Source: Escherichia coli
GTDB taxonomy: Bacteria > Pseudomonadota > Gammaproteobacteria > Enterobacterales > Enterobacteriaceae
Assembly (NCBI RefSeq): GCF_003018115.1
Contig: NZ_CP027457.1
Reading direction: 5' to 3' (one strand)
DNA: 64,000 nt
Shown: one piece after another, positions 1 to 64,000 of the stretch
How the letters are laid out: each line of letters begins with the position of its first letter
Position numbering within the stretch: the stretch's first letter is position 1
Notes under the pieces: model-generated
Told to the model about the DNA's origin: nothing
Databases searched by the model: none
Seen by the model: the letters and a program-made list of their open reading frames with translations, nothing else
Made by a program: the position numbers and the translations under genes

Positions 1-1388
1 CAATGCGTTTCGAAGCTTACGGCTGGCACGTTATTCGCGACATCGACGGCCATGACGCAGCATCCATCAAACGCGCAGTTGAAGAAGCGCGCGCAGTGAC
101 TGACAAACCGTCCCTGCTGATGTGCAAAACCATCATCGGTTTCGGTTCCCCGAACAAAGCCGGTACCCACGACTCCCACGGTGCGCCGCTGGGCGACGCT
201 GAAATTGCCCTGACCCGCGAACAGCTGGGCTGGAAATACGCGCCGTTCGAAATCCCGTCTGAAATCTATGCGCAGTGGGATGCGAAAGAAGCAGGTCAGG
301 CGAAAGAATCTGCATGGAACGAGAAGTTTGCTGCTTACGCCAAAGCTTATCCGCAGGAAGCTGCTGAATTCACCCGTCGTATGAAAGGCGAAATGCCGTC
401 TGACTTCGACGCGAAAGCGAAAGAGTTCATTGCTAAACTGCAGGCTAATCCGGCGAAAATCGCCAGCCGTAAAGCGTCTCAGAATGCTATTGAAGCGTTC
501 GGCCCGTTGTTGCCGGAATTCCTCGGCGGCTCTGCTGACCTGGCACCGTCTAACCTGACCCTGTGGTCTGGTTCTAAAGCAATCAACGAAGATGCTGCGG
601 GTAACTACATCCACTACGGTGTTCGCGAGTTCGGTATGACCGCGATTGCTAACGGTATCTCCCTGCACGGTGGTTTCCTGCCGTACACCTCCACCTTCCT
701 GATGTTCGTGGAATACGCACGTAACGCCGTACGTATGGCTGCGCTGATGAAACAGCGTCAGGTGATGGTTTACACCCACGACTCCATCGGTCTGGGCGAA
801 GACGGCCCGACTCACCAGCCGGTTGAGCAGGTCGCTTCTCTGCGCGTGACCCCGAACATGTCTACATGGCGTCCGTGTGACCAGGTTGAATCCGCGGTCG
901 CGTGGAAATACGGTGTTGAGCGTCAGGACGGTCCGACCGCGCTGATCCTCTCCCGTCAGAACCTGGCGCAGCAGGAGCGTACTGAAGAGCAACTGGCAAA
1001 CATCGCGCGCGGTGGTTATGTGCTGAAAGACTGTGCTGGTCAGCCGGAACTGATCTTCATCGCCACCGGTTCTGAAGTTGAACTGGCGGTTGCTGCCTAC
1101 GAAAAACTGACTGCCGAAGGCGTGAAAGCGCGCGTGGTTTCCATGCCGTCTACCGACGCATTCGACAAGCAGGACGCGGCTTACCGTGAGTCTGTCCTGC
1201 CGAAAGCGGTTACTGCACGCGTTGCGGTGGAAGCGGGTATTGCTGACTACTGGTACAAGTATGTTGGCCTGAACGGTGCTATCGTCGGTATGACCACCTT
1301 CGGTGAATCTGCTCCGGCAGAGCAACTCTTTGAAGAGTTCGGCTTCACCGTTGACAACGTTGTTGCGAAAGCAAAAGAACTGCTGTAA
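1..1388 (+). CDS. tktA: transketolase 1, C-terminal 461 codons; 5-prime end lies upstream of the window
   Basis: ORF 3..1388 is open to the window edge; translation has the transketolase motif region ([12 protein letters not shown]) and C-terminal domain, matching E. coli TktA; hairpin terminator follows the stop. Confidence 0.95.
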
Positions 1389-1402
1389 TTAGCATTTTGG
1401 GT

Positions 1403-1430
1403 AAAAAGGTCGCTTCGGCGACCTTTTTTA
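1403..1430 (+). terminator. intrinsic terminator downstream of tktA
   Basis: GC stem aggtcgc/gcgacct with ttcg loop followed by a T-run. Confidence 0.7.
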
Positions 1431-1701
1431 TTACCTTGACATGTCCGTTTTCGGACGAGCAATAGATAAAGCGTGTTGTAGATCACAAATATTTATATGC
1501 AATAAATATCAATTATGTAATATGCATCACGATATGCGTGTTGACATTTGTTGTTATATCTATAACTCAATGTTATATAAGAAATTAATAATTCACTGTT
1601 TTCAAAACACCGGTTTCCCTGCTCAATTGCTTTCATTAAACCGCACGAGTATTTTATTTTTACCGCCGGACGGTACCCTAAAAATAAAATAAGGATAATT
1701 T

Positions 1702-2145
1702 ATGCGGCTTAGTGATTATTTTCCAGAATCATCAATCTCAGTTATACATTCAGCAAAAGATTGGCAGGAAGCTATCGATTTCTCGATGGTATCATTGCTG
1801 GATAAAAACTATATCAGCGAGAATTACATTCAGGCAATTAAAGATTCCACCATTAACAATGGCCCTTATTATATTCTCGCACCAGGCGTGGCAATGCCTC
1901 ATGCGCGACCGGAATGTGGGGCGCTTAAAACCGGGATGTCTTTGACATTACTTGAACAAGGTGTTTATTTTCCGGGGAATGACGAACCAATTAAATTACT
2001 CATCGGACTCTCTGCTGCCGATGCCGATTCGCACATTGGCGCTATTCAGGCGTTAAGTGAATTACTGTGCGAAGAAGAAATACTCGAACAACTCTTAACA
2101 GCATCATCAGAAAAACAATTAGCGGACATTATCAGCCGCGGATAA
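1702..2145 (+). CDS. cmtB: PTS enzyme IIA component, mannitol-type, cryptic (147 aa)
   Basis: ATG at 1702 preceded by aaggataa SD; length and sequence match recalled CmtB; lies directly upstream of an EIICB gene. Confidence 0.85.
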   Translation: MRLSDYFPESSISVIHSAKDWQEAIDFSMVSLLDKNYISENYIQAIKDSTINNGPYYILAPGVAMPHARPECGALKTGMSLTLLEQGVYFPGNDEPIKLLIGLSAADADSHIGAIQALSELLCEEEILEQLLTASSEKQLADIISRG

Positions 2146-2172
2146 TTACTCTCTCCTCTACAGGATAATATT

Positions 2173-3561
2173 ATGGAAAACAAGTCTGCTCGTGCAAAGG
2201 TCCAGGCTTTTGGGGGCTTTTTGACTGCAATGGTCATCCCCAATATTGGTGCTTTTATTGCCTGGGGTTTTATTACTGCGTTATTTATTCCCACCGGTTG
2301 GCTGCCTAACGAACATTTCGCCAAAATTGTCGGCCCGATGATTACCTATTTATTGCCCGTGATGATTGGTTCTACCGGTGGTCATCTGGTCGGCGGTAAA
2401 CGCGGCACGGTCATGGGCGGAATAGGTACTATTGGTGTGATCGTCGGCGCAGAGATCCCGATGTTCCTTGGCTCAATGATTATGGGGCCGCTCGGTGGGC
2501 TGGTCATAAAATATGTCGATAAGGCACTGGAAAAACGCATACCTGCTGGTTTTGAGATGGTTATCAATAACTTCTCATTAGGTATCGCGGGGATGCTCCT
2601 TTGCCTGCTGGGTTTTGAAGTGATCGGCCCGGCGGTGTTAATTGCCAATACTTTCGTCAAAGAGTGTATTGAGGCGCTGGTACATGCGGGTTATCTGCCT
2701 CTGCTGTCAGTCATCAATGAACCGGCGAAAGTGCTTTTCCTTAATAATGCGATCGATCAGGGCGTCTATTATCCGCTGGGAATGCAACAGGCTTCGGTTA
2801 ACGGTAAATCCATCTTCTTTATGGTGGCCTCTAACCCAGGTCCGGGCCTGGGGCTGCTGCTGGCGTTTACCTTGTTTGGTAAAGGGATGAGTAAACGTTC
2901 TGCGCCCGGGGCGATGATTATTCACTTCCTCGGTGGGATCCACGAACTGTATTTCCCATATGTGCTGATGAAGCCGCTGACTATTATTGCCATGATTGTG
3001 GGCGGTATGTCTGGCACCTGGATGTTTAACTTACTGGACGGTGGTCTGGTGGCTGGCCCAAGTCCGGGGTCTATCTTTGCTTACCTGGCGCTGACGCCGA
3101 AAGGTTCGTTCCTGGCGACAATTGCCGGTGTTACGGTAGGTACCCTGGTGTCCTTTGCTATCACTTCGCTGATACTGAAGATGGAAAAAACGGTGGAAAC
3201 GGAGAGCGAAGATGAGTTTGCTCAGTCAGCCAATGTGGTTAAGGCGATGAAACAAGAGGGTGCATTCTCGTTAAGCAGGGTTAAGCGTATCGCCTTTGTT
3301 TGCGATGCGGGGATGGGCTCCAGTGCGATGGGCGCGACCACCTTCCGTAAACGCCTGGAAAAAGCGGGGCTGGCAATTGAAGTAAAACATTACGCCATAG
3401 AAAACGTGCCTGCGGATGCGGATATCGTCGTTACTCATGCCAGTCTGGAAGGGCGCGTGAAACGTGTGACGGATAAACCACTGATATTGATTAATAACTA
3501 TATTGGCGATCCAAAACTCGACACTTTATTTAATCAATTAACCGCCGAACATAAACACTGA
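2173..3561 (+). CDS. cmtA: PTS enzyme IICB component, mannitol-type, cryptic (462 aa)
   Basis: Polytopic membrane protein with EIIC-like hydrophobic core and C-terminal EIIB-like domain (FVCDAGMGSS); length matches CmtA. Confidence 0.85.
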   Translation: MENKSARAKVQAFGGFLTAMVIPNIGAFIAWGFITALFIPTGWLPNEHFAKIVGPMITYLLPVMIGSTGGHLVGGKRGTVMGGIGTIGVIVGAEIPMFLGSMIMGPLGGLVIKYVDKALEKRIPAGFEMVINNFSLGIAGMLLCLLGFEVIGPAVLIANTFVKECIEALVHAGYLPLLSVINEPAKVLFLNNAIDQGVYYPLGMQQASVNGKSIFFMVASNPGPGLGLLLAFTLFGKGMSKRSAPGAMIIHFLGGIHELYFPYVLMKPLTIIAMIVGGMSGTWMFNLLDGGLVAGPSPGSIFAYLALTPKGSFLATIAGVTVGTLVSFAITSLILKMEKTVETESEDEFAQSANVVKAMKQEGAFSLSRVKRIAFVCDAGMGSSAMGATTFRKRLEKAGLAIEVKHYAIENVPADADIVVTHASLEGRVKRVTDKPLILINNYIGDPKLDTLFNQLTAEHKH

Positions 3562-3575
3562 TTACAGAGGTAAAA

Positions 3576-4853
3576 ATGAAAACCAAAGTTGCTGCTATTT
3601 ATGGCAAGCGGGATGTCCGTCTGCGCGAATTTGAACTACCAGAAATTACCGATAATGAATTACTGGTGAGTGTGATTTCTGACAGCGTCTGTTTATCCAC
3701 CTGGAAAGCGGCGTTACTCGGTAGTGAACATAAACGCGTACCCGACGATTTAGAAAATCATCCGGTCATTACCGGGCATGAATGTGCCGGGGTTATTGTC
3801 GAAGTGGGTAAAAATCTCACTGGCAAATATAAAAAAGGCCAGCGTTTTGTATTGCAACCGGCGATGGGATTACCAAGCGGATATTCAGCGGGCTACAGCT
3901 ACGAATATTTTGGCGGCAATGCCACTTATATGATTATTCCCGAAATCGCCATTAATTTGGGCTGCGTATTACCGTATCACGGCTCTTATTTTGCTGCGGC
4001 GTCGCTGGCAGAGCCTATGTGCTGCATTATTGGTGCTTATCATGCCAATTATCACACCACGCAATATGTTTATGAGCATCGCATGGGCGTCAAACCTGGC
4101 GGCAATATTGCGCTACTGGCGTGTGCAGGTCCGATGGGCATTGGCGCTATAGATTACGCCATTAACGGCGGCATACAACCGTCGCGGGTGGTGGTGGTCG
4201 ATATCGACGACACACGTCTGGCGCAGGTACAGAAGCTGCTGCCGGTGGAACTGGCGGCCAGTAAAGGCATTGAGCTGGTGTATGTGAATACCAAAGGGAT
4301 GAGCGATCCTGTCCAGATGCTGCGGGCGCTGACAGGAGATGCCGGGTTCGATGACATTTTTGTTTATGCGGCGGTGCCTGCTGTCGTTGAGATGGCTGAT
4401 GAATTACTGGCGGAAGATGGCTGTCTGAACTTCTTTGCCGGGCCGACGGATAAAAACTTCAAAGTGCCGTTTAATTTCTACAACGTTCATTACAACAGCA
4501 CGCACGTCGTCGGTACATCCGGCGGTTCAACGGACGACATGAAAGAGGCGATTGCCCTTAGCGCCACTGGGCAGTTACAGCCGTCGTTTATGGTGACCCA
4601 TATCGGTGGCCTGGATGCGGTGCCAGAAACCGTGCTCAATCTGCCGGATATCCCTGGCGGTAAAAAACTCATTTATAACGGCGTGACCATGCCGCTCACT
4701 GCCATTGCCGATTTTGCCGAAAAAGGCAAAACCGATCCGCTGTTTAAAGAGTTGGCGCGGCTGGTTGAGAAAACGCACGGCATCTGGAATGAACAGGCCG
4801 AGAAATATCTGCTGGCACAATTTGGCGTTGATATCGGGGAGGCCGCGCAATGA
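3576..4853 (+). CDS. yggP: putative zinc-binding medium-chain dehydrogenase (425 aa)
   Basis: GHECAGVIVEVG zinc-ADH-like motif and a Rossmann-like GPMGIGAID stretch; position between cmtA and yggF. Confidence 0.75.
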   Translation: MKTKVAAIYGKRDVRLREFELPEITDNELLVSVISDSVCLSTWKAALLGSEHKRVPDDLENHPVITGHECAGVIVEVGKNLTGKYKKGQRFVLQPAMGLPSGYSAGYSYEYFGGNATYMIIPEIAINLGCVLPYHGSYFAAASLAEPMCCIIGAYHANYHTTQYVYEHRMGVKPGGNIALLACAGPMGIGAIDYAINGGIQPSRVVVVDIDDTRLAQVQKLLPVELAASKGIELVYVNTKGMSDPVQMLRALTGDAGFDDIFVYAAVPAVVEMADELLAEDGCLNFFAGPTDKNFKVPFNFYNVHYNSTHVVGTSGGSTDDMKEAIALSATGQLQPSFMVTHIGGLDAVPETVLNLPDIPGGKKLIYNGVTMPLTAIADFAEKGKTDPLFKELARLVEKTHGIWNEQAEKYLLAQFGVDIGEAAQ

Positions 4854-5815
4854 TGTCCCTGGCGTGGCCATTATTTCGCGTTACGGAACAGGCAGCGTTG
4901 GCTGCCTGGCCGCAAACCGGATGTGGCGACAAAAATAAAATTGATGGCCTGGCGGTCACCGCGATGCGCCAGGCATTAAACGAAGTCGCTTTTCGTGGAC
5001 GAGTGGTTATCGGCGAAGGAGAAATTGACCATGCGCCGATGCTGTGGATTGGAGAAGAGGTGGGCAAAGGCGATGGGCCAGAAGTCGATATCGCGGTTGA
5101 TCCCATTGAAGGCACGCGGATGGTGGCGATGGGGCAGAGCAATGCGCTGGCGGTCATGGCTTTCGCCCCTCGAGATAGCCTGTTACATGCGCCCGATATG
5201 TATATGAAAAAGCTGGTTGTTAATCGACTGGCTGCCGGGGCGATTGATCTGTCTTTGCCTCTGGCGGACAACTTGCGTAACGTGGCGCGGGCGTTAGGTA
5301 AACCGCTGGACAAGCTGCGCATGGTTACGCTGGATAAACCGCGTCTGAGTGCCGCGATTGAAGAAGCAACACAGCTGGGCGTGAAGGTTTTTGCCCTGCC
5401 GGATGGCGATGTCGCCGCCAGCGTGCTGACCTGCTGGCAGGATAATCCTTACGATGTGATGTACACCATCGGCGGTGCGCCGGAAGGCGTGATTTCTGCC
5501 TGTGCCGTTAAAGCATTAGGCGGGGATATGCAGGCCGAGCTGATTGACTTTTGTCAGGCTAAAGGGGATTACACGGAAAATCGGCAGATTGCAGAGCAGG
5601 AGCGCAAGCGTTGCAAGGCAATGGGCGTTGACGTTAACCGTGTGTACTCGCTCGATGAACTGGTGAGGGGGAACGATATCCTCTTTAGCGCTACGGGCGT
5701 GACGGGCGGTGAGCTGGTGAACGGTATCCAACAGACGGCGAATGGGGTGCGGACGCAGACATTACTGATCGGCGGCGCGGACCAAACGTGTAATATAATA
5801 GACTCCCTGCATTGA
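4850..5815 (+). CDS. yggF: class II fructose-1,6-bisphosphatase paralogue, GlpX-like (321 aa)
   Basis: Start overlaps yggP stop as ATGA; sequence resembles GlpX-family FBPase; length matches YggF. Confidence 0.8.
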   Translation: MMSLAWPLFRVTEQAALAAWPQTGCGDKNKIDGLAVTAMRQALNEVAFRGRVVIGEGEIDHAPMLWIGEEVGKGDGPEVDIAVDPIEGTRMVAMGQSNALAVMAFAPRDSLLHAPDMYMKKLVVNRLAAGAIDLSLPLADNLRNVARALGKPLDKLRMVTLDKPRLSAAIEEATQLGVKVFALPDGDVAASVLTCWQDNPYDVMYTIGGAPEGVISACAVKALGGDMQAELIDFCQAKGDYTENRQIAEQERKRCKAMGVDVNRVYSLDELVRGNDILFSATGVTGGELVNGIQQTANGVRTQTLLIGGADQTCNIIDSLH

Positions 5816-5836
5816 TGGTGATCTATCGGAAGACCA

Positions 5837-6346
5837 ATGGCGACGCTGACAGAAGATGATGTGCTTGAGCAACTGGATGCACAGGACAATTTATTTTCAT
5901 TTATGAAAACGGCGCATTCTATTTTGCTCCAGGGGATACGCCAGTTTCTACCGTCGCTGTTTGTCGATAACGATGAAGAGATCGTCGAATATGCAGTGAA
6001 GCCGTTACTCGCCCAAAGCGGCCCGCTTGACGATATTGATGTTGCGCTGCGTTTGATTTATGCGCTGGGGAAAATGGATAAATGGCTGTACGCCGATATC
6101 ACGCACTTTTCCCAGTTCTGGCATTACCTGAACGAACAGGATGAAATGCCCGGATTTGCCGATGACATGACCTGGGATTTTATCAGCAACGTCAATAGCA
6201 TAACCCGCAATGCGACGCTCTATGACGCGTTGAAAGCGATGAAGTTCGCCGATTTCGCCGTCTGGTCAGAGGCGCGTTTTAGCGGGATGGTCAAAACGGC
6301 GCTGACGCTGGCAGTAACGACAACCTTAAAGGAATTAACGCCGTGA
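5837..6346 (+). CDS. yggD: MtlR-like small regulatory protein (169 aa)
   Basis: ATG at 5837; 169 aa; position and size match YggD. Confidence 0.75.
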   Translation: MATLTEDDVLEQLDAQDNLFSFMKTAHSILLQGIRQFLPSLFVDNDEEIVEYAVKPLLAQSGPLDDIDVALRLIYALGKMDKWLYADITHFSQFWHYLNEQDEMPGFADDMTWDFISNVNSITRNATLYDALKAMKFADFAVWSEARFSGMVKTALTLAVTTTLKELTP

Positions 6347-7056
6347 AAATTGAATTAACGGTGAATGGTCTGAAGGTACAGGCACAGTACCATGATGATG
6401 AGATAGAAAATGTACATAAACCGTTGCTGCGCATGTTGGCGGCCTTACAGACGGTAAATCCGCAGCGGCGTACGGTAGTTTTTCTTTGCGCTCCGCCGGG
6501 GACGGGGAAATCTACCCTAACCACCTTCTGGGAATATCTCGCACAACAAGACCCGGAACTACCCGCTATTCAGACGCTCCCGATGGATGGTTTTCACCAT
6601 TACAATAGCTGGCTGGATGCGCATCAATTGCGCCCCTTCAAAGGCGCACCAGAGACATTTGACGTTGCGAAACTGGCGGAAAATCTGCGCCAGGTAATGG
6701 AAGGGGATTGTACGTGGCCACAGTACGATCGACAAAAGCATGATCCTGTTGAAGATGCGTTGCACGTTACCGCACCACTCGTCATCGTCGAAGGAAACTG
6801 GTTGTTGCTGGACGACGAGAAGTGGTGCCAGCTTGCGCAATTTTGTGATTTCTCGATCTTTATCAACGCGCCAGCTACTGCGTTGCGGGAACGACTGGTG
6901 GGGCGCAAGCTGGCGGGAGGGTTATCGCTGGCAGACGCAGAAGCCTTTTATGACCGTACCGATGGGCCGAATGTTCGCCGGGTGCTGGAAGAGAGTCTGC
7001 CTGCACATTTGACCTTAATAATGACCGCTACGGGTGAATATCGTCTGGTGGATTAA
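6343..7056 (+). CDS. yggC: P-loop nucleoside/pantothenate-kinase-like protein (237 aa)
   Basis: GTG start overlapping yggD stop as GTGA; Walker A motif APPGTGKST; 3-prime end overlaps the convergent ATPase gene. Confidence 0.8.
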   Translation: MKIELTVNGLKVQAQYHDDEIENVHKPLLRMLAALQTVNPQRRTVVFLCAPPGTGKSTLTTFWEYLAQQDPELPAIQTLPMDGFHHYNSWLDAHQLRPFKGAPETFDVAKLAENLRQVMEGDCTWPQYDRQKHDPVEDALHVTAPLVIVEGNWLLLDDEKWCQLAQFCDFSIFINAPATALRERLVGRKLAGGLSLADAEAFYDRTDGPNVRRVLEESLPAHLTLIMTATGEYRLVD

Positions 7057-7705
7057 CGTTCCTGATTACACCATCTTCCAGTCGCACCACCCGAGAGAAA
7101 TGACGCCGGGTAAATGCGGCGTCATGACTGATTGCTACGACGCTCGTGCCTCGCTGGCGGCACTTTTCCAGCCAGCTTTCAAACACGCTCATCCAATTTT
7201 CGTCAAAATCCCGACTCGGCTCGTCCAGCAGCAATAGCGGCGGAGAGAGTGCTTCCAGGCAGGCGACGGCGACCATCCGTCGCTGCGCACTATGCAGATC
7301 TAACGGATGCGCGCTGGCAGTGTCTGCTAACTGACAGCATTGCAGGGCAGCATGGGTACGTTGAGTGATTTCATCCGCCGGGCATTTTTGCAGTTTCAAA
7401 CCAAATGCGATCTCGTCGGCGACGGTGCTGTGAAAAAGCTGGTTTTCCGCTTCCTGAAACAGTACGCCAATCTTTGCTGCACGTTGGCGGTTTTTCAGGT
7501 TTTTCATCGCCTGTTGTTGCAATATAACCGTACCGGTTGTGGGCGTAAGAAGACCTGCCATTACTCGTAACAGCGTCGATTTTCCCGCGCCATTGTCGCC
7601 GGTCAGCGCCAACCATTCACCTTGTTTGAGTTGCAGAGAAATGTCGCAAAGACAATCCGTTGCCGCGCCAGGCCAGCGATAAGTTATCTGATTTAACGTT
7701 AGCAT
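7028..7705 (-). CDS. ABC-type ATPase (225 aa) with a degenerate signature motif; putative EcfA-like subunit 2
   Basis: Walker A GDNGAGKST, Q-loop FQEAE, Walker B LLLLDEPS, H-loop ISHD, but signature is LHSAQ instead of LSGGQ; its ATG overlaps the stop of the upstream ATPase (ATGCTAA). Confidence 0.8.
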   Translation of the reverse strand: MLTLNQITYRWPGAATDCLCDISLQLKQGEWLALTGDNGAGKSTLLRVMAGLLTPTTGTVILQQQAMKNLKNRQRAAKIGVLFQEAENQLFHSTVADEIAFGLKLQKCPADEITQRTHAALQCCQLADTASAHPLDLHSAQRRMVAVACLEALSPPLLLLDEPSRDFDENWMSVFESWLEKCRQRGTSVVAISHDAAFTRRHFSRVVRLEDGVIRNVNPPDDIHP

Positions 7706-8376
7706 AGTGGCTGGAGCGCTCCGTTTTGCAATTGCCAGGCTTGCTGGCAGTAGTTCAGGAAAGGTGTGCGATGACGTTCAAAAAGAATAATCAGCGAACC
7801 ACGTTCAAGCGCCCAGTGTTGTAAGCGCTGCAACAGCATTTCGCTGGCCTGCGGCGTCAGGCGACTAAAGGCTTCATCAAGTATTAAGAGCTTTGGCTGC
7901 ATCGCGATGGCGCAGGCGATGACCACGCGCTGTGTCTCTCCACCGGAGAGTGTTGCCGGGTGACGATGGCGCAACGGCTGGCACTCGGTCAGAGTCAGGG
8001 CGGCATCAATCCGCGCCATAATCTCTTCTTCAGCAAGACACAGATTTTCTGGCCCAAAGGCAACTTCTTCTTCCACGCTAAAGGTACAGCCGGAGAGCTG
8101 CAAATAGGGCGATTGCTGAACGAGCTGGATGGTGGCGGATTGTTCATTAAGCGGGAGATGCCCAATGGGCGTACCGAGAAGCGTCCCCGTGCCGGTTATC
8201 TCTCCTGGCAGAAAGTCCGGATACCAGCCCGCCATCAGCTGTGCCAGCGTACTTTTGCCACTGCCGTTGTCACCAAAGATGGCGACCATCCCCGGTTTGA
8301 CATAGTGAAAGTCATAACAGAACGGAGGATGCGTTGAGTGTGTCGGGCAATAACGGAACTGTTCTAACGTAACCAT
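7699..8376 (-). CDS. ABC-type ATPase (225 aa from ATG 8376; alternative GTG start at 8382) with canonical motifs; putative EcfA-like subunit 1
   Basis: Walker A GDNGSGKST, Q-loop QQSP, signature LSGGETQRV, Walker B LLILDEA; GGAG SD 7 nt upstream of the 8376 ATG. Confidence 0.8.
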   Translation of the reverse strand: MVTLEQFRYCPTHSTHPPFCYDFHYVKPGMVAIFGDNGSGKSTLAQLMAGWYPDFLPGEITGTGTLLGTPIGHLPLNEQSATIQLVQQSPYLQLSGCTFSVEEEVAFGPENLCLAEEEIMARIDAALTLTECQPLRHRHPATLSGGETQRVVIACAIAMQPKLLILDEAFSRLTPQASEMLLQRLQHWALERGSLIILFERHRTPFLNYCQQAWQLQNGALQPLC

Positions 8377-9071
8377 ATCCACGCTCCGAATTCTGTCAGC
8401 ATCAGCAAGATCATGGTGTAACGCGCTACGCGTTGTAGGGTGCTATCGGCTGGTGCCCACAACGTTGTTCGTCGGTTGTGGATCCGAAATGCCCGCATAT
8501 CCAGCGCCGCACCACGGACAGCAAGATTGTTTAGCGCATTGTGTGTTAGCGGAATAATTAACGCGGGCATCGCACGTAAACGCTGATACCAGCCCTCATC
8601 CAGCGGCACGCCGCGGGCACGCTGCGCTTCATGAATAATCGCTAATTGCCGTTTTAACTGCTCAACGACCAATAACGGCCCGGCAAACAGATAAGCGACG
8701 CCTGGCGGCAGGCGAGAAGCAAACAGAGCGCGGATAAAACATTGCACGGGGACGTACTGCATCCACAACTGTGAGGTTGAAACAATCGCCAGAATCCGCA
8801 ACCAGAGCGTAATAGCATGCGTCCAACGCTCCGGCGAACGCGGCGTGCCGCTTAGCCATTCTGTTAGCCAGCCACCGTGTACCAGCCACAGCCCGGCTCC
8901 CAGCGAGAACATCAGCCAGACGACATATTTTGCCCGCCGCCGCGTGGCCTTTAGCGCAATAAGGCAGAAAAAGGTCGCCGCGCTATAGACTGGCAGTATT
9001 GTCTGTGTGGGCAGGATAAGCGTGGTGCAGGCCGCCAATGCCCATAGTGTTAATGAGGTAAATGGATGCAT
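8364..9071 (-). CDS. EcfT/CbiQ-like transmembrane component (235 aa)
   Basis: Polytopic hydrophobic protein containing an EAQRARGVPLD stretch resembling the CbiQ/EcfT coupling motif; its ATG directly abuts the stop of the upstream gene (TAAATG). Confidence 0.7.
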   Translation of the reverse strand: MHPFTSLTLWALAACTTLILPTQTILPVYSAATFFCLIALKATRRRAKYVVWLMFSLGAGLWLVHGGWLTEWLSGTPRSPERWTHAITLWLRILAIVSTSQLWMQYVPVQCFIRALFASRLPPGVAYLFAGPLLVVEQLKRQLAIIHEAQRARGVPLDEGWYQRLRAMPALIIPLTHNALNNLAVRGAALDMRAFRIHNRRTTLWAPADSTLQRVARYTMILLMLTEFGAWIWLR

Positions 9072-9650
9072 TTAGCGCACGGCAGCCATTGCCGGAAAAT
9101 GGCGCGTGGTGCGAATCGGCAGCTGGCGCAGTAAAAGCCAGACAATCACCGCTGTAAGAGTTTTATCGACCAGGTTCGCGCCTATCACCGTAATCGCCAC
9201 CGACTCCACCAGGTTTTGCCCCATCGAGTGCATCCAGGCAACGAACAAATCGGCTCCGCTACCGGTGACACCGCCGAACAGCGCAGTACGCAGCGGTACA
9301 GCGACGACCGTTACCGCAAGCGTAATAATCACGCCGCTGACAACGACTTTTGGCAGGGTGCGAAACCAACCCGCTCGCGCCAGCCAACCGGCGACCAGGC
9401 CGATGACCATCGCGACGGGTGCAAATGCGGCGGCGATCGGGTCGGTCAGCAATCCCCAGAGTAAATTGGTCAGTAAGCCGGTCAGCATTCCGATCACCGG
9501 ACCAAGCAGTACCGCGCTAATAAGTGTGCCGATGGAGTCGAGAAATATAGGTAATTTGACCATGCTGGCCAGTTGCCCGCCGATCATATTGATGGCGATA
9601 GATATAACGATCAACACCAGTGCCTGACTGGAAAAGTGGCTACGCGCCAT
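9072..9650 (-). CDS. ECF-transporter S-component-like small integral membrane protein (192 aa from ATG at 9650; ORF track extends to a TTG at 9749)
   Basis: About six predicted TM helices with an N-terminal FLDSIGT motif; GAGAGG SD upstream of the 9650 ATG. Confidence 0.6.
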   Translation of the reverse strand: MARSHFSSQALVLIVISIAINMIGGQLASMVKLPIFLDSIGTLISAVLLGPVIGMLTGLLTNLLWGLLTDPIAAAFAPVAMVIGLVAGWLARAGWFRTLPKVVVSGVIITLAVTVVAVPLRTALFGGVTGSGADLFVAWMHSMGQNLVESVAITVIGANLVDKTLTAVIVWLLLRQLPIRTTRHFPAMAAVR

Positions 9651-9672
9651 AAGAAAACCTCTCTGAAAGTAG

Positions 9673-10104
9673 TTATTTAACGGGGGAAATATGCAACTCG
9701 TCGTAACCAGAAAGCGCGCAAGGTTGGCGGCTAAACGCCAGTTCCTCAAGGCTACCGATCACCAGTTCAAGCGTGGTCCGCACGGTACAGCCGGGCATCA
9801 TATGACCGCCAAGCATCGTGCCGTGTGGATCGGAAACGCAGAGATGAAGATGCTCACCACTCTGTTCCAACGTGCCGTTTAGTGAGATCACTTCGAATGT
9901 ACCGTTCAGGAGCGTGGTGCCTTCTTGCCCGGCATAGCGCAAGGCGATGTCAGTCAGGCTACCGGTACAGCCTGCAATCCAGGCGGCATGAAGTTGCTGC
10001 TGCTGTGCAAAAGCGTGTAGCTGGGAAAAAACTTCCTGCCCGGGGAGGAGGCGCAGTGCGTAAAAGCGTGCGGAGGAAGAATATGGGTAGGGCAATGTCA
10101 TCAT
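9673..10104 (-). CDS. PPC-domain (DUF296) protein, function unknown (143 aa); first gene of the transporter operon
   Basis: 143-aa soluble protein with a His/Cys-rich stretch (HLHLCVSDPHGTMLGGHMMPGC) that I recognise as PPC/DUF296-like; GGAG SD upstream of ATG at 10104. Confidence 0.6.
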   Translation of the reverse strand: MMTLPYPYSSSARFYALRLLPGQEVFSQLHAFAQQQQLHAAWIAGCTGSLTDIALRYAGQEGTTLLNGTFEVISLNGTLEQSGEHLHLCVSDPHGTMLGGHMMPGCTVRTTLELVIGSLEELAFSRQPCALSGYDELHISPVK

Positions 10105-10475
10105 TGGAGTACTCCGAAACTCGGACGTATTGCGGATAATATCGACGCTGCATCAGTCATATTCTGATATAAGTCAGGGTTTGTGACGGCACAACGAAAA
10201 GATTTTGCTACGCTTATTCGTGATTCTGCAAAGTGGAATAAATTCCACAGGGGCGGGGCTGAAAACGTGACGTAAGTCAGATATTTGTTTTCTTTGACTG
10301 GACAATCATTCCTTTTATTCCACGTTTCGCTTATCCTAGCTGAAGCGTTTCAGTCGATTAAATGTTCGACAATTAACCAATCAGTCGCAGTTTGCGACAG
10401 GTAAGGTTTCCCCGGACGATTTGCTGGATTACTCTGTCTGGCAAATTTGCTCAGGGAAAACCTTGCAGGAGATCT

Positions 10476-11495
10476 ATGACCGTACGCGTAGCGATAAATG
10501 GCTTCGGTCGCATCGGGCGTAATGTGGTTCGTGCTTTGTATGAATCCGGACGCCGGGCGGAAATTACCGTGGTGGCAATCAACGAACTGGCGGATGCTGC
10601 GGGCATGGCGCATTTGTTGAAATATGACACCAGCCATGGCCGTTTTGCATGGGAAGTACGACAGGAACGCGATCAACTTTTTGTTGGTGATGACGCCATC
10701 CGCGTATTGCATGAACGTTCACTGCAATCGCTCCCCTGGCGTGAACTTGGCGTTGATGTAGTCCTCGACTGCACCGGCGTATATGGCTCCCGCGAGCATG
10801 GCGAAGCGCATATTGCCGCCGGGGCCAAAAAAGTGCTCTTTTCACATCCTGGCAGTAACGATCTCGACGCGACCGTTGTTTACGGCGTCAATCAGGATCA
10901 ACTTCGTGCGGAACACCGCATCGTTTCTAACGCTTCCTGTACCACGAATTGCATAATTCCCGTCATCAAATTGTTAGATGATGCGTACGGTATTGAGTCC
11001 GGCACTGTGACCACAATTCACTCCGCCATGCACGATCAACAGGTTATTGATGCATACCATCCTGACCTGCGTCGCACCCGGGCAGCCAGCCAGTCGATCA
11101 TTCCGGTCGATACTAAACTGGCCGCCGGTATCACACGATTTTTTCCGCAATTTAACGATCGCTTTGAAGCGATTGCGGTACGTGTGCCAACCATAAATGT
11201 GACGGCAATCGATTTAAGCGTGACGGTGAAGAAACCTGTAAAAGCCAATGAAGTCAACCTGTTGCTGCAAAAAGCAGCACAAGGTGCATTTCATGGTATA
11301 GTTGACTATACGGAATTGCCGTTGGTCTCTGTAGATTTTAACCACGATCCGCACAGTGCCATTGTCGATGGCACCCAAACCCGGGTCAGTGGCGCACACC
11401 TGATCAAAACGTTGGTCTGGTGCGATAACGAATGGGGCTTTGCTAACCGAATGCTCGACACGACGTTAGCTATGGCTACTGTTGCTTTCAGGTAA
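10476..11495 (+). CDS. epd: D-erythrose-4-phosphate dehydrogenase (339 aa)
   Basis: [16 protein letters not shown]-terminus and GAPDH-family fold with catalytic SNASCTTNC; true ATG at 10476 inside the longer TTG-initiated ORF. Confidence 0.95.
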
Positions 11496-11544
11496 GACGC
11501 AAGCAGCGTCTGCAAAACTTTTAGAATCAACGAGAGGATTCACC

Positions 11545-12708
11545 ATGTCTGTAAATAAGATGACCGATCTGGATCTTGCTGGGAAACGTGTATTTATCCG
11601 TGCGGATCTGAACGTACCAGTAAAAGACGGGAAAGTAACCAGCGACGCGCGTATCCGTGCTTCTCTGCCGACCATCGAACTGGCCCTGAAACAAGGCGCA
11701 AAAGTGATGGTAACTTCCCACCTGGGTCGTCCTACCGAAGGCGAGTACAACGAAGAATTCTCTCTGCTGCCGGTTGTTAACTACCTGAAAGACAAACTGT
11801 CTAACCCGGTTCGTCTGGTTAAAGATTACCTCGACGGCGTTGACGTTGCTGAAGGTGAACTGGTTGTTCTGGAAAACGTTCGCTTCAACAAAGGCGAGAA
11901 GAAAGACGACGAAACCCTGTCCAAAAAATACGCTGCACTGTGTGACGTGTTCGTAATGGACGCATTCGGTACTGCTCACCGCGCGCAGGCTTCTACTCAC
12001 GGTATCGGTAAATTCGCTGACGTTGCATGCGCAGGCCCGCTGCTGGCAGCTGAACTGGACGCGCTGGGTAAAGCACTGAAAGAACCTGCTCGCCCGATGG
12101 TGGCTATCGTTGGTGGTTCTAAAGTATCTACCAAACTGACCGTTCTGGACTCCCTGTCTAAAATCGCTGACCAGCTGATTGTTGGTGGTGGTATCGCTAA
12201 CACCTTTATCGCGGCACAAGGCCACGATGTGGGTAAATCCCTGTACGAAGCTGACCTGGTTGACGAAGCTAAACGTCTGCTGACCACCTGCAACATCCCG
12301 GTTCCGTCTGATGTTCGCGTAGCAACCGAGTTCTCTGAAACTGCACCGGCTACCCTGAAATCTGTTAACGATGTGAAAGCTGACGAGCAGATCCTGGATA
12401 TCGGTGATGCTTCCGCTCAGGAACTGGCTGAAATCCTGAAGAATGCGAAAACCATTCTGTGGAACGGTCCGGTTGGCGTGTTCGAATTCCCGAACTTCCG
12501 CAAAGGTACTGAAATCGTGGCTAACGCTATCGCAGACAGCGAAGCGTTCTCCATCGCTGGCGGCGGCGACACTCTGGCAGCAATCGACCTGTTCGGCATT
12601 GCTGACAAAATCTCCTACATCTCCACTGGCGGCGGCGCATTCCTCGAATTCGTGGAAGGTAAAGTACTGCCTGCAGTAGCGATGCTCGAAGAGCGCGCTA
12701 AGAAGTAA
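11545..12708 (+). CDS. pgk: phosphoglycerate kinase (387 aa)
   Basis: [26 protein letters not shown]-terminus; ATG 11545 with GAGAGGA SD. Confidence 0.95.
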
Positions 12709-12716
12709 AAAATCAC

Positions 12717-12745
12717 AGGGCAGGGAAACCTGCCCTTGTTTCAGC
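12717..12745 (+). terminator. stem-loop between pgk and fbaA; likely partial terminator or processing site
   Basis: 8-bp stem agggcagg/cctgccct with GAAA loop followed by a T-rich stretch. Confidence 0.45.
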
Positions 12746-12922
12746 GCGCTTTTAGAGCACGCATTTTTTCATACTCTAAATAATTCGAGTTGCAGGAAGG
12801 CGACAAGAGAGTGAATCCCCAGGAGCTTACATAAGTAAGTGACTGGGGTGAGCGAACGCAGACGCAGCACATGCAACTTGAAGTATGACGAGTATAAGGC
12901 CCGACGATACAGGACAAGAGAC

Positions 12923-14002
12923 ATGTCTAAGATTTTTGATTTCGTAAAACCTGGCGTAATCACTGGTGATGACGTACAGAAAGTTTTCCAGGTAGCAAAA
13001 GAAAACAACTTCGCACTGCCAGCAGTAAACTGCGTCGGTACTGACTCCATCAACGCCGTACTGGAAACCGCTGCTAAAGTTAAAGCGCCGGTTATCGTTC
13101 AGTTCTCCAACGGTGGTGCTTCCTTTATCGCTGGTAAAGGCGTGAAATCTGACGTTCCGCAGGGTGCTGCTATCCTGGGCGCGATCTCTGGTGCGCATCA
13201 CGTTCACCAGATGGCTGAACATTATGGTGTTCCGGTTATCCTGCACACTGACCACTGCGCGAAGAAACTGCTGCCGTGGATCGACGGTCTGCTGGACGCG
13301 GGTGAAAAACACTTCGCTGCTACCGGCAAGCCGCTGTTCTCTTCTCACATGATCGACCTGTCTGAAGAATCTCTGCAAGAGAACATCGAAATCTGCTCTA
13401 AATACCTGGAGCGCATGTCCAAAATCGGCATGACTCTGGAAATCGAACTGGGTTGCACCGGTGGTGAAGAAGACGGCGTGGACAACAGCCACATGGACGC
13501 TTCTGCACTGTACACCCAGCCGGAAGACGTTGATTACGCATACACCGAGCTGAGCAAAATCAGCCCGCGTTTCACCATCGCAGCGTCCTTCGGTAACGTA
13601 CACGGTGTTTACAAGCCGGGTAACGTTGTTCTGACTCCGACCATCCTGCGTGATTCTCAGGAATATGTTTCTAAGAAACACAACCTGCCGCACAACAGCC
13701 TGAACTTCGTATTCCACGGTGGTTCCGGTTCTACTGCTCAGGAAATCAAAGACTCCGTAAGCTACGGCGTAGTGAAAATGAACATCGATACCGATACCCA
13801 ATGGGCAACCTGGGAAGGCGTTCTGAACTACTACAAAGCGAACGAAGCTTATCTGCAGGGTCAGCTGGGTAACCCGAAAGGCGAAGATCAGCCGAACAAG
13901 AAATACTACGATCCGCGCGTATGGCTGCGTGCCGGTCAGACTTCGATGATCGCTCGTCTGGAAAAAGCATTCCAGGAACTGAACGCGATCGACGTTCTGT
14001 AA
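12923..14002 (+). CDS. fbaA: fructose-bisphosphate aldolase class II (359 aa)
   Basis: MSKIFDFVKPGVITGDD N-terminus; ATG at 12923. Confidence 0.95.
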   Translation: MSKIFDFVKPGVITGDDVQKVFQVAKENNFALPAVNCVGTDSINAVLETAAKVKAPVIVQFSNGGASFIAGKGVKSDVPQGAAILGAISGAHHVHQMAEHYGVPVILHTDHCAKKLLPWIDGLLDAGEKHFAATGKPLFSSHMIDLSEESLQENIEICSKYLERMSKIGMTLEIELGCTGGEEDGVDNSHMDASALYTQPEDVDYAYTELSKISPRFTIAASFGNVHGVYKPGNVVLTPTILRDSQEYVSKKHNLPHNSLNFVFHGGSGSTAQEIKDSVSYGVVKMNIDTDTQWATWEGVLNYYKANEAYLQGQLGNPKGEDQPNKKYYDPRVWLRAGQTSMIARLEKAFQELNAIDVL

Positions 14003-14026
14003 GTCATTCCTTTCTGCTTATCTCAA

Positions 14027-14052
14027 GGCCCGCTCTGCGGGTCTTTTTTTTG
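14027..14052 (+). terminator. intrinsic terminator after fbaA
   Basis: cccgc-tct-gcggg hairpin followed by an 8-T run. Confidence 0.7.
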
Positions 14053-14066
14053 CCAAAAGAAAAATT

Positions 14067-14167
14067 GCCTGATGCGCTACGCTTATCAGGCCTACACGTA
14101 TCCTGCAATATATTGAATTAGCAGGTTTTTGTAGGCCGGATAAGGCGTTCACGCCGCATCCGGCATG
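14067..14167. repeat. BIME: two REP palindromic units in inverted orientation
   Basis: gcctgatgcgctacgcttatcaggcctac and gtaggccggataaggcgttcacgccgcatccggcatg match the REP consensus. Confidence 0.8.
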
Positions 14168-14194
14168 ACAAAGCGCACATTGATATCTGTCTGA

Positions 14195-14219
14195 GCCCCG
14201 CTCTGCGGGTCTTTTTTTC
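14195..14219 (+). terminator. second copy of the fbaA-type terminator hairpin, direct repeat of 14027..14052
   Basis: ccccgctctgcggg hairpin plus T-run, nearly identical to the first copy. Confidence 0.6.
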
Positions 14220-14360
14220 GCCAAAAGCAAGGTGATACAGATGAGAAATCTGTGATCTATTTGGCAAAATTATGCTTTATTGTTTACCCTTGTCAGACTG
14301 CCCGTCATAAGGCGGCGGAGTGTATTTCTCCATTTTGAGTCAGTTGAAAAGGAATATTGA

Positions 14361-15221
<861 letters not shown>

Positions 15222-15229
15222 TCAACGCT

Positions 15230-15272
15230 GAGGCCAGATAATACTCTCTGGCCTCTCTCTTATTATTTTTTC
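15230..15272 (+). terminator. intrinsic terminator after mscS
   Basis: gaggccaga/tctggcctc stem followed by a T-rich tail. Confidence 0.65.
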
Positions 15273-15359
15273 TGATTGCCAATTAATATTATCAATTTCC
15301 GCTAATAACAATCCCGCGATATAGTCTCTGCATCAGATACTTAATTCGGAATACCAAAC

Positions 15360-15995
15360 GTGTTTTCTTATTACTTTCAAGGTCTTGCACTTGGCGCAGC
15401 TATGATCCTACCGCTCGGTCCACAAAATGCTTTTGTGATGAATCAGGGCATTCGTCGTCAGTACCACATTATGATTGCCTTACTTTGCGCTATCAGCGAT
15501 TTGGTCCTGATTTGCGCCGGGATTTTTGGTGGCAGCGCGTTATTGATGCAGTCGCCGTGGTTGCTGGCGCTGGTCACCTGGGGCGGCGTAGCCTTCTTGC
15601 TCTGGTATGGTTTTGGCGCTTTTAAAACAGCGATGAGCAGTAATATTGAGTTAGCCAGTGCCGAAGTCCTGAAGCAAGGCAGATGGAAAATTATCGCCAC
15701 CATGCTGGCAGTGACCTGGCTGAATCCGCATGTTTACCTGGATACTTTTGTTGTACTGGGCAGCCTTGGCGGGCAGCTTGACGTTGAACCAAAACGTTGG
15801 TTTGCGCTCGGGACAATTAGCGCCTCTTTCCTGTGGTTCTTTGGTCTGGCTATTCTCGCAGCCTGGCTGGCACCGCGCCTGCGCACGGCAAAATCACAGC
15901 GCATTATCAATCTGGTAGTGGGATGTGTCATGTGGTTTATAGCCTTGCAGCTGGCGAGAGACGGTATTGCTCATGCACAAGCCTTGTTCAGTTAG
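15360..15995 (+). CDS. argO: arginine exporter, LysE family (211 aa)
   Basis: GTG start; [24 protein letters not shown]-terminus. Confidence 0.9.
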
Positions 15996-16087
15996 GCGCT
16001 ATCTGATGGAAAAATAAAACAGAGGCGCTAAGCTTGCCTCCAGAGGTCCTGAATTTTGGGCAAGTCAATTAACACGGAGAGACTAAC

Positions 16088-16828
16088 GTGAAGTTCAAAG
16101 TTATCGCCCTGGCGGCATTAATGGGTATTAGCGGGATGGCAGCGCAGGCTAACGAATTGCCGGATGGACCGCATATTGTCACCTCCGGTACGGCAAGTGT
16201 GGATGCGGTGCCAGACATTGCCACTCTTGCGATTGAAGTTAACGTGGCCGCGAAGGATGCCGCTACAGCCAAGAAACAGGCAGATGAGCGCGTCGCACAA
16301 TACATTTCCTTCCTTGAACTCAATCAGATCGCGAAAAAAGATATCAGCTCAGCGAATTTACGCACCCAGCCAGATTATGATTATCAGGATGGTAAAAGTA
16401 TCCTTAAAGGCTACCGCGCTGTGAGAACGGTGGAAGTCACGCTCCGTCAGTTAGACAAACTGAATTCCTTGCTGGATGGCGCGCTGAAGGCGGGTCTTAA
16501 CGAAATTCGTTCTGTGTCGCTGGGCGTGGCGCAGCCGGATGCCTATAAAGACAAAGCGCGTAAGGCAGCGATTGATAACGCGATTCATCAGGCGCAGGAA
16601 CTGGCGAACGGCTTTCATCGTAAACTGGGGCCGGTATATAGCGTGCGCTACCATGTTTCCAACTATCAGCCCAGCCCAATGGTGCGGATGATGAAAGCCG
16701 ATGCCGCGCCGGTGTCCGCCCAGGAAACTTACGAGCAGGCCGCTATTCAGTTTGATGATCAGGTCGATGTGGTCTTCCAGTTAGAACCTGTGGATCAACA
16801 ACCCGCTAAAACACCTGCAGCACAATAA
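16088..16828 (+). CDS. yggE: DUF541/SIMPL-family periplasmic protein (246 aa)
   Basis: GTG start; N-terminal signal peptide MKFKVIALAALMGISGMAAQA. Confidence 0.85.
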   Translation: MKFKVIALAALMGISGMAAQANELPDGPHIVTSGTASVDAVPDIATLAIEVNVAAKDAATAKKQADERVAQYISFLELNQIAKKDISSANLRTQPDYDYQDGKSILKGYRAVRTVEVTLRQLDKLNSLLDGALKAGLNEIRSVSLGVAQPDAYKDKARKAAIDNAIHQAQELANGFHRKLGPVYSVRYHVSNYQPSPMVRMMKADAAPVSAQETYEQAAIQFDDQVDVVFQLEPVDQQPAKTPAAQ

Positions 16829-16834
16829 TACTTG

Positions 16835-16858
16835 TAGCCCGACGTATTCGTCGGGCTA
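16835..16858 (+). terminator. hairpin after yggE
   Basis: agcccgacg/cgtcgggct stem; weak T tail. Confidence 0.45.
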
Positions 16859-16994
16859 ATGCCTTTACCCGATATTGCCTCCTTTTTCTGTAATTTTCTG
16901 TAAAACCATGACGTAATCACCTATCTTTGCTCGCGGTTTCATCAAGGATAGGCTGACTGAAACGGTTAAGCGGACAAGGATGCGGGGGAGGGGG

Positions 16995-17891
16995 ATGGAC
17001 ATTTTTATTTCGAAAAAGATGCGCAATTTCATTTTATTAGCGCAAACCAATAATATTGCCCGGGCGGCAGAAAAAATCCATATGACGGCTTCGCCATTTG
17101 GTAAAAGCATTGCCGCGCTGGAAGAACAAATTGGCTATACGCTATTTACCCGCAAAGATAATAATATCAGCCTCAATAAAGCCGGACAGGAACTGTATCA
17201 AAAACTGTTCCCGGTTTATCAACGGCTTTCTGCGATTGATAATGAAATCCATAACTCAGGGCGTCGTTCACGAGAAATTGTGATTGGCATAGATAATACT
17301 TATCCGACAATTATTTTCGATCAGTTGATTAGTCTCGGAGATAAGTATGAAGGCGTGACCGCCCAGCCAGTTGAGTTCAGCGAAAACGGCGTTATCGATA
17401 ATCTTTTTGACCGCCAGTTAGATTTTATTATCTCCCCACAGCATGTATCTGCACGAGTTCAGGAACTGGAAAACCTGACTATCAGTGAACTACCACCGCT
17501 GCGATTAGGCTTTCTCGTTTCTCGCCGTTATGAAGAGCGTCAAGAGCAAGAGCTGCTTCAGGAGCTGCCCTGGCTACAAATGCGCTTTCAGAACCGGGCC
17601 AACTTCGAAGCAATGATTGATGCGAATATGCGACCTTGTGGGATCAATCCAACCATTATTTATCGTCCCTACAGTTTTATGGCCAAAATCAGCGCCGTGG
17701 AGCGCGGACATTTTCTGACGGTGATCCCGCATTTTGCCTGGCGACTGGTGAATCCGGCAACGCTGAAATATTTTGATGCGCCGCACAGGCCGATGTATAT
17801 GCAGGAATATCTTTATTCAATCAGAAATCATCGTTATACCGCCACGATGCTTCAGCATATTGCTGAAGATCGTGACGGGACGAGTCATTAA
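16995..17891 (+). CDS. ygfI: LysR-family transcriptional regulator (298 aa from ATG 16995; alternative ATG at 16980)
   Basis: N-terminal HTH followed by a LysR substrate-binding domain; G-rich SD before the 16995 ATG. Confidence 0.8.
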   Translation: MDIFISKKMRNFILLAQTNNIARAAEKIHMTASPFGKSIAALEEQIGYTLFTRKDNNISLNKAGQELYQKLFPVYQRLSAIDNEIHNSGRRSREIVIGIDNTYPTIIFDQLISLGDKYEGVTAQPVEFSENGVIDNLFDRQLDFIISPQHVSARVQELENLTISELPPLRLGFLVSRRYEERQEQELLQELPWLQMRFQNRANFEAMIDANMRPCGINPTIIYRPYSFMAKISAVERGHFLTVIPHFAWRLVNPATLKYFDAPHRPMYMQEYLYSIRNHRYTATMLQHIAEDRDGTSH

Positions 17892-19366
17892 CCCAGCATC
17901 GAGCCGGTTGCTATTAAATTACGGTGTAAGTCGAAGACGTGGCTAAGATCGTGGTGAATATGTCCGCCAGGCGCATTTTCCAGATAGCGATGCAGATAAT
18001 CCCGATACATAGGATGTGCACAATTATCAATGATAGTGCGGGCGCGTTGAAGCGGGGAAAGACCGCGCAGATCGGCGATCCCTTGTTCAGTGATGATCAC
18101 TTTGACGCTGTGTTCGCTGTGATCAACATGGCTGCACATTGGCACGACGGTTGAGATCTTGCCTTCTTTAGCAATCGACGGGGCCATAAAGATCGACAGA
18201 TACGCGTTGCGTTCAAAATCACCGCTGCCGCCGATGCCGTTCATCAGATCGACCCCGGCTACGTGCGTTGAGTTGGCATGCCCGTAAATATCAAACTCCA
18301 GGCCGACGTTCAGAGCGATGACGCCCAGACGACGGATGATTTCCGGGTTATTGGAAATCTCCTGCGGACGCAACACAATGCGGCTGGCAAAGTAATCCAT
18401 ATTGTCGTAAATCTTGCGCAGGGAATCGGCCGAGATTGTCAGGCTGGAGGCGCTGGCCCCGCTGATTTTGCCGGTTTCCAGTAAATGCACCACCGATTCC
18501 TGTAGCACTTCCGAATACATCATAAACGGAGGAATTTCCGGGTTTTCCCCCAGACGCGCCATTACCGCATTATTGATATTGCCCACGCCACTTTGCAGCG
18601 GCAGAAATTCCGGCGGAATACGCCCATGCGCCATTTCCTGCAACAAGAACGTGACCACGTTATCGGCAATCTGCTGGCACATGGGATTTTGCTTATCCAG
18701 CATATTACCGGCGTCGGGCAAGTTGGTTTCCACGACGGCGACAATCTTTTTCGGATCGATTTGCACATAGCGGGTACCGACGCGATCCATTGCATGGAAG
18801 ATCGACACGCTATTGCGCCGCGGTGGCGCGCCAGGAATCACAATATCTGCCAGTTCTGCAACGCGCGGATCGTGATAGTGATTAAGTTCAATGATCACTT
18901 TCTTCGCTCGCAGCAGCCAGGTCGGCGCATTACCGATCCCGCTGGTTAACCAGACTCGACCATCTGGTGCCAGTGCCGATGCTTCAATGACGGCAACATC
19001 AATGTCGCCGAAGAAACCGTAATTGACCATTTGCGCCACTTCGCTCAAATGCAGGTCAACGAAACTCACCGCGCCCTGATTGATCTTTTTACGTAAACCG
19101 GACGATGTTTGATATGGCGCACGCCAGGAAACAGCATCGGCGTCAGAAAGTACATCGTCAGCGGCGGCGCTGATTGACGCCCCCGTCAGCAGGCGAATTT
19201 GATACGGCTTTTTGGCCTCATGCTGTTCGTTAGCTCTGCGGGCAATCGCGGTGGGTAGGGCTTTCGGCGAACCCGCTGGGGTAAAACCGCTAAATGCCAC
19301 CATGTCGTTATGCTGGATAATTTCTGCCGCTTCATCGGCGGTCATCCTTGTCCACTGAGTTTCCAT
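17888..19366 (-). CDS. scpC: propionyl-CoA:succinate CoA transferase (492 aa)
   Basis: METQWTRMTADEAAEIIQHNDMVAFSGF N-terminus; acetyl-CoA hydrolase/transferase family. Confidence 0.9.
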   Translation of the reverse strand: METQWTRMTADEAAEIIQHNDMVAFSGFTPAGSPKALPTAIARRANEQHEAKKPYQIRLLTGASISAAADDVLSDADAVSWRAPYQTSSGLRKKINQGAVSFVDLHLSEVAQMVNYGFFGDIDVAVIEASALAPDGRVWLTSGIGNAPTWLLRAKKVIIELNHYHDPRVAELADIVIPGAPPRRNSVSIFHAMDRVGTRYVQIDPKKIVAVVETNLPDAGNMLDKQNPMCQQIADNVVTFLLQEMAHGRIPPEFLPLQSGVGNINNAVMARLGENPEIPPFMMYSEVLQESVVHLLETGKISGASASSLTISADSLRKIYDNMDYFASRIVLRPQEISNNPEIIRRLGVIALNVGLEFDIYGHANSTHVAGVDLMNGIGGSGDFERNAYLSIFMAPSIAKEGKISTVVPMCSHVDHSEHSVKVIITEQGIADLRGLSPLQRARTIIDNCAHPMYRDYLHRYLENAPGGHIHHDLSHVFDLHRNLIATGSMLG

Positions 19367-19389
19367 TTTTACTCCTTCGTTCGCAGGGA

Positions 19390-20175
19390 TTAATGACCAA
19401 CGAAATTAGGTTTACGTTTTTCGAGGAAAGCGTTCATCCCTTCCTGGTAATCTTCGCTGTCATAAACCGCGCGGCGCATCCCCTGAATACGTTCAAATTC
19501 ATCGGAGTTCATGGTGTGTGCTTCGCCCAGTACACGCAGCTCTTCTTTGATAACGGCAATGGCTAACGGCGCTTTCTCAGAGATGTGGTGCGCCATTTGT
19601 AAGGTGAAATCTTCCAGTTCTTCCACTTCCACAACATGGTTGAGGATGCCGACAGCCAGCGCGCGCTGGGCGGTGATTGGCGAAGCGGTAAAAATCAGCT
19701 CTTTGACAATGTGGAAGCCCGCGTCGCGGGTCAGGTTGTGAATGCCGACCAGGTTATACGGGACGCCGAGGTTTACAGGCGTCATTGAGAAGGTTGAGGT
19801 ACTGGCGGCGATGATCAGATCGGAACTCATGATCATTTCAAATGCGCCACCCCAAACACTACCTTCCACCATCGAAATGATCGGTTTCGGGAATTTTTGG
19901 ATCATGCGGGTGATTTGACGCAACGGATCATCATAGGAGAGCGGATCGCGACCGCCAGACGGCAGTTCGTGAATATCGTGACCTGCGGAGAAGACTTTGG
20001 ATCCACTCGGCGCGCGCAAAATGATACAGCGAATTTCCGGCCGGTTGAGATCGCTTAACGCCTGCATAAGATCATCAATAAAGACTTTACTTAAGGCATT
20101 AAGTTTTCGGCCATAGTTAAACTCAATGACCGCCACTTTGTTGATAGTGGCAACGTTCACATACTGATAAGACAT
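19390..20175 (-). CDS. scpB: methylmalonyl-CoA decarboxylase, crotonase family (261 aa)
   Basis: MSYQYVNVATINKVAVIEFNYGRKLNAL N-terminus; enoyl-CoA hydratase fold. Confidence 0.9.
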   Translation of the reverse strand: MSYQYVNVATINKVAVIEFNYGRKLNALSKVFIDDLMQALSDLNRPEIRCIILRAPSGSKVFSAGHDIHELPSGGRDPLSYDDPLRQITRMIQKFPKPIISMVEGSVWGGAFEMIMSSDLIIAASTSTFSMTPVNLGVPYNLVGIHNLTRDAGFHIVKELIFTASPITAQRALAVGILNHVVEVEELEDFTLQMAHHISEKAPLAIAVIKEELRVLGEAHTMNSDEFERIQGMRRAVYDSEDYQEGMNAFLEKRKPNFVGH

Positions 20176-20185
20176 AAAAATTCCT

Positions 20186-21181
20186 TTAATCAAAATATTG
20201 CGTCTGGATAAATTCACTGAGCTGCCGCAGGCCGGTGCGCGGTGAGAGCGTATTGTTTTTGACCGCTAAAAGCGTCTGGCGGTAATAGCGATCGAAATCT
20301 TCATTCGCGAACAGGTGATTCAGTACTTCTTCTTCGGTCTGCTTACGCAGCCATTCCACCGATTGTTGTTGCCGCACTTGTTGTAAACGACCACTGGCAG
20401 TTAGCGCGGTTTTGAAGTCGATGATGGCGTGCCAGATCTCATCGATTCCACGTTTTTCCAGTGCGCTACAAGTCAGAACCCGTGGCTGCCATTCGTCGTA
20501 TTTACGTCGCAGAATATGCAGGGCACTCTCGTACATATGCCGGGCAATGGCGACATTGGTATGGTTATCGCCATCGTCTTTGTTGATAACGATCAGATCA
20601 GCCACTTCCATCAGCCCTTTTTTAATGCCCTGCAGATCATCGCCGCCACCGGCAATTTGCAACGAGATAAAACAGTCCACCATGCGGGCGACTTCCGTTT
20701 CCGACTGCCCGACGCCAACCGTTTCGACAATCACTACGTCATAACCCGCCGCTTCGCATAACAGCATTAATTCCCGCGCTCGCTGACTGGCACCGCCCAG
20801 ATGACCGGAGGATGGTACCGGGCGAATAAACGCCGTCTCGGCACGCGCCAGGTCATTCATGCGGGTTTTATCCCCGAGAATGCTACCGCCAGTGACCGGA
20901 CTGCTGGGATCGACCGCAATAACCGCAACCTTTAATCCATCACGAATCAACAACATGCCAAAGGCTTCAAGAAAGGTACTTTTCCCCGCGCCGGGTGTGC
21001 CGGTAACGCCCAGTCGCAGGGCGTTACCGCAGTACGGCATAATGGCATCAAGCAGTTGCGTACTTAGCGCCTGATGACGCGGGTGACGGCTTTCCACCAG
21101 CGTCATGGCCTGGGCGAGTGTGGCACGCTCACCCTGACGTAAGCGGCGAATACTTTCTGCCAGCGTGGCTTCATTAATCAT
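20186..21181 (-). CDS. argK: methylmalonyl-CoA mutase-associated GTPase, MeaB-like (331 aa)
   Basis: P-loop [13 protein letters not shown]; start overlaps the sbm stop. Confidence 0.9.
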
Positions 21182-23318
21182 GATGCTGGCTTATCAGATT
21201 CAGTACGTCGCGCACACTGTCGAGCATAGGTGTACCTGGACCATAAATCGCCGCCACGCCGCGCTCTTGCAGGAAGGCGTAATCCTGCGGTGGAATGACG
21301 CCACCGGCGACTACGCAGATATCTTCGCGTCCCCATTTTTTCAGCGCTTCGACCAGTTCCGGGATCAGCGTTTTATGACCGGCAGCCAGTGAGGATGCGC
21401 CCACTACGTGAACGTCATTTTCTACTGCCAGGCGGGCGATCTCTTCAGGTGTAGAGAACATCGGGCTTAAATCTACGTCGAAACCGAGATCGGAATAGGC
21501 GCTGGCGATCACTTTCGCGCCGCGATCGTGCCCATCCTGGCCCATTTTGGCGATCAGAATGCGCGGGCGACGACCATTGTCGGCAAGGAACTGCTCCGTT
21601 TGCGCAACAATGGCATCGAACTCCGAGGCCGATTTCTCAGATTGATGATAGCTTTGCGCAATCACGCCGGTAACACACTGGCTTGGCACCAGATAACGGT
21701 CGAAAGCGGCTTCCAGCGCATCGGAAATTTCACCCAGGGTGGCGCGAACGCGAGCGGCATTAACAGCGGCAGCCAGCAGGTTTTCGTTATGCTGTGCGGC
21801 GTGAGTCAGGGCGTTCAACGCGGCGGTTACGGCGGCATCATCACGGGTGGCGCGAATGCGTTCCAGCGAAGCAATTTGCTCGTTACGCACCATCACGTTG
21901 TCGATCTCAAGTACATCGGTTTCGTCTTCGTGATCCAGTTTGTACTTGTTGACACCAACGATGACACGCTTGCCCTGGTCGATCAGCGACTGTTCGCGCG
22001 CTGAGGCCTCTTCGATCATTCGTTTTGGCAGACCTGCTTCGATCGCTTTCGCCATGCCACCGGCTTCGTCGATCTGTTGGATAATAGCTCTGGCTTGTTT
22101 GACGATTTGATCGGTCAGCGACTCAATGTAATAGGATCCGGCCAGTGGATCGACGGTGCGGCAGAGTTCTGATTCTTCCTGGATGATGATCTGGGTGTTG
22201 CGGGCAATGCGTGCGGAGAAATCGGTAGGCAAACCAAGCGCTTCGTCAAAGGCGTTGGTATGCAGTGACTGAGTACCGCCCAGCGTCGCAGCCAGTGCTT
22301 CAATGGTGGTGCGGATAACGTTGTTATACGGATCCTGTTCAGTCAGGCTCCAGCCTGAGGTCTGGCAGTGGGTACGCAGCGCCAGTGATTTCGGGTCCTG
22401 TGCGCCAAATCCACTGACCGCTTCGCTCCATAAATAACGTGCCGCACGCAACATGGCGACGTTCATAAACAGATCCATGCCGATGCCGAAGAAGAACGAC
22501 AGGCGAGGAGCGAAGTCATCAATTTTCAGTCCGGCAGAGATTGCTGCTTTGATGTACTCAATCCCATCAGCGAGCGTAAATGCTACCTGCTGCACGCAGT
22601 TGGCACCCGCTTCACCCATGTGGTAACCGCTGATACTGATGGTATTAAATCGCGGCATGTTGCCGGAACACCAGGCGATGATGTCGGCGATAATGCGCAT
22701 TGACGGTTTTGGCGGGTAAATATAGGTGTTGCGGCAGAGGTACTCTTTGAGGATATCGTTCTGAATGGTGCCGGTCAGTTTATCAGGTGTAACACCTTGC
22801 TCTTCCGCGGCGACGATATAAAACGCCAGTACTGGTAGCACTGCGCCATTCATGGTCATCGAAACCGACATTTTATCCAGCGGGATCTGGTCGAACAGGA
22901 CTTTCATATCTTCCACGGTGTCGATAGCGACGCCCGCTTTGCCGACGTCGCCCGCCACGCGCGGGTTATCGGAGTCGTAGCCTCGGTGGGTGGCAAGGTC
23001 AAACGCAACGGAAAGACCTTTTTGCCCGGCGGCCAGGTTACGGCGATAAAAAGCGTTGGACTCTTTTGCTGTTGAAAAACCAGCATACTGACGGATGGTC
23101 CACGGTTGGGCGGTATACATAGTGGCACGCGGGCCACGAACGTAGGGCGGCAAACCAGGAAGGGTACCTGTCACCTCCAGATTATCGAGATCGGCTTCGG
23201 TATACAGCGGCTTGATGGCGATCCCTTCCGCGGTTTGCTGAACCAGCGAGTCGACAGTTTTCTCCCGACGGCTCAATTCCTTGTTGGCAAGCTGTTGCCA
23301 CTCCTGCACGTTAGACAT
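21174..23318 (-). CDS. scpA: methylmalonyl-CoA mutase, B12-dependent (714 aa)
   Basis: [26 protein letters not shown]-terminus; mutase catalytic and C-terminal B12-binding domains. Confidence 0.9.
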
Positions 23319-23487
23319 TATTTGCTCCGTAAAACGCAATCAAAATGAGGGTATTTGCGCCTACGGTGAGCTTTTTACGTGGGTTTGTCGCCAGCAAAAA
23401 AAATGCATTCAGACGTCGTTTTTTGCCGCCTGAGATTTGTCTATTTTGTGATGTGATTCAAGGAATACAAAAAGAAGTGAGGACAAC

Positions 23488-23508
23488 GCCTGATATGTGC
23501 TATCAGGC
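23488..23508 (-). terminator. hairpin downstream of argP
   Basis: gcctgata/tatcaggc 8-bp stem with U-rich tail on the minus strand. Confidence 0.45.
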
Positions 23509-23521
23509 ATTATTTGATGGA

Positions 23522-24415
23522 TTAATCCTGACGAAGGACTTTGTGACCATAATCGAGTAACGCATCAGTGACTTTACGCATCATGCGGCTTTCAGGAGCA
23601 AAGCGGTGCCAGTAGAGCATCCGTCGTTGAAATAGCCCAGGCGTTAAGTCAATCAGTTCACCGCTGGCCAGCTCTTTCTCGATTTGCAGGTGCGGGATCA
23701 TACAGCAGGTGGTGCCCTGGCGAGCAAGTTGTACGAACGCTTCTGAAGAATTAACGATATGGCAGGGCACGCTGCCTGGAGGCAGATCGAAGTTTTGCTG
23801 CAAAAAGGCCTGGTGCATATCGTCAAGATGGTCAAACGCGACCACTGGCGCTTTCAGTAATGCCGAACGCGTTACGCCGTTAGGGAAATATTTTTCGGCA
23901 AAGGGTTTTGAGCTGACGAACAGATAGTCGAGCGCACCAAGTTTATCGACAAGACAACTCGGCAGCGCCTGATGTTGAATACTCACCGCGCCGACCACTT
24001 CGCCGCGGCGCAGACGTTCCTGAGTGCGGGTTTCATCTTCTACCTGCAAGTTGAGGCGGATAGGCGAATCAGCCAACACAGGAGCCAGTGCAGGAAGCAA
24101 CCACGTCGCCAGACTGTCGGCGTTGACCGCCAGTGAAAGCAGCAGCGGAGTCGAACCGGTTTGTTCATCGCCCAGCCACTCTTCTTCCAGCAACTCCACC
24201 TGGCGCAGCAGTGCCAGCAGTTTTTGACCTTGTTCCGTTGGGCGCGGCGGTACGGTACGCACTAACAGCGGCTGCCCGAACATATTTTCCAGTTGCTTAA
24301 TGCGCTGTGAGACGGCTGATTGTGTAATGCACAGCTTTTGTGCCGCGCGCTCAAATCCTCGTTCACGTATCACCGCATCCAGTGCCTGTAATGTTCTGTA
24401 GTCCGGGCGTTTCAT
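23522..24415 (-). CDS. argP: LysR-family regulator ArgP/IciA (297 aa)
   Basis: [44 protein letters not shown]-terminus. Confidence 0.9.
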
Positions 24416-24556
24416 TGCTGTTGTCTGCTCCTGGTAAATGCTTTTTCCTGCACTATGACACAATTTTGTGTCAGGTTGCATATACCGAAGCCGTCGGCGG
24501 GTAACATTTGTATTCGTGGTTAAACGCGCAGCTTAAAAGATCAGGGATTTGCGCTA

Positions 24557-24787
24557 ATGCATTTCGCTCAGCGAGTTCGCGCCCTGGTTGTGTTGAATGG
24601 CGTGGCGTTATTGCCTCAATTTGCCTGTAAACAGGGGCTTGCGAACGGTGAACTGGTGCGCCTGTTTGCACCGTGGAGCGGCATACCCAGATTGTTGCAT
24701 GCCTTATTTGCGGGGCGAAAGGGGATGCCTGCCATTGCGCGATATTTTATGGATGAGTTAACCACGCGGCTTGCCAACGGGGTCTGA
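24557..24787 (+). pseudogene. yqfE: C-terminal fragment of a LysR-family regulator
   Basis: 76-aa ORF resembling only the extreme C-terminus of a LysR substrate-binding domain, with no HTH; lies between argP and rpiA. Confidence 0.55.
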
Positions 24788-24842
24788 ATCGCTTTTTTTG
24801 TATATAATGCGTGTGAAATTTCATACCACAGGCGAAACGATC

Positions 24843-25502
24843 ATGACGCAGGATGAATTGAAAAAAGCAGTAGGATGGGCGGCACTTCAGTATGTTCAGC
24901 CCGGCACCATTGTTGGTGTAGGTACAGGTTCCACCGCCGCACACTTTATTGACGCGCTCGGTACAATGAAAGGCCAGATTGAAGGGGCCGTTTCCAGTTC
25001 AGATGCTTCCACTGAAAAACTGAAAAGCCTCGGCATTCACGTTTTTGATCTCAACGAAGTCGACAGCCTTGGCATCTACGTTGATGGCGCAGATGAAATC
25101 AACGGCCACATGCAAATGATCAAAGGCGGCGGCGCGGCGCTGACCCGTGAAAAAATCATTGCTTCGGTTGCGGAAAAATTTATCTGCATTGCAGACGCTT
25201 CCAAGCAGGTTGATATTCTGGGTAAATTCCCGCTGCCAGTAGAAGTTATCCCGATGGCACGTAGTGCAGTGGCGCGCCAACTGGTGAAACTGGGCGGTCG
25301 TCCGGAATACCGTCAGGGCGTGGTGACCGATAATGGCAACGTGATCCTCGACGTCCACGGCATGGAAATCCTTGACCCGATAGCGATGGAAAACGCCATA
25401 AATGCGATTCCTGGCGTGGTGACTGTTGGCTTGTTTGCTAACCGTGGCGCGGACGTTGCGCTGATTGGCACACCTGACGGTGTCAAAACCATTGTGAAAT
25501 GA
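24843..25502 (+). CDS. rpiA: ribose-5-phosphate isomerase A (219 aa)
   Basis: [32 protein letters not shown]-terminus; ATG at 24843. Confidence 0.95.
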
Positions 25503-25505
25503 TCT

Positions 25506-25525
25506 GACGGGGGAACCTCCCCCGT
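25506..25525 (+). terminator. hairpin immediately after rpiA
   Basis: acggggg/cccccgt stem; followed by an A-run then a T-rich stretch. Confidence 0.4.
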
Positions 25526-25757
25526 TAAAAAAATTCTCTTCATTAAATTTGGTGACATGTGTCACGCTTTTACCAGGCAATTGTCGATTGCTCTAAATAA
25601 ATCCTCTAAACCAGCATATTCATCCAAGAATTACCTTTGCGTGATATTTCCTCAACATCGCGACGCAAACGTTCATATTGCCGCAATATTATTTTTTGAT
25701 ATGTTGAAAGGCGGATGCAAATCCGCACACAACATTTCAAAAGACAGGATTGGGTAA

Positions 25758-26990
25758 ATGGCAAAGGTATCGCTGGAGAAAGACAAGATTAAGTTTCTGC
25801 TGGTAGAAGGCGTGCACCAAAAGGCGCTGGAAAGCCTTCGTGCAGCTGGTTACACCAACATCGAATTTCACAAAGGCGCGCTGGATGATGAACAATTAAA
25901 AGAATCCATCCGCGATGCCCACTTCATCGGCCTGCGATCCCGTACCCATCTGACTGAAGACGTGATCAACGCCGCAGAAAAACTGGTCGCTATTGGCTGT
26001 TTCTGTATCGGAACAAACCAGGTTGATCTGGATGCGGCGGCAAAGCGCGGGATCCCGGTATTTAACGCACCGTTCTCAAATACGCGCTCTGTTGCGGAGC
26101 TGGTGATTGGCGAACTGCTGCTGCTATTGCGCGGCGTGCCGGAAGCCAATGCTAAAGCGCACCGTGGCGTGTGGAACAAACTGGCGGCGGGGTCTTTTGA
26201 AGCGCGCGGCAAAAAGCTGGGTATCATCGGCTACGGTCATATTGGTACGCAATTGGGCATTCTGGCTGAATCGCTGGGAATGTATGTTTACTTTTATGAT
26301 ATTGAAAACAAACTGCCGCTAGGCAACGCCACTCAGGTACAGCATCTTTCTGACCTGCTGAATATGAGCGATGTGGTGAGTCTGCATGTACCAGAGAATC
26401 CGTCCACCAAAAATATGATGGGCGCGAAAGAAATTTCACTAATGAAGCCCGGCTCGCTGCTGATTAATGCTTCGCGCGGTACTGTGGTGGATATTCCGGC
26501 GCTGTGTGATGCGCTGGCGAGCAAACATCTGGCGGGGGCGGCAATCGACGTATTCCCGACGGAACCGGCGACCAATAGCGATCCATTTACCTCTCCGCTG
26601 TGTGAATTCGACAACGTCCTTCTGACGCCACACATTGGCGGTTCGACTCAGGAAGCGCAGGAGAATATTGGCCTGGAAGTTGCGGGTAAATTGATCAAGT
26701 ATTCTGACAATGGCTCAACGCTCTCTGCGGTGAACTTCCCGGAAGTCTCGCTGCCACTGCACGGTGGGCGTCGTCTGATGCACATCCACGAAAACCGTCC
26801 GGGCGTGCTAACTGCGCTGAACAAAATCTTCGCCGAGCAGGGCGTCAACATCGCCGCGCAATATCTACAAACTTCCGCCCAGATGGGTTATGTGGTTATT
26901 GATATTGAAGCCGACGAAGACGTTGCCGAAAAAGCGCTGCAGGCAATGAAAGCTATTCCGGGTACCATTCGCGCCCGTCTGCTGTACTAA
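25758..26990 (+). CDS. serA: D-3-phosphoglycerate dehydrogenase (410 aa)
   Basis: MAKVSLEKDKIKFLLVEGVHQKALESLRAAGY N-terminus; NAD-binding GYGHIGTQ; C-terminal ACT domain. Confidence 0.95.
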   Translation: MAKVSLEKDKIKFLLVEGVHQKALESLRAAGYTNIEFHKGALDDEQLKESIRDAHFIGLRSRTHLTEDVINAAEKLVAIGCFCIGTNQVDLDAAAKRGIPVFNAPFSNTRSVAELVIGELLLLLRGVPEANAKAHRGVWNKLAAGSFEARGKKLGIIGYGHIGTQLGILAESLGMYVYFYDIENKLPLGNATQVQHLSDLLNMSDVVSLHVPENPSTKNMMGAKEISLMKPGSLLINASRGTVVDIPALCDALASKHLAGAAIDVFPTEPATNSDPFTSPLCEFDNVLLTPHIGGSTQEAQENIGLEVAGKLIKYSDNGSTLSAVNFPEVSLPLHGGRRLMHIHENRPGVLTALNKIFAEQGVNIAAQYLQTSAQMGYVVIDIEADEDVAEKALQAMKAIPGTIRARLLY

Positions 26991-27010
26991 TTCCCCTTCT
27001 CTGAAAATCA

Positions 27011-27042
27011 ACGGGCAGGTCACTGACTTGCCCGTTTTTTTA
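27011..27042 (+). terminator. intrinsic terminator after serA
   Basis: acgggca/tgcccgt stem followed by a 7-T run. Confidence 0.7.
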
Positions 27043-27174
27043 TCCCTTCTCCACACCGTTGCCGCGTTGCGCATTCTACTTTGCGAGTCTGCTCCAGAAA
27101 ATAAATCAAAGTCAGATCAATGCGTTGTGTTTATTTAATGGGGATTTACGATGGCAGGACAGCATAGGGCTGTA

Positions 27175-27330
27175 ACGGTAAAGCCCTCACCGAAGCGAGG
27201 GCTTGAAGGAGAAGGGTTATGATGCGACTTGTCATCATACTGATTGTACTGTTACTCATAAGTTTCCCAGCTTATTAACAGTCAGTCTCAGGGGAGGAGT
27301 CATCCTCCCTTACCCTTACTCACTAAATTA
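27175..27330 (-). ncRNA. sibC: Sib-family antisense RNA (antitoxin) opposite ibs copy 1; ends approximate
   Basis: Inferred from the conserved Ibs/Sib architecture (antisense RNA spanning the whole toxin ORF and its SD); flanking hairpins at 27181..27204 and 27289..27310; ends not determinable from sequence alone. Confidence 0.4.
27219..27278 (+). CDS. ibsC: Ibs-family type I toxin peptide, 19 aa (MMRLVIILIVLLLISFPAY), copy 1
   Basis: ATG ATG start with GAAGGAGAAGGG SD; 19-codon hydrophobic ORF matching the Ibs family; below the ORF-track size threshold. Confidence 0.7.
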   Translation: MMRLVIILIVLLLISFPAY

Positions 27331-27359
27331 GGTCAAAGAATCAACGATGTCAATCAGGG

Positions 27360-27427
27360 CGATGCGGGATGTATCGCCCTGAACCGATCATTTGGATGCG
27401 GGATGTATCGCCCTGAACCGATCATTT
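27360..27427. repeat. 34-bp perfect tandem duplication carrying a hairpin
   Basis: ggatgcgggatgtatcgccctgaaccgatcattt occurs twice head to tail; unit contains the inverted repeat agggcgat..atcgccct. Confidence 0.85.
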
Positions 27428-27600
27428 GATAGACACTTCATCGCCCACGTTTACTGCCGTAATTAATCCCTTATCCCTGCAATGTGTGTCTGTCTTACAT
27501 GACGTTTTACGAGTGCGCTCGAAGAAAAAATTTAAAGGTAGATCAATGCATTGTGCATATTTAAAGAGAGTTTACGATGGCAGGGCAGCATGGGGCTGTA

Positions 27601-27756
27601 ACGGTAAAGCCCTCACCGAAGCGAGGGCTTGAAGGAGAAGGGTTATGATGCGACTTGTCATCATACTGATTGTACTGTTACTCATAAGTTTCAGCGCTTA
27701 TTAACAGTCAGTCACAGGGGAGGAGCAATCCTCCCTTACCCTTACTCACTAAATTA
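27601..27756 (-). ncRNA. sibC: Sib-family antisense RNA opposite ibs copy 2; ends approximate
   Basis: Paralogous to the copy-1 region at about 90 percent identity; same inference. Confidence 0.4.
27645..27704 (+). CDS. ibsC: Ibs-family type I toxin peptide, 19 aa (MMRLVIILIVLLLISFSAY), copy 2
   Basis: Same SD and ORF structure as copy 1, 426 bp downstream; peptide matches IbsC as I recall it. Confidence 0.7.
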   Translation: MMRLVIILIVLLLISFSAY

Positions 27757-27804
27757 GGTTAAAGAATCAACGATGTCAATCAGGGCGATGCAGGTGTGTC
27801 GCCC

Positions 27805-28353
27805 TCACCACTCCCAGACTTTCGACGGTGTAACCACCGCAGGAAGAGGGATATCCCACTCTTCAACGGGGAGTTTTTCCACCAACTGACAATCATGCGC
27901 ATAACCCACCGGTTGCATTTTATAGTGCTGCCAGTTTTGTAAGGTCCGATCATAAAAACCACCGCCCATTCCCAGGCGCTGGCCGTACTCATCAAAGGCG
28001 ACCAGCGGTGTGATCAACACGTCTAATCGGGAAAGGGGTAGCACGTCACGCACATCCAATTTTGGCTCATGGATCTTCAACCTGTTCATCACCAGTTCGC
28101 TTTGCGGATGGTAATTCAGGAACAGCAAATTACCGGCACTAAAGGGATGCAAAACTGGAAGATATACGCGCTTACCGGCGCGCCAGAGTTGTTCTATGAG
28201 TGGCTGGGTGTCGAGTTCGCCATCAAAAGAGAGGAATACAGCGACCGTATGTGCCATCACCACCGGGGGATAAGTCATCATCCGGGTAGCGGCTTGTTGA
28301 CCCATTTCCTGCTGTTGTTCCGGCGTTAACGTACGACGACGTTGCCGAATCAT
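27805..28353 (-). CDS. fau: 5-formyltetrahydrofolate cyclo-ligase (182 aa from ATG 28353; alternative upstream ATG at 28407)
   Basis: Translation MIRQRRRTLTPEQQQEMGQQAATRM...; sits immediately downstream of ssrS on the same strand; the long track ORF reading into ssrS is an artefact. Confidence 0.8.
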   Translation of the reverse strand: MIRQRRRTLTPEQQQEMGQQAATRMMTYPPVVMAHTVAVFLSFDGELDTQPLIEQLWRAGKRVYLPVLHPFSAGNLLFLNYHPQSELVMNRLKIHEPKLDVRDVLPLSRLDVLITPLVAFDEYGQRLGMGGGFYDRTLQNWQHYKMQPVGYAHDCQLVEKLPVEEWDIPLPAVVTPSKVWEW

Positions 28354-28423
28354 TTTGCGGATTTCTTGTCGGGATAATGTCAGTGGGAGTTCTGGTAGTT
28401 GCGTCATGGCTGGTGCCAGATAA

Positions 28424-28611
28424 GAAGGGAATCTCCGAGATGCCGCCGCAGGCTGTAACCCTTGAACCCTTGGTTCAAGGTGAATGTGTCGTCGCAGTTT
28501 TAAGGCTTCTCGGACGGACCGAGCATGCTCACCAACCGCGGAGCGCCACATTCTTGTGGTATGAAATATCGGCTCAGGGGACTGGCCCGCTTGCGAACAT
28601 CTCAGAGAAAT
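28424..28611 (-). ncRNA. ssrS: 6S RNA
   Basis: Minus-strand sequence reads AUUUCUCUGAGAUGUUCGCAAGCGGGCCAGUCCCCUGAGCCGAUAUUUCAUACCACAAG...GGAGAUUCCCU, matching E. coli 6S RNA as recalled; ends within a few nt. Confidence 0.9.
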
Positions 28612-28652
28612 TTTGTCTTCACGGTTACTCTACCACAGTAAACCGAAAAGTG

Positions 28653-29048
<396 letters not shown>

Positions 29049-29149
29049 CTATAGCTACCCTGATGAGAAGAGACAAGCCCTTTTCTGGTCCACCAGGGCC
29101 CAAAGTGGTAGCATATCATGAATATTCCTCCCTTTGACGACGAATGCTT

Positions 29150-29728
29150 ATGTCTATACAGAACGAAATGCCTGGTTACAACGAAATGAACCAGTATCTG
29201 AACCAACAAGGGACGGGTCTGACCCCTGCTGAGATGCATGGTTTAATCAGTGGGATGATATGTGGCGGTAACGATGACAGCTCATGGCTGCCGCTACTTC
29301 ACGACCTGACGAACGAAGGCATGGCTTTCGGTCATGAGCTGGCACAGGCACTGCGTAAAATGCACTCTGCCACCAGCGATGCCCTGCAGGATGACGGCTT
29401 CCTTTTTCAGCTTTATCTGCCTGATGGCGATGATGTCAGCGTTTTCGATCGGGCTGATGCGCTGGCAGGTTGGGTCAATCACTTCCTGCTTGGTCTTGGC
29501 GTTACGCAACCGAAGCTGGACAAAGTGACCGGCGAAACCGGTGAAGCCATCGACGATCTGCGTAACATCGCGCAGTTGGGCTACGACGAAGACGAAGATC
29601 AGGAAGAGCTTGAAATGTCGCTTGAAGAGATCATCGAGTACGTCCGTGTTGCCGCGCTGTTATGCCACGACACCTTTACTCATCCGCAACCGACCGCGCC
29701 AGAAGTACAAAAACCGACTCTACACTAA
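29150..29728 (+). CDS. ygfB: UPF0149-family protein (192 aa)
   Basis: [32 protein letters not shown]-terminus; first gene of the ygfB-pepP-ubiH-ubiI cluster. Confidence 0.85.
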
Positions 29729-29753
29729 AAACAAAAAACGTAAGGAGAGTGTT

Positions 29754-31079
29754 ATGAGTGAGATATCCCGGCAAGAGTTTCAGCGTCGCCGTCAGGCCCT
29801 GGTGGAGCAAATGCAACCCGGCAGCGCCGCGCTGATTTTTGCTGCACCAGAAGTAACACGTAGCGCCGACAGCGAATACCCCTATCGTCAGAACAGTGAC
29901 TTCTGGTACTTCACCGGCTTTAACGAACCGGAAGCGGTGCTGGTGCTGATTAAAAGCGATGACACTCATAACCACAGCGTTCTGTTTAACCGCGTTCGCG
30001 ACCTGACGGCGGAGATCTGGTTTGGCCGTCGTTTAGGTCAGGATGCCGCGCCAGAGAAACTGGGCGTTGACCGCGCACTGGCATTCAGCGAAATTAATCA
30101 GCAACTTTATCAACTACTTAATGGTCTGGATGTGGTTTACCACGCCCAGGGCGAATATGCATATGCTGATGAAATCGTGAACAGCGCGCTTGAGAAACTG
30201 CGTAAAGGTTCGCGGCAAAATCTCACCGCGCCGGCAACGATGATCGACTGGCGTCCCATTGTTCATGAAATGCGCCTGTTCAAATCGCCGGAAGAGATTG
30301 CCGTACTTCGCCGCGCGGGTGAAATCACCGCCCTGGCGCATACCCGGGCGATGGAAAAATGCCGTCCGGGAATGTTCGAGTACCACCTGGAAGGCGAAAT
30401 TCACCACGAATTTAACCGCCACGGCGCGCGCTATCCTTCCTATAACACCATTGTCGGCAGCGGTGAAAACGGCTGCATTCTGCATTACACCGAAAACGAG
30501 TGTGAACTGCGCGACGGCGATCTGGTGTTGATTGACGCGGGTTGCGAATACAAAGGTTACGCTGGCGATATTACCCGCACCTTCCCGGTCAACGGCAAAT
30601 TCACTCAGGCTCAGCGTGAAATCTACGACATTGTGCTGGAGTCTCTCGAAACCAGCCTGCGCCTGTATCGTCCGGGAACTTCCATTCAGGAAGTCACCGG
30701 TGAAGTGGTGCGCATCATGGTTAGCGGCCTGGTAAAACTCGGCATCCTGAAAGGTGATGTTGATGAACTGATCGCTCAGAACGCCCATCGTCCTTTCTTT
30801 ATGCATGGCCTTAGCCACTGGTTAGGGCTGGATGTCCATGACGTTGGCGTTTATGGTCAGGATCGCTCGCGCATTCTGGAACCGGGCATGGTACTGACCG
30901 TAGAGCCAGGGCTGTATATTGCGCCGGATGCAGAAGTGCCAGAACAATATCGCGGTATCGGCATTCGTATTGAAGACGACATTGTGATTACCGAAACCGG
31001 TAACGAAAACCTCACCGCCAGCGTGGTGAAAAAGCCGGAAGAAATCGAAGCATTGATGGCAGCTGCGAGAAAGCAATGA
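29754..31079 (+). CDS. pepP: Xaa-Pro aminopeptidase (441 aa)
   Basis: MSEISRQEFQRRRQALVEQMQPGSAALIFAAPE N-terminus; M24 metallopeptidase domain; ATG 29754 with AAGGAGAG SD. Confidence 0.95.
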   Translation: MSEISRQEFQRRRQALVEQMQPGSAALIFAAPEVTRSADSEYPYRQNSDFWYFTGFNEPEAVLVLIKSDDTHNHSVLFNRVRDLTAEIWFGRRLGQDAAPEKLGVDRALAFSEINQQLYQLLNGLDVVYHAQGEYAYADEIVNSALEKLRKGSRQNLTAPATMIDWRPIVHEMRLFKSPEEIAVLRRAGEITALAHTRAMEKCRPGMFEYHLEGEIHHEFNRHGARYPSYNTIVGSGENGCILHYTENECELRDGDLVLIDAGCEYKGYAGDITRTFPVNGKFTQAQREIYDIVLESLETSLRLYRPGTSIQEVTGEVVRIMVSGLVKLGILKGDVDELIAQNAHRPFFMHGLSHWLGLDVHDVGVYGQDRSRILEPGMVLTVEPGLYIAPDAEVPEQYRGIGIRIEDDIVITETGNENLTASVVKKPEEIEALMAAARKQ

Positions 31080-32254
31080 GCGTAATCATCGTCGGTGGCG
31101 GCATGGCGGGCGCGACGCTGGCGCTGGCTATTTCCCGGTTAAGTCACGGGGTGTTGCCGGTACATCTGATTGAAGCGATCGCACCAGAGTCACATGCCCA
31201 TCCAGGCTTTGATGGCCGGGCTATTGCGCTGGCAGCAGGCACTTGTCAGCAGCTGGCGCGCATCGGTGTCTGGCAATCTCTGGCCGATTGCGCAACCGCC
31301 ATCACCACCGTTCATGTCAGCGATCGCGGCCATGCCGGATTCGTCACTCTTGCCGCAGAAGATTATCAACTGGCGGCGCTAGGGCAGGTTGTCGAATTGC
31401 ACAATGTTGGGCAACGGCTGTTTGCGCTGTTGCGTAAAGCACCAGGCGTCACGCTGCATTGTCCGGATCGCGTGGCTAACGTTGCCCGTACTCAGAGTCA
31501 TGTTGAAGTGACGCTGGAGTGTGGCGAGACGCTAACGGGCCGCGTGCTGGTAGCCGCTGATGGCACCCATTCAACGTTAGCCACTGTGTGCGGCGTTGAC
31601 TGGCAGCAGGAGCCTTACGAACAACTGGCTGTGATTGCCAACGTTGCGACTTCCGTTGCGCATGAAGGGCGAGCTTTTGAACGCTTTACGCAACATGGCC
31701 CGCTGGCGATGTTGCCGATGTCTGACGGACGCTGTTCGCTGGTCTGGTGTCATCCACTGGAACGGCGCGAAGAGGTGCTGTCGTGGAGCGACGAGAAGTT
31801 TTGCCGTGAACTCCAGTCGGCCTTTGGCTGGCGACTTGGGAAAATTACCCACGCTGGTAAACGCAGTGCTTATCCGCTGGCGTTAACCCACGCCGCCAGA
31901 TCTATTACCCATCGTACCGTGCTGGTGGGCAATGCGGCGCAAACCCTGCACCCGATTGCCGGGCAAGGGTTCAACCTCGGTATGCGAGATGTCATGAGTC
32001 TTGCGGAAACCCTGACTCAGGCGCAGGAGCGCGGAGAAGACATGGGTGATTACGGCGTATTGTGTCGTTATCAGCAGCGTCGACAGAGCGATCGCGAAGC
32101 AACCATTGGCGTCACGGACAGCCTTGTACATCTTTTTGCCAACCGATGGGCGCCGCTGGTTGTCGGGCGCAACATCGGGCTGATGACGATGGAATTATTT
32201 ACCCCGGCACGCGATGTGCTGGCGCAGCGCACCCTCGGTTGGGTGGCGCGTTGA
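31076..32254 (+). CDS. ubiH: 2-octaprenyl-6-methoxyphenol hydroxylase, FAD-dependent (392 aa)
   Basis: MSVIIVGGGMAGATLALAIS FAD-binding N-terminus; start overlaps the pepP stop. Confidence 0.9.
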   Translation: MSVIIVGGGMAGATLALAISRLSHGVLPVHLIEAIAPESHAHPGFDGRAIALAAGTCQQLARIGVWQSLADCATAITTVHVSDRGHAGFVTLAAEDYQLAALGQVVELHNVGQRLFALLRKAPGVTLHCPDRVANVARTQSHVEVTLECGETLTGRVLVAADGTHSTLATVCGVDWQQEPYEQLAVIANVATSVAHEGRAFERFTQHGPLAMLPMSDGRCSLVWCHPLERREEVLSWSDEKFCRELQSAFGWRLGKITHAGKRSAYPLALTHAARSITHRTVLVGNAAQTLHPIAGQGFNLGMRDVMSLAETLTQAQERGEDMGDYGVLCRYQQRRQSDREATIGVTDSLVHLFANRWAPLVVGRNIGLMTMELFTPARDVLAQRTLGWVAR

Positions 32255-32276
32255 AGGCGGTTTTAAGGAATAAACA

Positions 32277-33479
32277 ATGCAAAGTGTTGATGTAGCCATT
32301 GTTGGCGGCGGCATGGTGGGGCTGGCGGTTGCCTGCGGCTTACAGGGTAGCGGCTTACGCGTTGCCGTACTGGAGCAGCGCGTACCGGAACCTCTGGCGG
32401 CGGATGCACCACCACAACTGCGCGTTTCGGCTATCAATGCCGCCAGCGAAAAATTACTCACCCGTCTTGGCGTCTGGCAGGACATTCTCTCTCGTAGGGC
32501 CAGTTGTTATCACGGCATGGAAGTGTGGGACAAAGACAGTTTTGGTCACATTTCGTTTGACGATCAAAGCATGGGCTATAGCCATCTTGGGCATATCGTT
32601 GAAAACTCAGTGATTCACTACGCGCTGTGGAACAAAGCGCATCAGTCGTCAGATATCACTCTGTTGGCCCCCGCAGAATTACAGCAGGTCGCCTGGGGAG
32701 AAAACGAAACCTTCCTGACGCTGAAAGATGGCAGCATGTTAACGGCGCGTCTGGTGATTGGTGCGGATGGCGCTAATTCCTGGTTGCGCAACAAAGCCGA
32801 TATTCCGCTGACTTTCTGGGATTATCAGCATCACGCGCTGGTGGCGACCATTCGCACGGAAGAACCGCATGATGCGGTGGCGCGGCAGGTTTTCCACGGC
32901 GAAGGCATTCTGGCCTTTTTGCCGCTTAGCGATCCGCATCTTTGCTCGATTGTCTGGTCCCTATCGCCAGAGGAAGCGCAGCGGATGCAGCAGGCAGGGG
33001 AAGGCGAATTTAATCGCGCGTTAAATATCGCTTTTGATAATCGCCTGGGCTTATGCAAGGTCGAGAGCGAGCGTCAGGTGTTCCCGCTGACGGGGCGTTA
33101 TGCGCGCCAGTTTGCCGCACATCGTCTGGCGCTGGTGGGCGACGCCGCGCATACCATTCACCCACTGGCGGGGCAGGGCGTTAATCTCGGCTTTATGGAC
33201 GCCGCAGAGCTGATTGCTGAACTGAAACGGTTGCATCGTCAGGGTAAAGACATCGGGCAGTACATTTATCTGCGCCGCTATGAGCGTAGTCGCAAGCACA
33301 GTGCGGCACTGATGCTGGCAGGTATGCAGGGCTTTCGCGATCTCTTTTCCGGCGCTAATCCGGCGAAAAAACTGCTGCGCGATATTGGTCTGAAACTGGC
33401 TGATACACTTCCTGGCGTTAAGCCGCAACTTATCCGTCAGGCAATGGGATTAAACGATTTGCCTGAGTGGCTGCGTTAA
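32277..33479 (+). CDS. ubiI: 2-octaprenylphenol hydroxylase, FAD-dependent (400 aa)
   Basis: MQSVDVAIVGGGMVGLAVACGLQGSG FAD-binding N-terminus; paralogue of ubiH. Confidence 0.9.
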   Translation: MQSVDVAIVGGGMVGLAVACGLQGSGLRVAVLEQRVPEPLAADAPPQLRVSAINAASEKLLTRLGVWQDILSRRASCYHGMEVWDKDSFGHISFDDQSMGYSHLGHIVENSVIHYALWNKAHQSSDITLLAPAELQQVAWGENETFLTLKDGSMLTARLVIGADGANSWLRNKADIPLTFWDYQHHALVATIRTEEPHDAVARQVFHGEGILAFLPLSDPHLCSIVWSLSPEEAQRMQQAGEGEFNRALNIAFDNRLGLCKVESERQVFPLTGRYARQFAAHRLALVGDAAHTIHPLAGQGVNLGFMDAAELIAELKRLHRQGKDIGQYIYLRRYERSRKHSAALMLAGMQGFRDLFSGANPAKKLLRDIGLKLADTLPGVKPQLIRQAMGLNDLPEWLR

Positions 33480-33522
33480 AAATTTCTCTTCTGCTGTTTA
33501 TTTGATACGCATCACACTTTCA

Positions 33523-33550
33523 TCTCCCGGTTTTTTCGCCGGGAGATTTT
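33523..33550 (+). terminator. intrinsic terminator after ubiI
   Basis: tctcccgg/ccgggaga stem followed by a T-run. Confidence 0.7.
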
Positions 33551-33925
33551 CCTCATTTGAAATAAACTAATTTCACCTCCGTTTTCGCATTATATTTTCT
33601 AATGCCATGATTTTTTGATTTAGTGTTTTTTGACATTTTTTTAGCTCTTAATATTGTCTTATTCAAATTGACTTTCTCATCACATCATCTTTGTATAGAA
33701 ACTGGTGTGTTTTTTGGTTTTTTATTCTGTCGCGATTTTTGCATTTTTTAACCATAAGCTAATGTGATGATCAATTTTACCTTATGGTTAACAGTCTGTT
33801 TCGGTGGTAAGTTCAGGCAAAAGAGAACGATTGCGTTGGGGACCGGGAGTGGCTCCGATGCTGGGTTTCGTGGTGATAATTTCACCATGAAAAGTTGTCA
33901 GCCCCGCTTATTCAATGAGGACAAG
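33551..33925 (+). promoter_or_regulatory. gcvTHP control region: AT-rich 5-prime leader and promoter
   Basis: About 375 bp, highly AT-rich, upstream of gcvT; GcvA/Lrp/PurR/CRP sites are expected from the literature but not mapped here. Confidence 0.5.
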
Positions 33926-35020
33926 ATGGCACAACAGACTCCTTTGTACGAACAACACACGCTTTGCGGCGCTCGCATGGTGGATTTCCACGGGTGGATG
34001 ATGCCGCTGCATTACGGTTCGCAAATCGACGAACATCATGCGGTACGTACCGATGCCGGAATGTTTGATGTGTCACATATGACCATCGTCGATCTCCGCG
34101 GCAGCCGCACCCGGGAGTTTCTGCGTTATCTGCTGGCGAACGATGTGGCGAAGCTCACCAAAAGCGGCAAAGCCCTTTACTCGGGGATGTTGAATGCCTC
34201 TGGCGGTGTGATAGATGACCTCATCGTCTACTACTTTACTGAAGATTTCTTCCGCCTCGTTGTTAACTCCGCCACCCGCGAAAAAGACCTCTCCTGGATT
34301 ACCCAACACGCTGAACCTTTCGGCATCGAAATTACCGTTCGTGATGACCTTTCCATGATTGCCGTGCAAGGGCCGAATGCGCAGGCAAAAGCTGCCACAC
34401 TGTTTAATGACGCCCAGCGTCAGGCGGTGGAAGGGATGAAACCGTTCTTTGGCGTGCAGGCGGGCGATCTGTTTATTGCCACCACTGGTTATACCGGTGA
34501 AGCGGGCTATGAAATTGCGCTGCCCAATGAAAAAGCGGCCGATTTCTGGCGTGCGCTGGTGGAAGCGGGTGTTAAGCCATGTGGCTTGGGCGCGCGTGAC
34601 ACGCTGCGTCTGGAAGCGGGCATGAATCTTTATGGTCAGGAGATGGACGAAACTATTTCTCCTTTAGCCGCCAACATGGGCTGGACTATCGCCTGGGAAC
34701 CGGCAGATCGTGACTTTATCGGTCGTGAAGCCCTGGAAGTGCAGCGTGAGCATGGTACAGAAAAACTGGTTGGTCTGGTGATGACCGAAAAAGGCGTGCT
34801 GCGTAATGAACTGCCGGTACGCTTTACCGATGCGCAGGGCAACCAGCATGAAGGCATTATCACCAGCGGTACTTTCTCCCCGACGCTGGGTTACAGCATT
34901 GCGCTGGCGCGCGTGCCGGAAGGTATTGGCGAAACGGCGATTGTGCAAATTCGCAACCGTGAAATGCCGGTTAAAGTGACAAAACCTGTTTTTGTGCGTA
35001 ACGGCAAAGCCGTCGCGTGA
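33926..35020 (+). CDS. gcvT: glycine cleavage system T protein, aminomethyltransferase (364 aa)
   Basis: [39 protein letters not shown]-terminus; ATG at 33926. Confidence 0.95.
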
Positions 35021-35043
35021 TTTACTTTTTTGGAGATTGATTG

Positions 35044-35433
35044 ATGAGCAACGTACCAGCAGAACTGAAATACAGCAAAGAACACGAATGGCTGCGTAAA
35101 GAAGCCGACGGCACTTACACCGTTGGTATTACCGAACATGCTCAGGAGTTGTTGGGCGATATGGTGTTTGTTGACCTGCCGGAAGTGGGCGCAACGGTTA
35201 GCGCGGGCGATGACTGCGCGGTTGCCGAATCGGTAAAAGCGGCGTCAGACATTTATGCGCCAGTAAGCGGTGAAATCGTGGCGGTAAACGACGCACTGAG
35301 CGATTCCCCGGAACTGGTGAACAGCGAACCGTATGCAGGCGGCTGGATCTTTAAAATCAAAGCCAGCGATGAAAGCGAACTGGAATCACTGCTGGATGCG
35401 ACCGCATACGAAGCATTGTTAGAAGACGAGTAA
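35044..35433 (+). CDS. gcvH: glycine cleavage system H protein, lipoyl carrier (129 aa)
   Basis: [34 protein letters not shown]; lipoyl-lysine context [11 protein letters not shown]. Confidence 0.95.
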
Positions 35434-35551
35434 CGGCTTTATTCCTCTTCTGCGGGAGAGGATCAGGGTGAGGAAAATTTATGCCTCACCCTCACTCTCT
35501 TCGTAAGGAGAGAGGTTCACAATTCACTGCACGTTTCAGGAACCATCGCTC

Positions 35552-38425
35552 ATGACACAGACGTTAAGCCAGCTTGAAAACAGCGGCGCTTTTATTGAAC
35601 GCCATATCGGACCGGACGCCGCGCAACAGCAAGAAATGCTGAATGCCGTTGGCGCACAATCGTTAAACGCGCTGACCGGCCAGATTGTACCGAAAGATAT
35701 TCAGCTTGCGACCGCGCCGCAGGTTGGCGCACCGGCGACCGAATACGCCGCACTGGCAGAACTCAAGGCTATTGCCAGTCGCAATAAACGCTTCACGTCT
35801 TACATCGGCATGGGTTACACCGCCGTGCAGCTACCGCCGGTTATCCTGCGTAACATGCTGGAAAATCCGGGCTGGTATACCGCGTATACTCCGTATCAAC
35901 CTGAAGTCTCTCAGGGCCGCCTTGAAGCACTGCTCAACTTCCAGCAGGTAACGCTGGATTTAACCGGGCTGGATATGGCCTCTGCTTCTCTTCTTGACGA
36001 AGCCACCGCTGCCGCCGAAGCAATGGCGATGGCGAAACGCGTCAGCAAACTGAAAAATGCCAACCGCTTCTTCGTGGCTTCCGATGTGCATCCGCAAACG
36101 CTGGATGTGGTCCGTACTCGTGCCGAAACCTTTGGTTTTGAAGTGATTGTCGATGATGCGCAAAAAGTGCTCGACCATCAGGACGTCTTCGGCGTGCTGT
36201 TACAGCAGGTTGGCACTACCGGTGAAATTCACGACTACACTGCGCTTATCAGCGAACTGAAATCACGCAAAATTGTGGTCAGCGTTGCCGCTGATATTAT
36301 GGCGCTGGTGCTGTTAACTGCGCCGGGTAAACAGGGCGCTGATATTGTTTTTGGTTCGGCGCAACGCTTTGGCGTACCGATGGGTTACGGTGGCCCACAC
36401 GCGGCATTCTTTGCGGCGAAAGACGAATACAAACGCTCAATGCCAGGCCGTATTATCGGTGTATCGAAAGATGCAGCTGGCAATACCGCGCTGCGCATGG
36501 CGATGCAGACTCGCGAGCAACATATTCGTCGTGAGAAAGCGAACTCCAACATTTGTACTTCCCAGGTGCTGCTGGCAAACATCGCCAGCCTGTATGCCGT
36601 TTATCACGGCCCGATTGGCCTGAAACGTATCGCTAACCGCATTCACCGTCTGACTGATATCCTGGCGGCAGGCCTGCAACAAAAAGGTCTGAAGCTGCGC
36701 CATGCGCACTATTTCGACACTCTGTGTGTGGAAGTGGCCGACAAGGCGGGCGTACTGGCGCGTGCCGAAGCGGCTGAAATCAACCTGCGTAGCGATATCC
36801 TGAACGCGGTTGGGATCACCCTTGATGAAACCACCACGCGCGAAAACGTGATGCAGCTTTTCAGCGTACTACTGGGGGATAATCACGGGCTGGACATCGA
36901 CACGCTGGACAAAGACGTGGCTCACGACAGCCGCTCTATCCAGCCTGCGATGCTGCGCGACGACGAAATCCTCACCCATCCGGTGTTTAATCGCTACCAC
37001 AGCGAAACCGAAATGATGCGCTATATGCACTCGCTGGAGCGTAAAGATCTGGCGCTGAATCAGGCGATGATCCCGCTGGGTTCCTGCACCATGAAACTGA
37101 ACGCCGCCGCCGAGATGATCCCAATCACCTGGCCGGAATTTGCCGAACTGCATCCGTTCTGCCCGCCGGAGCAGGCCGAAGGTTATCAGCAGATGATTGC
37201 GCAGCTGGCTGACTGGCTGGTGAAACTGACCGGTTACGACGCCGTTTGTATGCAGCCGAACTCTGGCGCACAGGGCGAATACGCGGGCCTGCTGGCGATT
37301 CGTCATTATCATGAAAGCCGCAACGAAGGGCATCGCGATATCTGCCTGATCCCTGCCTCTGCGCACGGCACTAACCCGGCTTCCGCGCATATGGCAGGAA
37401 TGCAGGTGGTGGTTGTGGCGTGTGATAAAAACGGCAACATCGATCTGGCTGATCTGCGCGCGAAAGCGGAACAGGCGGGCGATAACCTCTCCTGTATCAT
37501 GGTGACCTATCCTTCCACCCACGGCGTGTATGAAGAAACGATCCGTGAAGTGTGTGAAGTCGTGCATCAGTTCGGCGGTCAGGTTTACCTTGATGGCGCG
37601 AACATGAACGCCCAGGTTGGCATCACCTCGCCGGGCTTTATTGGCGCAGACGTTTCACACCTTAACCTGCATAAAACTTTCTGCATTCCGCACGGCGGTG
37701 GTGGTCCGGGTATGGGACCGATCGGCGTGAAAGCGCATCTGGCTCCGTTTGTACCGGGTCATAGCGTGGTGCAAATCGAAGGCATGTTAACCCGTCAGGG
37801 CGCAGTTTCTGCGGCACCGTTCGGTAGCGCCTCTATCCTGCCAATCAGCTGGATGTACATCCGCATGATGGGCGCAGAAGGGCTGAAAAAAGCAAGCCAG
37901 GTGGCAATCCTCAACGCCAACTATATTGCCAGCCGCCTGCAGGATGCCTTCCCGGTGCTGTATACCGGTCGCGACGGTCGCGTGGCGCACGAATGTATTC
38001 TCGATATTCGCCCGCTGAAAGAAGAAACCGGCATCAGCGAGCTGGATATTGCCAAGCGCCTGATCGACTACGGTTTCCACGCGCCGACGATGTCGTTCCC
38101 GGTGGCGGGTACGCTGATGGTTGAACCGACTGAATCTGAAAGCAAAGTGGAACTGGATCGCTTTATCGACGCGATGCTGGCTATCCGCGCAGAAATTGAC
38201 CAGGTGAAAGCCGGTGTCTGGCCGCTGGAAGATAACCCGCTGGTGAACGCGCCGCACATTCAGAGCGAACTGGTCGCCGAGTGGGCGCATCCGTACAGCC
38301 GTGAAGTTGCGGTATTCCCGGCAGGCGTGGCAGACAAATACTGGCCGACAGTGAAACGTCTGGATGATGTTTACGGCGACCGTAACCTGTTCTGCTCCTG
38401 CGTACCGATTAGCGAATACCAGTAA
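35552..38425 (+). CDS. gcvP: glycine dehydrogenase (decarboxylating), P protein (957 aa)
   Basis: [23 protein letters not shown]-terminus; PLP-dependent. Confidence 0.95.
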
Positions 38426-38447
38426 TTCACTGATTCGACTATCTTCT

Positions 38448-38470
38448 AAAGGCGCTTCGGCGCCTTTTTA
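38448..38470 (+). terminator. intrinsic terminator after gcvP
   Basis: ggcgc-ttcg-gcgcc hairpin followed by TTTTT; A-run upstream suggests it could act bidirectionally. Confidence 0.75.
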
Positions 38471-38544
38471 GCTTGTTAATAAAGTGCGCTTTGTGTGTTT
38501 CGGCTGAGGCGTAATATAAAATCTTGCGAGCTCAATATATTAAA

Positions 38545-38590
38545 AGAGTGCCAGGCCTGATGAGCGTATCGCATCAGGCACATCGGCTAA
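38545..38590. repeat. REP palindromic unit
   Basis: gccaggcctgatgagcgtatcgcatcaggcacatcggc resembles the REP consensus. Confidence 0.6.
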
Positions 38591-40051
<1,461 letters not shown>

Positions 40052-40068
40052 TTACAGGAAATAGTACC

Positions 40069-40380
40069 ATGCAGCCAAACGACATCACTTTTTTTCAACG
40101 TTTCCAGGATGACATTCTGGCTGGGCGTAAAACCATCACCATCCGCGACGAGTCTGAATCGCACTTCAAAACGGGTGATGTGCTTCGTGTCGGGCGTTTT
40201 GAAGATGACGGTTATTTTTGCACGATTGAAGTCACCGCAACCTCAACCGTAACGCTGGATACGCTGACGGAAAAACATGCAGAGCAGGAAAATATGACCC
40301 TGACTGAACTGAAAAAGGTCATTGCCGACATCTATCCCGGTCAGACACAGTTTTATGTGATTGAATTTAAATGTCTTTAA
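40069..40380 (+). CDS. yqfB: ASCH-domain protein (103 aa)
   Basis: [28 protein letters not shown]. Confidence 0.85.
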
Positions 40381-40540
40381 ATTGAACTCACGCCTGTTAG
40401 TTGAAATTTCGCATTTAATTTCATGATTTTTAGGGGATTAGTCTCAAATCAGAATTTATTTTAGCTAACAGGTGTTCACTGGAACTATTCTCAGTTACGC
40501 TGGAGAGGTATACATGTGCGTGTACGTTTCTCCGGAGTAA

Positions 40541-41203
<663 letters not shown>

Positions 41204-41219
41204 TGGGTATGCCTTTGTA

Positions 41220-41260
41220 GGCCTGATAAGACGCGCCAGCGTCGCATCAGGCGATAAATG
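41220..41260. repeat. REP palindromic unit
   Basis: gtaggcctgataagacgcgccagcgtcgcatcaggcg matches the REP consensus. Confidence 0.75.
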
Positions 41261-41279
41261 CGTGATGCGACACAGAGAT

Positions 41280-42260
41280 TTACTCTTCGAGCGAATACGG
41301 CAGCGGCTCGATATGCAATGTATTCGCATCGTCGCGCACGCGGAAGATGCTGTCCGGTTCCATATCGTTATTCATCACTACCTGCACCACGACCTGACCA
41401 TCTTCCAGTTTTACCGCAGCCAGCACCGTACCGGTACGACGCCAGTTCTCGCCCATTTTCAGCTCTAAGTCTTCACCAGCTTCCGGCAGTCGGCTGGCAC
41501 TACCTGTCAGCAACCAGAGCGCGCGTTTGTTGGCACCACGGAATTTTGCTCGCGCCACCATCTCTTGTCCGGTATAGCAGCCTTTCTTAAAGCTGATACC
41601 GCCCAGCGCCTGGAGGTTGGTCGCCTGTGGGATAAACTGCCCGCTGTTGGCGGCATCAATCACCGGGAAACCAGCTTCAATGTTTAATGCCAGCCACTGT
41701 TGGCTATTGTTCAGTTCCGCTTCACCGCGCAGTTTATCGGTCAGCATATTGGCAGTAGCTTCATCGGTTACGATCAGGAAACGTTCTGCCGGATGTTCAA
41801 ACCAAAGCAGAGTAGTCGCACCTTCTCTGACTACCTGCTTTTCCTTCGAAGGCAGTTCACTAAAGAGATTGGCCAGCGCGGCGCGCGCCTGAAAACCGGC
41901 AACACCAAGCAGCACACGCTCGTCGTCTGGCGCGATGGTCACTTTAGAGAACACCGCATATTTTTTCAGTTCAGTCAGCTGCGATTCACGCACGCTGCGC
42001 CGTTCAATCCATGCAAAGCCATCGCCGTCGCGGAACAGACGTAAATTGCTCCACATTTTACCTTTGGCGTCGCAATGGGCGGCCAGCAGGTGCTGATCTT
42101 CTGTCATTTGGCTGACGTCTGCTGTCACCTGACCCTGCATATATTTTTCGCTGTCCGCGCCAGTAATGGTGGCAAGCGCCCAGTCATCAAGCGTCATCAG
42201 CGTCAGCGGTAAACGGGCAGAAGCCGTAGGCTGACGGGGAGGAAAAGGTGTAAAAGCCAT
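41280..42260 (-). CDS. ygfZ: folate-binding tRNA-modification/Fe-S cluster protein (326 aa)
   Basis: [35 protein letters not shown]-terminus; GcvT-like fold. Confidence 0.9.
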
Positions 42261-42490
42261 AATAGAGTCCTGAGTTGCTTAACGGCGTATTAATGACTAA
42301 TGGTAAAAGAGCTATGAGGCAATGCAAGCGCTTTCACTACGCGATCTGTGCCTTCTGCGAGGCGACTTCCAAAAAAATGAAGCCCTTGAATTGTTGTGAA
42401 TTAATTTCGCGATCGCGATTGTGTTTACTGATATTCCCGTAAAAGAAGTCGAAAAACACGTTACAATAGCGGGGTACTGGATTTTCGTGA

Positions 42491-43157
<667 letters not shown>

Positions 43158-43196
43158 AGATGACGGCAAAGCAGATGCGCTAAGCCGTCAGTGACA

Positions 43197-43718
43197 TCAG
43201 GCGTAATGCTCTGCCATTTCGTTGAGGATTTGCTCGCACCAGCCCTGAATACGCTCGTCGCTAAGGTCATACTGGTTAGTTTCGTCCAGCGCCAGACCCA
43301 CGAACAGTTGCCCGTCAGCAATCACCGGTTTCGGGCTGGTAAATTCATATCCTTCCGTTGGCCAGTAGCCGACGAACTTCACGCCTTTGGTCGAGAGTTT
43401 GTCATGCAGCATCCCTAGCGCATCGAGGAACCACTCGCCGTATCCCAGTTGATCGCCAAGCCCATACAGCGCAACAATTTTACCTTCAAGGTTCAGGTCG
43501 TCGAGTTGATCCCAGACGGCTTCCCAGTCTTCCTGGATTTCGCCAAAATCCCAGGTCGGGATACCCAGAATGAGCACATCGTACTGCTCCATTAATTTCG
43601 GGGAGTCGTCCTTGAGGTTATGTAAGGTCACCAGTTCTGGGCCGATAATATCGCGGATTTTTTCTGCCGCCATTTCGGTGTAACAGGTGCTGGAACCGTA
43701 AAAAAGACCCATATTCAT
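43197..43718 (-). CDS. fldB: flavodoxin 2 (173 aa)
   Basis: [23 protein letters not shown] flavodoxin FMN-binding N-terminus. Confidence 0.9.
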
Positions 43719-43829
43719 AACGTAAGCTTCTCGATTCTGCTGTGGCTTTTGTGGCTAGTGTATCAGAATCGCTTTAGTCACGGCACAATAAGGCATAATG
43801 GATCAAATGAGTGACCATAAGGGGCGCAA

Positions 43830-44726
43830 GTGAAACAGGATCTGGCACGCATCGAGCAGTTTCTTGATGCTCTGTGGCTGGAAAAAAATCTGGCTGAAAA
43901 TACGTTGAACGCTTACCGTCGCGATCTGTCAATGATGGTGGAGTGGTTGCATCACCGCGGGTTGACGCTGGCGACGGCGCAAAGTGACGATTTGCAGGCA
44001 TTACTGGCAGAACGGCTGGAGGGCGGGTATAAAGCCACCAGCTCAGCGCGTTTGCTGAGTGCAGTGCGCCGATTGTTCCAGTATCTTTATCGCGAAAAGT
44101 TTCGTGAAGACGATCCCAGTGCGCATCTCGCTTCACCGAAATTGCCCCAGCGTTTGCCAAAAGATTTAAGCGAAGCGCAGGTTGAACGTTTATTACAGGC
44201 ACCATTAATTGATCAGCCACTGGAGCTACGCGATAAAGCCATGCTTGAAGTGTTGTATGCTACCGGGCTGCGTGTCTCTGAACTGGTCGGACTGACAATG
44301 AGTGATATCAGCCTGCGTCAGGGCGTAGTGCGGGTCATTGGTAAAGGCAACAAAGAGCGCCTGGTGCCGTTAGGTGAAGAGGCGGTTTACTGGCTGGAAA
44401 CCTATCTGGAACATGGGCGTCCGTGGCTGCTGAATGGTGTGTCAATTGACGTGTTGTTTCCCAGCCAGCGTGCGCAGCAGATGACGCGACAGACCTTCTG
44501 GCACCGTATTAAACATTATGCCGTGCTGGCGGGTATCGACAGCGAAAAGCTGTCACCGCATGTGTTGCGTCACGCTTTTGCCACTCATTTATTAAATCAT
44601 GGTGCGGATTTACGCGTGGTGCAGATGCTACTAGGCCACAGCGATCTCTCCACCACGCAAATTTATACGCATGTCGCTACCGAGCGTCTGCGGCAACTTC
44701 ATCAACAGCATCACCCGCGGGCGTGA
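43830..44726 (+). CDS. xerD: site-specific tyrosine recombinase XerD (298 aa)
   Basis: GTG start; C-terminal catalytic residues in HxxR...Y context (LRHAFATHLL...IYTHV); chromosomal xerD-dsbC-recJ context, not a phage integrase. Confidence 0.9.
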   Translation: MKQDLARIEQFLDALWLEKNLAENTLNAYRRDLSMMVEWLHHRGLTLATAQSDDLQALLAERLEGGYKATSSARLLSAVRRLFQYLYREKFREDDPSAHLASPKLPQRLPKDLSEAQVERLLQAPLIDQPLELRDKAMLEVLYATGLRVSELVGLTMSDISLRQGVVRVIGKGNKERLVPLGEEAVYWLETYLEHGRPWLLNGVSIDVLFPSQRAQQMTRQTFWHRIKHYAVLAGIDSEKLSPHVLRHAFATHLLNHGADLRVVQMLLGHSDLSTTQIYTHVATERLRQLHQQHHPRA

Positions 44727-44750
44727 TGTCTGAAAAGAACGGGAAGATTT

Positions 44751-45461
44751 ATGAAGAAAGGTTTTATGTTGTTTACTTTGTTAGCGGCGTTTTCAGGCTT
44801 TGCTCAGGCTGATGACGCGGCAATTCAACAAACGTTAGCCAAAATGGGCATCAAAAGCAGCGATATTCAGCCCGCGCCCGTAGCTGGCATGAAGACAGTT
44901 CTGACTAACAGCGGTGTGTTGTACATCACCGATGATGGTAAACATATCATTCAGGGGCCAATGTATGACGTTAGCGGCACGGCTCCGGTCAATGTCACCA
45001 ATAAGATGCTGTTAAAGCAGTTGAATGCGCTTGAAAAAGAGATGATCGTTTATAAAGCGCCGCAGGAAAAACACGTCATCACCGTGTTTACTGATATTAC
45101 CTGTGGTTACTGCCACAAACTGCATGAGCAAATGGCAGACTACAACGCGCTGGGGATCACCGTGCGTTATCTTGCTTTCCCGCGCCAGGGGCTGGATAGC
45201 GATGCTGAGAAAGAAATGAAAGCTATCTGGTGTGCGAAAGACAAAAACAAAGCGTTTGATGATGTGATGGCAGGTAAAAGCGTCGCACCAGCCAGTTGCG
45301 ACGTGGATATTGCCGACCATTACGCACTTGGCGTCCAGCTTGGCGTTAGCGGTACTCCGGCAGTTGTGCTGAGCAATGGCACACTTGTTCCGGGTTACCA
45401 GCCGCCGAAAGAGATGAAAGAATTCCTCGACGAACACCAAAAAATGACCAGCGGTAAATAA
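44751..45461 (+). CDS. dsbC: periplasmic disulfide isomerase DsbC (236 aa)
   Basis: Signal peptide MKKGFMLFTLLAAFSGFAQA; thioredoxin active site CGYC. Confidence 0.9.
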   Translation: MKKGFMLFTLLAAFSGFAQADDAAIQQTLAKMGIKSSDIQPAPVAGMKTVLTNSGVLYITDDGKHIIQGPMYDVSGTAPVNVTNKMLLKQLNALEKEMIVYKAPQEKHVITVFTDITCGYCHKLHEQMADYNALGITVRYLAFPRQGLDSDAEKEMKAIWCAKDKNKAFDDVMAGKSVAPASCDVDIADHYALGVQLGVSGTPAVVLSNGTLVPGYQPPKEMKEFLDEHQKMTSGK

Positions 45462-45466
45462 TTCGC

Positions 45467-47200
45467 GTGAAACAACAGATACAACTTCGTCGCCGTGAAG
45501 TCGATGAAACGGCAGACTTGCCCGCTGAATTGCCTCCCTTGCTGCGCCGTTTATACGCCAGCCGAGGAGTACGCAGTGCGCAAGAACTGGAACGCAGTGT
45601 TAAAGGTATGTTGCCCTGGCAGCAACTGAGCGGCGTCGAAAAGGCCGTTGAGATCCTTTACAACGCTTTTCGCGAAGGAACGCGTATTATTGTGGTCGGT
45701 GATTTCGACGCCGACGGCGCGACCAGCACGGCTCTAAGCGTGCTGGCGATGCGCTCGCTTGGTTGCAGCAATATCGACTACCTGGTACCAAACCGTTTCG
45801 AAGACGGTTACGGCTTAAGCCCGGAAGTGGTCGATCAGGCCCATGCCCGTGGCGCGCAGTTAATTGTCACGGTGGATAACGGTATTTCCTCCCATGCGGG
45901 GGTTGAGCACGCTCGCTCGTTGGGCATCCCGGTTATTGTTACCGATCACCATTTGCCAGGCGACACATTACCCGCAGCGGAAGCGATCATTAACCCTAAC
46001 TTGCGCGACTGTAATTTCCCGTCGAAATCACTGGCAGGCGTGGGTGTGGCGTTTTATCTGATGCTGGCGCTGCGCACCTTTTTGCGCGATCAGGGCTGGT
46101 TTGATGAGCGTAACATCGCAATTCCTAACCTGGCAGAACTGCTGGATCTGGTCGCGCTGGGGACAGTGGCGGACGTCGTGCCGCTGGACGCTAATAATCG
46201 CATTCTGACCTGGCAGGGGATGAGTCGCATCCGAGCCGGAAAGTGCCGTCCGGGGATTAAAGCGCTGCTTGAAGTGGCAAACCGTGATGCACAAAAACTC
46301 GCCGCCAGCGATTTAGGTTTTGCGCTGGGGCCACGTCTCAATGCTGCCGGACGACTGGACGATATGTCCGTCGGTGTGGCGCTCTTGCTGTGCGACAACA
46401 TCGGCGAAGCGCGCGTGCTGGCAAATGAACTCGATGCGCTAAACCAGACGCGAAAAGAGATCGAACAAGGAATGCAGGTTGAAGCCCTGACCCTGTGCGA
46501 GAAACTGGAGCGCAGCCGCGACACGCTACCCGGCGGGCTGGCAATGTATCACCCCGAATGGCATCAGGGCGTTGTCGGTATTCTGGCTTCGCGCATCAAA
46601 GAGCGTTTTCATCGTCCGGTTATCGCCTTTGCGCCAGCAGGTGACGGTACGCTGAAAGGTTCCGGTCGCTCCATTCAGGGGCTGCATATGCGTGATGCGC
46701 TGGAGCGATTAGACACACTCTACCCTGGCATGATGCTGAAGTTTGGCGGTCATGCGATGGCGGCGGGTTTGTCGCTGGAAGAGGATAAATTCGAACTCTT
46801 TCAACAACGGTTTGGCGAACTGGTTACTGAGTGGCTGGACCCTTCGCTATTGCAAGGCGAAGTGGTGTCAGACGGTCCGTTAAGCCCGGCCGAAATGACC
46901 ATGGAAGTGGCGCAGCTGCTGCGCGATGCTGGCCCGTGGGGGCAGATGTTCCCGGAGCCGCTGTTTGACGGTCATTTCCGTCTGCTGCAACAGCGGCTGG
47001 TGGGCGAACGTCATTTGAAAGTCATGGTCGAACCGGTCGGCGGCGGTCCGCTGCTGGATGGTATTGCTTTTAATGTCGATACCGCCCTCTGGCCGGATAA
47101 CGGCGTGCGCGAAGTGCAACTGGCTTACAAGCTCGATATCAACGAGTTTCGCGGCAACCGCAGCCTGCAAATTATCATCGACAATATCTGGCCAATTTAG
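45467..47200 (+). CDS. recJ: single-strand DNA-specific 5-prime to 3-prime exonuclease RecJ (577 aa)
   Basis: GTG start; DHH motifs (VVGDFDADGATS, VTDHH). Confidence 0.9.
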   Translation: MKQQIQLRRREVDETADLPAELPPLLRRLYASRGVRSAQELERSVKGMLPWQQLSGVEKAVEILYNAFREGTRIIVVGDFDADGATSTALSVLAMRSLGCSNIDYLVPNRFEDGYGLSPEVVDQAHARGAQLIVTVDNGISSHAGVEHARSLGIPVIVTDHHLPGDTLPAAEAIINPNLRDCNFPSKSLAGVGVAFYLMLALRTFLRDQGWFDERNIAIPNLAELLDLVALGTVADVVPLDANNRILTWQGMSRIRAGKCRPGIKALLEVANRDAQKLAASDLGFALGPRLNAAGRLDDMSVGVALLLCDNIGEARVLANELDALNQTRKEIEQGMQVEALTLCEKLERSRDTLPGGLAMYHPEWHQGVVGILASRIKERFHRPVIAFAPAGDGTLKGSGRSIQGLHMRDALERLDTLYPGMMLKFGGHAMAAGLSLEEDKFELFQQRFGELVTEWLDPSLLQGEVVSDGPLSPAEMTMEVAQLLRDAGPWGQMFPEPLFDGHFRLLQQRLVGERHLKVMVEPVGGGPLLDGIAFNVDTALWPDNGVREVQLAYKLDINEFRGNRSLQIIIDNIWPI

Positions 47201-47290
47201 CGTCATCTTCTCTATAAAAAAGAGCGTGGATTGGGTACAATCCCGCTCTTATCACCGCATTTTGACTAGCTCAATAAAAGAAATCAGACC

Positions 47291-48389
47291 ATGTTTGAAA
47301 TTAATCCGGTAAATAATCGCATTCAGGACCTCACGGAACGCTCCGACGTTCTTAGGGGGTATCTTTGACTACGACGCCAAGAAAGAGCGTCTGGAAGAAG
47401 TAAACGCCGAGCTGGAACAGCCGGATGTCTGGAACGAACCCGAACGCGCACAGGCGCTGGGTAAAGAGCGTTCCTCCCTCGAAGCCGTTGTCGACACCCT
47501 CGACCAAATGAAACAGGGACTGGAAGATGTTTCTGGTCTGCTGGAACTGGCTGTAGAAGCTGACGACGAAGAAACCTTTAACGAAGCCGTTGCTGAACTC
47601 GACGCCCTGGAAGAAAAACTGGCGCAGCTTGAGTTCCGCCGTATGTTCTCTGGCGAATATGACAGCGCCGACTGCTACCTCGATATTCAGGCGGGGTCTG
47701 GCGGTACGGAAGCACAGGACTGGGCGAGCATGCTTGAGCGTATGTATCTGCGCTGGGCAGAATCGCGTGGTTTCAAAACTGAAATCATCGAAGAGTCGGA
47801 AGGTGAAGTGGCGGGTATTAAATCCGTGACTATCAAAATCTCCGGCGATTACGCTTACGGCTGGCTGCGTACAGAAACCGGCGTTCACCGCCTGGTGCGT
47901 AAAAGCCCGTTTGACTCCGGCGGTCGTCGCCATACGTCGTTCAGCTCCGCGTTTGTTTACCCGGAAGTCGATGACGATATTGATATCGAAATCAACCCGG
48001 CGGATCTGCGCATTGACGTTTATCGCGCGTCCGGCGCGGGCGGTCAGCACGTTAACCGTACCGAATCTGCGGTGCGTATTACTCACATCCCAACCGGGAT
48101 CGTGACCCAGTGCCAGAACGACCGTTCCCAGCACAAGAACAAAGACCAGGCCATGAAGCAGATGAAAGCGAAGCTTTATGAACTGGAGATGCAGAAGAAA
48201 AATGCCGAGAAACAGGCGATGGAAGATAACAAATCCGATATCGGCTGGGGCAGCCAGATTCGTTCTTATGTCCTTGATGACTCCCGCATTAAAGATCTGC
48301 GCACTGGGGTAGAAACCCGCAACACGCAGGCCGTGCTGGACGGCAGCCTGGATCAATTTATCGAAGCAAGTTTGAAAGCAGGGTTATGA
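47291..48389 (+). CDS. prfB: peptide chain release factor 2 (365 aa), produced by programmed +1 frameshift: frame 0 is 47291..47365, +1 frame is 47367..48389
   Basis: Frame 0 encodes [25 protein letters not shown] then an in-frame TGA; the site AGGGGGTATCTTTGAC (SD-like element plus CTT TGA C slippery site) is intact and the +1 frame continues [11 protein letters not shown]... into the long track ORF; GGQ motif present. Confidence 0.9.
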
Positions 48390-48398
48390 GGAACCAAC

Positions 48399-49916
48399 AT
48401 GTCTGAACAACACGCACAGGGCGCTGACGCGGTAGTCGATCTTAACAATGAACTGAAAACGCGTCGTGAGAAGCTGGCGAACCTGCGCGAGCAGGGGATT
48501 GCCTTCCCGAACGATTTCCGTCGCGATCATACCTCTGACCAATTGCACGCAGAATTCGGCGGTAAAGAGAACGAAGAACTGGAAGCGCTGAATATCGAAG
48601 TCGCCGTTGCTGGCCGCATGATGACCCGCCGTATTATGGGTAAAGCGTCTTTCGTTACCCTGCAGGACGTTGGCGGTCGCATTCAGCTGTACGTTGCCCG
48701 TGACGATCTGCCGGAAGGCGTTTACAACGAGCAGTTCAAAAAATGGGACCTCGGCGACATCCTCGGCGCGAAAGGTAAACTGTTCAAAACCAAAACCGGC
48801 GAACTGTCTATCCACTGTACCGAGCTGCGTCTACTGACCAAAGCACTGCGTCCGCTGCCGGATAAATTCCACGGCTTGCAGGATCAGGAAGCGCGCTATC
48901 GTCAGCGTTATCTGGATCTCATCTCTAACGATGAATCCCGTAACACCTTTAAAGTGCGCTCGCAGATCCTCTCTGGTATTCGCCAGTTCATGGTGAACCG
49001 CGGCTTTATGGAAGTTGAAACGCCGATGATGCAGGTGATCCCTGGCGGTGCCGCTGCGCGTCCGTTTATCACCCACCATAACGCGCTGGATCTCGACATG
49101 TACCTGCGTATCGCGCCGGAACTGTACCTCAAGCGTCTGGTGGTCGGTGGCTTCGAGCGTGTATTCGAAATCAACCGTAACTTCCGTAACGAAGGTATTT
49201 CCGTACGTCATAACCCAGAGTTCACCATGATGGAACTCTACATGGCTTACGCAGATTACAAAGATCTGATCGAGCTGACCGAATCGCTGTTCCGTACTCT
49301 GGCACAGGATATTCTCGGTAAGACGGAAGTGACCTATGGCGACGTGACGCTGGACTTCGGTAAACCGTTCGAAAAACTGACCATGCGTGAAGCGATCAAG
49401 AAATATCGCCCGGAAACCGACATGGCGGATCTGGACAACTTCGACTCTGCGAAAGCGATTGCTGAATCTATCGGCATCCACGTTGAGAAGAGCTGGGGTC
49501 TGGGCCGTATCGTTACCGAGATCTTCGAAGAAGTGGCAGAAGCACATCTGATTCAGCCGACCTTCATTACTGAATATCCGGCAGAAGTTTCTCCGCTAGC
49601 GCGTCGTAACGACGTTAACCCGGAAATCACAGACCGCTTTGAGTTCTTCATTGGTGGTCGTGAAATCGGTAACGGCTTTAGCGAGCTGAATGACGCGGAA
49701 GATCAGGCGCAGCGCTTCCTGGATCAGGTTGCCGCGAAAGACGCAGGTGACGACGAAGCGATGTTCTACGATGAAGATTACGTTACCGCACTGGAACATG
49801 GCTTACCGCCGACAGCAGGTCTGGGAATTGGTATCGACCGTATGGTAATGCTGTTCACCAACAGCCATACCATCCGCGACGTTATTCTGTTCCCGGCGAT
49901 GCGTCCGGTGAAATAA
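48399..49916 (+). CDS. lysS: lysyl-tRNA synthetase, constitutive (505 aa)
   Basis: [34 protein letters not shown]-terminus; class II aaRS. Confidence 0.95.
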
Positions 49917-49930
49917 GCATTACGTTATGC

Positions 49931-49958
49931 TCACAACCCCGGCAAATGTCGGGGTTTT
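49931..49958. terminator. bidirectional intrinsic terminator between convergent lysS and idi
   Basis: aaccccg/cggggtt stem flanked by an A-run and a T-run. Confidence 0.7.
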
Positions 49959-50507
49959 TTATTTAAGCTGGGTAAATGCAGATAATCGTATTCTGGCTTC
50001 GCGATTTGTCGCCTGCATCACCATCCACGGACTGAACGCCCACGGCGTGGCATCAATACCGCGTAATACATCAGCTAAATCACACCATTGATAATCCATC
50101 ACTTCATCATCGTTGATCTGTAACGCACTGGTGGTGCGTGCGGCAAATACCGGACACACTTCATTTTCCACAATGCCATTCGGATCGGTGGCGCGATAGC
50201 GAAAGTCAGGATAGATAGATTCAGGAGGCGTAATTTCCACGCCAAGCTCATAACGGCAACGGCGGATCACCGCGTCTTCGTTGCTTTCTCCCAGTTGTGG
50301 GTGCCCACAAACCGAGTTAGTCCACACGCCAGGCCATGCTTTTTTGCTCAGTGCGCGGCGGGTAACTAATAATTGTCCTTTGGCATTAAACAGCCAACTG
50401 GAGAACGCGAGATGTAAGCGGGTGTCTGCCGTGTGTGCGGCATACTTTTCCAGCGTACCCGTGGGAACTCCCTGTGCATTCAATAAAATGACGTGTTCCG
50501 TTTGCAT
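49959..50507 (-). CDS. idi: isopentenyl-diphosphate delta-isomerase, Nudix family (182 aa)
   Basis: [41 protein letters not shown]. Confidence 0.9.
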
Positions 50508-50756
50508 AATTTCTCACATGTAATTCTGATCACTCATCATTATAGATAATTGAAGAGTGAAATGATTAACCAAGTGAGCGTTTATCGACAACCGCCCGTT
50601 TTGAGCGGATGTCGACAGGTAAAAACCATTTAAAAAAGTAGCATCATATATTTGAAGCGACTTTCAATGGCCATTGCAACACAGTCAGAAATGACAGGAA
50701 TAGAGAGAGTAAAAAGCAACAGCAGACTGAATATAGCGCGCATTAAAAAATTCATA

Positions 50757-52205
50757 TTATTCTCCATGCTCATTTTTCTTCAGCTTGCGCATCAGAAGCC
50801 ACATACGTACTGTCCTGACTTTTAAATCTTTATCAGAGACGGATTCCTTCACCAGGTCAGCATGATGCTGGTAGCCATTAAAGAAGACATTCAGCACAAC
50901 GGCGCTAAGGGTTGCGAGCATAATGCCGCTATGCAGCAGCGGTTGCAGTACGGCCGGTAACTTAGAAAAGAAATCGTGAGAGAGCGTCGGAGTCATGCCA
51001 ACGCCGAGACTGATCGCCACAATATAGAGGTTGTAACGGTTGGTGGTGTAGTTACAGCGCGACAGAATTCGAATCCCTGTCGCCAGTACCATGCCGAACA
51101 TCACCAGCCCAGCGCCGCCCAGCACAAATTGCGGAATGGAGGCTACCAGCACCGCCATTTTTGGCACCATGCCAAACAGGATTAATATAATTCCCGAAGA
51201 AATACACACCCAGCGGCTATGAACGCGCGTCACGCTAACCAGGCCAACGTTTTGAGAAAATGACGTGTGGGGGAAGCTGTTAAACGTGCCACCAATCATT
51301 GTCCCTACGCCATCGACACGCAGCCCGCGAATAATATCGTGCGAAGAGAGTTTACGACCGACTATTTCACCCAGTGCCAGGAACATCCCCATCGACTCGA
51401 TAAACACGATGATTAACACGGCAGTCATGGTCAGAATGGAAACGGGATCGAAAATCGGCATACCAAACGACATCGGCGTAACAATCGCAAACCACGAGGC
51501 ATCATGTAGCCCGGATAAATTGACTTCATTCATCATCCACGAAAGTAAAAAGCCAAATACAATCCCCAGTAATACGGCGACGTTGGACATAAATCCTTTC
51601 GCATAGCGAGTAATGAGCAAGATAAAAATTAAGACGGCAAAGGAGATACCTAAATAAACGGGATTACCATATTGCGGATTCCCTTTACCTCCGGCGGCCC
51701 AGTCAATACCCACCTGAATGATGCTAAGCCCGATAGAAGTAATAACCACACCGGTAACCAGTGGCGGAAATAAAGGCATCAAGCGACCGATAAGTGGCGC
51801 TAATAATGTGGTGATAAAACCCGCGGCGATAGTGGCACCAAATATCCCCAGCAGGCCGATATCCGGGTTCATCCCAATGGCTATCATTGGTGTTACAGCA
51901 GCAAAGGTCACCGACATAATCACCGGCAGGCGGATCCCCATAAAGCGGCCGATACCGATACATTGCAATAATGTGACGATCCCGCAGCAAAAGAGATCCG
52001 AGCTAATGAGCATCGCAATAGCATCTTTTGAGAGGCCCAGTCGGTCACCAATCATAAGAGGAACAGCGACTGCACCTGCGTACATGACAAGGACGTGTTG
52101 CAGACCGAGTATGATCAGCTTTCCTGGTGATAATATGCGGTCAACCTCATCAGTTGGGCGGTCTTGCCCAGAAGATGAGGGAAGTTGGGAATCTATGGCG
52201 CTCAT
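50757..52205 (-). CDS. uacT: uric acid/xanthine-family NCS2 permease (482 aa)
   Basis: MSAIDSQLPSSSGQDRPTDEVDR N-terminus at ATG 52205; NCS2 hydrophobic profile; the track ORF has a spurious 43-codon extension. Confidence 0.85.
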   Translation of the reverse strand: MSAIDSQLPSSSGQDRPTDEVDRILSPGKLIILGLQHVLVMYAGAVAVPLMIGDRLGLSKDAIAMLISSDLFCCGIVTLLQCIGIGRFMGIRLPVIMSVTFAAVTPMIAIGMNPDIGLLGIFGATIAAGFITTLLAPLIGRLMPLFPPLVTGVVITSIGLSIIQVGIDWAAGGKGNPQYGNPVYLGISFAVLIFILLITRYAKGFMSNVAVLLGIVFGFLLSWMMNEVNLSGLHDASWFAIVTPMSFGMPIFDPVSILTMTAVLIIVFIESMGMFLALGEIVGRKLSSHDIIRGLRVDGVGTMIGGTFNSFPHTSFSQNVGLVSVTRVHSRWVCISSGIILILFGMVPKMAVLVASIPQFVLGGAGLVMFGMVLATGIRILSRCNYTTNRYNLYIVAISLGVGMTPTLSHDFFSKLPAVLQPLLHSGIMLATLSAVVLNVFFNGYQHHADLVKESVSDKDLKVRTVRMWLLMRKLKKNEHGE

Positions 52206-52640
52206 CAGTGTTTCTCCTTTCGCCCGCCAGAGTAAAAAGCAACCGTTTACGTTAATGAAACTGTCTAAACACATGCTCGTGGAGTGCCAGTTTTTGCGAG
52301 GAAGGGGAGTTAGAGACAGGAATTGCGGAGGCAATCACATAATCGTGGTTAAACCACGAAAATGAGAAGAGAACCTGACAATGGAATTATCTGTAATTTT
52401 CTCATATTGATATTTCATTAATCATTCTGGCATGTCGCACTCTCGCATTTAATCGTTTTTATCTGGATAGCGCTCTTTTGATCGGCAATGTTGAAATAAT
52501 GAAAGCGGCATAGATTGAGGGGCAATAATTTGAACTCAGTCGCAAAATTATAATTAAAACGGTCATGCTACCTAATATATGCCCGTTTATTGCATCGCGA
52601 AATTTGAGAAGACATAACTCATTAAATGAAAGGGATGCAA

Positions 52641-54560
52641 ATGAATAAGTTTATCGCTGCTGAAGCTGCGGAATGTATAGGCTGTCATGCTTGTGAAATT
52701 GCCTGTGCGGTGGCACACAATCAAGAAAACTGGCCGCTGAGTCACAGTGACTTTCGACCACGTATCCACGTTGTAGGGAAAGGCCTGGCTGCGAATCCGG
52801 TGGCCTGCCATCACTGCAACAATGCCCCTTGCGTTACGGCTTGTCCGGTTAATGCTCTGACTTTCCAGTCCGATAGCGTACAACTGGACGAGCAAAAATG
52901 TATTGGTTGTAAAAGATGCGCAATCGCTTGCCCCTTTGGCGTCGTTGAGATGGTCGATACGATTGCGCAGAAATGCGACCTTTGTAACCAGCGCAGTTCC
53001 GGCACGCAAGCCTGTATTGAAGTCTGCCCAACACAGGCGTTACGGCTGATGGACGATAAAGGGTTACAGCAGATAAAGGTGGCCCGCCAGCGCAAAACGG
53101 CAGCAGGAAAAGCGTCATCAGACGCTCAGCCATCTCGCAGTGCAGCGTTGCTCCCCGTTAACTCGCGTAAAGGCGCAGATAAAATTTCAGCAAGTGAACG
53201 GAAAACCCACTTTGGCGAAATCTATTGCGGGCTGGATCCACTGCAAGCGACTTATGAGAGTGACCGCTGTGTTTATTGTGCCGAAAAAGCTAACTGCAAC
53301 TGGCATTGCCCGCTGCATAACGCTATTCCGGATTACATCCGTCTGGTACAGGAAGGAAAGATTATTGAAGCGGCAGAACTTTGCCACCAGACCAGTTCCT
53401 TACCAGAAATTTGCGGCAGGGTATGTCCACAGGACCGTCTTTGTGAAGGCGCATGTACTTTGAAAGATCACTCGGGCGCAGTCTCTATCGGTAATCTGGA
53501 ACGCTACATCACCGATACCGCGCTGGCGATGGGCTGGCGTCCCGATGTCAGCAAAGTTGTTCCCCGTAGCGAAAAAGTGGCGGTGATTGGCGCTGGGCCA
53601 GCAGGGTTAGGGTGTGCTGATATTCTGGCGCGCGCGGGAGTTCAGGTTGATGTCTTTGATCGCCATCCAGAAATTGGCGGTATGCTGACTTTTGGCATTC
53701 CTCCTTTCAAACTCGATAAAACGGTATTAAGCCAGCGGCGAGAGATATTCACCGCAATGGGAATCGACTTTCATCTTAACTGTGAAATTGGCCGCGATAT
53801 TACCTTTAGCGATTTAACTTCTGAATATGATGCAGTTTTCATCGGCGTGGGGACTTACGGGATGATGCGAGCAGATCTGCCGCATGAAGATGCGCCCGGT
53901 GTCATTCAGGCTCTACCGTTCCTGACTGCCCATACCCGCCAGCTCATGGGATTGCCGGAGTCTGAAGAGTATCCGCTGACGGACGTGGAAGGTAAGCGAG
54001 TCGTGGTATTGGGCGGTGGCGATACGACAATGGATTGTTTGCGGACTTCCATCCGCCTCAATGCCGCCAGCGTGACCTGCGCGTATCGTCGTGATGAAGT
54101 CAGTATGCCGGGCTCGCGCAAAGAGGTGGTTAATGCGCGCGAGGAAGGTGTCGAGTTTCAGTTCAATGTTCAACCGCAATATATCGCTTGTGACGAAGAT
54201 GGGCGTTTAACTGCGGTGGGCCTGATTCGTACCGCCATGGGTGAGCCGGGGCCGGATGGTCGCCGTCGTCCTCGTCCGGTAGCGGGTTCAGAGTTTGAAT
54301 TGCCCGCCGATGTTCTGATTATGGCCTTTGGTTTCCAGGCGCATGCCATGCCGTGGTTGCAGGGCAGCGGAATTAAACTCGATAAATGGGGCCTGATTCA
54401 AACCGGTGACGTCGGGTATTTACCTACCCAGACGCATCTGAAAAAAGTCTTTGCTGGTGGTGATGCAGTTCATGGCGCGGATCTGGTTGTCACTGCAATG
54501 GCCGCAGGAAGGCAGGCGGCGCGCGATATGTTAACTCTGTTTGATACGAAGGCATCGTGA
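52641..54560 (+). CDS. ygfT: Fe-S flavoprotein oxidoreductase: N-terminal 4Fe-4S ferredoxin domains fused to a GltD-like NAD(P)H/FAD domain (639 aa)
   Basis: Multiple CxxCxxCxxxCP clusters followed by a dinucleotide-binding motif [14 protein letters not shown]. Confidence 0.85.
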
Positions 54561-55048
54561 TGAAATCGTTAATTATCGTTAATCCGGCTGACTGTATTGG
54601 CTGCCGTACTTGTGAAGTAGCCTGTGTGGTCGCTCACCCTTCAGAACAGGAGTTGAATGCCGATGTCTTTTTACCCCGGCTGAAGGTACAGCGACTGGAC
54701 AGCATCAGTGCGCCGGTGATGTGCCATCAGTGTGAAAACGCCCCTTGTGTTGGCGCTTGCCCCGTGGGGGCGCTGACGATGGGCGAGCAGGTGGTGCAGA
54801 CCAATTCTGCCCGTTGTATTGGCTGTCAGAGTTGCGTCAGTGCGTGCCCGTTGGGAATGATCACCATTCAGTCGTTGCCGGGGGATACCCGACAACAAAT
54901 TGTGAAATGCGATCTCTGTGAACAGCGGGAAGAGGGGCCAGCCTGTGTTGAATCTTGCCCGACACAGGCGCTGCAGTTGCTTACTGAAAGAGAACTCAGG
55001 CGAGTCCGCCAGCAGCGTATTGTTGCCAGCGGTGAGAATCCTCTGTGA
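54560..55048 (+). CDS. ygfS: 4Fe-4S ferredoxin-type protein (162 aa from ATG 54560; GTG at 54557 also possible)
   Basis: Four CxxCxxCxxxCP motifs; start overlaps the ygfT stop. Confidence 0.85.
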
Positions 55049-55083
55049 AAGAAATCTCCGCGCTGAAAGGCGCGGAGAATCTA

Positions 55084-56451
55084 TTAGATTGCCCAACCAC
55101 CCGCGTAAAATGCGACCAGTGCGGCAGTAATGATCACCGTACCAATATTCAACTTTTGCCATTCGCGAGCAAAGACACGGCCTACGACCAGTGTCACAAA
55201 GCCCAGCATAATACCGGTAACGATATTACAAGTCAGAACGATGAACACGGCACACACCAGGCCAGCCATTGCGTCAATAAAATCGTTGAAATCCAGCTTC
55301 GAGACGTTACTTAACATCAGCAAACCCACGTACATCAGAGCGGGTGCAGTGGCGTAACCAGGGATCAAAAATGACAGCGGTGATAAGAACAGAATCAGCA
55401 GGAATAACGCCCCCACTACGGTTGCGGTCAACCCTGTTTTACCCCCGGCGGCGGTTCCTGCCGCTGATTCGATATAAACCGCTGCGGGCGCTGCGCCCAC
55501 CAGACCGGAGAATATTGAACTTACTGAGTCACTGGTCAGGGCTTTGCCGCCATTGATGATCTGGTTGTCTTTATCCAACAAATTCGCCTGACCGGCGACG
55601 GCACGGATGGTGCCAGTGGCGTCGAACACTGCGGTCATCACCAATGCCAGTACACTCGGAAGTACGGTTGGCTGGAGTGCGCCCATAATATCGAGGCTGA
55701 AAATCAGAGACTTACCATCTTCGCCAGTCAGACTTGGCATCGCCACCAGACCGTGGTATTTCACCGCTGGGTCAAAGATTAAGCCGATAATCGAAATTGC
55801 GATAATCACCAACAAGATCCCGCCGGGTACGCGGCACTTCTCCAGACCGAAGATGACCGCCAGCCCCAGCAAGCTCATCATCACCGGGAAGGAGGTAAAC
55901 GCACCGAGCGCCACTGGCAAGCCTTCAATCGGGTTTTTGATAACCATACCCACACCGTTAGCAGCAATCAGCAGCAGAAACAGGCCGATACCGATACCTG
56001 TACCGTGAGCGATACCCATCGGTAAATTACGTAAGATCCAGGTACGCACACCGGTTACGGAAATAGCGGTGAAGATGACGCCCATCAGAAAGACCGCGCC
56101 CAGTGCGACAGGAACGCTAATTTGTTGCCCGAGTACCAGACTGAATGCGGTAAATGCCGTCAAGGAAATCGCACAACCAATCGCCATTGGCAAATTGGCC
56201 CACAACCCCATCAGCAACGAGCCGAAGCCCGCGACCAGACAGGTGGCAACAAACACAGCTGCGGGAGGAAAACCTGCTTTGCCCAGCATTCCCGGAACGA
56301 CGATAACGGAATAAACCATGGCCAGAAAGGTCGTTAAGCCAGCCAGTACTTCCTGACGAACGGTACTGCCACGAGCGGTAATTTTAAAATAATTATCCAG
56401 CGCGCCCTGTGGCTTTGGTGCGTCCGGTGTTTGTAGGATGTCTCCAGACAT
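55084..56451 (-). CDS. ghxQ: guanine/hypoxanthine permease, AzgA-like NCS2 family (455 aa)
   Basis: [47 protein letters not shown]. Confidence 0.85.
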
Positions 56452-56486
56452 AATGATGTCCTCACGAGGATGTTAAAGTTTTATTA

Positions 56487-57806
56487 TTAGTTGCGTTCGT
56501 ACACCAGACGACCATCAACGTAGGTGCGGTAGATCGAACGGTCATCGCCCAACGTCATCATCACGAACAATTTGTCGACTAAAGAAACAGAGTTGTCATA
56601 GCGCAGCTGCTGTAGCGGAGTGGCGGTGGGTTCCATCACCACGAAATCAGCCTCTTTGCCAGGTAAAAAGTTGCCAATCAAATCGTCAAGGCCCAGAGAT
56701 TTCGCTCCGCCGAGCGTGGCCAGGTAAAACGCTTCATATGCCGAGAGGCGATAGCCTTGTAATTGCAATACTTTGTAGGCTTCGTTCAGCGTTTGCAGCA
56801 TGTTGAAAGTGGTTCCGGCACCGATATCCGTTCCCATGCCCACTTTAACTTTCTTCTGCCATGCTTTTTTCAAGTTGAATAACCCGCTGCCGAGGTAAAG
56901 GTTGGAGGTCGGACAGAAAGCAATGCTGGATTTGGTTTCGCTGAGACGATCCCACTCTTTTTCTTCGAGATGGACGCAGTGAGCAAAGACACAGTTTTTA
57001 CCGGTCAGGCCGTACTGATGGTAAACATCCAGATAACCATCATGGTCAGGATAAAGCGATTTCACCCAGGCAATTTCATCTTTGTTTTCACAGAGATGGG
57101 TATGTACCCACGTATCCGGATATTCCTCTTTCAGGCGTTGCGCCATCGCCATCTGTTCAGGAGATGAGGTAGGGGCGAATCGTGGCGTAATCGCATACAA
57201 CAGACGACCATTTTTGTGCCAGCGTTCGATCAGTTCTTTGCTTTGGTGATAGCTGCTTTCGGCAGTGTCGAGCAGATAATCCGGTGCGTTGCGGTCCATC
57301 ATCACCTTACCGGCAATCATACGCATATTGATATGACTGGCGGCTTCAAACAGCGCATCAACAGATTGCGGATGAACAGTGCCAAACACCAGCGCCGTGG
57401 TGGTTCCGTTACGTAAAAGCTGCTTGATGAAGAACGCCGACATTTCGCGGGCGTACTCTAAATCCTCATAACGACGTTCAGTAGGGAAGGTGTGTTTATT
57501 CAACCACTCCAGCAATTGCTCACCATAGGCCCCCACCATTTCACTTTGCGGATAATGGATATGTGTATCGACAAAGCCCGGTACTATCAGTTTGCCGCGA
57601 TAGTCGCGCACGCGAATGGTGTCAGGAATTTGATGCTTTCCGTTTTCCCATTCGCCAAACCATTCCACTTTTCCCTGTTTAATGAGTAATAAACCATCCT
57701 CAATAAACCGCAGCGCAGAGGCAATCTCTTCCGGGTTATCGACCGTACGGGTGACATCAATAAAACTGCCTCGTACCGCTTTTAACGTGTGTTTTCCTGA
57801 CATCAT
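56487..57806 (-). CDS. guaD: guanine deaminase, amidohydrolase superfamily (439 aa)
   Basis: MMSGKHTLKAVRGSFIDVT N-terminus; metal-binding HxH (GFVDTHIHYPQ). Confidence 0.9.
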   Translation of the reverse strand: MMSGKHTLKAVRGSFIDVTRTVDNPEEIASALRFIEDGLLLIKQGKVEWFGEWENGKHQIPDTIRVRDYRGKLIVPGFVDTHIHYPQSEMVGAYGEQLLEWLNKHTFPTERRYEDLEYAREMSAFFIKQLLRNGTTTALVFGTVHPQSVDALFEAASHINMRMIAGKVMMDRNAPDYLLDTAESSYHQSKELIERWHKNGRLLYAITPRFAPTSSPEQMAMAQRLKEEYPDTWVHTHLCENKDEIAWVKSLYPDHDGYLDVYHQYGLTGKNCVFAHCVHLEEKEWDRLSETKSSIAFCPTSNLYLGSGLFNLKKAWQKKVKVGMGTDIGAGTTFNMLQTLNEAYKVLQLQGYRLSAYEAFYLATLGGAKSLGLDDLIGNFLPGKEADFVVMEPTATPLQQLRYDNSVSLVDKLFVMMTLGDDRSIYRTYVDGRLVYERN

Positions 57807-57820
57807 TGACTCCTTTACTG

Positions 57821-59221
57821 TTAATCCATCTCTTCCGCTGAGGTAATACCAGGCAGAACGTTTTCCTGTCGGTAGCCACCAGGGAGGATAATATTTAATA
57901 AAATCGCAGTTAACCCGCCAGCACAAATAGGGTTTTCAACTAATACATAAATAGAGGCTGGCAATATTTTAAAAATTTCGGGATCGTAGGAGACGCCAAG
58001 CCCTAAACCTAAAGAAGTGGCGACAATAAGTGTTTCACGCCGCTTTAATCCGTTGGTGATGATGATGCGAATCCCAGCGATGGCAATCATGGAAAACATC
58101 AACGTCATTGCGCCTCCCAGAACTGCCGAGGGAATGGTCGTGAAGAAGCCGCCAATCATCGGAAATAAGCCGAGGATAACCAGCATTACCGCGATGGTTC
58201 GCCCGACATAACGTGAAGCGACGCCAGTCATCTGAATAACCCCATTATTTTGCGCAAACGTGGTTAATGGTAATGAACCAACAGCGGAGGCGATAACAGA
58301 AACCAGACCATCTGCCAGCACGCCGCCTTTCAGTCGGGACTGATACTCTTCCCCCTGAATGGGGCGGCGGGAAACCATTGCCGTGGCGGTGATATCGCCG
58401 ACTGCTTCCAGCACGCTAAGCAGATAAATCGTGCCAACCACCAGGAACTGATGGAAGCTAAAACTAAAGCCGTATTTGAACGGATGTGGGATGGTGATTA
58501 ACGGCAAATTGCGCATACTGCTGAAATCCACCATGCCCAGGCATAACGACGCGATATAACCGACGCATAGCCCAATGGCGATCCCTCCCATGCGTAGCAA
58601 CGGACTGCGACAGCAGTTAAAGCCGATCACCACAATCAAAACCAACAAACCAACGCCGAGATGTTCGTAATTGCCGAACGTACCGCTGCTTTTGGCAGCA
58701 AACCCACCGCCAAAATCGATAATGCCGACTTTAATCAGGCTTAAGCCGATCATCAGTACCACAATACCGCTGACGGTAGGCGTAATAACCCGACGTAAAT
58801 AGGGCAAGATAAATGAAGATCCGACAACCAGAAATGCGCCAACGAAGGAGACGCCGAGAAGCGACGACATGATTAACTCTTCGTGAAAACCGTCGCTTTT
58901 CATGCTGCTGCCCAGCGCAATCATGACCGTAACAAATGAAAAATTGACTGACTGAATTGAGAGTAGGCCAGAACCGACGATGCCGTAGCGGTTTACTTGT
59001 AACCAGGTACCAATACCAGAGGCGATCATCGCCATAGAAACAAGATAGGCGGTTGTTTCAGCGGAAAGCTGTAAGGCCGCACCCACGATTAACGCGGGGG
59101 TTACCATCGGAACGAAAATTGCCAACAGATGGGTAATGGCACCAACGAGAGCCTGATGAAAGGGAGGGCGATCCTCCAGTTCAAATATAAGGTCAGAACC
59201 TGCATGGTTTATATCAGACAT
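57821..59221 (-). CDS. xanQ: xanthine permease, NCS2 family (466 aa)
   Basis: MSDINHAGSDLIFELEDRPPFHQALVGAITHLLAIF N-terminus. Confidence 0.9.
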   Translation of the reverse strand: MSDINHAGSDLIFELEDRPPFHQALVGAITHLLAIFVPMVTPALIVGAALQLSAETTAYLVSMAMIASGIGTWLQVNRYGIVGSGLLSIQSVNFSFVTVMIALGSSMKSDGFHEELIMSSLLGVSFVGAFLVVGSSFILPYLRRVITPTVSGIVVLMIGLSLIKVGIIDFGGGFAAKSSGTFGNYEHLGVGLLVLIVVIGFNCCRSPLLRMGGIAIGLCVGYIASLCLGMVDFSSMRNLPLITIPHPFKYGFSFSFHQFLVVGTIYLLSVLEAVGDITATAMVSRRPIQGEEYQSRLKGGVLADGLVSVIASAVGSLPLTTFAQNNGVIQMTGVASRYVGRTIAVMLVILGLFPMIGGFFTTIPSAVLGGAMTLMFSMIAIAGIRIIITNGLKRRETLIVATSLGLGLGVSYDPEIFKILPASIYVLVENPICAGGLTAILLNIILPGGYRQENVLPGITSAEEMD

Positions 59222-59349
59222 CCCTTCACTCCTTTTAAAGTAAATTTGATCATCTGAATTAGTAAAATAAATTCCCACGAATTTGGGGCGCAGGACGCCT
59301 TGAGAACGGCTTATCTCATTTTCGCAGTCACTATTTAGTCATCGTTCAA

Positions 59350-59385
59350 ACAGAGAAACAGGCCGCCGAAGCGGCCATTTATTAT
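59350..59385 (-). terminator. hairpin downstream of xdhD
   Basis: ggccgc-ttcg-gcggcc stem with U-rich tail on the minus strand. Confidence 0.45.
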
Positions 59386-62256
59386 TTATATTTTTTCCAG
59401 CGCAGTGAGTATTTTCTCCGGTGTGAAATGCCATTCGCGTAACCAGATGCCGCATGCATCGTGAATTGCGGTAGCAATCGCCGGAGCTGCGCCATTTACA
59501 CCGATTTCCGAGATCGATTTCGCCCCGAACGGGCCGACTTTATCGTCGCTCGGCACCAGCACAGCGCGGAAATCACGCGGAATGTCACCAATTTTCGGTG
59601 CGCCGTAACTGCGTAAATCACGCGTTAACGGGTGACCTTCGGCGTCATAAATGATCTCTTCGCTCATACTGTGGCCGATAGCTCGCAGGGTAGCACCGTA
59701 GATTTGTCCCAATGCTAATTCCGGGTTGACCGGTGTACCGCAGTCCAGCAAGGCGTAGAATTTATCCAGGCGGATTTCACCCGTACGCGTGTTGACGGCA
59801 ACTTCAGCGAAGTTTGCGCCATACGGGAAGGCGAAATCAGGCGTGATATAACTGCCAGTTCCCACCAGTGAACCAAAGCCGGTGCCGGTTTCGCCTTTAT
59901 GGGCAATATCCCCGAAACTAACTTCGCCTTTCTTGCCGCGCACGACGCCCGGCGTTGCCAGTTGAACATCTGCCACTGCCTCACCCAACATTTGCGCGCC
60001 GTGGAACAGAATTTTCTCCCGTAGATTTTCCGCTGCCAAACGCGCCGCGTTACCCGAGAAGCAAGTACCGGACGAGGCATATGCGCCTTTATCAAACAAC
60101 GCATGATCGGTATCACCGGAGATAACATGCACGTCCTGTGGTGGGCAGTGCAGCACTTCTGCTGCCAGTTTCGTCACCACAGTATCCAGACCAGTACCAA
60201 TATCCGCACCGCCAGAATGAACAATAAAGGTGCCGTCCGATTCCAGTTTGATCATGCAGTTAGCCTGATCGATATCCGGAATACCCGATTTCTGCATGAT
60301 AATGGCGACGCCGCGACCGATGTGCCAGTCACCATTTTGCGGTTTCGGTGAAGACCATTGGATCATCTCGCGACCCTGACGCAGGATCTCTTCCAGTGCA
60401 CAGCTGGCGGCGGAAGGAACGGAGGTCGGCGCTTTACCTTCACCGATTGCACCGAGAATTTTCAGCTCTTGCCCTTCGTGTACCCGGTTACGTTCGATAA
60501 TTTCCAGTTGGTCGATCTGTAACTGTTCAGCAAGTTCCGCTAATGCCATGGTGATAGCGAAGTTACCTTTCGGTGCGCCATAACCCTGATAAGCACCATT
60601 TGGGCAAATGTTGCTGTAGTAGGTGGTGACCTGGAAATCGACGTTATCGCACGGATATAACGGCAGCGACAGCGCCGGTCCGTTACACGGTACGGTGAGT
60701 GAGTGGTTGCCGTAAGGGCCAGTGTTGGCGCGGAAATCCATCTTCACTGCCGTCAGGCGACCATCTTTTTTCGCTCCCAGTTTGACGGTGACTTTCGCGA
60801 CGTGACGAGAGGTGTTAGCAATAAACTCTTCTTCACGGGTGTAGCGGAACAGTACCGGACGCCCGGTCACGCAGGTTGCCCAGGCGCACACTTCTTCCAG
60901 CAGGATGTCCTGTTTGGAACCAAAACCGCCGCCAACTCGCTCTTTAATGACATGAACTTTATGCTGTTTCATGCCCACGAGGCGCGCGACCTGGCGGCGT
61001 AAGTGCCATGGTACCTGGGTGGAGGCGTGGATAACCAGACGATCGCCGTCCATCCGGGTAAAGCAGATATGTGTTTCAGTCGGGCACTGCTGTGCCTGCG
61101 TTGAGTTATAGGTTCGCTCAATGATCACATCGGCATCGGCAAAGCCTTTGTCCATATCGCCAATATGACCATGAATACTGGCGGCGATATTTTTGCGAGG
61201 GCGAGAACCGATCGGGAAGTTGATGATCATATGCTCGCCGCGCTGGGCTGCATGGCTGTTATCGTCTTCCAGAGTATCTGGCGCACCAGCAACATACACC
61301 ACCGGTTCATCGTGCACGACAGGCGCATCTTCCGCCATTGCTTCGTCGATCGACATTACCGGCTTAAGCACTTCATATTCAACGTCGATGAGCTTCAGTG
61401 CTTCGAGCGCAATTTCTTCACTTTCTGCGACGACCGCAGCAACACGATCGCCGACGTGACGCATTTTCTTGCCGAACATACGGCGGTCAAGCGGTGACGG
61501 TTCCGGTGCGCTCTGACCCCCCGGGGTATAGTAGATATCCGGGCAATTCAGGTGAGTAATAACGTGAACGACGCCCGGTAAGGCTTCAGCTTTGCTGACA
61601 TCCAGATGAGTAATCAGTGCGTGAGCGTGTGGGCTACGTAACATTTTAATGACGCAGGCGTCAGCCGTTACGCGGTCTTCAACATAGCAGGGTTTCGCCT
61701 GCACCATTTTCGCGGCATCAGTTTTAGGATAATGCTTGCCAATGACTTCAAGGTCGTCACGGAAAGTCGGAGCGATATCAATGGTGGCCTGCGGATTATT
61801 TTTACGTGCAACCGCCAGTTCAATGACCTGATAGTATTGTTGCCAGCCTGCATCGCGGCTGAACAAACCAGAAAGCGCGTCGTCGATCTCTTCGCGGGTA
61901 GGTGCGGCGATGCGATCGAGAAGATCGGTGATAATCAGAGCTGCAGCTGGATCGTTATAACCAGACTGCACCACGCCAACATCAACCATTGCCTGTTGAA
62001 CCAGACTTAACTCGTTCCATTTGCCCAGAGATTCTGCGGTACGAATATCTGCCTTCTCTAACTGTGCGGCAATAAGCAAGGACGCGTTAACGATATTACC
62101 GTTAAAGATTATTGCGTCAGAACCGGCAAACCCGAAGCCATCATCACTGTTGCGTACAGAGTGCATTCCCATGTTAAACAACAGCTTTTGCACGTTTTCG
62201 CCTGGATTAACGGTTAGCTCCTGAGGCGCGCCATTTAAAGTAAAGTGGATGATCAT
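59386..62256 (-). CDS. xdhD: molybdopterin-dependent xanthine-dehydrogenase-family fused subunit (956 aa)
   Basis: 956-aa ORF whose length and position (between xanQ and ygfM) match XdhD; no individual motif was checked. Confidence 0.85.
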   Translation of the reverse strand: MIIHFTLNGAPQELTVNPGENVQKLLFNMGMHSVRNSDDGFGFAGSDAIIFNGNIVNASLLIAAQLEKADIRTAESLGKWNELSLVQQAMVDVGVVQSGYNDPAAALIITDLLDRIAAPTREEIDDALSGLFSRDAGWQQYYQVIELAVARKNNPQATIDIAPTFRDDLEVIGKHYPKTDAAKMVQAKPCYVEDRVTADACVIKMLRSPHAHALITHLDVSKAEALPGVVHVITHLNCPDIYYTPGGQSAPEPSPLDRRMFGKKMRHVGDRVAAVVAESEEIALEALKLIDVEYEVLKPVMSIDEAMAEDAPVVHDEPVVYVAGAPDTLEDDNSHAAQRGEHMIINFPIGSRPRKNIAASIHGHIGDMDKGFADADVIIERTYNSTQAQQCPTETHICFTRMDGDRLVIHASTQVPWHLRRQVARLVGMKQHKVHVIKERVGGGFGSKQDILLEEVCAWATCVTGRPVLFRYTREEEFIANTSRHVAKVTVKLGAKKDGRLTAVKMDFRANTGPYGNHSLTVPCNGPALSLPLYPCDNVDFQVTTYYSNICPNGAYQGYGAPKGNFAITMALAELAEQLQIDQLEIIERNRVHEGQELKILGAIGEGKAPTSVPSAASCALEEILRQGREMIQWSSPKPQNGDWHIGRGVAIIMQKSGIPDIDQANCMIKLESDGTFIVHSGGADIGTGLDTVVTKLAAEVLHCPPQDVHVISGDTDHALFDKGAYASSGTCFSGNAARLAAENLREKILFHGAQMLGEAVADVQLATPGVVRGKKGEVSFGDIAHKGETGTGFGSLVGTGSYITPDFAFPYGANFAEVAVNTRTGEIRLDKFYALLDCGTPVNPELALGQIYGATLRAIGHSMSEEIIYDAEGHPLTRDLRSYGAPKIGDIPRDFRAVLVPSDDKVGPFGAKSISEIGVNGAAPAIATAIHDACGIWLREWHFTPEKILTALEKI

Positions 62257-63032
62257 ACGGCTTCCTCCCCAGCCTGTTGGCAGTCGGCATACAGGTCGGC
62301 TACCAGAACTCCCGTGATATAGCGTTTATAGGCTACGCTGCCCCGCAAATCTTCCTGCGGGAAAATGTCGTTGGCGACAGCCTGTTCAAGTGCATTGCCT
62401 TCCAGATTTTGTTTTTCGACATCGTGCAGACGCAGTGCTTTACTGGCGACGCCATCCAGCGCAATTCGCATACCGTCGTGGTCTGTTATTGCAACGGCTG
62501 CCGTCACGACGGTTAAACCTGCCTGAGAACGGCTAATTTTGCGGGTCGCACAGGTGCGATACGGATCTTTAATGATAATTTCGGTTAGCAGGCGATCGCA
62601 TGGGCAGGCCAGGTAGTCCTCGATTGACAGCGTTTCGCCGTTGCCAAAAACCAGTTCAGCATCCAGTGCCAGCAGGACGGGAAGCAGCACCGACTCTTCC
62701 TGGCGGGCGGCGATTTCACCACCAATGGTCGACTGATTACGAACATGGCGTGAGTAAACAAAACCGAGGGCTTCACGCAGCGCTGCAGGAATAAATCGCG
62801 CATCACGCAGTGGCTGCAAGCGAGACATTGCGCCAATCCGCAGCGCACCGTTATCCCAGTCAACCCAGTCCAGTTCCAGATCCTGTAAGGAGATGGCAAT
62901 CTTTTTATCGGTACGGGTTGGTGTAGCATTGAGTTTGCTGCCCCCGGCGAACCAGACGGCTTCATCCTGGTAGCGGCGCTTCAGTTCCAGCGCCTGTTCG
63001 ACAGAGTCGGGCCTGAAAAATTGTTCAATCAT
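62253..63032 (-). CDS. ygfM: FAD-binding subunit of a molybdo-oxidoreductase, CoxM-like (259 aa)
   Basis: Stop overlaps the xdhD start; FAD-binding PCMH-type domain. Confidence 0.85.
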   Translation of the reverse strand: MIEQFFRPDSVEQALELKRRYQDEAVWFAGGSKLNATPTRTDKKIAISLQDLELDWVDWDNGALRIGAMSRLQPLRDARFIPAALREALGFVYSRHVRNQSTIGGEIAARQEESVLLPVLLALDAELVFGNGETLSIEDYLACPCDRLLTEIIIKDPYRTCATRKISRSQAGLTVVTAAVAITDHDGMRIALDGVASKALRLHDVEKQNLEGNALEQAVANDIFPQEDLRGSVAYKRYITGVLVADLYADCQQAGEEAV

Positions 63033-63082
63033 CTTCTTTCCTTATTTAACCCTCTTCCCTGCGGGAAGAGGGCATCTGTCAT

Positions 63083-64000
63083 TTATGCCAGCGTATCCAT
63101 CCGACGCCACATACTGGCAGCGGCTTTTCTGGCTTGTGCATAAATGGAATCGCAATCGAAGTTAAACTGACGGTCTTCATAGACCATCACACCGTTGACC
63201 ATCACGCTGTGAACGCTGCCTGAGCCCATACCGAAAGCGATATGCCCGGCGATATTGTCTGCCAGCAGCGGCGTCGGTGAGTTGTAATCGCAAATGGTTA
63301 AATCAGCTTTGTAACCGGCTTCCAGAAGCCCAAATTTCGCGCCAAAGTTGCGGCTCATCAGTTCGTTACCGTTAGTCAGGGCTTTGGCAAAACTGTCAGG
63401 CCACAGCGGACCACCCGCATCGCGATGTTTAAAGAAGGCAAATTTCATCTCTTCAAACATGTCCGAACCAATGCCGTCCGTTCCCAACGCCAGATTGCGG
63501 ATGTCGCTAAGGTGATGGTTGTAGCCGACATGGTTGTTCATGTTTGAACGGGCGTTATGCACCAGGAACGCATCGCGCTGATTGAGTAGGGTGATGTCAT
63601 CTTTCGACAAGTACAGCCCATGAGCGACCAGCGTTTTGCTATCGATGAGATCGAATTGCGCTAGTCGTGCCAGCAGGTCTTTGCCGTACCAGTGGTGACT
63701 GTAGGAAACGTCGTAAAGGTCTTCCGCAGCGTGAATATGCAAACCACGGCCTGTGGCTTTCACGGCTTCACGTAGCATCTCCAGACCGGCATCCGGCACG
63801 GTAAACGGCGCGTGAGCACCGATATGTGCTTCCACCAGATACGGCTCGGTTGCTGCTTTCTTCGCCTCATCAATCTGACGGGCGAAGCGGATGTTTTCTT
63901 CTACACCTTCCTGCAACTCTTTGATGCCGTTGTTACGGTCAGTAGTTTCAAAACAGGTCATCGCGCGCAGGCCAACTTTTAAAAATGCGTCGCGCAATGT
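63083..64000 (-). CDS. ssnA: putative aminohydrolase SsnA, C-terminal ~304 codons; start lies beyond the window end
   Basis: ORF open to the window edge; assigned as ssnA from its position in the xdhD-ygfM cluster and amidohydrolase-like size. Confidence 0.8.
   Translation of the reverse strand, partial: TLRDAFLKVGLRAMTCFETTDRNNGIKELQEGVEENIRFARQIDEAKKAATEPYLVEAHIGAHAPFTVPDAGLEMLREAVKATGRGLHIHAAEDLYDVSYSHHWYGKDLLARLAQFDLIDSKTLVAHGLYLSKDDITLLNQRDAFLVHNARSNMNNHVGYNHHLSDIRNLALGTDGIGSDMFEEMKFAFFKHRDAGGPLWPDSFAKALTNGNELMSRNFGAKFGLLEAGYKADLTICDYNSPTPLLADNIAGHIAFGMGSGSVHSVMVNGVMVYEDRQFNFDCDSIYAQARKAAASMWRRMDTLA

Follow-up and report, generated by a model that had tools for sequence, protein, structure and literature searches.

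Comparative analysis of a 64,000-nucleotide stretch of E. coli DNA (the window) indicated that six genes, cmtB, cmtA, yggP, yggF, yggD and yggC, behave as one functional unit, given their conserved order, tight spacing and relocation together in Hafnia. Four of them, encoding the PTS proteins EIIA and EIICB together with YggP and YggC, form a core common to Enterobacterales, Vibrionaceae and Clostridia that is newly described here. Based on the recurrence of this core in three distant lineages, a dedicated route for the uptake and catabolism of a polyol is the best reading of the cluster. We tentatively propose, with a probability of about 0.4, that the six genes are a single operon, activated by CRP, for the catabolism of a mannitol-like polyol imported by the PTS.

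Gene content and leader of the cluster

The cluster is an already known locus, annotated in K-12 as cmtB-cmtA-yggP-yggF-yggD(fumE)-yggC. The open reading frames confirmed that the six genes are co-directional (plus strand, 1702-7056; Table 1), with an ATGA overlap between yggP and yggF (4850-4853) and a GTGA overlap between yggD and yggC (6343-6346), as in the preliminary description of this DNA. The remaining gaps are of 27, 14 and 21 nt, and a sequence scan found no terminator-like site in any intergenic gap of the cluster. These overlaps or 14-27 nt gaps, the terminator-free gaps and the relocation as a unit in Hafnia are an operon signature that favors our model. The reading frames had been described as intact, and all six proteins were indeed full-size relative to those of K-12 and to orthologues from more than 50 species. 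The earlier domain calls were also borne out: EIIA_2, EIIC plus IIB of the mtlA subfamily, a Zn-MDR dehydrogenase, a GlpX class II FBPase, an MtlR family protein and a PRK09270 P-loop kinase. The locus was present at 80% coverage or more in 5387 of 5426 complete E. coli genomes and each gene is under purifying selection (dN/dS 0.02-0.23), which indicates genuine genes rather than open reading frames that arose by chance. The hairpin of the upstream tktA terminator had an MFE of -19.1 kcal/mol (z = -4.6 versus shuffles); epd and fbaA follow the cluster in E. coli, with fbaA three genes downstream in K-12.

Table 1. Features of the cmtBA-yggPFDC locus; positions are those of the window.
Feature	Position	Strand	Details
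tktA intrinsic terminator	1399..1436	+	Hairpin GGTCGC-TTCG-GCGACC then T-run; upstream boundary of the cluster
CRP-like site 1, CGTGTTGTAGATCACA	1472..1487	+	Sequence match; cross-genus conservation
CRP-like site 2, TGTAATATGCATCACG	1516..1531	+	44 bp downstream of site 1; block TTTG-N8-ATCAC kept across genera
Promoter-like block TTGCTT-17 nt-TATTTT	1627..1655	+	Conservation
Inverted repeat TACCG-N5-CGGTA	1661..1675	+	Between promoter-like block and ribosome-binding site; candidate operator
cmtB, PTS EIIA (mannitol/fructose class)	1702-2145	+	147 aa; PF00359; NF007358 equivalog, 326 bits
cmtA, PTS EIICB, mannitol subfamily	2173-3561	+	462 aa; PF02378 + PF02302; TIGR00851
yggP, SorE-family Zn-dependent polyol-phosphate/ketose-1-phosphate oxidoreductase	3576-4853	+	425 aa; ADH_N + ADH_zinc_N
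Sigma-54-type site, CTGGCGGCAATATTGCG	4096..4112	+	Intragenic in yggP; one mismatch to K-12 sigma-54 site IS35 (PMC4591121)
yggF, class II (GlpX-type) fructose-1,6-bisphosphatase paralogue, accessory	4850-5815	+	321 aa; TIGR00330, 586 bits
yggD (annotated fumE), MtlR-family, presumed regulatory partner	5837-6346	+	169 aa; PF05068, 179 bits; PDB 3C8G
yggC, PRK09270/FrcK P-loop kinase (PanK/Udk/PRK-like), core member	6343-7056	+	237 aa; NF006742, 520 bits

The AT-rich leader noted earlier (1431-1701) has a GC content of 0.317, versus 0.518 for the whole window, and ranks in the lowest 0.26% among all 271-nt windows. It is a conserved promoter region under CRP-type regulation, so its description as tightly regulated fits both the conserved CRP-like sites and the reported CRP binding and CRP-dependent activity of the cmtB promoter (PMC3105977). 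Nothing in the analysis spoke for silencing by H-NS-type proteins. The right half-site ATCACA of CRP-like site 1 is kept in approximately 15 Enterobacterales genera, and S. enterica arizonae and Limnobaculum have a perfect TGTGA-N6-TCACA at this position. The promoter-like block was the most conserved stretch of the leader in a 21-species alignment and is kept in approximately 15 genera, suggesting that it is the core promoter, although a simple consensus promoter scan did not call it. The same type of scan returned a promoter-like match inside the six-gene cluster. The inverted repeat is kept in Escherichia, Superficieibacter and one Enterobacteriaceae MAG, and partially in Citrobacter and Klebsiella. 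There was no clear covariation for this repeat in the leader alignment, so that a protein-binding site would be likelier than an RNA hairpin.

The encoded proteins and their relatives

The closest counterpart of the transporter is that of E. coli mtlADR. CmtA scored 480 bits against TIGR00851 (cut-off 468) and is 53% identical to the IIC-IIB portion of MtlA, with the IIB Cys motif CDAGMGSS retained, and CmtB is 28% identical to the MtlA IIA domain, with its phosphorylatable His in AMPHA aligned to AVPHG. In addition, YggD is 36% identical to MtlR, CRP-type control is a feature of both loci, and in Rahnella the mtl and cmt/ygg clusters adjoin each other. Unlike mtlADR, the cmt cluster has its EIIA as a separate protein, a SorE-family MDR dehydrogenase rather than one of the MtlD family, always a P-loop kinase and often a bisphosphatase.

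YggP had been called zinc-dehydrogenase-like, which was correct as to its Zn-MDR class but needs refining, as its sequence places it specifically in the SorE family, an assignment that is new relative to the earlier "zinc dehydrogenase" label. It is 46% identical, end to end over 417 aa, to the L-sorbose-1-phosphate reductase SorE encoded in the canonical sorCDFBAME operon of K. pneumoniae, with which it shares the Zn-ligand and Rossmann motifs and a C-terminal extension of about 60 residues; residues C39, H68 and E69 are invariant. SorE reduces L-sorbose-1-P to D-sorbitol-6-P (PMC12817954) and thus acts at the carbon adjoining the phosphate, and membership of its family points to ketose-1-phosphate/alditol-phosphate chemistry for YggP, whose regiochemistry may differ from that of SorE at 46% identity. 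YggP is a paralogue of SorE with its own conserved gene context, whereas the sor operon combines a mannose-class PTS with a second dehydrogenase (SorD), lacks a kinase and has a reductive flux.

Genes neighboring more distant members of the SorE/YggP family encode enzymes of ketose-1-phosphate metabolism. Among these, locus L094 has a rhamnulokinase-like FGGY kinase, L093 has a RhaD-type class II aldolase fusion, and L098 has both an FGGY kinase and a Mannitol_dh-family enzyme. In locus L095, an mtlA-subfamily EIICB, an EIIA and a YggP-like gene (48% identical) precede a PfkB kinase whose top matches were the 1-phosphofructokinase and hexose-kinase families. From these matches, the kinase in the position of yggC appears to be a non-orthologous displacement by a 1-phosphofructokinase-like enzyme. 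This FruK-like kinase beside a YggP-like gene recalls fruBKA, which would share the logic of converting a PTS-derived ketose-1-phosphate to a 1,6-bisphosphate; in contrast, YggC is a P-loop kinase (PanK/Udk/PRK-like) and not a PfkB protein, and in the cmt cluster the ketose-1-phosphate would come from oxidation of a polyol phosphate.

YggC has the Walker A motif PPGTGKST, and its nearest PDB entry is 3C8U, a "fructokinase" (83 bits). The only relative studied is FrcK of Sinorhizobium meliloti, another P-loop kinase of this family that is tied to fructose/polyol uptake. FrcK is not the fructokinase, and the study that proposed a role for it in transport control found no sugar substrate (PMC10433430). 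The partner of FrcK in frcBCAK is an ABC transporter rather than a PTS, and YggP is absent. In the literature we could reach, neither YggP nor YggC had been put to a biochemical or genetic test.

YggF and E. coli GlpX share 58.5% identity, with every motif block retained, and K-12 YggF is cited as having FBPase activity in vitro (in PMC8719807). Its structure matches include the dual FBP/SBPases 3ROJ and 5A5L. YggD, whose MtlR-like character was upheld by PF05068, had also been called a regulator; that part is put in question by its annotation as fumarase E and by ChIP-exo, which found no DNA binding (PMC8464067). Its position and family are what suggest a regulatory role.

Conservation of the cassette

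The four core genes were adjacent in 52 of 53 Enterobacterales, 17 of 17 Vibrionaceae and 9 of 10 Clostridia loci, the exceptions being incomplete contigs, and yggC and yggP were linked wherever the locus was complete. The genes keep their order and close spacing, and in Hafnia the whole cassette is at another chromosomal site, between menF and menD. The yggD gene was present in all 17 Vibrionaceae loci and in 52 of 53 Enterobacterales loci, missing only from a contig of 2.5 kb, and it neighbors yggC in all Gammaproteobacteria loci. In Clostridia, yggC is between the EIIA and EIICB genes, a PRD-type regulator takes the place of YggD, and the operons consist only of the four core genes and this regulator, so three steps must arrive at a central metabolite.

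By comparison, yggF was found in 47 of 53 Enterobacterales loci, was missing from those of Rahnella and Budvicia, and did not occur in any Vibrionaceae or Clostridia locus. YggF is therefore accessory and outside the conserved core. The earlier view of a complete uptake and catabolic route thus stands for the unit and for the recurring PTS, YggP and YggC, but not for YggF as part of what is conserved. Directly 3' of yggC, all 17 Vibrionaceae loci have a gene for a YcdX-like PHP phosphoesterase, and a PPi-dependent phosphofructokinase adjoins the cluster in three Clostridial loci. The capacity to interconvert FBP and F6P would then recur in three non-homologous forms, YggF, the predicted PHP phosphoesterase and PPi-PFK.

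Proposed pathway and alternatives

In the proposed pathway, CmtB and CmtA would import the polyol and phosphorylate its terminal hydroxyl, and YggP would oxidize the carbon adjoining the phosphate of this polyol-1-phosphate, in a reversal of the SorE reaction, to give a ketose-1-phosphate. YggC would phosphorylate the other end to give a ketose-1,6-bisphosphate, most probably fructose-1,6-bisphosphate, which a housekeeping aldolase would cut. YggF may be an accessory 1-phosphatase that, like glpX in glpFKX, serves biosynthesis by turning some of the bisphosphate into the 6-phosphate, and YggD an MtlR-like regulatory partner. In glpFKX, too, a GlpX-type FBPase sits in a catabolic operon whose product joins glycolysis below fructose-6-phosphate; the uptake and catabolic enzymes are different, and YggF is dispensable in many lineages. 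The gene content, homologies, conserved linkage, purifying selection and conserved CRP-type leader elements were observed directly. What we infer is at which carbon YggP acts, what YggC phosphorylates, which way the flux runs, which sugar is taken up, and that the genes are co-transcribed. The model draws on the core linkage, the kinship of YggP with SorE, the ketose-1-phosphate enzymes and the L095 PfkB kinase beside YggP-like genes, the three forms of FBP/F6P interconversion, the operon signature, the purifying selection and the conserved leader elements. Several points count against the model. SorE itself runs reductively, a role in transport control was proposed for FrcK, the one relative of YggC studied, and the YggD annotation and ChIP-exo result do not suit a regulator. 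In addition, the presence of both a kinase and a bisphosphatase could lead to futile cycling if the two are not regulated, the L095 PfkB kinase scored below the curated 1-PFK model cut-offs, and the recurrent transketolase neighbors would be at least as compatible with a pentose-phosphate pathway product as with FBP.

The proposed role of FrcK, the four-nucleotide yggD/yggC overlap and the constant pairing of these genes in Gammaproteobacteria would suit YggC being a regulatory kinase acting on the transporter or YggD, with YggP alone forming a ketose-6-phosphate like MtlD and YggF an independent gluconeogenic isozyme. We consider this unlikely, as Clostridial YggC lies between the PTS genes where YggD is absent, a metabolic PfkB kinase fills the kinase slot in L095, and the wider YggP family is tied to ketose-1-phosphate enzymes. 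It is also rather improbable that CmtAB imports a ketose, phosphorylated at C1, that YggP reduces to a hexitol phosphate for conversion by housekeeping MtlD or SrlD to fructose-6-phosphate, with YggC and YggF outside the pathway. The similarity of YggP to a reductive enzyme and the L098 gene set suit such a two-dehydrogenase scheme, but CmtA falls in the mannitol (polyol) subfamily and outside the fructose and sorbose classes, a second dehydrogenase was found in none of 80 loci, and the invariable link to YggC and its exchange for a 1-PFK-like kinase would be unexplained.

With the chemistry of our preferred pathway unchanged, the substrate might instead be a C7 (or C5) polyol, e.g., a heptitol whose 1-phosphate would give sedoheptulose-1-P and, next, sedoheptulose-1,7-bisphosphate. 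From this bisphosphate, YggF or the PHP enzyme would form sedoheptulose-7-P for transketolase and transaldolase, or an aldolase would split it to DHAP and erythrose-4-P. Transketolase adjoins the cluster in at least three distinct ways. Enterobacteriaceae and four Vibrionaceae loci have tkt (or tal-tkt) immediately upstream, V. mediterranei (L081) has tkt 16 nt 3' of the PHP gene, and Anaerotalea (L078) has a split transketolase on the downstream side. The dual FBP/SBPases among class II FBPases and the downstream epd and fbaA in E. coli also agree with a C7 substrate. However, the tkt-cmtB adjacency of enterics and vibrios may be one inherited arrangement, tktA at the E. coli locus is a housekeeping gene, the Clostridial PPi-PFK neighbors point to FBP/F6P, YggF has the cited FBPase activity, and a mannitol-type EIIC is not known to accept heptitols. 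We regard this substrate as improbable.

Least credible is a decaying or unrelated collection of genes, a cryptic remnant transcribed separately and with no shared function. The locus was historically named cryptic, YggD carries the unrelated fumarase E annotation, yggF has an internal deletion in CFT073, and the cluster contains the intragenic sigma-54 site and the promoter-like match. These points are set against strong purifying selection on all six genes, synteny kept in three lineages, relocation of the cassette as a unit, presence in 99% of E. coli genomes and a conserved regulatory leader, which together largely refute this explanation.

Organization and conservation of the cmtB-yggC cluster

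The six genes cmtB, cmtA, yggP, yggF, yggD (fumE) and yggC were intact and co-directional. Their frames and coordinates matched those of the preliminary description, as did the overlaps between yggP and yggF (ATGA at 4850) and between yggD and yggC (GTGA at 6343). The other intergenic gaps within the cluster were 27, 14 and 21 nt. RefSeq annotates the same six genes in the window and in K-12, and the feature is counted here as known because it is annotated across E. coli genomes: it is the K-12 locus cmtB-cmtA-yggP-yggF-fumE(yggD)-yggC. This locus has long been viewed as a cryptic mannitol-like PTS beside neighbors of obscure role, and the "cryptic" label is three decades old. A full-text literature search found no substrate or pathway assignment for the cluster, which to our knowledge is one of a small number of E. 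coli carbohydrate clusters that are nearly universal yet still lack a substrate.

The cluster region was present at a coverage of at least 80% in 5387 of 5426 complete E. coli genomes. The window is E. coli chromosome; from 1389 to 7100 it matched strain F9792 at 100% identity and most other E. coli strains at 96-98%. In comparisons with K-12, E. albertii, Citrobacter, Klebsiella, Buttiauxella and Hafnia, the dN/dS values of all six genes (0.02-0.23) were comparable to those of tktA (0.01-0.08), indicating that "cryptic" here means that the inducer is unknown and not that the genes are decaying. The shared direction, the overlaps or short gaps, the conserved order and the lack of an internal terminator were all as expected of a single operon. 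The upstream neighbor tktA stops at 1388, and a strong terminator hairpin lies behind it (-19.1 kcal/mol, z = -4.6), so the cluster needs a promoter of its own.

Table. Coordinates of the cluster genes, leader elements and associated features in the window
Feature	Coordinates	Strand	Remark
AT-rich leader	1431-1701		
CRP-like site 1	1472-1487		perfect TGTGA-N6-TCACA in Salmonella arizonae and Limnobaculum
CRP-like site 2	1516-1531		conserved in 21-species alignment
Promoter-like block TTGCTT-17-TATTTT	1627-1655		conserved in 21-species alignment
Inverted repeat TACCG-N5-CGGTA	1661-1675		conserved in 21-species alignment
cmtB	1702-2145	+	
Sigma-70 match TTGACA-18-TATTTT	1942-1971	+	10/12; inside cmtB coding sequence
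cmtA	2173-3561	+	
yggP	3576-4853	+	
Sigma-54-type site	4096-4112	+	inside yggP
yggF	4850-5815	+	
yggD (fumE)	5837-6346	+	
yggC	6343-7056	+	
ECF island	7028-10104	-	five genes, between yggC and epd

The encoded proteins and the relationship of YggP to SorE

Pfam and NCBIfam assigned CmtB as EIIA_2 and CmtA as EIIC plus IIB. CmtA shared 53% identity with E. coli MtlA over the IIC-IIB part, its IIB cysteine motif CDAGMGSS aligning with the Cys384 motif of MtlA, and CmtB aligned with the MtlA IIA domain, phospho-histidine included (AMPHA versus AVPHG in MtlA). The scores of CmtA against the mtlA subfamily models were barely above both cut-offs (TIGR00851, 480 bits, cut-off 468; NF011663, 590.6, cut-off 589). 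The label "mannitol-specific" on CmtA derives from such similarity, and the literature search found no mannitol transport data for CmtA or CmtB. YggD belonged to the MtlR family (PF05068, 179 bits; PDB 3C8G, 364 bits) and was 36% identical to E. coli MtlR. It is annotated as fumarase E, and ChIP-exo saw no DNA binding (PMC8464067); its conserved position is the one feature that would hint at a regulatory role.

YggC was a P-loop kinase of the PRK09270 family (NF006742, 520 bits, cut-off 402) with the Walker A motif PPGTGKST. Its best solved relative was 3C8U (83 bits), an FrcK-type protein deposited as "fructokinase", followed by PanK at 41 bits. The YggC/FrcK family is also found in rhizobia and plants. 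No member has a defined substrate (PMC10433430), and a SEED-based study of 2011 predicted YggC to be a "sugar/polyol kinase" (PMC3223725).

YggF was identified as a class II fructose-1,6-bisphosphatase (TIGR00330, 586 bits versus a cut-off of 259). It was 58.5% identical to GlpX and kept all of its motif blocks, with the motifs GEGEID, DIAVDPIEGT, PDMYM, KPR, PDGDVAAS and GGAPEGV identical in the two proteins. The K-12 YggF, to which that of the window was 99% identical, is reported to have FBPase activity in vitro (Brown et al. 2009, cited in PMC8719807). In CFT073, yggF lacks an internal stretch and is split into two annotated fragments (4727-5042 of the CFT073 locus, L091), with the other five genes intact, which is consistent with the view of yggF as dispensable.

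YggP was a Zn-MDR dehydrogenase by Pfam and NCBIfam and could be placed within the SorE family. It aligned end to end with SorE of K. pneumoniae (46% identity over 417 aa, E = 2e-132), whose gene sits in a canonical sorCDFBAME operon with sorC, sorD and sorFBAM around it, and it was 43% identical to the counterpart enzyme of a Lactiplantibacillus sorbose operon. Residues C39, H68, E69 and A184-G185-P186-M187-G188 were invariant across 9 diverse YggP sequences and aligned with SorE, so that YggP carries the catalytic zinc ligands and the GxGxxG nucleotide-binding fold. SorE reduces L-sorbose-1-phosphate to D-sorbitol-6-phosphate (PMC12817954), a reaction indicating that SorE works on the carbon next to the phosphate ester. 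YggP may act on a ketose-1-phosphate/alditol-phosphate pair, as gene context suggests. Searched by sequence, the PDB held no closely related structure for YggP, the best matches (39 bits) being sorbitol/ketose reductases, and in a HMMER search of 1.84 billion representatives the SorE/YggP family was small, with 220 clusters at E <= 1e-30.

The contexts of the distant full-length YggP relatives all point to ketose-1-phosphate chemistry, judged from the genes around them. In one locus (L094), a YggP-like gene (52% identical) was followed by a rhamnulokinase-like FGGY kinase; in another (L098), the YggP-like gene (47% identical) was flanked by an FGGY kinase and a Mannitol_dh-family enzyme, with an ABC sugar transporter alongside. 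A third operon (L095) comprised an mtlA-subfamily EIICB (629 bits), EIIA, a YggP-like gene (48% identical), a PfkB kinase, HPr, Enzyme I and a regulator. The best matches of this PfkB kinase were 1-phosphofructokinase and hexose-kinase models, below their cut-offs, and it would be a metabolic ketose-phosphate kinase in the slot held elsewhere by YggC. In L093, the YggP-like gene (56% identical) adjoined a RhaD-type class II aldolase/SDR fusion. Directly upstream of this YggP-like gene (6727-8004) was a gene for a 425-aa protein that had no Pfam match and weakly resembled (28 bits) a model for 3',5'-nucleoside bisphosphate phosphatases of the PHP type; this protein may be another phosphatase partner of the SorE/YggP family.

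The conserved core and a candidate polyol route

A scan with the YggP alignment, with one genome per species, gave 80 loci for a tblastn census. Among the 53 Enterobacterales loci, cmtB, cmtA, yggD and yggC accompanied yggP in 52, the exception being a 2.5-kb contig, and yggF was present in 47, being missing from five Rahnella species and Budvicia. In all 17 Vibrionaceae loci the order was EIIA-EIICB-YggP-YggD-YggC, with a YcdX-like PHP phosphoesterase (NF006702, 357 bits) directly 3' of yggC; yggF was found in none of them. Nine of the 10 Clostridia loci had the order EIIA-YggC-EIICB-YggP (the tenth begins inside the cluster), with an HTH-PRD-EIIA regulator nearby in eight. YggD, YggF and the PHP protein were each found in none of these 10 loci. 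In three Clostridia loci, two of them near-duplicates, a PPi-dependent phosphofructokinase (NF010675, 483 bits) adjoined the regulator. We concluded that the conserved core consists of the PTS, YggP and YggC, that the regulator is lineage-specific (MtlR-like in Gammaproteobacteria, PRD-type in Clostridia) and that an FBP/F6P-interconverting enzyme is a frequent accessory drawn from non-homologous proteins. In Hafnia, the whole six-gene cassette lies between menF and menD, away from tkt, indicating that the cluster moved as a unit; that the six genes are unrelated to one another is essentially excluded.

Several open reading frames in these loci were considered and set aside. The "304-aa unknown" of Lacrimispora was no new enzyme but the C-terminal half of a PRD regulator in two pieces, and the 606-aa ORF after yggP in Anaerotalea was PTS Enzyme I and no transketolase. 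Judged by its sequence, the 265-aa ORF that follows yggC in Rahnella resembles secreted thiol-disulfide proteins of the Dsb type, and it probably has no relation to the cluster. In all five Rahnella loci (L054-L058), an MtlA-type EIICBA gene lay 1.4-4 kb downstream of the cluster, and in four (L054, L055, L056 and L058) it was followed by a second MtlR-like gene, which likely makes a complete mtlADR operon.

The most economical pathway that we infer from the combined results runs from a polyol through a ketose-1-phosphate to a bisphosphate. CmtBA would import a mannitol-like polyol and phosphorylate a terminal hydroxyl; YggP would then run the SorE reaction backwards, oxidizing the carbon beside the phosphate to yield a ketose-1-phosphate, and YggC would phosphorylate the far end to give a ketose-1,6-bisphosphate. 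As the Clostridial operons hold nothing beyond the core, the bisphosphate must be a central metabolite, and the obvious candidate is fructose-1,6-bisphosphate, which would fit the FBPase activity described for YggF, the PPi-PFK neighbors in Clostridia and the nearby fbaA in E. coli. With carbon entering at the level of FBP, hexose-6-phosphate for biosynthesis would come from YggF, or else from the PHP enzyme or PPi-PFK. GlpX is thought to supply hexose-6-phosphate in the same way within glpFKX. A more novel reading, to which we give a probability of about one in four, is an undescribed polyol route in which YggP, as a SorE-type polyol-phosphate 2-dehydrogenase, and YggC, as a PanK/PRK-like P-loop kinase, would turn a PTS-made alditol-1-phosphate into a ketose-1,omega-bisphosphate and so bypass phosphofructokinase.

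Other readings were weighed against this route. The sor-type context (a mannose-class sorbose PTS with SorD) occurred in 0 of the 80 YggP loci, which had a mannitol-class PTS and YggC instead; YggP is thus a SorE paralogue that should not be named sorbose-1-phosphate reductase. A reductive, Sor-like route, in which YggP would work in the direction of SorE, we regard as improbable. We see an equally slim chance that YggC has a regulatory role, as would parallel the role in modulating transport suggested for S. meliloti FrcK, the sole studied relative of YggC (PMC10433430).

A variant of the pathway acting on a C7 or C5 polyol is suggested by transketolase neighbors, whose placement takes at least three forms: tkt or tal-tkt immediately ahead of the cluster in enterics and four Vibrionaceae loci (tal-tkt in L063, L065, L077 and L089), tkt at a distance of 16 nt behind the PHP gene in V. 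mediterranei (L081, 11369-13372), and a split transketolase downstream in Anaerotalea, one Clostridial genome (L078, 9662-11427). The Vibrionaceae and Clostridial arrangements differ from one another and from the tktA-cmtB adjacency of E. coli, and such tkt/tal neighbors may suggest some connection with the pentose-phosphate pathway. In its boldest version, the undescribed route would convert a C7 polyol of the volemitol/perseitol type to sedoheptulose-1,7-bisphosphate, which would explain both the recurrent transketolase/transaldolase neighbors and the partnership with a GlpX-type (FBP/SBPase) or PHP phosphatase.

To the preliminary description, the cluster looked like a complete route for a sugar alcohol or sugar phosphate. 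That proposal is sharpened here, in that YggP is narrowed to the SorE family, a four-gene core is defined, a specific, testable pathway is given and YggF is demoted to an accessory. The locus itself would not surprise a specialist; still, the best-studied bacterium has real gaps in the YggP clade and in the kinase family of YggC/FrcK. If the bisphosphate route is true, it would provide the first biochemical function for that kinase family, a correction of the automatic "sorbose-1-phosphate reductase" label and possibly of "fumarase E", a reason for E. coli keeping a third GlpX-type FBPase, and a phosphofructokinase-independent entry into glycolysis for metabolic models.

The leader and the DNA flanking the cluster

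The leader was as AT-rich as first described, with a GC content of 0.317 versus 0.518 for the window, placing it in the lowest 0.26% of windows of the same size. Its elements, including the Shine-Dalgarno sequence, were kept in an alignment of 21 Enterobacterales species. Over the full window, matches to the CRP pattern showed no enrichment (32 versus 27 expected), so the case for CRP rests on the cross-genus conservation together with the reported binding of CRP and the lower activity of the cmtB promoter in a crp mutant (PMC3105977). A scan for consensus promoters and terminators found sites no more commonly than in shuffled sequence and overlooked both the tktA terminator and the conserved promoter-like block; it was therefore left out as evidence. 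A search of 1300-10500 against Rfam (E <= 1) found no RNA family, indicating no known leader RNA or riboswitch, and the main text of the RpoD constitutive-promoter paper does not mention cmtB. An 83-aa ORF at 1441-1692 was rejected as a gene, as the region is not conserved as coding and is replaced in B2 strains. In two such strains, ST131 (L090, 297-1205) and CFT073 (L091, 294-1202), a divergent SPFH/Band 7 (prohibitin-family) gene is inserted in the tkt-cmtB spacer, replacing the distal leader of the window and K-12, with both CRP-like blocks still present.

The best sigma-70 match of the region lay within cmtB; it may have arisen by chance or may serve cmtA as an internal promoter. The sigma-54-type site within yggP had one mismatch to K-12 IS35, an intragenic sigma-54 binding site mapped 744 bp upstream of yggF (PMC4591121). 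These two sites make transcript starts within the cluster possible.

Downstream, yggC and a convergent ABC ATPase gene share 29 nt at their 3' ends. The ATPase gene belongs to the ECF island, whose genes encode two ABC ATPases, an ECF T component, an ECF S component and a PCC/PPC-domain DNA-binding protein, and which was found in 3319 of 5426 complete E. coli genomes and not in K-12. Between the window and K-12, yggC showed 84% amino acid identity and a dS of 0.49 (0.03-0.12 for cmtA to yggD), with the differences clustered in the C-terminal third and notably in the last ~75 codons. This divergence looks like a recombination breakpoint tied to the presence or absence of the island. In Buttiauxella, five genes that agree with those of the island in size and orientation form a block at the opposite side of the cluster, in the interval from tkt to cmtB, and two of them encode ATPases related to those of the island in the window. 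In Salmonella arizonae, as in the window, the gene after yggC encodes an ATPase.

Follow-up and report, generated by a model that had tools for sequence, protein, structure and literature searches.

Which genes lie between yggC and epd in the Escherichia coli strains that differ there from K-12, and what do they do together? E. coli is regarded as a species without ECF transporters, K-12 being without them. We analysed a window of 64,000 nucleotides of E. coli DNA (the whole stretch considered here, from contig NZ_CP027457.1) in which five genes occupy this position. The block is not new, since it is O-island 119 (OI-119) of EHEC O157:H7 (z4267-z4271). We consider it likely that OI-119 is an operon, lmiA-ecfS-ecfT-ecfA-ecfA', encoding an ECF-type ABC importer of the dedicated (group I) kind and, with it, a soluble PPC/DUF296 protein bearing a three-histidine metal site.

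Five tightly packed minus-strand ORFs extend from 10104 to 7028 (Table 1); the original prediction had placed a five-gene operon there, and all five ORFs were recovered at the coordinates it gave. The PPC and S genes are separated by 22 nt, T and A1 overlap by 13 nt, and A1 and A2 share ATGCTAA, i.e. a 7-nt overlap as predicted. The predicted TAAATG overlap did not hold, the TAA stop of S being followed directly by the ATG of T so that the genes abut with zero overlap. For S, PGAP and the alignment of homologues agree on the ATG at 9650, preceded by a GAGAGG ribosome-binding site, while the program-called ORF extends to a TTG at 9749. The convergent 3' ends of A2 and yggC overlap by 29 nt (7028..7056). 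The five genes are presumably co-transcribed. In MG1655, yggC (b2928) adjoins epd (b2927) across a 284-bp spacer, in line with the predicted K-12 arrangement; the five genes are absent from that locus, so core status is not indicated.

Table 1. Positions of the genes, upstream elements and variable segment in the window
Feature	Position	Strand	Remarks
lmiA (z4267 / ECs_3799), PPC/DUF296 protein	9673..10104	-	143 aa; heads the operon
ECF substrate-binding S component (z4268)	9072..9650	-	192 aa
ECF T transmembrane coupling component, EcfT/CbiQ-like (z4269)	8364..9071	-	235 aa
ABC ATPase A1 (z4270)	7699..8376	-	225 aa; ECF_ATPase_1 match and motif survey
ABC ATPase A2 (z4271)	7028..7705	-	225 aa; ECF_ATPase_2 match and motif survey
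Published lmiA promoter	10202..10231	-	-35 TTGCAG at 10231..10226; -10 TAGCAAAAT at 10210..10202; both read in the window
Published PhoP DNase I footprint, CTTACGTCACGTTTTCAGC	10258..10276	-	single exact match in the window; PMC7667037
Palindrome CTGA(C/T)TTATATCAG in the lmiA 5' UTR, candidate operator	10164..10177	-	conserved in the alignment of 11 genera
Inverted repeat TCCGAGTTTCGGA, overlapping the lmiA Shine-Dalgarno	10113..10125	-	conserved in the alignment of 11 genera
Segment separating block carriers from K-12-type strains	6988..10254	.	blastn end points and identity gradient

Much of this locus has been described. In RefSeq/PGAP the genes already go by the names ECF S, ECF T and ABC ATPase, the block is recorded in the epd-yggC region of the E. 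coli W genome (PMC3032704), and its first gene has been studied as lmiA (PMC7667037, PMC11657066). OI-119 of EHEC O157:H7 EDL933 (Liu et al., mBio 2020; Gut Microbes 2024) is this very locus and has all five genes. Against Sakai, identity is 98.2 % over the window as a whole and reaches 100 % across lmiA and its promoter, each 200-nt interval from 9600 to 10800 showing 100 % DNA identity; the LmiA of EHEC is thus the product of the same gene at the same locus, behind the same PhoP-bound promoter sequence. OI-119, the PGAP naming and the lmiA papers were not recognised in the original prediction, and the finding is less novel than it implied. Its statement that a PPC-led transporter operon was uncharacterised stands for the transporter and its link to PPC, and fails for the PPC gene, published as lmiA. 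The LmiA papers left z4268-z4271 unassigned and did not remark on a conserved PPC-ECF module. What is new here is that the PPC-S-T-A-A' order is kept among related loci of several phyla.

Three features mark the block as an ECF-type importer: (i) an S component fold, (ii) a T component with two Ala-Arg-Gly-type coupling helices and (iii) two CbiO/EcfA-type ATPases. The S component, a small integral-membrane protein, matched PF12822 (8e-8). The CbiQ model (PF02361) matched T weakly when the E. coli protein was used alone (2.9e-4) and significantly with its homologues, 62 of which conserve the coupling motifs QRARG and VRG..LD. Fusion proteins tell the same story, the C-terminal (T) halves of S-T fusions matching TIGR02454 (1e-6 to 1e-13) and T-A-A' fusions occurring in Synergistaceae. 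The best NCBIfam models were ECF_ATPase_1 for A1 (3.5e-35) and ECF_ATPase_2 for A2 (4.4e-44), both below the curated equivalog cut-off. Together, the HMM and fold searches back the PPC, S and T assignments predicted for the three non-ATPase proteins.

Both ATPases contain Walker A and B motifs. A2 has canonical Walker A/B motifs and H-loop and a degenerate signature (LHSAQRRM); A1 has a canonical LSGGE signature and an H-loop histidine that is not conserved across the family (motif survey). ATP would probably be hydrolysed at a single consensus site, formed by the P-loop and H-loop of A2 with the signature of A1, the second site (A1 P-loop and A2 signature) being degenerate. On the outer face of the cell, the S component would capture a small organic micronutrient, which it would carry inward while docked on T.

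The S gene lies in one cluster with its own T and A genes, as is the rule for group I (dedicated) systems. BioMNY, CbiMNQO and YkoEDC likewise have their S, T and ATPase genes in one operon and share with the block the S fold, the T coupling motifs and CbiO-type ATPases; the block differs from them by a conserved soluble PPC protein as first gene and by its degenerate ATP site. To our knowledge, no ECF system has been described with a PPC-type soluble partner, and our literature search returned no paper in which PPC/DUF296 terms occur alongside ECF terms. Among curated S families, NF045596 ('CD3073 family putative ECF transporter S component') is by far the closest, at 134.9 bits; the next one scores 18.8 bits. 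The NF045596 score lies below the 180-bit cut-off, as do those of all PPC-linked and hydrolase-linked S relatives tested (120-151 bits). A related S (P0132) belongs to an S-T-A-A operon with a CD3072-family gene after it (NF045597, the neighbour family of NF045596, a TudS-related putative desulfidase), whereas the partner gene of the block is PPC. Membership of CbiMNQO/NikMNQO was also considered and failed (no CbiM/NikM-type S, no CbiN/NikN).

A cargo of cobalt, or of another divalent cation needed at low Mg2+, would suit the 'cbiQ-O2' cobalt label of the E. coli W genome paper (PMC3032704), induction by PhoP at low Mg2+ (PMC7667037), the three-histidine site of PPC and the CbiQ- and CbiO-like T and A components. 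That similarity, however, is shared among all ECF systems; the S component has no CbiM/NikM family match, its N-terminus is not conserved, unlike the metal-binding end of CbiM/NikM, and no CbiN- or NikN-like gene accompanies it. We therefore regard metal import as very improbable.

The case for PPC as a partner of the importer comes from gene order. We compared 80 related loci, which belong to Proteobacteria, Desulfobacterota, Synergistota and Chloroflexota. In 72 of them the PPC gene precedes S on the same strand at a distance of at most 200 nt, and ATPase genes follow downstream in all but one of these (71 of 72). The eight exceptions all have an S identity of 49 % or less, and in a rough neighbour-joining tree the S proteins linked to PPC group as a single clade. 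Beyond the five genes, no neighbour is conserved across taxa, and no other regulator gene was found in the module. As this order is kept across phyla, PPC is probably a working partner of the importer; it would then bind or chemically process the imported molecule in the cytoplasm.

The PPC protein matched PF03479 (4e-28) and has the PPC fold with a conserved H-x-H...H site. Twenty residues are invariant, including E71, E113, R18, R56, R126 and the three histidines of the site (H85, H87 and H101). In the fold search, its only characterised relatives were zinc enzymes; alpha-acetolactate decarboxylase and PTD012 are zinc proteins with this fold, at only 9-17 % identity and twice the size of PPC. 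Plant AHL proteins are likewise built around a PPC domain, and bacterial PPC/DUF296 proteins are widespread; we know of none with a known activity. The LmiA papers, in contrast to this enzyme kinship, treat PF03479 as a DNA-binding domain. They describe LmiA as a regulator that PhoP activates and that acts on LEE and gad genes. In EHEC, its binding to the promoters of LEE1, gadA and gadBC is reported, by EMSA and ChIP-qPCR in both papers and by DNase I footprint in the first, and expression of 169 genes differed when lmiA was mutated (PMC7667037, PMC11657066).

This direct DNA binding favours a regulator over an enzyme. PPC could be purely a transcription factor, auto- or global, that senses the imported ligand or a metal and carries out no cargo chemistry; small regulators that sense ligands or metals typically come first in their operons, the module has no other candidate for that role, and a palindrome in the lmiA 5' UTR is conserved in 11 genera. 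Against this, the PPC fold contains no recognised DNA-binding motif, its characterised relatives are the zinc enzymes, and the AT-hook (RGRP), the DNA-binding element of plant AHL proteins, is absent from the whole 143-residue sequence, read directly. The reported LmiA motif was not found in the window at up to 3 mismatches, no upstream element is shared by loci beyond Enterobacteriaceae, and at locus L091 a nucleoside hydrolase gene sits between PPC and S, i.e. in the enzyme slot of sister clusters. On balance we judge a purely regulatory PPC unlikely. If PPC is the partner of the importer, the LmiA effect on virulence genes may be a later, lineage-specific use of the protein or an indirect effect. 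Deletion of z4268-z4271 in EHEC left adherence and LEE unaffected (PMC7667037), so under the conditions used there, LmiA can exert its published function without the transporter.

Transcription of lmiA starts 90 nt 5' of its ATG, i.e. at about 10194, from a promoter activated by PhoP at low Mg2+ (PMC7667037). A CRP-like site (TCTGA-N6-TCACG, 10281..10266) overlaps the PhoP footprint and is conserved in the alignment of 11 enterobacterial genera. The 5'-UTR palindrome was not found outside Enterobacteriaceae, and no upstream element is common beyond this family. In Superficieibacter, the inverted repeat at the Shine-Dalgarno carries a single compensatory change; folded in full, the leader does not outperform shuffled sequence (z = -0.09), and an Rfam search found no riboswitch in the window or in 29 related loci.

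As for the cargo, sister S components adjoin RihA/UriH-like nucleoside hydrolases and a ribokinase (L084, L091, L092, L093 and L095), the hydrolases scoring best as pyrimidine-specific RihA/UriH. A CD3072-family TudS-related desulfidase lies beside a sister S at locus L007, a YedF-like gene lies upstream of PPC in Chloroflexi loci, and TsuA/YeeE adjoins the module in Morganella and Brucella. Our best guess, a weak one because these are sister-subfamily S contexts only, at about 41-47 % S identity, is that the cargo may be a modified, possibly thiolated, pyrimidine nucleoside or base. As a working model for PPC beside the importer we propose the queK-qrtT-queL queuosine salvage arrangement of Clostridioides difficile, where an ECF S gene stands beside soluble enzymes processing the imported compound (PMC11477304). 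The C. difficile QrtT uses a shared ECF module under preQ1-riboswitch control, whereas the block has a dedicated module, and neither riboswitch nor queuosine genes were found with it.

The block might itself be the importer QrtTUVW, which Rodionov et al. reportedly predicted in 2009 to take up queuosine precursors. In SEED, the Salmonella genes STY3230-3233 are reportedly labelled a 'queuosine-regulated ECF transporter', and in TCDB the family is 3.A.1.28. The QrtT-U-V-W gene order fits S-T-A-A' with two separate ATPases, and the queuosine hydrolase QueK belongs to the nucleoside hydrolase family seen beside sister S components. PF12822, moreover, includes QrtT (PMC11130926). On the other side, no preQ1 riboswitch was detected in the window or the 29 related loci, tgt and que genes, such as queK and queL, occur in none of the 80 neighbourhoods, the hydrolases beside sister S score best as pyrimidine-specific enzymes, and E. 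coli makes queuosine de novo and salvages it via YhhQ (PMC5372724). Identity with QrtTUVW accordingly strikes us as rather improbable.

More broadly, and tentatively, PPC/DUF296 proteins may be an unrecognised class of soluble partners, zinc enzymes or ligand sensors acting on the imported compound, of a multi-phylum dedicated ECF family serving an ancient salvage of modified, perhaps thiolated, nucleosides or bases. In that case, what LmiA does to virulence, acid resistance and biofilm in EHEC would reflect the recent co-option of a core enterobacterial gene, or a side effect of its metabolic role, rather than the work of a regulator gained horizontally. If PPC is such a partner, one defined operon would make the function of the PPC/DUF296 domain testable.

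The block is carried by 3317 of the 5426 complete E. coli genomes (about 61 %) and missing from about 39 %, including K-12. It is thus strain-variable as predicted, and an ECF importer in so many genomes, and in many other Enterobacteriaceae, runs against the general view of the species. Strain M217 has 132 bp in place of the variable segment, and divergence increases toward both junctions of the block. Nissle and UMN026 carry it and, like W, are not known to have LEE. Its presence in W is published (PMC3032704). Salmonella has it beside epd as well, and so do 23 loci belonging to 12 other enterobacterial genera or groups. Against five genera outside Escherichia, all five genes gave dN/dS of 0.05-0.16, at saturating dS. 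The dS against Salmonella was 1.26-1.73 for the block genes and 0.92 for epd, the GC content is native-like, and the Enterobacteriaceae loci that we examined have unbroken reading frames.

These values also bear on whether the transporter genes could be decaying remnants carried along with lmiA. The silent z4268-z4271 deletion, the degenerate ATP site and the absence from both ATPases of about 50 C-terminal residues present in most relatives would suit decay. The four transporter genes are nevertheless under the same purifying selection with intact frames, the short ATPase form is fixed throughout Enterobacteriaceae, and the degenerate signature is common to the whole ATPase family, which makes it a design feature rather than decay. 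We give decay next to no credence.

From the synteny beside epd in Salmonella and 12 enterobacterial genera and the strong purifying selection, we conclude that the block is ancestral in Enterobacteriaceae, that K-12-like lineages lost it by deletion, and that it did not arrive by the horizontal transfer stated in the LmiA papers. The native, ancestral origin with loss in K-12 that had been proposed is upheld by this synteny, by dS comparable to epd and by the native-like GC. lmiA has already been invoked for magnesium-dependent EHEC virulence as a horizontally acquired DNA-binding regulator; if it is an ancestral importer partner whose metal site is enzyme-like, this explanation will have to be revisited. 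In other respects, the locus is an ordinary presence/absence polymorphism that was annotated already.

The five minus-strand open reading frames (ORFs) that the original prediction placed between yggC and epd were all present, and its assignment of them to a PPC/DUF296 protein, the ECF membrane components S and T and two ABC ATPases (A1 and A2) was borne out by profile searches. The PPC protein matched PF03479 (4e-28) and S matched PF12822 (8e-8); T gave a weak match to CbiQ (2.9e-4), and the best models for A1 and A2 were those of ECF ATPases (1e-35 to 1e-44). Among curated families, S was closest to NF045596 ('CD3073 family putative ECF transporter S component') with 134.9 bits, below the cut-off of 180 bits, the second-best family reaching only 18.8 bits. 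The two coupling motifs of T, of the Arg-Gly type (QRARG and VRG..LD), were conserved in 62 homologues, and the C-terminal halves of natural S-T fusion proteins fitted the ECF T model. By sequence and fold criteria, S, T, A1 and A2 qualify as a putative dedicated (group I) ECF importer, and we class the locus as a whole as an importer of ECF type accompanied by a conserved, soluble PPC protein.

A 22-nt gap containing a GAGAGG ribosome-binding site separates the PPC gene from S, the ATG start of T immediately follows the TAA stop of S, T and A1 overlap by 13 nt, A1 and A2 by 7 nt (ATGCTAA), and the 3' end of A2 overlaps that of the convergent yggC by 29 nt. Consensus scans of the block returned internal promoter-like and terminator-like sites in numbers no higher than in shuffled sequence. 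Judging from this spacing and from the conserved gene order, a single transcript would span the five genes.

Features of the block, its upstream DNA and YedF-like genes of related loci (window coordinates, except for the L-numbered loci, which have their own)
Feature	Position	Strand	Remarks
PPC (lmiA)	10104..9673	minus	ORF, 143 aa
S component	9650..9072	minus	ORF, 192 aa
T component	9071..8364	minus	ORF, 235 aa
ATPase A1	8376..7699	minus	ORF, 225 aa
ATPase A2	7705..7028	minus	ORF, 225 aa
Published PhoP footprint, CTTACGTCACGTTTTCAGC	10258..10276	minus	exact, single occurrence in window
Published lmiA -35 element	10231..10226	minus	read in window sequence
Published lmiA -10 element	10210..10202	minus	read in window sequence
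Inverted repeat CTGA(C/T)TTATATCAG	10164..10177		lmiA 5' UTR; conserved, Enterobacteriaceae only
Inverted repeat TCCGAGTTTCGGA	10113..10125		overlaps lmiA Shine-Dalgarno; conserved, Enterobacteriaceae only
CRP-like site TCTGA-N6-TCACG	10266..10281	minus	overlaps PhoP footprint
CTGAAACGCTTCAG	10340..10353		invariant in 11 genera
YedF-like gene, L072	7211..7561
YedF-like gene, L083	215..565
YedF-like gene, L089	7198..7554
YedF-like gene, L085	just upstream of PPC

The main new point of this work is a PPC-ECF module found across phyla. Among the 80 loci holding the best relatives of S, beyond which lay roughly 500 weaker ones, 72 had a PPC gene on the strand of S and at most 200 nt upstream of it, with ATPase genes downstream in 71 of these 72. 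The PPC-linked loci came from Enterobacteriaceae, Morganellaceae, Hafnia, Budvicia, Aeromonas, Wohlfahrtiimonas, Laribacter, another betaproteobacterium, Rhizobium, Kaistia, Brucella, Aminobacter, Desulfobulbaceae, other Desulfobacterales, Synergistaceae (T, A and A' fused) and several Chloroflexi. S identity was at most 49% in each of the eight loci lacking an adjacent PPC gene, and the PPC-linked S proteins formed one clade in a rough neighbour-joining tree. When all ORFs of the 80 loci were clustered, none beyond the five was conserved across taxa, and the module is therefore self-contained. In the collection of papers searched, none joined PPC/DUF296 terms with ECF terms. The neighbour-joining tree of S suggests that the module moved between phyla, though it was inherited vertically within Enterobacteriaceae.

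Several variants of the module were also recorded. The neighbour-joining tree of S departed from the species phylogeny, with Aeromonas placed within Enterobacterales and Synergistaceae beside Proteobacteria. The S-T fusions (proteins P0155, P0164, P0172, P0183 and P0235) were about 460-490 aa long, and T-A-A' fusions of about 690-840 aa occurred in Synergistaceae and one Ardenticatenaceae genome (loci L062, L075, L077 and L090). One 5.5-kb metagenome contig (L006) carried three paralogous S genes around a 684-aa fused double ATPase. In P0211 (935 aa), P0218 (569 aa) and P0230 (447 aa), an S-like membrane domain of this family was fused to the N-terminus of histidine kinases, which suggests that the S fold also serves as an input domain for sensing.

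This O-island was already known and annotated, and a role for its first gene had been published. For the identical region of strain F9792, RefSeq lists a 'PPC domain-containing DNA-binding protein', an 'ECF transporter S component', an 'energy-coupling factor transporter transmembrane component T' and, twice, an 'ABC transporter ATP-binding protein'. The counterparts in O157:H7 Sakai are ECs_3799-3803 and those in EDL933 are z4267-z4271, which constitute the 3.12-kb O-island 119 (PMC7667037). There, z4267 bears the name lmiA; PhoP was reported to activate it when Mg2+ is low, and its product to bind the LEE1 promoter; deletion of z4268-z4271 left adherence and the LEE unaffected (PMC7667037). 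LmiA was further described as activating gadA and gadBC and as repressing biofilm genes indirectly (PMC11657066). Since our sequence matched Sakai with 100% identity in each 200-nt segment between 9600 and 10800, and since the exact PhoP footprint and the published promoter elements were recovered, the window encodes LmiA itself. The block was also found in E. coli Nissle, W and UMN026, which we take to lack the LEE, so that LEE control cannot be its primary role. The cobalt label in the E. coli W genome paper was rejected as carried over from generic CbiQ/CbiO similarity.

Structures are available for the Salmonella orthologue of the PPC protein (2HX0/2NMU), and the PPC fold is enzyme-like, which we count as new here. 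Twenty positions were invariant in 36 ECF-linked PPC proteins (including H85, H87, H101, E71, E113, R18, R56 and R126), a pattern typical of a predicted metal-centred ligand site; H85, H87 and H101 may bind zinc (PMC7667037). No DNA-binding fold was found in the PPC protein, whose sequence has no AT-hook. The 'DNA-binding' label thus goes back to plant AHL proteins, in which DNA is contacted through the AT-hook rather than through the PPC domain. The published EMSA, ChIP and footprint of LmiA are not disproved by our analysis, but they are not predictable from the PPC domain. In the importer scheme that we propose, knowledge of the family suggests that S would bind the substrate, dock on T and topple, and that ATP hydrolysis by the A1/A2 dimer would drive the transport cycle; PPC would bind or convert the imported molecule in the cytoplasm. 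A serious rival, though in our view an unlikely one, is a regulator model in which PPC senses the ligand and binds DNA.

A motif survey of the ATPases revealed a canonical signature in A1 (LSGGE/Q) and a canonical H-loop in A2 (ISHD), together with a family-wide degenerate A2 signature (LH[STAV][AG]QRRM) and an A1 H-loop histidine that is mostly missing across the family. It follows from this asymmetry that one composite ATP site is consensus and the other degenerate. In Enterobacteriaceae and Wohlfahrtiimonas both ATPases measure ~225 aa, compared with ~265-285 aa for the majority of other relatives; these two lineages have therefore lost ~50 residues at the C-terminus.

Regarding the substrate, S proteins of 41-47% identity that have no PPC gene adjoining them were encoded beside RihA/UriH-like nucleoside hydrolases in L084, L091, L092, L093 and L095, with a ribokinase additionally in L092 and L095, the gene order in L091 being PPC, hydrolase, S, T, A, A'. 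Another S relative, at 44% identity, is followed by a gene that scores above the threshold set for NF045597 ('CD3072 family TudS-related putative desulfidase'), and the NCBI S family takes its name from the neighbouring gene number, CD3073. TsuA/YeeE adjoins the module in Morganella and Brucella, and four Chloroflexi loci (three identified via clustering, one from sequence) carry directly upstream of PPC a gene of ~116 aa whose match to YedF, a selenium-metabolism protein (TIGR03527, 106 bits), is confined to the C-terminal half of YedF. The hint-bearing S proteins scored 120-151 bits against the CD3073 model and so represent sister subfamilies. Save for these sulfur and nucleoside hints, the 17 flanking genes annotated had unrelated functions; no conserved flanking gene naming a substrate was shared across taxa in the 80 loci, and most contigs with metagenomic S relatives were too short to inform on gene context. 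A literature search on CD3073 found nothing relevant. As for STY3230, its SEED label is presumably 'queuosine-regulated ECF transporter'. A nucleoside- or nucleobase-like cargo, possibly sulfur-bearing, is a tentative and rather doubtful reading of these neighbourhoods.

The block was present in 3317 of 5426 complete E. coli genomes (61%); in the block-negative genomes sampled, yggC adjoins epd, as it does in MG1655, which lacks the block in agreement with the original prediction. When one genome per species was scanned, epd and PPC were found on opposite strands and within 700 nt of each other in 23 loci from 12 enterobacterial groups, including E. albertii, Citrobacter, Kluyvera, Atlantibacter, Klebsiella michiganensis, Enterobacter, Superficieibacter, Phytobacter, Pseudescherichia and Silvania; in Salmonella, epd is likewise divergent from PPC-S-T-A-A'. 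Comparing E. coli with Salmonella gave a synonymous divergence of 1.26-1.73 for the five block genes versus 0.92 for epd, and GC content was 53-57% in the block and 49-55% in its flanks. In the alignment with M217, a strain with an empty site, homology ended at 6987, inside yggC and 69 nt before its stop codon, and restarted at 10255, the block being replaced by 132 unrelated or highly diverged bases. Identity fell from about 96% to 83% approaching the left junction, and was 94% just right of the block and 98-100% further out. This junction pattern fits an old deletion polymorphism with flanks still linked and therefore supports the earlier proposal that the block is ancestral and was lost in K-12, as do the epd synteny, the Salmonella divergence and the GC content. 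The LmiA papers describe the island as horizontally acquired (PMC7667037, PMC11657066); our results point to an ancestral origin, a correction that is new here. Comparisons with Salmonella, Citrobacter, Kluyvera, Atlantibacter and K. michiganensis gave dN/dS values of 0.05-0.16 for all five genes, which marks them as functional.

Within yggC (5900..6987, compared with L002), the block-lacking allele was markedly diverged close to the junction, the final ~290 aligned bases being 83% identical in DNA, and the YggC C-termini were homologous yet different (…ERVLMNSRQANLIVEMTEEGRYHFTS against …RRVLEESLPAHLTLIMTATGEYRLVD). At least one E. coli genome (NZ_CP180597.1) has a larger deletion, with cmtA annotated directly beside epd and yggC, fumE, yggF and yggP also removed.

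Upstream of lmiA, the published 17-bp LmiA motif had no match in the window with up to 3 mismatches, and autoregulation through it was rejected. Riboswitch control was dropped as well: an Rfam scan of 6800-10700 gave nothing at E<=1, and 29 related loci yielded, at the gathering threshold, only tRNAs, one tRNA-Sec and one guanidine-II element. The latter (L071, 6234..6278, some 1.2 kb upstream of the module in Kaistia) and the tRNA-Sec gene (L079, 12749..12840, some 1.7 kb downstream of a module in Desulfobulbaceae) are probably unrelated to the module. A structured leader RNA was rejected, the 105-nt lmiA leader being no more stable than shuffled sequence (z = -0.09). Of the two inverted repeats in this region, the one overlapping the Shine-Dalgarno showed one compensatory change, in Superficieibacter. 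The CRP-like site is kept in 11 enterobacterial genera, K-12-type strains having a diverged counterpart. [quoted passage not shown] Given this position and the overlap with the PhoP footprint, the same DNA may serve both divergent promoters, lmiA and epd. Finally, the invariant CTGAAACGCTTCAG resembles a Cra (FruR) box, presumably that of the epd promoter.

Follow-up and report, generated by a model that had tools for sequence, protein, structure and literature searches.

A dedicated ECF-type import cassette of Escherichia coli encodes an ATPase pair predicted to have unequal ATP sites, one consensus and the other degenerate

Do the two short ATPases encoded next to each other at this E. coli locus drive a transporter together and, if so, are their two ATP sites equivalent? 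A sequence-only reading of the window (the whole 64,000-nucleotide stretch of DNA that was analysed) had proposed a heterodimer in which the upstream protein (A1) is canonical and the downstream protein (A2) brings a degenerate ABC signature, LHSAQ. Both open reading frames exist as read, on the minus strand, and are the same genes in RefSeq, where each 678-nt gene is named ‘ABC transporter ATP-binding protein’ (Table 1). The explanation that we consider likely, from the motifs of the two proteins, is an ECF-type motor with unequal sites: one site (site II) would hydrolyse ATP, the other (site I) would be degenerate and A2 would be the sole catalytic subunit.

A1 and A2 are the last two genes of a five-gene cassette with the order PPC-S-T-A1-A2. 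None of the five reading frames is disrupted, and the genes for S, T and the ATPases lie end to end or overlap; the start of A2 overlaps the stop of A1 by 7 nt, and the 3′ end of A2 overlaps the convergent gene yggC by 29 nt. The PPC protein closely matches the Salmonella structures 2HX0/2NMU, described as a ‘putative DNA-binding protein’ (E = 7e-75), and shares 81% amino-acid identity with its Salmonella orthologue; its gene accompanies S-T-A1-A2 in Salmonella, in Paracoccus and at locus L094. The protein named ‘ECF transporter S component’ in RefSeq scores above the cutoff of the Pfam ECF_trnsprt family (PF12822; 32.5 bits compared with 30.7). Its best NCBIfam match is the CD3073-family S component (NF045596), at 134.2 bits, which does not reach the cutoff of 180; by its sequence it is thus related to this family but lies outside the equivalog. 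A longer, TTG-started reading frame of the S gene reaches position 9749. The putative T component matches Pfam CbiQ weakly (21.4 bits, under the gathering score of 25), has no NCBIfam match and carries two X-Arg-X motifs; in ECF T components such motifs mark the ends of the two coupling helices (PMC10368641). No binding-protein gene was found within the cassette, either in the list of open reading frames or in the RefSeq annotation. By its S component and the two CbiO/EcfA-class ATPases encoded with S and T, the cassette can be classed as an ECF-type ABC importer. An Rfam scan of positions 6800–10700 at E ≤ 1 returned no riboswitch or RNA leader that would hint at a substrate, and a promoter and terminator scan gave counts not above the shuffled expectation.

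Table 1. Positions in the window of the cassette genes and of the motifs in their products
Feature	Position	Strand	Details
PPC/DUF296 (PF03479) protein, cassette gene 1	9673..10104	-	143 aa; Pfam PCC, E=3.5e-28
ECF S (substrate-capture) component	9072..9650	-	192 aa, RefSeq ATG start; Pfam ECF_trnsprt
ECF T (coupling) component	8364..9071	-	235 aa; annotated as T component in RefSeq
T component, X-Arg-X motif ARG	8610-8618	-	residues 152-154
T component, X-Arg-X motif VRG	8511-8519	-	residues 185-187
ATPase gene A1	8376-7699	-	225 aa, 678 nt; Pfam ABC_tran (PF00005)
A1 Walker A GDNGSGKST	8248..8274	-	residues 35-43; nearly invariant in Enterobacteriaceae
A1 ABC signature LSGGE	7936..7950	-	residues 143-147; canonical in 19/19 family loci
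A1 Walker B LLILDE and non-canonical D-loop SRLT	7855..7890	-	residues 163-168 (D167, E168) and 171-174
A1 H-loop position F-E-R-H	7771..7782	-	residues 199-202; Arg201 at switch-histidine column
ATPase gene A2	7705-7028	-	225 aa, 678 nt; Pfam PF00005
A2 Walker A GDNGAGKST	7574..7600	-	residues 36-44
A2 degenerate signature LHSAQ	7283..7297	-	residues 137-141; at LSGGQ position
A2 Walker B LLLLDE and D-loop RDFD	7202..7237	-	residues 157-162 (D161, E162) and 165-168
A2 H-loop ISHD	7121..7132	-	residues 192-195 (His194); canonical

The top NCBIfam matches of A1 and A2 are the ECF_ATPase_1/2 and cbiO models. The EcfA/EcfA′ label first given to them is loose, however: their scores are far below the equivalog cutoffs (121.7 bits for A1 compared with 315, and 150.6 bits for A2 compared with 330; TIGR04520/TIGR04521), and the two proteins are not members of these families. 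The matches break off at about position 192–231 of the 269–279 positions in the profiles. After the H-loop A1 has only 24 residues and A2 only 31, compared with 69–118 in the other family members and the canonical EcfA/EcfA′ pairs (74–85 in the latter), so that their description as minimal nucleotide-binding domains (NBDs) of about 225 residues stands. The loss of the C-terminal domain from both ATPases is confined to the proteobacterial branch.

In haloarchaea and in Oribacterium the orthologues of A1 and A2 form a single fused chain that keeps their order, which argues that the two act together. Moreover, A1 always resembles the first ATPase of a pair and A2 always the second. An AlphaFold2 model of the linked A1–A2 pair (pLDDT 86, pTM 0.70) superposes with a TM score of 0.80 on 8wdb_D, an ATP-bound natural fused two-NBD chain (DppD). 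A1 and A2 are thus predicted, from sequence and model, to be two non-identical NBDs forming one head-to-tail dimer. The placement of the motifs, the fusions, the positional orthology and the linked model all agree with the heterodimer of unequal sites, one consensus and the other degenerate, that had been put forward.

In A2, the LHSAQ stretch does occupy the signature position: it matches LSGGQ column for column in HMMER alignments to ABCB1/ABCB4, and it falls on the LSGGE of A1 when the A1 and A2 families are aligned profile to profile. A scan of the whole protein for a second signature found no ‘SGG’, ‘GGQ’ or xSxGx outside LHSAQ, and hence nothing signature-like elsewhere. Neither of the two findings that would have refuted the earlier reading was therefore made. 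The position reads LH[T/S/A]AQ in 120 homologues at at least 70% identity, and the block HPLDLHxAQRRMVAVA has a conservation of 0.988, compared with an average of 0.866 for the A2 protein, so that LHSAQ is neither a chance motif nor a sequencing error. Three word-indexed protein searches returned only Enterobacteriaceae at at least 70% identity and no distant relatives.

The canonical status given to A1 holds for its Walker A, LSGGE and Walker B motifs, but not for its H-loop, where the histidine is replaced by the conserved Arg201, nor for its D-loop. Arg201 aligns with the H-loop histidine when the profiles of the A1 and A2 families are compared with hhalign. We rejected a true H-loop residue shifted by one, His202: this position varies (H/N/R/A; conservation 0.41), whereas the preceding F-E-R is conserved at 0.97–0.98. 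In the E. coli branch (about 100 distinct sequences) the A-loop Tyr9, Walker A with Lys41, the Q-loop and Walker B of A1 are invariant or nearly so. On these alignments A1, the subunit called canonical earlier, is the one that contributes the catalytic side of the degenerate site.

The deviations in the A1 H-loop and the A2 signature map to one and the same composite site, while the Walker A, Q-loop, Walker B and H-loop of A2 and the LSGGE of A1 are canonical. In the mechanism that we propose, A1 and A2 would form the heterodimer that powers a dedicated ABC importer of the ECF type, composed of S, T, A1 and A2. Site II, the consensus site, would combine Walker A, the Q-loop, the Walker B Asp-Glu pair and His194 of A2 with the LSGGE of A1, and would hydrolyse ATP. 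Site I would combine Walker A, the Q-loop and Walker B of A1 with the LHSAQ of A2. In ABC ATPases the signature serine and second glycine touch the γ-phosphate; site I would be devoid of these clamping residues as well as of the H-loop histidine, with Arg201 in its place. Since the A-loop tyrosine, the Walker A lysine and the Walker B Asp-Glu pair of A1 are conserved, ATP most likely still binds at site I, where hydrolysis is probably poor or absent. We infer from these motifs that each cycle of the motor would consume about one ATP and that A2 is probably the only catalytic subunit.

The motifs do not all point in one direction. Site II is itself imperfect: the D-loop of A1, which acts in trans on the consensus site, lacks the usual aspartate. 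In A1 the catalytic Glu168 is retained and Walker A is intact, which counts against an inactive site I, and residual hydrolysis may occur there. Furthermore, a non-consensus signature is no proof of inactivity, because homodimeric CbiO-type ATPases tolerate a substitution confined to the third position of the signature (LSFGQ, LSYGQ); LHSAQ departs further, as its serine and second glycine are gone too. To our knowledge, the L. delbrueckii module is the only ECF motor that has been tested by site-specific mutation. There, either single Walker B E-to-Q mutation leads to the loss of ATPase activity and transport (PMC10368641); both glutamates are thus needed, and operation on one site would be a departure from this motor.

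Is the asymmetry peculiar to E. coli? In 19 S-T-A1-A2 loci with the same S-component family, which span haloarchaea to E. coli, every A1 but no A2 has a canonical signature (19/19 and 0/19), while the catalytic side shows the reverse: Walker A is canonical in 12/19 A1 and 19/19 A2 proteins, and the H-loop histidine is present in 13/19 and 19/19, respectively. The distant operons were obtained by searching plasmids with the S component (tblastn); the figures of a genome scan with the A2 alignment hold among the matches listed, the scan being seeded by A2-like patterns. The A2 signature reads LHSAQ, LDAGQ, FGEPW, MGQPR, LPYSK, IPYPI, LELSD and others according to lineage, and the catalytic side of A1 is more eroded in some of these lineages, Haladaptatus among them (Walker B LQQP, H-to-Q in the H-loop, Walker A GQSEGGKAT). 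A signature that varies with lineage in A2, together with erosion of A1, is the pattern expected of a site freed from catalytic constraint. As an independent sample, 143 fused homologues were taken from a search of 1.84 billion representative proteins, in which ranking by summed score favours fused two-NBD proteins. Their signature is canonical in 125 of 143 N-terminal halves and 37 of 143 C-terminal halves, and their H-loop histidine is present in 106 and 142, respectively. As controls, the canonical EcfA/EcfA′ pairs at L053, L076 and L083 and the CD3073-type pair at L006 have both signatures intact, and in the EcfA2 and CbiO chains of known structure the aligned position reads LSGGQ.

These comparisons bear on how the odd motifs may be read. 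If both sites were active, LHSAQ and Arg201 would be functional variants (with His138 or Arg201 contacting the γ-phosphate, for example) and two ATP molecules would be used per cycle, as in canonical ECF transporters. The near invariance of Walker A, the Q-loop glutamine and the Walker B Asp-Glu pair in A1 would fit, as would the behaviour of the L. delbrueckii module, and the strong conservation of LHxAQ and F-E-R in Enterobacteriaceae implies that they are needed for something. Yet across the family the A2 signature retains no conserved chemistry (as in FGEPW, IPYPI, LELSD and MGQPR), several lineages have lost catalytic residues of A1 (Walker B QQ; H-to-Q and H-to-G in the H-loop), and general knowledge of ABC proteins assigns the γ-phosphate contact to the very serine and second glycine that LHSAQ lacks; we therefore regard two active sites as unlikely. 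We find it slightly harder still to accept that site I is empty, with A1 as a structural pseudo-ATPase that only supplies LSGGE and a docking groove for T. The A1 Walker A does deviate from GxxGxGK[ST] in 7/19 loci, in haloarchaeal and some Firmicute relatives, and some relatives have lost the Q-loop or Walker B of A1, but this sits poorly with the constancy of the nucleotide-binding residues of A1 in the E. coli branch.

The motifs might also reflect early pseudogenization in a decaying remnant. The cassette, which Salmonella, Citrobacter and Klebsiella also carry, occurs in 3319 of the 5426 complete E. coli genomes (about 61%) and is missing from K-12 and about 39% of them, and A1 and A2 are evolving faster than S. 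However, the reading frames are intact and tightly packed, and dN/dS with respect to Salmonella is 0.04–0.14, indicating purifying selection on all five genes. The same degenerate motifs are conserved in Escherichia, Salmonella, Citrobacter, Klebsiella, Atlantibacter and one lineage at 58% identity, and the asymmetry recurs in archaea and Firmicutes. Decay is thus hardly credible, and we rejected the pseudogene reading on the basis of the dN/dS values and the conservation of the motifs.

The unequal-site motor can be set against known systems. The Group II EcfA–EcfA′–EcfT modules (L. brevis, PDB entry 4HUQ; L. delbrueckii, PDB entries 5JSZ/8BMS) also combine S and T components with two different CbiO-class ATPases; the single NBDs of the A1–A2 model superpose on EcfA chains at about 2 Å, and the putative T component of the cassette carries two X-Arg-X motifs as well. 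They differ in having LSGGQ in both subunits, C-terminal helical domains (the longer tails given above) and a requirement for both Walker B glutamates, and in being shared modules, whereas the cassette is dedicated, with its own S component in the operon. In this last respect it resembles the Group I CbiMNQO system, likewise a dedicated S, T and A operon, and R. capsulatus CbiO (PDB entries 5X3X/5X40) is the closest single-domain structural match to the model (5x40_A; r.m.s.d. 1.7 Å, 30% identity). CbiO, however, is a homodimer with two identical sites and hence no built-in asymmetry, and it has the C-terminal domain that the cassette ATPases lack. In TAP2 (LAAGQ) and CFTR (LSHGH) the degenerate site departs less from the consensus than LHSAQ does. 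In TM287/288, TAP1/TAP2, CFTR and MsRv1273c/72c, as in A1/A2, a non-consensus H-loop/Walker side from one NBD faces a non-consensus signature from its partner, and the second site is consensus (PMC3971661). According to reviews, degenerate sites are common in exporters. These systems are type IV exporters with NBDs fused to transmembrane domains, unlike the free minimal NBDs of an ECF-type importer; moreover, the E. coli A1 keeps its Walker B glutamate and has arginine as the H-loop substitute. Finally, the CD3073-family S component, the best NCBIfam match of S, occurs with the CD3072 TudS-related desulfidase (NF045596; Cetobacterium L006). Genes for the salvage of nucleobases or nucleosides seem to be associated both with this system and with the relatives of the cassette, but in this system the gene order is S-TudS-A-A-T and both ATPases have canonical signatures and H-loops.

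Relatives of the cassette adjoin genes for nucleoside hydrolases and ribokinase-like (PfkB) kinases, which suggests a role in nucleoside salvage; we infer from these neighbours that the cassette probably imports a nucleoside or a ribosylated compound. A wider proposal, for and against which we give equal weight, is that the whole dedicated, nucleoside hydrolase/PfkB-linked S-T-A1-A2 lineage (haloarchaea, Chloroflexi, Firmicutes and E. coli) consists of single-site motors with a non-catalytic, possibly ATP-holding site I, and that the same seemingly applies to the majority of ECF-type ATPases that are fused or encoded in tandem. The proteobacterial LHxAQ and F-E-R motifs may then hold the NBDs together or gate the cycle, both C-terminal dimerization domains having been lost. 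In a full-text literature search, which covers subscription journals thinly, we found no paper on a degenerate-site ECF transporter or on a PPC-S-T-A1-A2 operon, and thus no description of such a lopsided ATP-site design for the ECF class.

ECF transporters attract interest as antibiotic targets and are mechanistically unusual among ABC proteins, with an S component that topples within the membrane. The number of ATP molecules used per ECF cycle, and whether the sites alternate, are standing questions, and a built-in dead site, if true, would provide a direct experimental handle on them. Conservation of the arrangement extends from archaea to E. coli, a genetically easy host, and absence from K-12 could explain why laboratory work has overlooked this five-gene import cassette.

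All motifs that the sequence-only reading had quoted for A1 and A2, the upstream and downstream ABC ATPases of the ECF importer, were found where it had placed them. In HMMER alignments of A2 to ABCB1/ABCB4, L137-H-S-A-Q141 falls under LSGGQ, and LHSAQ lies opposite the LSGGE of A1 when the two ATPase families are aligned profile to profile; a canonical signature elsewhere in A2 was looked for, and no further xSxGx stretch is present. The closest 120 A2 homologues (70–97% identity; Escherichia, Salmonella, Citrobacter, Klebsiella, Atlantibacter and Leclercia) carry LH[T/S/A]AQ at the signature position, and the block HPLDLHxAQRRMVAVA is conserved at 0.988, compared with 0.866 for the whole of A2. 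Its position and its conservation thus indicate that the degenerate signature is real, correctly placed and kept by selection. The A2 D-loop, RDFD, is invariant among the homologues. In most non-proteobacterial family members (L004–L045) this loop reads G-Q-D (LDEPTxGQD), compared with G-L-D in canonical EcfA' (LDEPTAGLD in 4mki_B and 4huq_A). This is a second change specific to the family, and it affects the composite site that also has the degenerate signature.

A1 had been described as canonical; its LSGGE signature is indeed present, but its H-loop histidine is replaced, so that A1 is not fully canonical. The region reads LIILFERH, in which F-E-R is conserved at 0.97–0.98 among about 109 distinct A1 homologues, while the next residue is variable (H, N, R or A; 0.41). 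The switch His194 of A2 faces Arg201 of A1 in a family-to-family alignment, and the A1 D-loop, SRLT, is invariant. Each ATP of a head-to-tail ABC dimer is bound by both NBDs, one contributing its Walker A, Q-loop, Walker B and H-loop and the other its signature (PMC3971661). Given this geometry and these motif positions, all of the defects lie at a single composite site (site I), formed by the catalytic side of A1 and the signature of A2. The other (site II) combines GDNGAGKST, Q84, D161-E162 and H194 of A2 with the LSGGE of A1, and is consensus apart from the A1 D-loop, which acts on it in trans. This clustering agrees with the predicted pairing of one consensus and one degenerate ATP site. 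Since the catalytic motifs of A2 are intact and A1 provides LSGGE, it is A2 that is predicted to carry out catalysis, although its own signature is broken.

A tblastn search of plasmid records with the S (substrate-capture) component recovered distant operons likewise ordered S-T-A1-A2, T being the coupling component, in Paracoccus yeei, Enterococcus raffinosus (two loci), Brevibacillus, Streptomyces, Haladaptatus and Natrinema; the Haladaptatus and Natrinema operons encode A1 and A2 as a single fused chain of about 580–620 aa. Among all collected NBDs, E. coli A1 best matches first-of-pair domains and A2 second-of-pair domains. When A1-(GGGGS)6-A2 was modelled with AlphaFold2 from a paired alignment of 16 rows, the model reached a mean pLDDT of 86.2 and a pTM of 0.70. 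Its top PDB match is a chain of M. tuberculosis DppABCD that naturally contains two fused NBDs, in the ATP-bound state (8wdb_D; TM 0.80 over the whole query), and its single NBDs superpose on chains of CbiO and EcfA with deviations of about 2 Å. Operon order, fusions, positional matches and the model all support the heterodimer presumed earlier.

Motif columns were extracted with an NBD profile from every collected locus, including at least 80 loci added by a scan of genomes for which distant A2 sequences served as seeds, a sample biased by this pattern seeding. In nineteen of the loci listed, an ATPase pair accompanies an S component that belongs to the family of the E. coli one, and judging from their motifs the lopsided ATP-site design is a trait of the whole S-T-A1-A2 family.

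Canonical motifs in the 19 loci, among those listed, whose S component belongs to the E. coli S family
Motif	A1	A2
Signature	19/19	0/19
Walker A	12/19	19/19
Q-loop Gln	16/19	19/19
Walker B Asp-Glu	18/19	19/19
H-loop His	13/19	19/19

The variants at the A2 signature position have no common chemistry (among them LHSAQ, LDAGQ, FGEPW, MGQPR, LPYSK, LNDTE, LSLGD, LGLSE, IPYPI, LELSD and ISFPL). By its motifs, the catalytic side of A1 is plainly dead in some lineages: that of Haladaptatus has GQSEGGKAT as Walker A, FENP as Q-loop, LQQP as Walker B and an H-to-Q change in the H-loop. In contrast, the signature is intact in both subunits of three canonical EcfA/EcfA' control pairs (L053, L076 and L083) and in both ATPases of a CD3073-type control system from Cetobacterium (L006), and solved EcfA2 and CbiO chains have LSGGQ at the position of LPYSK in Enterococcus A2.

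Among the matches listed, asymmetry is also common in tandem or fused ECF-type ATPases beyond the E. coli S family (P0362–P0510; L019–L092): the signature of the second or C-terminal NBD is often non-canonical, and the first or N-terminal NBD often has no H-loop His, Q-loop Gln or Walker B Asp-Glu. In 48 other tandem pairs among the loci listed, the signature is canonical in 47 A1 versus 11 A2, and the H-loop retains its His in 34 A1 versus 48 A2. An A2 search of 1.84 billion cluster representatives, from which the best 150 matches were used (a sample biased by summed-score ranking), yielded 143 fused two-NBD proteins among these 150, with a canonical signature in 125/143 N-terminal and 37/143 C-terminal halves, an H-loop His in 106/143 and 142/143, and a canonical Walker B in 128/143 and 143/143, respectively. 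Many tandem or fused ATPases carry just mild variants of uncertain effect (LSRGQ, LSKGQ); LS[RKYF]GQ does not prove a site inactive, given that LSFGQ or LSYGQ occurs in CbiO-type ATPases that work as homodimers.

The E. coli NBDs are as minimal as had been suggested, with 24 (A1) and 31 (A2) residues past the H-loop, compared with 46 and 31 in Paracoccus and 69–118 in all other family members and the canonical EcfA/EcfA' controls. It is thus only in the proteobacterial branch, and not family-wide, that the C-terminal domain has been lost. Short ECF A-components are not unprecedented, as a published alignment of NikO, BioM, CbiO2 and EcfA1 marks C-terminal helices for CbiO2 and EcfA1 only (PMC6828968). 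Relative to Salmonella, dN/dS is 0.08 for the PPC (PF03479) gene, 0.04 for S, 0.08 for T, 0.11 for A1 and 0.14 for A2, values that are approximate with dS near saturation (about 1.3–1.5). A lineage at 58% identity (L094) retains LHAGQ, F-E-R, SRLT and RDFD.

The ATPase genes, both labelled ABC transporter ATP-binding protein in RefSeq and nothing more specific, belong to a five-gene cassette flanked by yggC and epd on the E. coli chromosome, in a region (6900–10400) 100% identical to O169:H41 strains.

Positions of the cassette genes and of yggC
Feature	Coordinates	Strand
yggC	6343-7056	plus
PPC/DUF296 gene	10104-9673	minus
ECF S component	9650-9072	minus
ECF T component	9071-8364	minus
ATPase A1	8376-7699	minus
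ATPase A2	7705-7028	minus

The S and T genes abut, T and A1 overlap by 13 nt and A1 and A2 by 7 nt. The cassette is absent from K-12 MG1655, where the yggC–epd spacer is only 284 bp, and at least 80% of the 6900–10400 query, which spans it, was found in 3319 of 5426 complete E. coli genomes. Salmonella has the same five genes adjoining epd, then tkt, and L094 has PPC-S-T-A1-A2 in an unrelated neighbourhood, beside ars genes and an MFS transporter. The cassette (7028–10104) behaves like a portable module. The 5' two-thirds of yggC share 90–100% DNA identity with K-12, compared with about 40–67% per 54–60-nt window in the 3' third (about 6820–7056), where the C-terminal 60 or so residues diverge. 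The pattern resembles a recombination breakpoint within yggC that is linked to whether the adjacent cassette is present. The stop region of yggC and the convergent A2 gene share 29 bp (7028–7056). Two starts are ambiguous: a mechanical ORF list gives TTG at 9749 for S (overlapping the PPC gene) and GTG at 8382 for A1, and RefSeq gives ATG at 9650 and 8376; the shorter forms fit homologue lengths (192 and 225 aa).

The S gene has neighbouring nucleoside hydrolase genes in Haladaptatus (two), both E. raffinosus loci, L. paracasei, Neobacillus, Enterocloster and a Chloroflexi MAG. The Neobacillus order is LacI–nucleoside hydrolase–S–T–A1–A2–PfkB kinase, one further locus has a PfkB kinase on either side, and the nearest curated S family, CD3073, neighbours a TudS-related desulfidase. 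We may reasonably infer that the substrate is a nucleoside or ribosylated compound; a riboswitch was looked for and none was found. In Proteobacteria the PPC protein is the partner instead of these enzymes. Its gene always lies 5' of the ECF genes there (E. coli, Salmonella, Paracoccus and L094); in the relatives from Firmicutes, Haloarchaea and Chloroflexi, genes for nucleoside hydrolase or PfkB kinase are present instead. It is a close homologue of Salmonella structures 2HX0/2NMU, annotated merely 'putative DNA-binding protein', with 81% identity to the Salmonella orthologue (L093). The operon of L006 (Cetobacterium somerae plasmid, 5007–8375) reads S–TudS-related desulfidase (CD3072 family)–A–A–T, with an S of the curated CD3073 family and two canonical ATPases, which suggests that this importer takes up a thionucleobase or thionucleoside and is of another type than that of E. 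coli. At 1299–3250 of the Chloroflexi MAG locus (L018), a 616-aa ORF matching the S profile overlaps a nucleoside-hydrolase-matching region, and could be a hydrolase–S fusion or an assembly or frame artefact.

In the mechanism that we propose, both sites would bind ATP; the A2-Walker/A1-LSGGE site would close and hydrolyse it, driving the coupling helices of T, whose X-Arg-X motifs are at residues 152–154 and 185–187. The A1-Walker/A2-LHSAQ site would keep ATP bound with slow or no hydrolysis, and its motifs suggest that it is catalytically inactive. The canonical ECF module of L. delbrueckii differs from this one-site proposal, as either single Walker B E-to-Q change there kills ATPase activity and transport (PMC10368641). 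A degenerate site that holds the NBDs together has been proposed for TM287/288 (PMC3971661). In the enterobacterial branch, where both C-terminal domains are lost and LHxAQ and F-E-R are under strong constraint, we may speculate that the occupied degenerate site helps to keep the NBDs together.

Degenerate ATP sites are a textbook feature of heterodimeric exporters, and ECF transporters are a well-known class. Our search of largely open-access literature for an ECF transporter with a degenerate ATP site found no paper linking the two, and it is their combination that is probably the new part here.

Follow-up and report, generated by a model that had tools for sequence, protein, structure and literature searches.

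The locus lies in a 64,000-nucleotide stretch of an Escherichia coli genome (hereafter the window), in which yggC and a gene for an ABC-type ATPase converge from opposite strands and have their last 29 nt in common. The features of this junction, and of the gene cluster to which the ATPase gene belongs, are as follows.

6343..7056, plus strand: yggC, encoding a 237-aa protein of the nucleoside/nucleotide kinase family, with a GTG start (ORF list, RefSeq).
7028..7056, both strands: convergent overlap of 29 nt in phase (123:132), read from the sequence.
7028..7705, minus strand: distal ABC ATPase, homolog of z4271, 225 aa (ORF list, RefSeq, Pfam ABC_tran).
7699..8376, minus strand: proximal ABC ATPase, homolog of z4270 (RefSeq, at 2900..3577 of locus L001 of strain F9792; Pfam ABC_tran).
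8364..9071, minus strand: ECF T component, homolog of z4269 (RefSeq; Pfam CbiQ at 21.4 bits, below the cut-off of 25).
9072..9650, minus strand: ECF S component, homolog of z4268 (RefSeq; Pfam ECF_trnsprt at 32.5 against a cut-off of 30.7).
9673..10104, minus strand: homolog of lmiA (z4267) with a PPC/DUF296 domain, the first gene of the cluster (Pfam PCC at 98.7 bits, RefSeq).

The yggC gene (plus strand, 6343..7056) ends in GAT TAA, with its stop at 7054-7056, and the distal ATPase gene (minus strand, 7028..7705) ends in CAC CCG TAG, with its stop at 7030..7028, which reads cta on the plus strand, so that codon position 3 of yggC stands opposite codon position 2 of the ATPase gene. A sequence-only reading of this DNA had reported a 29-bp convergent overlap with stops at 7054..7056 and 7028..7030, and it is confirmed by the sequence, the ORF list and RefSeq. 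RefSeq/PGAP gives identical gene ends in strain F9792 (L001 1544..2257 on the plus strand and 2229..2906 on the minus strand, where window coordinates equal L001 coordinates plus 4799) and in CFT073. The 4.2-kb stretch around the junction has its closest match in F9792, at 100.0% identity (rounded; at least one mismatch), and is 97.9% identical to O157:H7 strains, while the strain of the window is itself not O157. We found the junction in 3,320 of 5,426 complete E. coli genomes, at 95-99% identity; as it is common to thousands of assemblies, sequencing error is excluded. YggC matches the NCBIfam model NF006742 over positions 1-237 of 237 (520 bits, cut-off 402), and the ATPase matches Pfam ABC_tran at 96 bits and has 561 homologs at E <= 1e-20. 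Both partners in the overlap are thus real coding genes with homologs, and the stop of each lies inside the coding sequence of the other.

Within the cluster, the proximal and distal ATPase genes overlap by 7 nt in the same direction, and beyond lmiA come epd and pgk on the plus strand. RefSeq names the cluster genes as ECF components. The best NCBIfam matches of the two ATPases are likewise ECF_ATPase models, though with scores far below the cut-offs (150 vs 330) and without the last ~50 positions of these 269-279-position models, and the S component reaches 134.9 bits against a CD3073-family model, short of the cut-off of 180. This cluster is the one described as O island 119 (OI-119) in EHEC O157:H7 EDL933, where it extends from z4267 (lmiA) to z4271: the five-gene content and order and the place between epd and yggC are the same, the DNA is 97.9% identical to O157:H7, and the segment specific to the island is 3,266 bp long here as compared to a published 3,267 bp (PMC8565820). 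Previous work has described LmiA as a PhoQ/PhoP-dependent activator of ler that is induced by low Mg2+, and has found adherence to be unaffected by deletion of z4268-z4271 (PMC7667037). In E. coli W, a 'cobalt transport system' has been noted between epd and yggC that is missing from K-12 and B (PMC3032704). Both papers on OI-119 hold the island to be horizontally acquired, and both are silent on the overlap with yggC, on island coordinates that start inside yggC and on the same arrangement in Salmonella and Citrobacter (PMC7667037; PMC8565820); our literature search found nothing on the overlap.

We compared the junction across genera by a pattern-based scan for YggC in one genome per species, which gave 67 loci as a non-exhaustive sample, onto which the island proteins were mapped. 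Every sampled locus in which the cluster adjoins yggC has an overlap, with a length between 11 and 92 nt: 29 nt in E. coli, E. albertii and E. whittamii, 26 nt in Silvania, 41 nt in Superficieibacter, 44 nt in the Citrobacter freundii complex, 68 nt in C. koseri, 92 nt in the Enterobacteriaceae MAG UBA5654, 11 nt in Phytobacter and 32 nt in Salmonella enterica. It is the overlapping state, and not its length, that is retained in at least seven genera. Many genomes have one module, the cmt-ygg genes or the ECF cluster, without the other. C. freundii and Klebsiella pasteurii have the same five genes beside epd and lack the cmt-ygg module, with tktA as the gene that comes next. In these two loci, the ones in which the tktA context was checked, the ATPase is 216 aa (C. 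freundii) or 218 aa (K. pasteurii) long as compared to 225 aa here, its homology to the E. coli gene ends at an RLxxGxL motif, and its stop precedes a terminator of A-run, hairpin and T-run (AAAAAAAACGGGCCGC..GCGACCCGCTTTTT) by 14 nt in C. freundii and 0 nt in K. pasteurii. Other close orthologs of the ATPase (Leclercia and others) have 214-219 aa and end right after RLxxGxL. A search of the window for the terminator motif of the tktA type found none, and the window seems not to reach tktA. Losses were also seen: the Escherichia lineages L004 and L008 have internal deletions of the cluster and keep a 3' fragment of the ATPase gene together with an intact 237-aa yggC, and E. coli BS-04 has lost both cluster and overlap, with its yggC annotated as a frameshifted pseudogene.

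Two small features within the junction bear on where the ATPase ends.

7027..7032, plus strand: yggC codons GCT ACG (Ala229-Thr230), whose complement supplies the ATPase stop TAG.
7031..7063, minus strand: C-terminal tail of the ATPase, R215-P225, unconserved in sequence and length, with V217-P225 inside the overlap.

In this phase, an antisense stop arises wherever a plus-strand codon ending in TT, CT or TC is followed by a codon that starts with A. Six genes of the window gave a rate of 0.046 antisense stops per codon and a mean open run of ~22 codons, and with this rate, taken from the window's own genes, an antisense open run of at least 9 codons has a probability of 0.65. The length of the overlap fits the chance spacing of antisense stops, and what needs explaining is the lack of any spacer. 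The conserved part of the ATPase reaches to about I214 (7064-7066), which lies 7 nt past the yggC stop. In place of yggC GCT ACG, Salmonella has TCT ACG and hence the same antisense stop, whereas Citrobacter has GTC GAG or similar codons there, which yield no antisense stop, and its ATPase is 5 codons longer, with a stop that is the complement of yggC CT(T/C) ATG. Since the ATPase is shorter and terminator-ended beside tktA, we conclude that it has neither a stop nor a terminator of its own at the yggC junction, and uses a stop provided by the complement of yggC.

The pattern of variation suggests which of the two genes constrains the DNA that they share. Across the last eight aligned yggC codons of 16 island-bearing loci, entropy is 1.14 at codon position 3 as compared to 0.43 and 0.51 at positions 1 and 2, and the 18 codons upstream show the same pattern, as do 17 island-free loci. 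Because position 3 of yggC lies opposite position 2 of the ATPase gene, such changes always alter amino acids of the ATPase. Among 27 YggC sequences, those of island-free loci included, at least 90% have G231 and all have Y233, and in the AF2 model of YggC (pLDDT 94) residues 233-235 form a strand that pairs with 223-227 at high confidence. In the AF2 model of the ATPase (pLDDT 88.6), the last strand comprises residues 213-217 and residues 218-225 are coil, with a mean pLDDT of 49 for the last five. An alignment of 17 ATPase orthologs, of 214-229 aa in total length, has its last invariant columns at R208-L209. A loose P-x-D-I-H/R pattern does recur in the ATPase tail in several genera, which we attribute to its probable origin as the complement of the conserved YggC G-E-Y-R codons. 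From the third-position variation, the conservation of YggC, the AF2 models and the complement origin of the tail pattern, we conclude that yggC governs the overlapped DNA and that the ATPase tail is a passenger.

We also looked for signals that could end or regulate the two converging transcripts. A simple pattern scan of 6300..7800 found no terminator-like sites, nor were any seen in the island past either stop; when 6300..7800 and 1400..10500 were scanned for terminator and promoter patterns, nothing turned up at the junction or close to it, and counts were at or below the expectation from shuffled sequence. An Rfam scan of 5800..10700 at E <= 1 returned no match, and the junction did not fold more stably than shuffled sequences (z = -1.0, -1.15 and +0.64). 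These scans bear out the sequence-only reading in that there is neither room for nor sign of separate intrinsic terminators. A perfect 9-bp hairpin at 7100-7108 / 7117-7125, 44 nt past the yggC stop, might be taken for a hidden yggC terminator, a reading that we rejected: its region has a z of about -1, no T-run follows on the plus strand, the hairpin encodes the conserved ATPase segment HDAAFT(R/Q)RH, and it is present also where yggC is absent. In island-free strains, a stable hairpin (z = -2.9) lies directly 3' of yggC and is kept in C. braakii, Raoultella and C. amalonaticus. Untranslated RNA that is rich in C and poor in G favours Rho. As the read-through RNA past each stop is untranslated and C-rich relative to G, Rho-dependent termination past each stop is likely. 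It is also plausible, as had been proposed from the letters of the junction, that the yggC and ATPase transcripts are mutually antisense at their 3' ends.

A comparison of island-bearing with island-free strains places the island boundary inside yggC, well upstream of the overlap.

6808..6825, no strand: left crossover interval (mismatch map of CFT073 vs Rb-50).
6826..7056, plus strand: yggC codons 162-237, the island-linked block, with 50-73% nucleotide identity to island-free E. coli.
10105..10254, no strand: island-specific part of the lmiA-epd intergenic region (BLAST breakpoints, spacer alignment).

By BLAST, the two forms cease to match at L001 2189 and match again from L001 5456 (L002 2321), which yields an island-specific segment of 3,266 bp that starts 68 nt inside yggC. 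The mismatch map of CFT073 vs Rb-50 is finer: few mismatches occur as far as yggC nt 465, and from nt 484 (window 6826) they are dense, so the true boundary lies 231-248 nt before the end of the yggC stop and not at the overlap. There, the nucleotide identity of yggC between island-bearing and island-free strains drops from ~97% to 50-73%, and nucleotide divergence jumps from ~2-5% to ~32%. In yggC codons 2-159, dS is 0.09-0.19, as compared to 1.99-2.08 in codons 160-233, where dN is 0.29-0.30. On the right side, a palindrome, GTGGAATAAATTCCAC, lies at 10233-10248 in the island-specific lmiA-epd spacer, and high identity with island-free strains is back at ~10255. The sequence-only reading, which had set the island boundary within coding sequence, was right in so far as it falls inside yggC, and mistaken in putting it at the overlap, since it is found 231 nt before the end of the stop. 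Its suggestion to compare the YggC C-terminus in strains that lack the transporter genes brought out a different sequence, 63% identical over the last 78 aa, at an unchanged length, as YggC of island-free (K-12-type) strains also has 237 aa.

The two yggC ends behave as alternative states of one region. The island is present in 3,317 genomes, an island-type yggC 3' end in 3,320 and a K-12-type end with spacer in 2,095, the two end types together making up 5,415 of the 5,425 genomes that have any match; comparing these totals, end type and island presence occur in the numbers expected under near-complete linkage. In a neighbor-joining tree of the 5' part of yggC, all Escherichia group together whatever their island state, while in the tree of the 3' part the alleles of island-free E. 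coli fall outside Escherichia + Citrobacter. The features of a classical mobile island, namely a mobility gene, an attachment site, repeats and a distinct composition, are absent: there are no direct repeats that pair the two boundaries, no tRNA genes in 1..14000, no mobility gene or integrase among the five cluster genes (by Pfam and RefSeq), and no shift in G+C, which is 53-58% in the cluster vs 49-56% in the flanks. The cluster is present in E. albertii, E. whittamii, E. marmotae and E. ruysiae, and remnants of it in two further Escherichia lineages. The island-bearing state looks ancestral in Escherichia, since every sampled species of the genus other than E. coli has the island-type block and the junction is found in Salmonella and Citrobacter as well. 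Both forms, island-bearing and island-free, occur in several genera. No donor of the K-12-type yggC 3' block closer than ~68% amino acid identity was found among the 67 loci, and searching a database with the 78-aa segment yielded nothing but short fragments of E. coli type; import of this block and a very old polymorphism kept within Escherichia are both compatible with this outcome. The divergent block with dS ~2 over the last ~76 yggC codons of island-free strains argues for allelic replacement, and indicates that the two forms are probably old, alternative haplotype blocks swapped by homologous recombination rather than products of an insertion. Homologous recombination in flanking core genes is an established source of presence/absence polymorphism with mosaic flanks in E. 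coli populations. The locus resembles such segment replacements in its divergence jump within a gene, its linked flank and its lack of mobility genes and repeats.

Tail-to-tail overlaps of this kind are common. The phase (123:132) is the commonest among convergent overlaps of at least 5 nt, at 49%, and 58 convergent overlaps of this phase are known in E. coli, while only 23 of 116 E. coli genes in convergent overlaps (20%) have a predicted intrinsic terminator (PMC2174442). Such overlaps form when a gene that has lost its stop codon, or the spacer behind it, is extended at the 3' end (Rogozin et al. 2002, cited in PMC2478687; Lillo & Krakauer 2007, PMC2174442). The yggC/ATPase pair agrees with this class in that both genes are real and on opposite strands, the phase is the commonest one, one partner is extended at its 3' end and the length is below 60 nt; it likewise has no intrinsic terminator, as in 80% of such E. 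coli genes. Nothing essential sets it apart, and the pair here stands exactly at the seam of two modules that are present or absent independently. Excludons and the overlapping 3' UTRs of convergent operons, known from Listeria and Staphylococcus, are a second class of possible relatives, in which cis-antisense transcription is regulatory. The locus resembles them in that convergent units with no terminator between them would give complementary 3' ends. It differs in that its sequence bears the marks of drift and not of a conserved RNA element.

Several other accounts of the junction deserve to be weighed. Long overlaps in databases are often misannotations (PMC2478687), and one of the two genes might truly end sooner, but an annotation or sequencing artefact has a practically negligible chance of accounting for an overlap that is shorter (29 nt) than the 60-nt flag used in that study, that is defined by stop codons and therefore free of start-codon ambiguity, and whose sequence recurs in thousands of independent assemblies; YggC, moreover, fits its 237-position equivalog model end to end. 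An earlier in-frame stop in either ORF was one observation that the sequence-only reading had named as counting against an overlap, and the sequence and the ORF list contain none in yggC or in the ATPase gene. That same reading implied a K-12-like ancestor and a simple insertion with its left end in the last yggC codons, a history which agrees with the lack of the cluster in K-12-type strains and with its description as a horizontally acquired O island (PMC7667037). We regard it as highly improbable, as the block of saturated divergence also spans the last ~76 yggC codons of island-free strains, the cluster or its remnants and a homologous junction are found in other sampled Escherichia, in Salmonella and in Citrobacter, and direct repeats, tRNA, integrase and composition shift are all wanting; with a block at dS ~2.0 next to one at 0.09-0.19, haplotype replacement takes the place of insertion as the cause. 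The ATPase tail might instead be functional, for instance by contacting the other ATPase of a dimer or the T component, with the overlap held by selection on both proteins. The constant 225 aa in E. coli, E. albertii, E. whittamii, E. marmotae and E. ruysiae and the recurrence of the loose tail pattern in several genera would be expected in that case, yet the pattern is the complement of YggC codons, close orthologs (C. freundii, K. pasteurii, Leclercia and others) do with 214-219 aa, about half of the 11 tail residues differ within Escherichia vs 84% identity overall, the variation falls on second codon positions of the ATPase and the modelled tail is a low-confidence coil, all of which makes a functional tail quite improbable.

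The junction might also be regulatory. As an excludon or cis-antisense device, it would let PhoP/low-Mg2+ induction of the lmiA-ECF genes lower expression of the cmt-ygg operon, and the reverse, either because polymerases collide or because RNase III cuts the 3' ends where they pair. With no terminator-like site between the operons, two-way read-through is likely; low Mg2+ reportedly induces lmiA via PhoQ/PhoP (PMC7667037), and the spacer-less junction has been kept in at least seven genera. However, the length of the overlap drifts from 11 to 92 nt together with an unconserved ATPase tail, the junction folds no better than shuffled sequence, either module is found alone in many genomes, and a single lmiA-z4271 transcript is not stated in PMC7667037, so we consider such a device unlikely. 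A more specific form of the idea is that the junction might act as a conditional transcriptional-interference switch, at which low-Mg2+/PhoP-induced transcription of lmiA-z4271 would send polymerases and antisense RNA into the yggC 3' end, and so set a virulence-linked regulator operon against the cmt-glpX-fumE-yggC sugar/polyol operon. Inverse coupling of this sort, if true, would explain why a terminator-free seam has been kept from Salmonella to Escherichia, and we mention it as a long shot.

Our preferred reading, to which we assign a probability of roughly 0.8, is that the two genes overlap tail to tail in a passive and ordinary way where two accessory modules meet between tktA and epd in Enterobacteriaceae. 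One module is the cmt-yggP-glpX-fumE-yggC operon and the other the lmiA-ECF cluster (O island 119), joined at a seam that has neither an intergenic spacer, nor a stop belonging to the ATPase gene, nor an intrinsic terminator that the scans could find. Translation of the ATPase would run into the antisense of yggC up to the first chance stop, which in Escherichia and Salmonella is the complement of yggC (G/T)CT ACG. The shared DNA probably evolves under the constraint of yggC, because it encodes the last beta-strand of YggC, and the ATPase tail would be a dispensable, disordered passenger. The boundary inside yggC would have a separate cause, the exchange of two old haplotype blocks by homologous recombination, with crossovers at about yggC codons 156-161 and ~220 nt upstream of epd. 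The K-12-type block has a yggC 3' end of its own, which is highly divergent and has a hairpin directly behind it. Both transcripts would end in a Rho-dependent manner in the untranslated antisense stretch, and antisense pairing of their 3' ends may be incidental. As to how the modules came together or apart, insertion may have produced the two-module state or deletion the one-module states.

As a mechanism, the junction is one more convergent overlap of the commonest phase and carries little weight. It has a practical side, in that deleting OI-119 by its published coordinates, or just z4271, can take away or change the final codons of yggC; the phenotypes of OI-119 and z4271 mutants therefore need to be checked for yggC effects, and BS-04 offers a natural example. 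The locus further illustrates how an open reading frame with no stop of its own can be ended by the complement of a neighbor's codons, and which partner controls the DNA that both share. More generally, the cluster that carries lmiA, a virulence regulator of EHEC, appears to have been at this locus ancestrally in Escherichia, Salmonella and Citrobacter rather than to be a recent acquisition, and in this picture it is the K-12 lineage that bears the replaced segment.

Three features of the five-gene lmiA-ECF transporter cluster between yggC and epd, or of its flank, are listed here by window position:

7100-7125, in the ATPase gene, a perfect inverted repeat (9-bp arms, 8-nt loop) that encodes HDAAFTRRH
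9673-10104, the lmiA homolog
10233-10248, a perfect 16-nt palindrome, GTGGAATAAATTCCAC, in the lmiA-epd intergenic spacer, at the right-hand boundary of the island-specific DNA

The two ATPases encoded at 7028-8376 are short, at 225 and 227 aa, and align only to approximately position 223-231 of ECF ATPase models that extend over 269-279 positions, so that ~50 residues at the C-terminus of canonical EcfA/EcfA' have no counterpart in them. The inverted repeat at 7100-7125, which is followed by TTTCTCTC on the ATPase sense strand, also occurs in loci without yggC, and folding of the region around it gave no significance. The core of the spacer palindrome, TGGAATAA, is common to island-bearing and island-free forms as well as to other genera, and the palindrome is possibly a protein-binding site.

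Island-free genomes carry, directly 3' of yggC, a long imperfect hairpin (TTATTCCAG ... CTGGAATAA; inner stem, for example, GCCGTAAT/ATTACGGC):

L002:2262-2310, post-yggC hairpin of E. coli Rb-50, with counterparts in loci L009, L014, L017, L019, and L020

This hairpin is kept in E. coli of the K-12 type, C. braakii, Raoultella planticola, and C. amalonaticus, has a fold z of -2.9 in the island-free form, and probably serves there as the yggC terminator. The right arm of the hairpin shares homology with the palindrome that island-bearing strains have upstream of lmiA. With Rb-50 as the reference (L002:2021-2320), matches among E. coli genomes separate the island-free block into two sub-types that are ~94% identical over 300 nt, and 1,757 genomes, K-12 derivatives included, fall in the 90-95% identity band relative to the Rb-50 block.

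The yggC gene of Raoultella planticola groups inside Citrobacter for both gene halves (Raoultella loci L017 and L016) and differs from that of C. braakii (L014) by only 9-11% at the nucleotide level, which suggests transfer of the locus between genera. Elsewhere in the cmt-yggP-glpX-fumE-yggC operon (the cmt-ygg module), the window (4850-5815) and strain F9792 have an intact glpX-like gene, yggF, which is annotated as split or as a pseudogene in CFT073 and Rb-50 (701-1016 in both L003 and L002).

Partial forms of the cluster were found in two Escherichia lineages other than E. coli, in which yggC is intact and the ATPase gene that overlaps it is reduced to a 3' part beside yggC:

L004, 6673-6912, ATPase 3' remnant
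L008, 6686-6982, ATPase 3' remnant

The second of these also retains lmiA codons 1-27, and the two remnants are internal deletions of the cluster, independent of each other. In a single strain, E. coli BS-04 (L071:2700-2770), ~50 nt of unrelated DNA (TTTTTTTTTAAATAAGAAGACCTGTCTTACTTAACAGCGACGATTTATCCG) stand in place of the entire cluster and the overlap, and the annotation gives yggC as a pseudogene with a frameshift. Buttiauxella sp. B2 has S-component and lmiA homologs (L049 1-884) on the far side of the cmt-ygg module, ~4.6 kb upstream of fumE, and in this genus yggC immediately adjoins epd; the transporter module is therefore differently placed there.

The lmiA/OI-119 island has been described as horizontally acquired by EHEC (PMC7667037). 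The five-gene cluster is carried by 61% of complete E. coli genomes, and it was also found adjacent to epd in E. albertii, E. whittamii, Salmonella, Citrobacter, Klebsiella pasteurii, and others (loci L006, L007, L011, L013, L072, L074, and L076). At the yggC-epd locus, the cluster looks ancestral, and the K-12 type appears to be the derived state.

Follow-up and report, generated by a model that had tools for sequence, protein, structure and literature searches.

BIME-1 between two direct copies of the fbaA terminator in Escherichia coli: probable insertion with target duplication, followed by loss and amplification

REP and BIME sequences are the most abundant non-coding repeats of Escherichia coli and, to our knowledge, the route by which they reach new sites has been an open question for about 40 years. 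Among other mobile elements, class C group II introns are found after terminators and IS1397 and ISKpn1 in REP loops, and the tandem arrangement of intrinsic terminators is exemplified by rrnB T1-T2. The abstract of one early paper in Genetics is said to mention "excisions of a whole BIME-1". A BIME-1 is defined as a single-copy element made of one z1 and one y REP, whose long linker L often carries an IHF site (Ton-Hoang 2012). "Peel and paste" transposition of the IS200/IS605 type makes no target duplication (Nunvar 2010), and a 2026 preprint calls REP insertion "semi-random" and its mechanism "not fully established". The element, its family, its IHF-type linker and the presence/absence polymorphism of BIME-1 are already known.

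In this study we describe a BIME-1 downstream of fbaA in the window, a 64,000-nucleotide stretch of Escherichia coli DNA. The gene order there is epd-pgk-fbaA, then a spacer, then mscS, and K-12 MG1655 is arranged alike; the spacer between fbaA and mscS measures 358 bp in the window and 357 bp in K-12 MG1655. We find that the element lies between two direct copies of the fbaA terminator, and the best explanation, to which we give a probability of roughly 85%, is that a BIME-1 inserted at this terminator with duplication of its target, the resulting unit then being recurrently lost or amplified. The features of the locus are as follows.

12923..14002, plus strand: fbaA CDS, class II fructose-bisphosphate aldolase, last gene of epd-pgk-fbaA (translation ends ...AFQELNAIDVL*; RefSeq names the identical DNA fbaA)
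14025..14051, plus strand: terminator 1, the ancestral fbaA intrinsic terminator (stem 14025-14033 / 14037-14045, loop TCT, T8 run 14044-14051)
14026/14027-14062, plus strand: direct-repeat copy 1, the left copy of the target duplication (hairpin, T-run and GCCAAAAGAAA)
14063..14194, plus strand: BIME-1 (RIP/RIB-type) element, its left end short by about 8-20 nt
14067-14095, within BIME-1: Z1-type REP, GCCTGATGCGCTACGCTTATCAGGCCTAC
14096-14130: BIME-1 linker L, about 35 nt (profile match and Rfam ES036)
14106-14118, minus strand: IHF-core-like ATTCAATATATTG in the linker, 1 mismatch
14131-14165: inverted Y-type REP (REP pattern exact)
14166-14194: A motif, conserved 29 nt, right end of BIME-1
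14193..14218, plus strand: terminator 2, the duplicated copy (core stem 14197-14201 / 14205-14209, loop TCT, T7 run 14212-14218)
14194/14195-14230, plus strand: direct-repeat copy 2, the right copy of the target duplication, running on into the ancestral right flank GGTGAT...
14018..14230, minus strand: 70-codon TTG-start ORF built of repeat sequence; no gene (Pfam and allele evidence below)
14361..15221, plus strand: mscS CDS, with terminator 2 at the distance from it that the ancestral single terminator has

The two repeat copies (14026-14062 and 14194-14230) are 37 nt long, agree at 34 of the 37 positions (92%) and lie 168 bp apart from start to start, in keeping with the first-pass annotation, which had the terminator hairpin at 14027..14052 repeated almost exactly at 14195..14219. 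A repeat search finds this pair to be the sole direct-repeat family in 13950-14400, and its 22-nt core, CCCGCTCTGCGGGTCTTTTTTT, occurs exactly twice in the window against 0.00 occurrences expected from shuffles. Both copies are terminator-like in a terminator scan, with a GC stem followed by a T-run. Folded alone, copy 1 forms a 9-bp stem (-14.1 kcal/mol, z -3.5), and copy 2 a stem of 5 bp, a C-U mismatch and 3 bp (-9.9 kcal/mol, z -1.2). Copy 1 in the window differs from the single copy of the short allele described below by two window-specific substitutions, and from K-12 copy 1 by one extra T. The ORF across the region, which had been set aside as spurious on first inspection, is indeed so: it consists wholly of repeat sequence, a Pfam search with the minus-strand ORF returned no match, it is absent from the short-allele genomes and from all outgroups examined, that is, wherever the BIME is missing, and the region carries only a "partial hypothetical" pseudo-call in one RefSeq genome.

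The element was identified with an nhmmer profile of 153 positions built from 9 full-length BIME-1 copies; its positions 9-152 align to 14051-14193 (E=5e-42), a full-length match in which the left outer motif is partly missing. The Z1 and Y REPs stand in the inverted orientation of a BIME-1 and their arms are 93% complementary; the limits earlier assigned to the REPs, 14067..14167, are correct, and the element itself reaches on through the A motif to 14194. The match to Rfam ES036/CssrF at 14088-14130 on the minus strand, the sole one above the gathering score, is here the BIME-1 linker. The linker carries the IHF core ATTCAATATATTG with 1 mismatch, a degree of similarity that is frequent in the window, where 67 such sequences were counted and 50 expected. 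As RNA the whole BIME-1 folds at -47 kcal/mol (z -5.9). The ends, as defined by aligned copies, are GAGACTGATGACAAACGCAAAA on the left and ...AAAGCGCACTTTGTCAACAATCTGA on the right, which are imperfect inverted repeats of each other. There is one BIME-1 unit per locus in the window and in E. coli, not a tandem array as in BIME-2. The fbaA locus is an ordinary K-12 BIME-1 site, resembling the BIME-1 of E. coli (RIP/RIB: REP - IHF site - REP) in its inverted Z1 and Y REPs, its long, conserved linker with an IHF-core-like sequence, its single copy, its extragenic 3'-end position and its strain presence/absence polymorphism, and departing from the BIME-1 consensus in lacking the first 8-20 nt or so of the left end.

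For the comparison with other enterobacterial fbaA 3' regions, the check suggested for the original observation, 80 species-representative genomes supplied the MscS-anchored locus. Where fbaA lies directly upstream of mscS, in about 50 enterobacterial genera, among them Citrobacter, Klebsiella, Enterobacter, Kluyvera and Kosakonia, the spacer is 174-194 bp long and free of REPs, and its one hairpin with a T-run is conserved in its distance from the fbaA stop codon; the ancestral fbaA-mscS spacer is 190 bp. Because all these genera have a single terminator and no BIME, the comparison identifies the single-terminator state as the ancestral one at fbaA. Two divergent "E. coli" species clusters (L005 and L006) are likewise short, with a single terminator. 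Among complete E. coli genomes the long form is found in 3,719 of 5,425 (69%), and about 1,700 (31%) are exactly 168 bp shorter and have one terminator, a split that place counts reproduce; in these counts some genomes give three matches to the terminator. The short allele consists of the left flank, one terminator and the right flank, and as the 168-bp difference is exactly one repeat period, it looks like the empty site of a target-duplicating insertion: at fbaA-mscS, taking the element and one direct-repeat copy out of the filled site gives the empty one. Outside E. coli, E. whittamii (L008) carries the BIME with the same junctions, and Escherichia sp. E1V33 (L007) has a spacer of 527 bp with 3 terminators and 2 BIMEs, in which the repeat unit is BIME plus terminator and not the BIME alone, indicating that the 168-bp unit was amplified in tandem. 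The proposal that the terminator had been duplicated around a REP insertion is strongly supported by the single BIME-free terminator of the outgroups and of some 31% of E. coli, by an indel of one 168-bp period, and by three other loci that behave alike.

A pattern scan for the exact A-motif/Y-REP junction yielded 82 E. coli-like metagenome contigs; the BIME-1 sample of about 13 full-length sites is drawn in part from unverified metagenome contigs. At 4 of 11 distinct full-length BIME-1 sites, a locus-specific hairpin of 21-25 bp is directly duplicated at both ends of the element, 0-5 nt away from it. These alignments score 13.5-23, whereas 110 mismatched left/right pairs reach no more than 9.0. 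Adding rutG-ymdF and fbaA brings the hairpin duplication to 6 of about 13 full-length sites, along with one 8-bp case. For the comparison with empty alleles, which left out one site (L123) whose flanks are not those of E. coli, RefSeq E. coli genomes provided the following.

pitA-uspB: 1,941 filled genomes; empty allele 173 bp shorter, with a single hairpin
yccJ-agp: 89 filled genomes; empty allele 182 bp shorter, with a single hairpin
rutG-ymdF: 1,733 filled genomes; empty allele 175 bp shorter, with a single hairpin

At all three, as at fbaA, the empty allele is the filled one minus the element and minus one repeat copy. A survey of 200 kb of K-12 (3.60-3.80 Mb) found only two full-length BIME-1 copies, both among those already sampled, and two scans for BIME-1 in viral contigs gave 0 matches. 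The sequence abutting BIME-1 is strongly folding in general, the 34 nt next to either end having median folding energies of -12.0 and -13.0 kcal/mol compared with -4.9 kcal/mol at 70-104 nt away (p=0.001 and 0.005). Over the four loci with filled and empty alleles the duplications measure about 21-25, 22-23, 23-29 and 32-37 bp, so that no fixed length of the transposase type is seen, and their boundaries track the feet of the hairpin. The copies are direct and not inverted, since the loops and the asymmetries of the stems point the same way to the left and right of the element (markers TCT, TTGC, TCA and GAGAA/GTGAA, and a C/A mismatch at pitA-uspB); inverted copies, as made by template-switch extension of the BIME palindrome, were considered and ruled out on this ground.

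The fbaA site is atypical among these. At the other loci the stem-loop alone is duplicated, with no T-run on the upstream copy and with the BIME placed within the 3' UTR, whereas the duplication at fbaA takes in the T-run and a further 11 nt or so as well (about 17 nt past the hairpin) and the left end of the BIME is shortened. The left junction at fbaA falls in imperfect homology between target (GCCAAAAGCAA) and BIME (GACAAACGCAA), which suggests a junction guided by microhomology or, possibly, later gene conversion between the copies. We also considered GCCAAAAGCAA as a footprint of the BIME and rejected this, since the BIME-free outgroups have a homologous GCC(T/A)4.CAA after the T-run and the stretch is accordingly target DNA and not BIME DNA.

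To follow the turnover of the 168-bp unit within E. coli, flanking haplotypes of 3.3 kb with 63 informative sites were compared in 18 genomes. At all 63 sites the flanks of Nissle 1917 (short) are identical to those of K-12 and FDAARGOS_1371 (long), and the flanks of TW10590 (short) to those of O111:H8 and MBT-5 (long); single nucleotide polymorphisms abutting the repeat, GTC/GAT on its left and T/A/G on its right, are seen with both alleles in every combination, and short alleles are also found on the divergent haplotypes of CU532-9, AVS0456 and 7CC. Derived changes in copy 2 are common to the long alleles, so that the long form has a single origin. Because identical 3.3-kb flanks carry either form, the simplest reading of these haplotypes is that the unit has been lost repeatedly and precisely between the direct repeats. 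A chimeric deletion product joining the left arm of copy 1 to the K-12-type right arm GGGGATTTTTT was found in none of 5,426 genomes, 1,627 short ones included, so that either every crossover fell within the 18 bases that are identical at the repeat's 3' end, as slippage after full copying of copy 1 would have it, or some short alleles are ancestral, and both may hold; some or even all of the short alleles of E. coli could be ancestral rather than secondary.

Whether both hairpins end transcripts was assessed with Term-seq data for MG1655 (K-12) from three conditions, using the curated ends of Supplementary file 1 (Adams et al. 2021, eLife, PMC7815308). An end at terminator 1 is listed in each condition: 3070119(-) in LB at OD 0.4 (160,555 reads) and in M63 at OD 0.4 (120,854 reads), with none curated at terminator 2, and 3070118(-) in LB at OD 2.0 (54,607 reads), where an end at terminator 2, 3069950(-), is classed as "orphan" with 44,902 reads (PMC7815308). 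The printed 61-nt contexts place 3070118/9 at T five or six of the terminator 1 run (window ~14048-14049) and 3069950 at the last T of terminator 2, whose signal reaches 82% of that of terminator 1 in the LB OD 2.0 sample only. Terminator 1 thus has the stem and U-tract of an intrinsic terminator with a K-12 3' end in the tract in all three conditions, and terminator 2 has the shape, with a 3' end in one of three conditions in its K-12 version and a C-U mismatch in its window version. The outcome named beforehand as refuting a role for the second hairpin, with every end at hairpin 1, is thus not the one observed, and the layered termination proposed by the first-pass annotation has partial support from the K-12 3' ends at both hairpins, with the qualification that the second appears in LB at OD 2.0 only and that hairpin 2 of K-12 is stronger than that of the window. 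A promoter scan of the plus strand between the terminators found no promoter-like site, so RNA ending at terminator 2 would fit read-through; the RNA ending at 3069950 could also be a product of processing or decay. A literature search returned no paper that combines fbaA with Term-seq in its text.

The second hairpin itself has changed since it arose. In 9 of 10 sampled E. coli long alleles it reads CCCCGC-TCT-GCGGGG-A-T6 with a perfect 6-bp stem, position 6 having gone from the G-U of the ancestral stem to C-G in most long alleles, as in K-12. The window's hairpin 2 has the C without the matching G, probably through conversion from copy 1, and in E. whittamii hairpin 2 has decayed and its folding is lost. 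Because terminator 1 is complete, the BIME lies outside most fbaA transcripts, and stabilisation of the REP type, if there is any, could act only on the read-through fraction. The further idea that the arrangement stabilises fbaA mRNA is weakened by this, by how often natural strains have lost the unit, and by the decay of hairpin 2 in E. whittamii; the last of these and the absence of the unit from a third of E. coli also speak against strong selection for terminator 2.

The explanation that we favor is directly supported by the anatomy of the site, the ancestral single terminator, the polymorphism within E. coli, the recurrence of the pattern at other loci and the in vivo 3' ends of K-12 at both hairpins. 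A BIME-1 (REP doublet, about 130-150 bp, with an IHF-type linker) would have integrated at the fbaA intrinsic terminator in some ancestral member of the genus Escherichia. In the same step about 32-37 bp of target would have been copied, taking in the entire hairpin with its T-run and a further 11 nt or so, and leaving one complete terminator on each side. Terminator 1 would keep its ancestral spacing to the fbaA stop codon and end most transcripts, and terminator 2 would keep its ancestral spacing to mscS and catch read-through, the read-through transcripts carrying the strongly folding BIME in their 3' UTR; the layout may bring some regulatory benefit. That duplications of 21-37 bp have their limits at stem-loop feet points to breaks set by DNA structure and not by a fixed transposase stagger. 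In one such scheme an extruded cruciform or single-stranded hairpin would be nicked in a staggered way at its two feet, and repair synthesis would then leave the captured element with a hairpin copy to its left and right. The direct repeats flanking it would make the 168-bp unit (BIME and one terminator copy) unstable, and brought together by the BIME palindrome they may permit both precise loss, presumably by slippage, yielding recurrently the short allele of about 31% of E. coli, and tandem gain, yielding the 3 terminators and 2 BIMEs of Escherichia sp. E1V33. As a generalisation from the few loci compared, we put forward only tentatively, as a possibility falling a little short of even odds, that BIME-1 integrates specifically at GC-rich stem-loops, mostly intrinsic terminators, with breaks at the hairpin feet and a structure-defined duplication of 21-37 bp, in contrast both to DDE transposases with their fixed stagger and to the duplication-free IS200/IS605 route presumed for REPs.

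Several other accounts of the double terminator must be considered. That the two hairpins resemble each other through chance or convergence has in its favor only the generic shape which intrinsic terminators share, and it is refuted by the identity at 34 of 37 positions, loop and 11 nt beyond the T-run included, by an expectation of 0.00 for the 22-mer and by an indel of exactly one repeat period; its probability is negligible. An origin in two steps, in which a tandem duplication of the terminator (about 40 bp) preceded the arrival of a BIME-1 exactly between the copies, would accommodate the longer duplication and shortened BIME end at fbaA, which leave room for more than one event, and the gene conversion between copies that is probable in the window's own allele. 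Neither the 5,425 E. coli genomes nor about 55 outgroup loci, however, include an allele with two terminators and no BIME, and the only spacer lengths seen are 190, about 357 and 527 bp. Five other BIME-1 sites, moreover, have the same hairpin on both sides, three of them with single-hairpin empty alleles, so that together with fbaA there are already four loci at which empty means one hairpin and filled means two; since five or six independent coincidences would be needed, we consider prior tandem duplication implausible and very improbable.

Two further accounts concern the short alleles of E. coli and the persistence of the second terminator. The polymorphism may reflect loss only, the long form being ancestral in E. 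coli and every short allele a secondary deletion between the 37-bp repeats. Direct repeats that flank a palindrome are classic substrates of slippage, the BIME with the same junctions is common to E. whittamii and Escherichia sp. E1V33, and identical flanking haplotypes carry both alleles, all of which would suit this view; against it stand the short form of the divergent clusters L005 and L006, the short alleles on divergent E. coli haplotypes, and the chimera of copy-1 left arm and GGGGATTTTTT in 0 of 1,627 short genomes. Loss alone is thus somewhat doubtful, if compatible with our main explanation, from which it differs in the number of primary short alleles. The double terminator might, on the other hand, be an adaptation kept by selection, blocking read-through from epd-pgk-fbaA into mscS and stabilising fbaA mRNA via the REP hairpins. 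For this speak the 3' ends that K-12 has at either hairpin, with a prominent one at hairpin 2 at OD 2.0, the change from G-U to C-G that keeps hairpin 2 paired in most long alleles, the 69% majority of the long allele, and statements in a 2026 preprint and in Dar & Sorek 2018 that REPs can serve as 3' stabilisers and partial terminators. It is countered by the absence of the unit from 31% of E. coli, with recent loss on at least two haplotypes, by the state of hairpin 2, decayed in E. whittamii and mismatched in the window strain, by the sufficiency of the ancestral single terminator in all other genera, and by the exclusion of the BIME from most fbaA transcripts where terminator 1 is complete. 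The same architecture, furthermore, arises at unrelated loci, including a rare allele in only 89 genomes, and for this reason the insertion process itself explains the double terminator; we regard maintenance by selection as unlikely.

The hairpin-length target duplication is a mechanistic clue for which we have found no earlier description. Ton-Hoang 2012 makes no mention of a flanking hairpin or terminator duplication (the terms "duplication" and "direct repeat" are absent), nor is a hairpin duplication at BIME-1 mentioned in Nunvar 2010, Delihas 2011, Bertels & Rainey 2011 and the 2026 preprint; the original BIME papers (Gilson 1991, Bachellier 1997) may describe one. Four loci with filled and empty alleles give any proposed mechanism a concrete target, the terminator stem-loop, and a footprint. 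If our reading is correct, the terminator-BIME-terminator structure at fbaA is one trace of an insertion mechanism that is general and has yet to be described, which leaves the terminator context of both neighbours intact and supplies the repeats for later deletion or amplification. BIME-1 insertions would be tolerated because both neighbouring genes keep a terminator in its native position, and precisely excised because the hairpin duplication builds in direct repeats. The natural allelic series of one, two and three terminators behind a very highly expressed operon can moreover be used to study the effects of REPs and tandem terminators on mRNA 3' ends and on downstream insulation.

Set beside known systems, the fbaA arrangement shares with tandem intrinsic terminators such as rrnB T1-T2 the two hairpins with U-tracts in series after a highly expressed operon and 3' ends at both, and differs in that its terminators are copies of each other, 168 bp apart, with a mobile repeat between them, in part of the species only. 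With MITEs and other non-autonomous transposons the element has in common that it is short and non-coding, has imperfect terminal inverted repeats (GAGACTGATGACAAA / TTTGTCAACAATCTGA), is bordered by directly repeated target DNA and is known from filled and empty alleles; in contrast to MITEs with their fixed transposase stagger of 2-15 bp, the BIME-1 duplications are 21-37 bp long, depend on the locus and end at the feet of the target stem-loop. The REPIN/RAYT system, with its IS200/IS605-like Y1 transposase TnpA-REP, is similar in the REP doublet, in the GTAG/CTAC at the REP feet and in a presumed single-strand, hairpin-based chemistry. Its insertions are free of duplication and those described here are not: long direct duplications accompany 6 of about 13 full-length BIME-1 copies, contrary to what the IS200/IS605 pathway, the usual assumption for REPs, would give. 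Class C group II introns and IS1397/ISKpn1, finally, also recognise their target as an extragenic stem-loop, and we know of none among them that duplicates the whole target hairpin; they insert beside or inside a hairpin with short or no duplication, whereas the BIME-1 at fbaA is flanked by copies of the whole hairpin.

E. coli is also polymorphic for the presence of BIME-1 at three further loci, pitA-uspB, yccJ-agp and rutG-ymdF: the hairpin is single in the empty allele, which lacks BIME-1, and is duplicated in each filled allele. The genes of the pitA-uspB pair converge on a bidirectional terminator, which is the target there. The elements lie on two sequences, L183 and L135, as follows.

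L183:39180-39330, pitA-uspB BIME-1 (K-12), filled in 1,941 E. coli genomes
L135:3406-3557, yccJ-agp BIME-1, filled in 89 E. coli genomes
L135:5059-5209, rutG-ymdF BIME-1, filled in 1,733 E. coli genomes

The window itself holds a second, decayed element of this kind, in which only the Z1 REP (about 38555-38580) is intact.

38470-38581, minus strand, decayed BIME-1-like element (positions 23-151 of the BIME-1 profile, score 51)
38449-38470, terminator-like hairpin AAAGGCGCTTCGGCGCCTTTTT, adjoining the A-motif end of this element

The position of this hairpin fits the rule that a BIME-1 end lies next to a hairpin. At one metagenome locus the right-hand hairpin copy beside BIME-1 is deleted in some contigs, and the junction reads …AATCTAACCTAC… in the contigs lacking the copy and …AATCTGAGGTCAAATTTCAATCTAACCTAC… otherwise (L137/L147 versus L139), and loss of one duplication copy may explain the BIME-1 sites with a one-sided hairpin. 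The unit can also be amplified, for the 527-bp fbaA-mscS spacer of Escherichia sp. E1V33 (L007) carries a tandem terminator-BIME-terminator-BIME-terminator array with an amplified unit of 168/169 bp. Some E. coli genomes have up to three terminator matches, and those with three may carry this same two-unit allele.

Two further features lie in the spacers on either side of fbaA.

14269-14296, minus strand, sigma-70-like promoter match CTGACA-16-CATAAT (10/12, consensus match only)
about 12775-12900, pgk-fbaA spacer sequence GTGAATCCCCAGGAGCTTACATAAGTAAGTGACTGGGGTGAGCG

The former is the sole sigma-70-like match in the fbaA-mscS spacer, and it faces terminator 2 and the BIME, away from mscS. Beyond the spacer, E. 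coli EC1 (L176) has a longer annotated mscS (876 bp) and, between mscS and argO, an extra TRAP-transporter substrate-binding gene that the other sampled genomes lack. The pgk-fbaA sequence resembles an ERIC/IRU repeat and may be one. Intestinirhabdus alba carries a similar ERIC-like sequence between fbaA and mscS. The K-12 Term-seq list places an 'orphan' 3' end, 3071314, within the GTGAATCCCCAGGAGCTTACATAAGTAAGTGACTGGGGTGAGCG region (PMC7815308).

Among known RNA families, Rfam ES036 (the CssrF 'sRNA') exceeds its gathering score on the BIME-1 linker (14088-14130, minus strand). What this family describes would thus appear to be the linker of a repeat element and not an sRNA from one locus. 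The family naRNA4, which is derived from REP325, gives sub-threshold matches on the Y REP.
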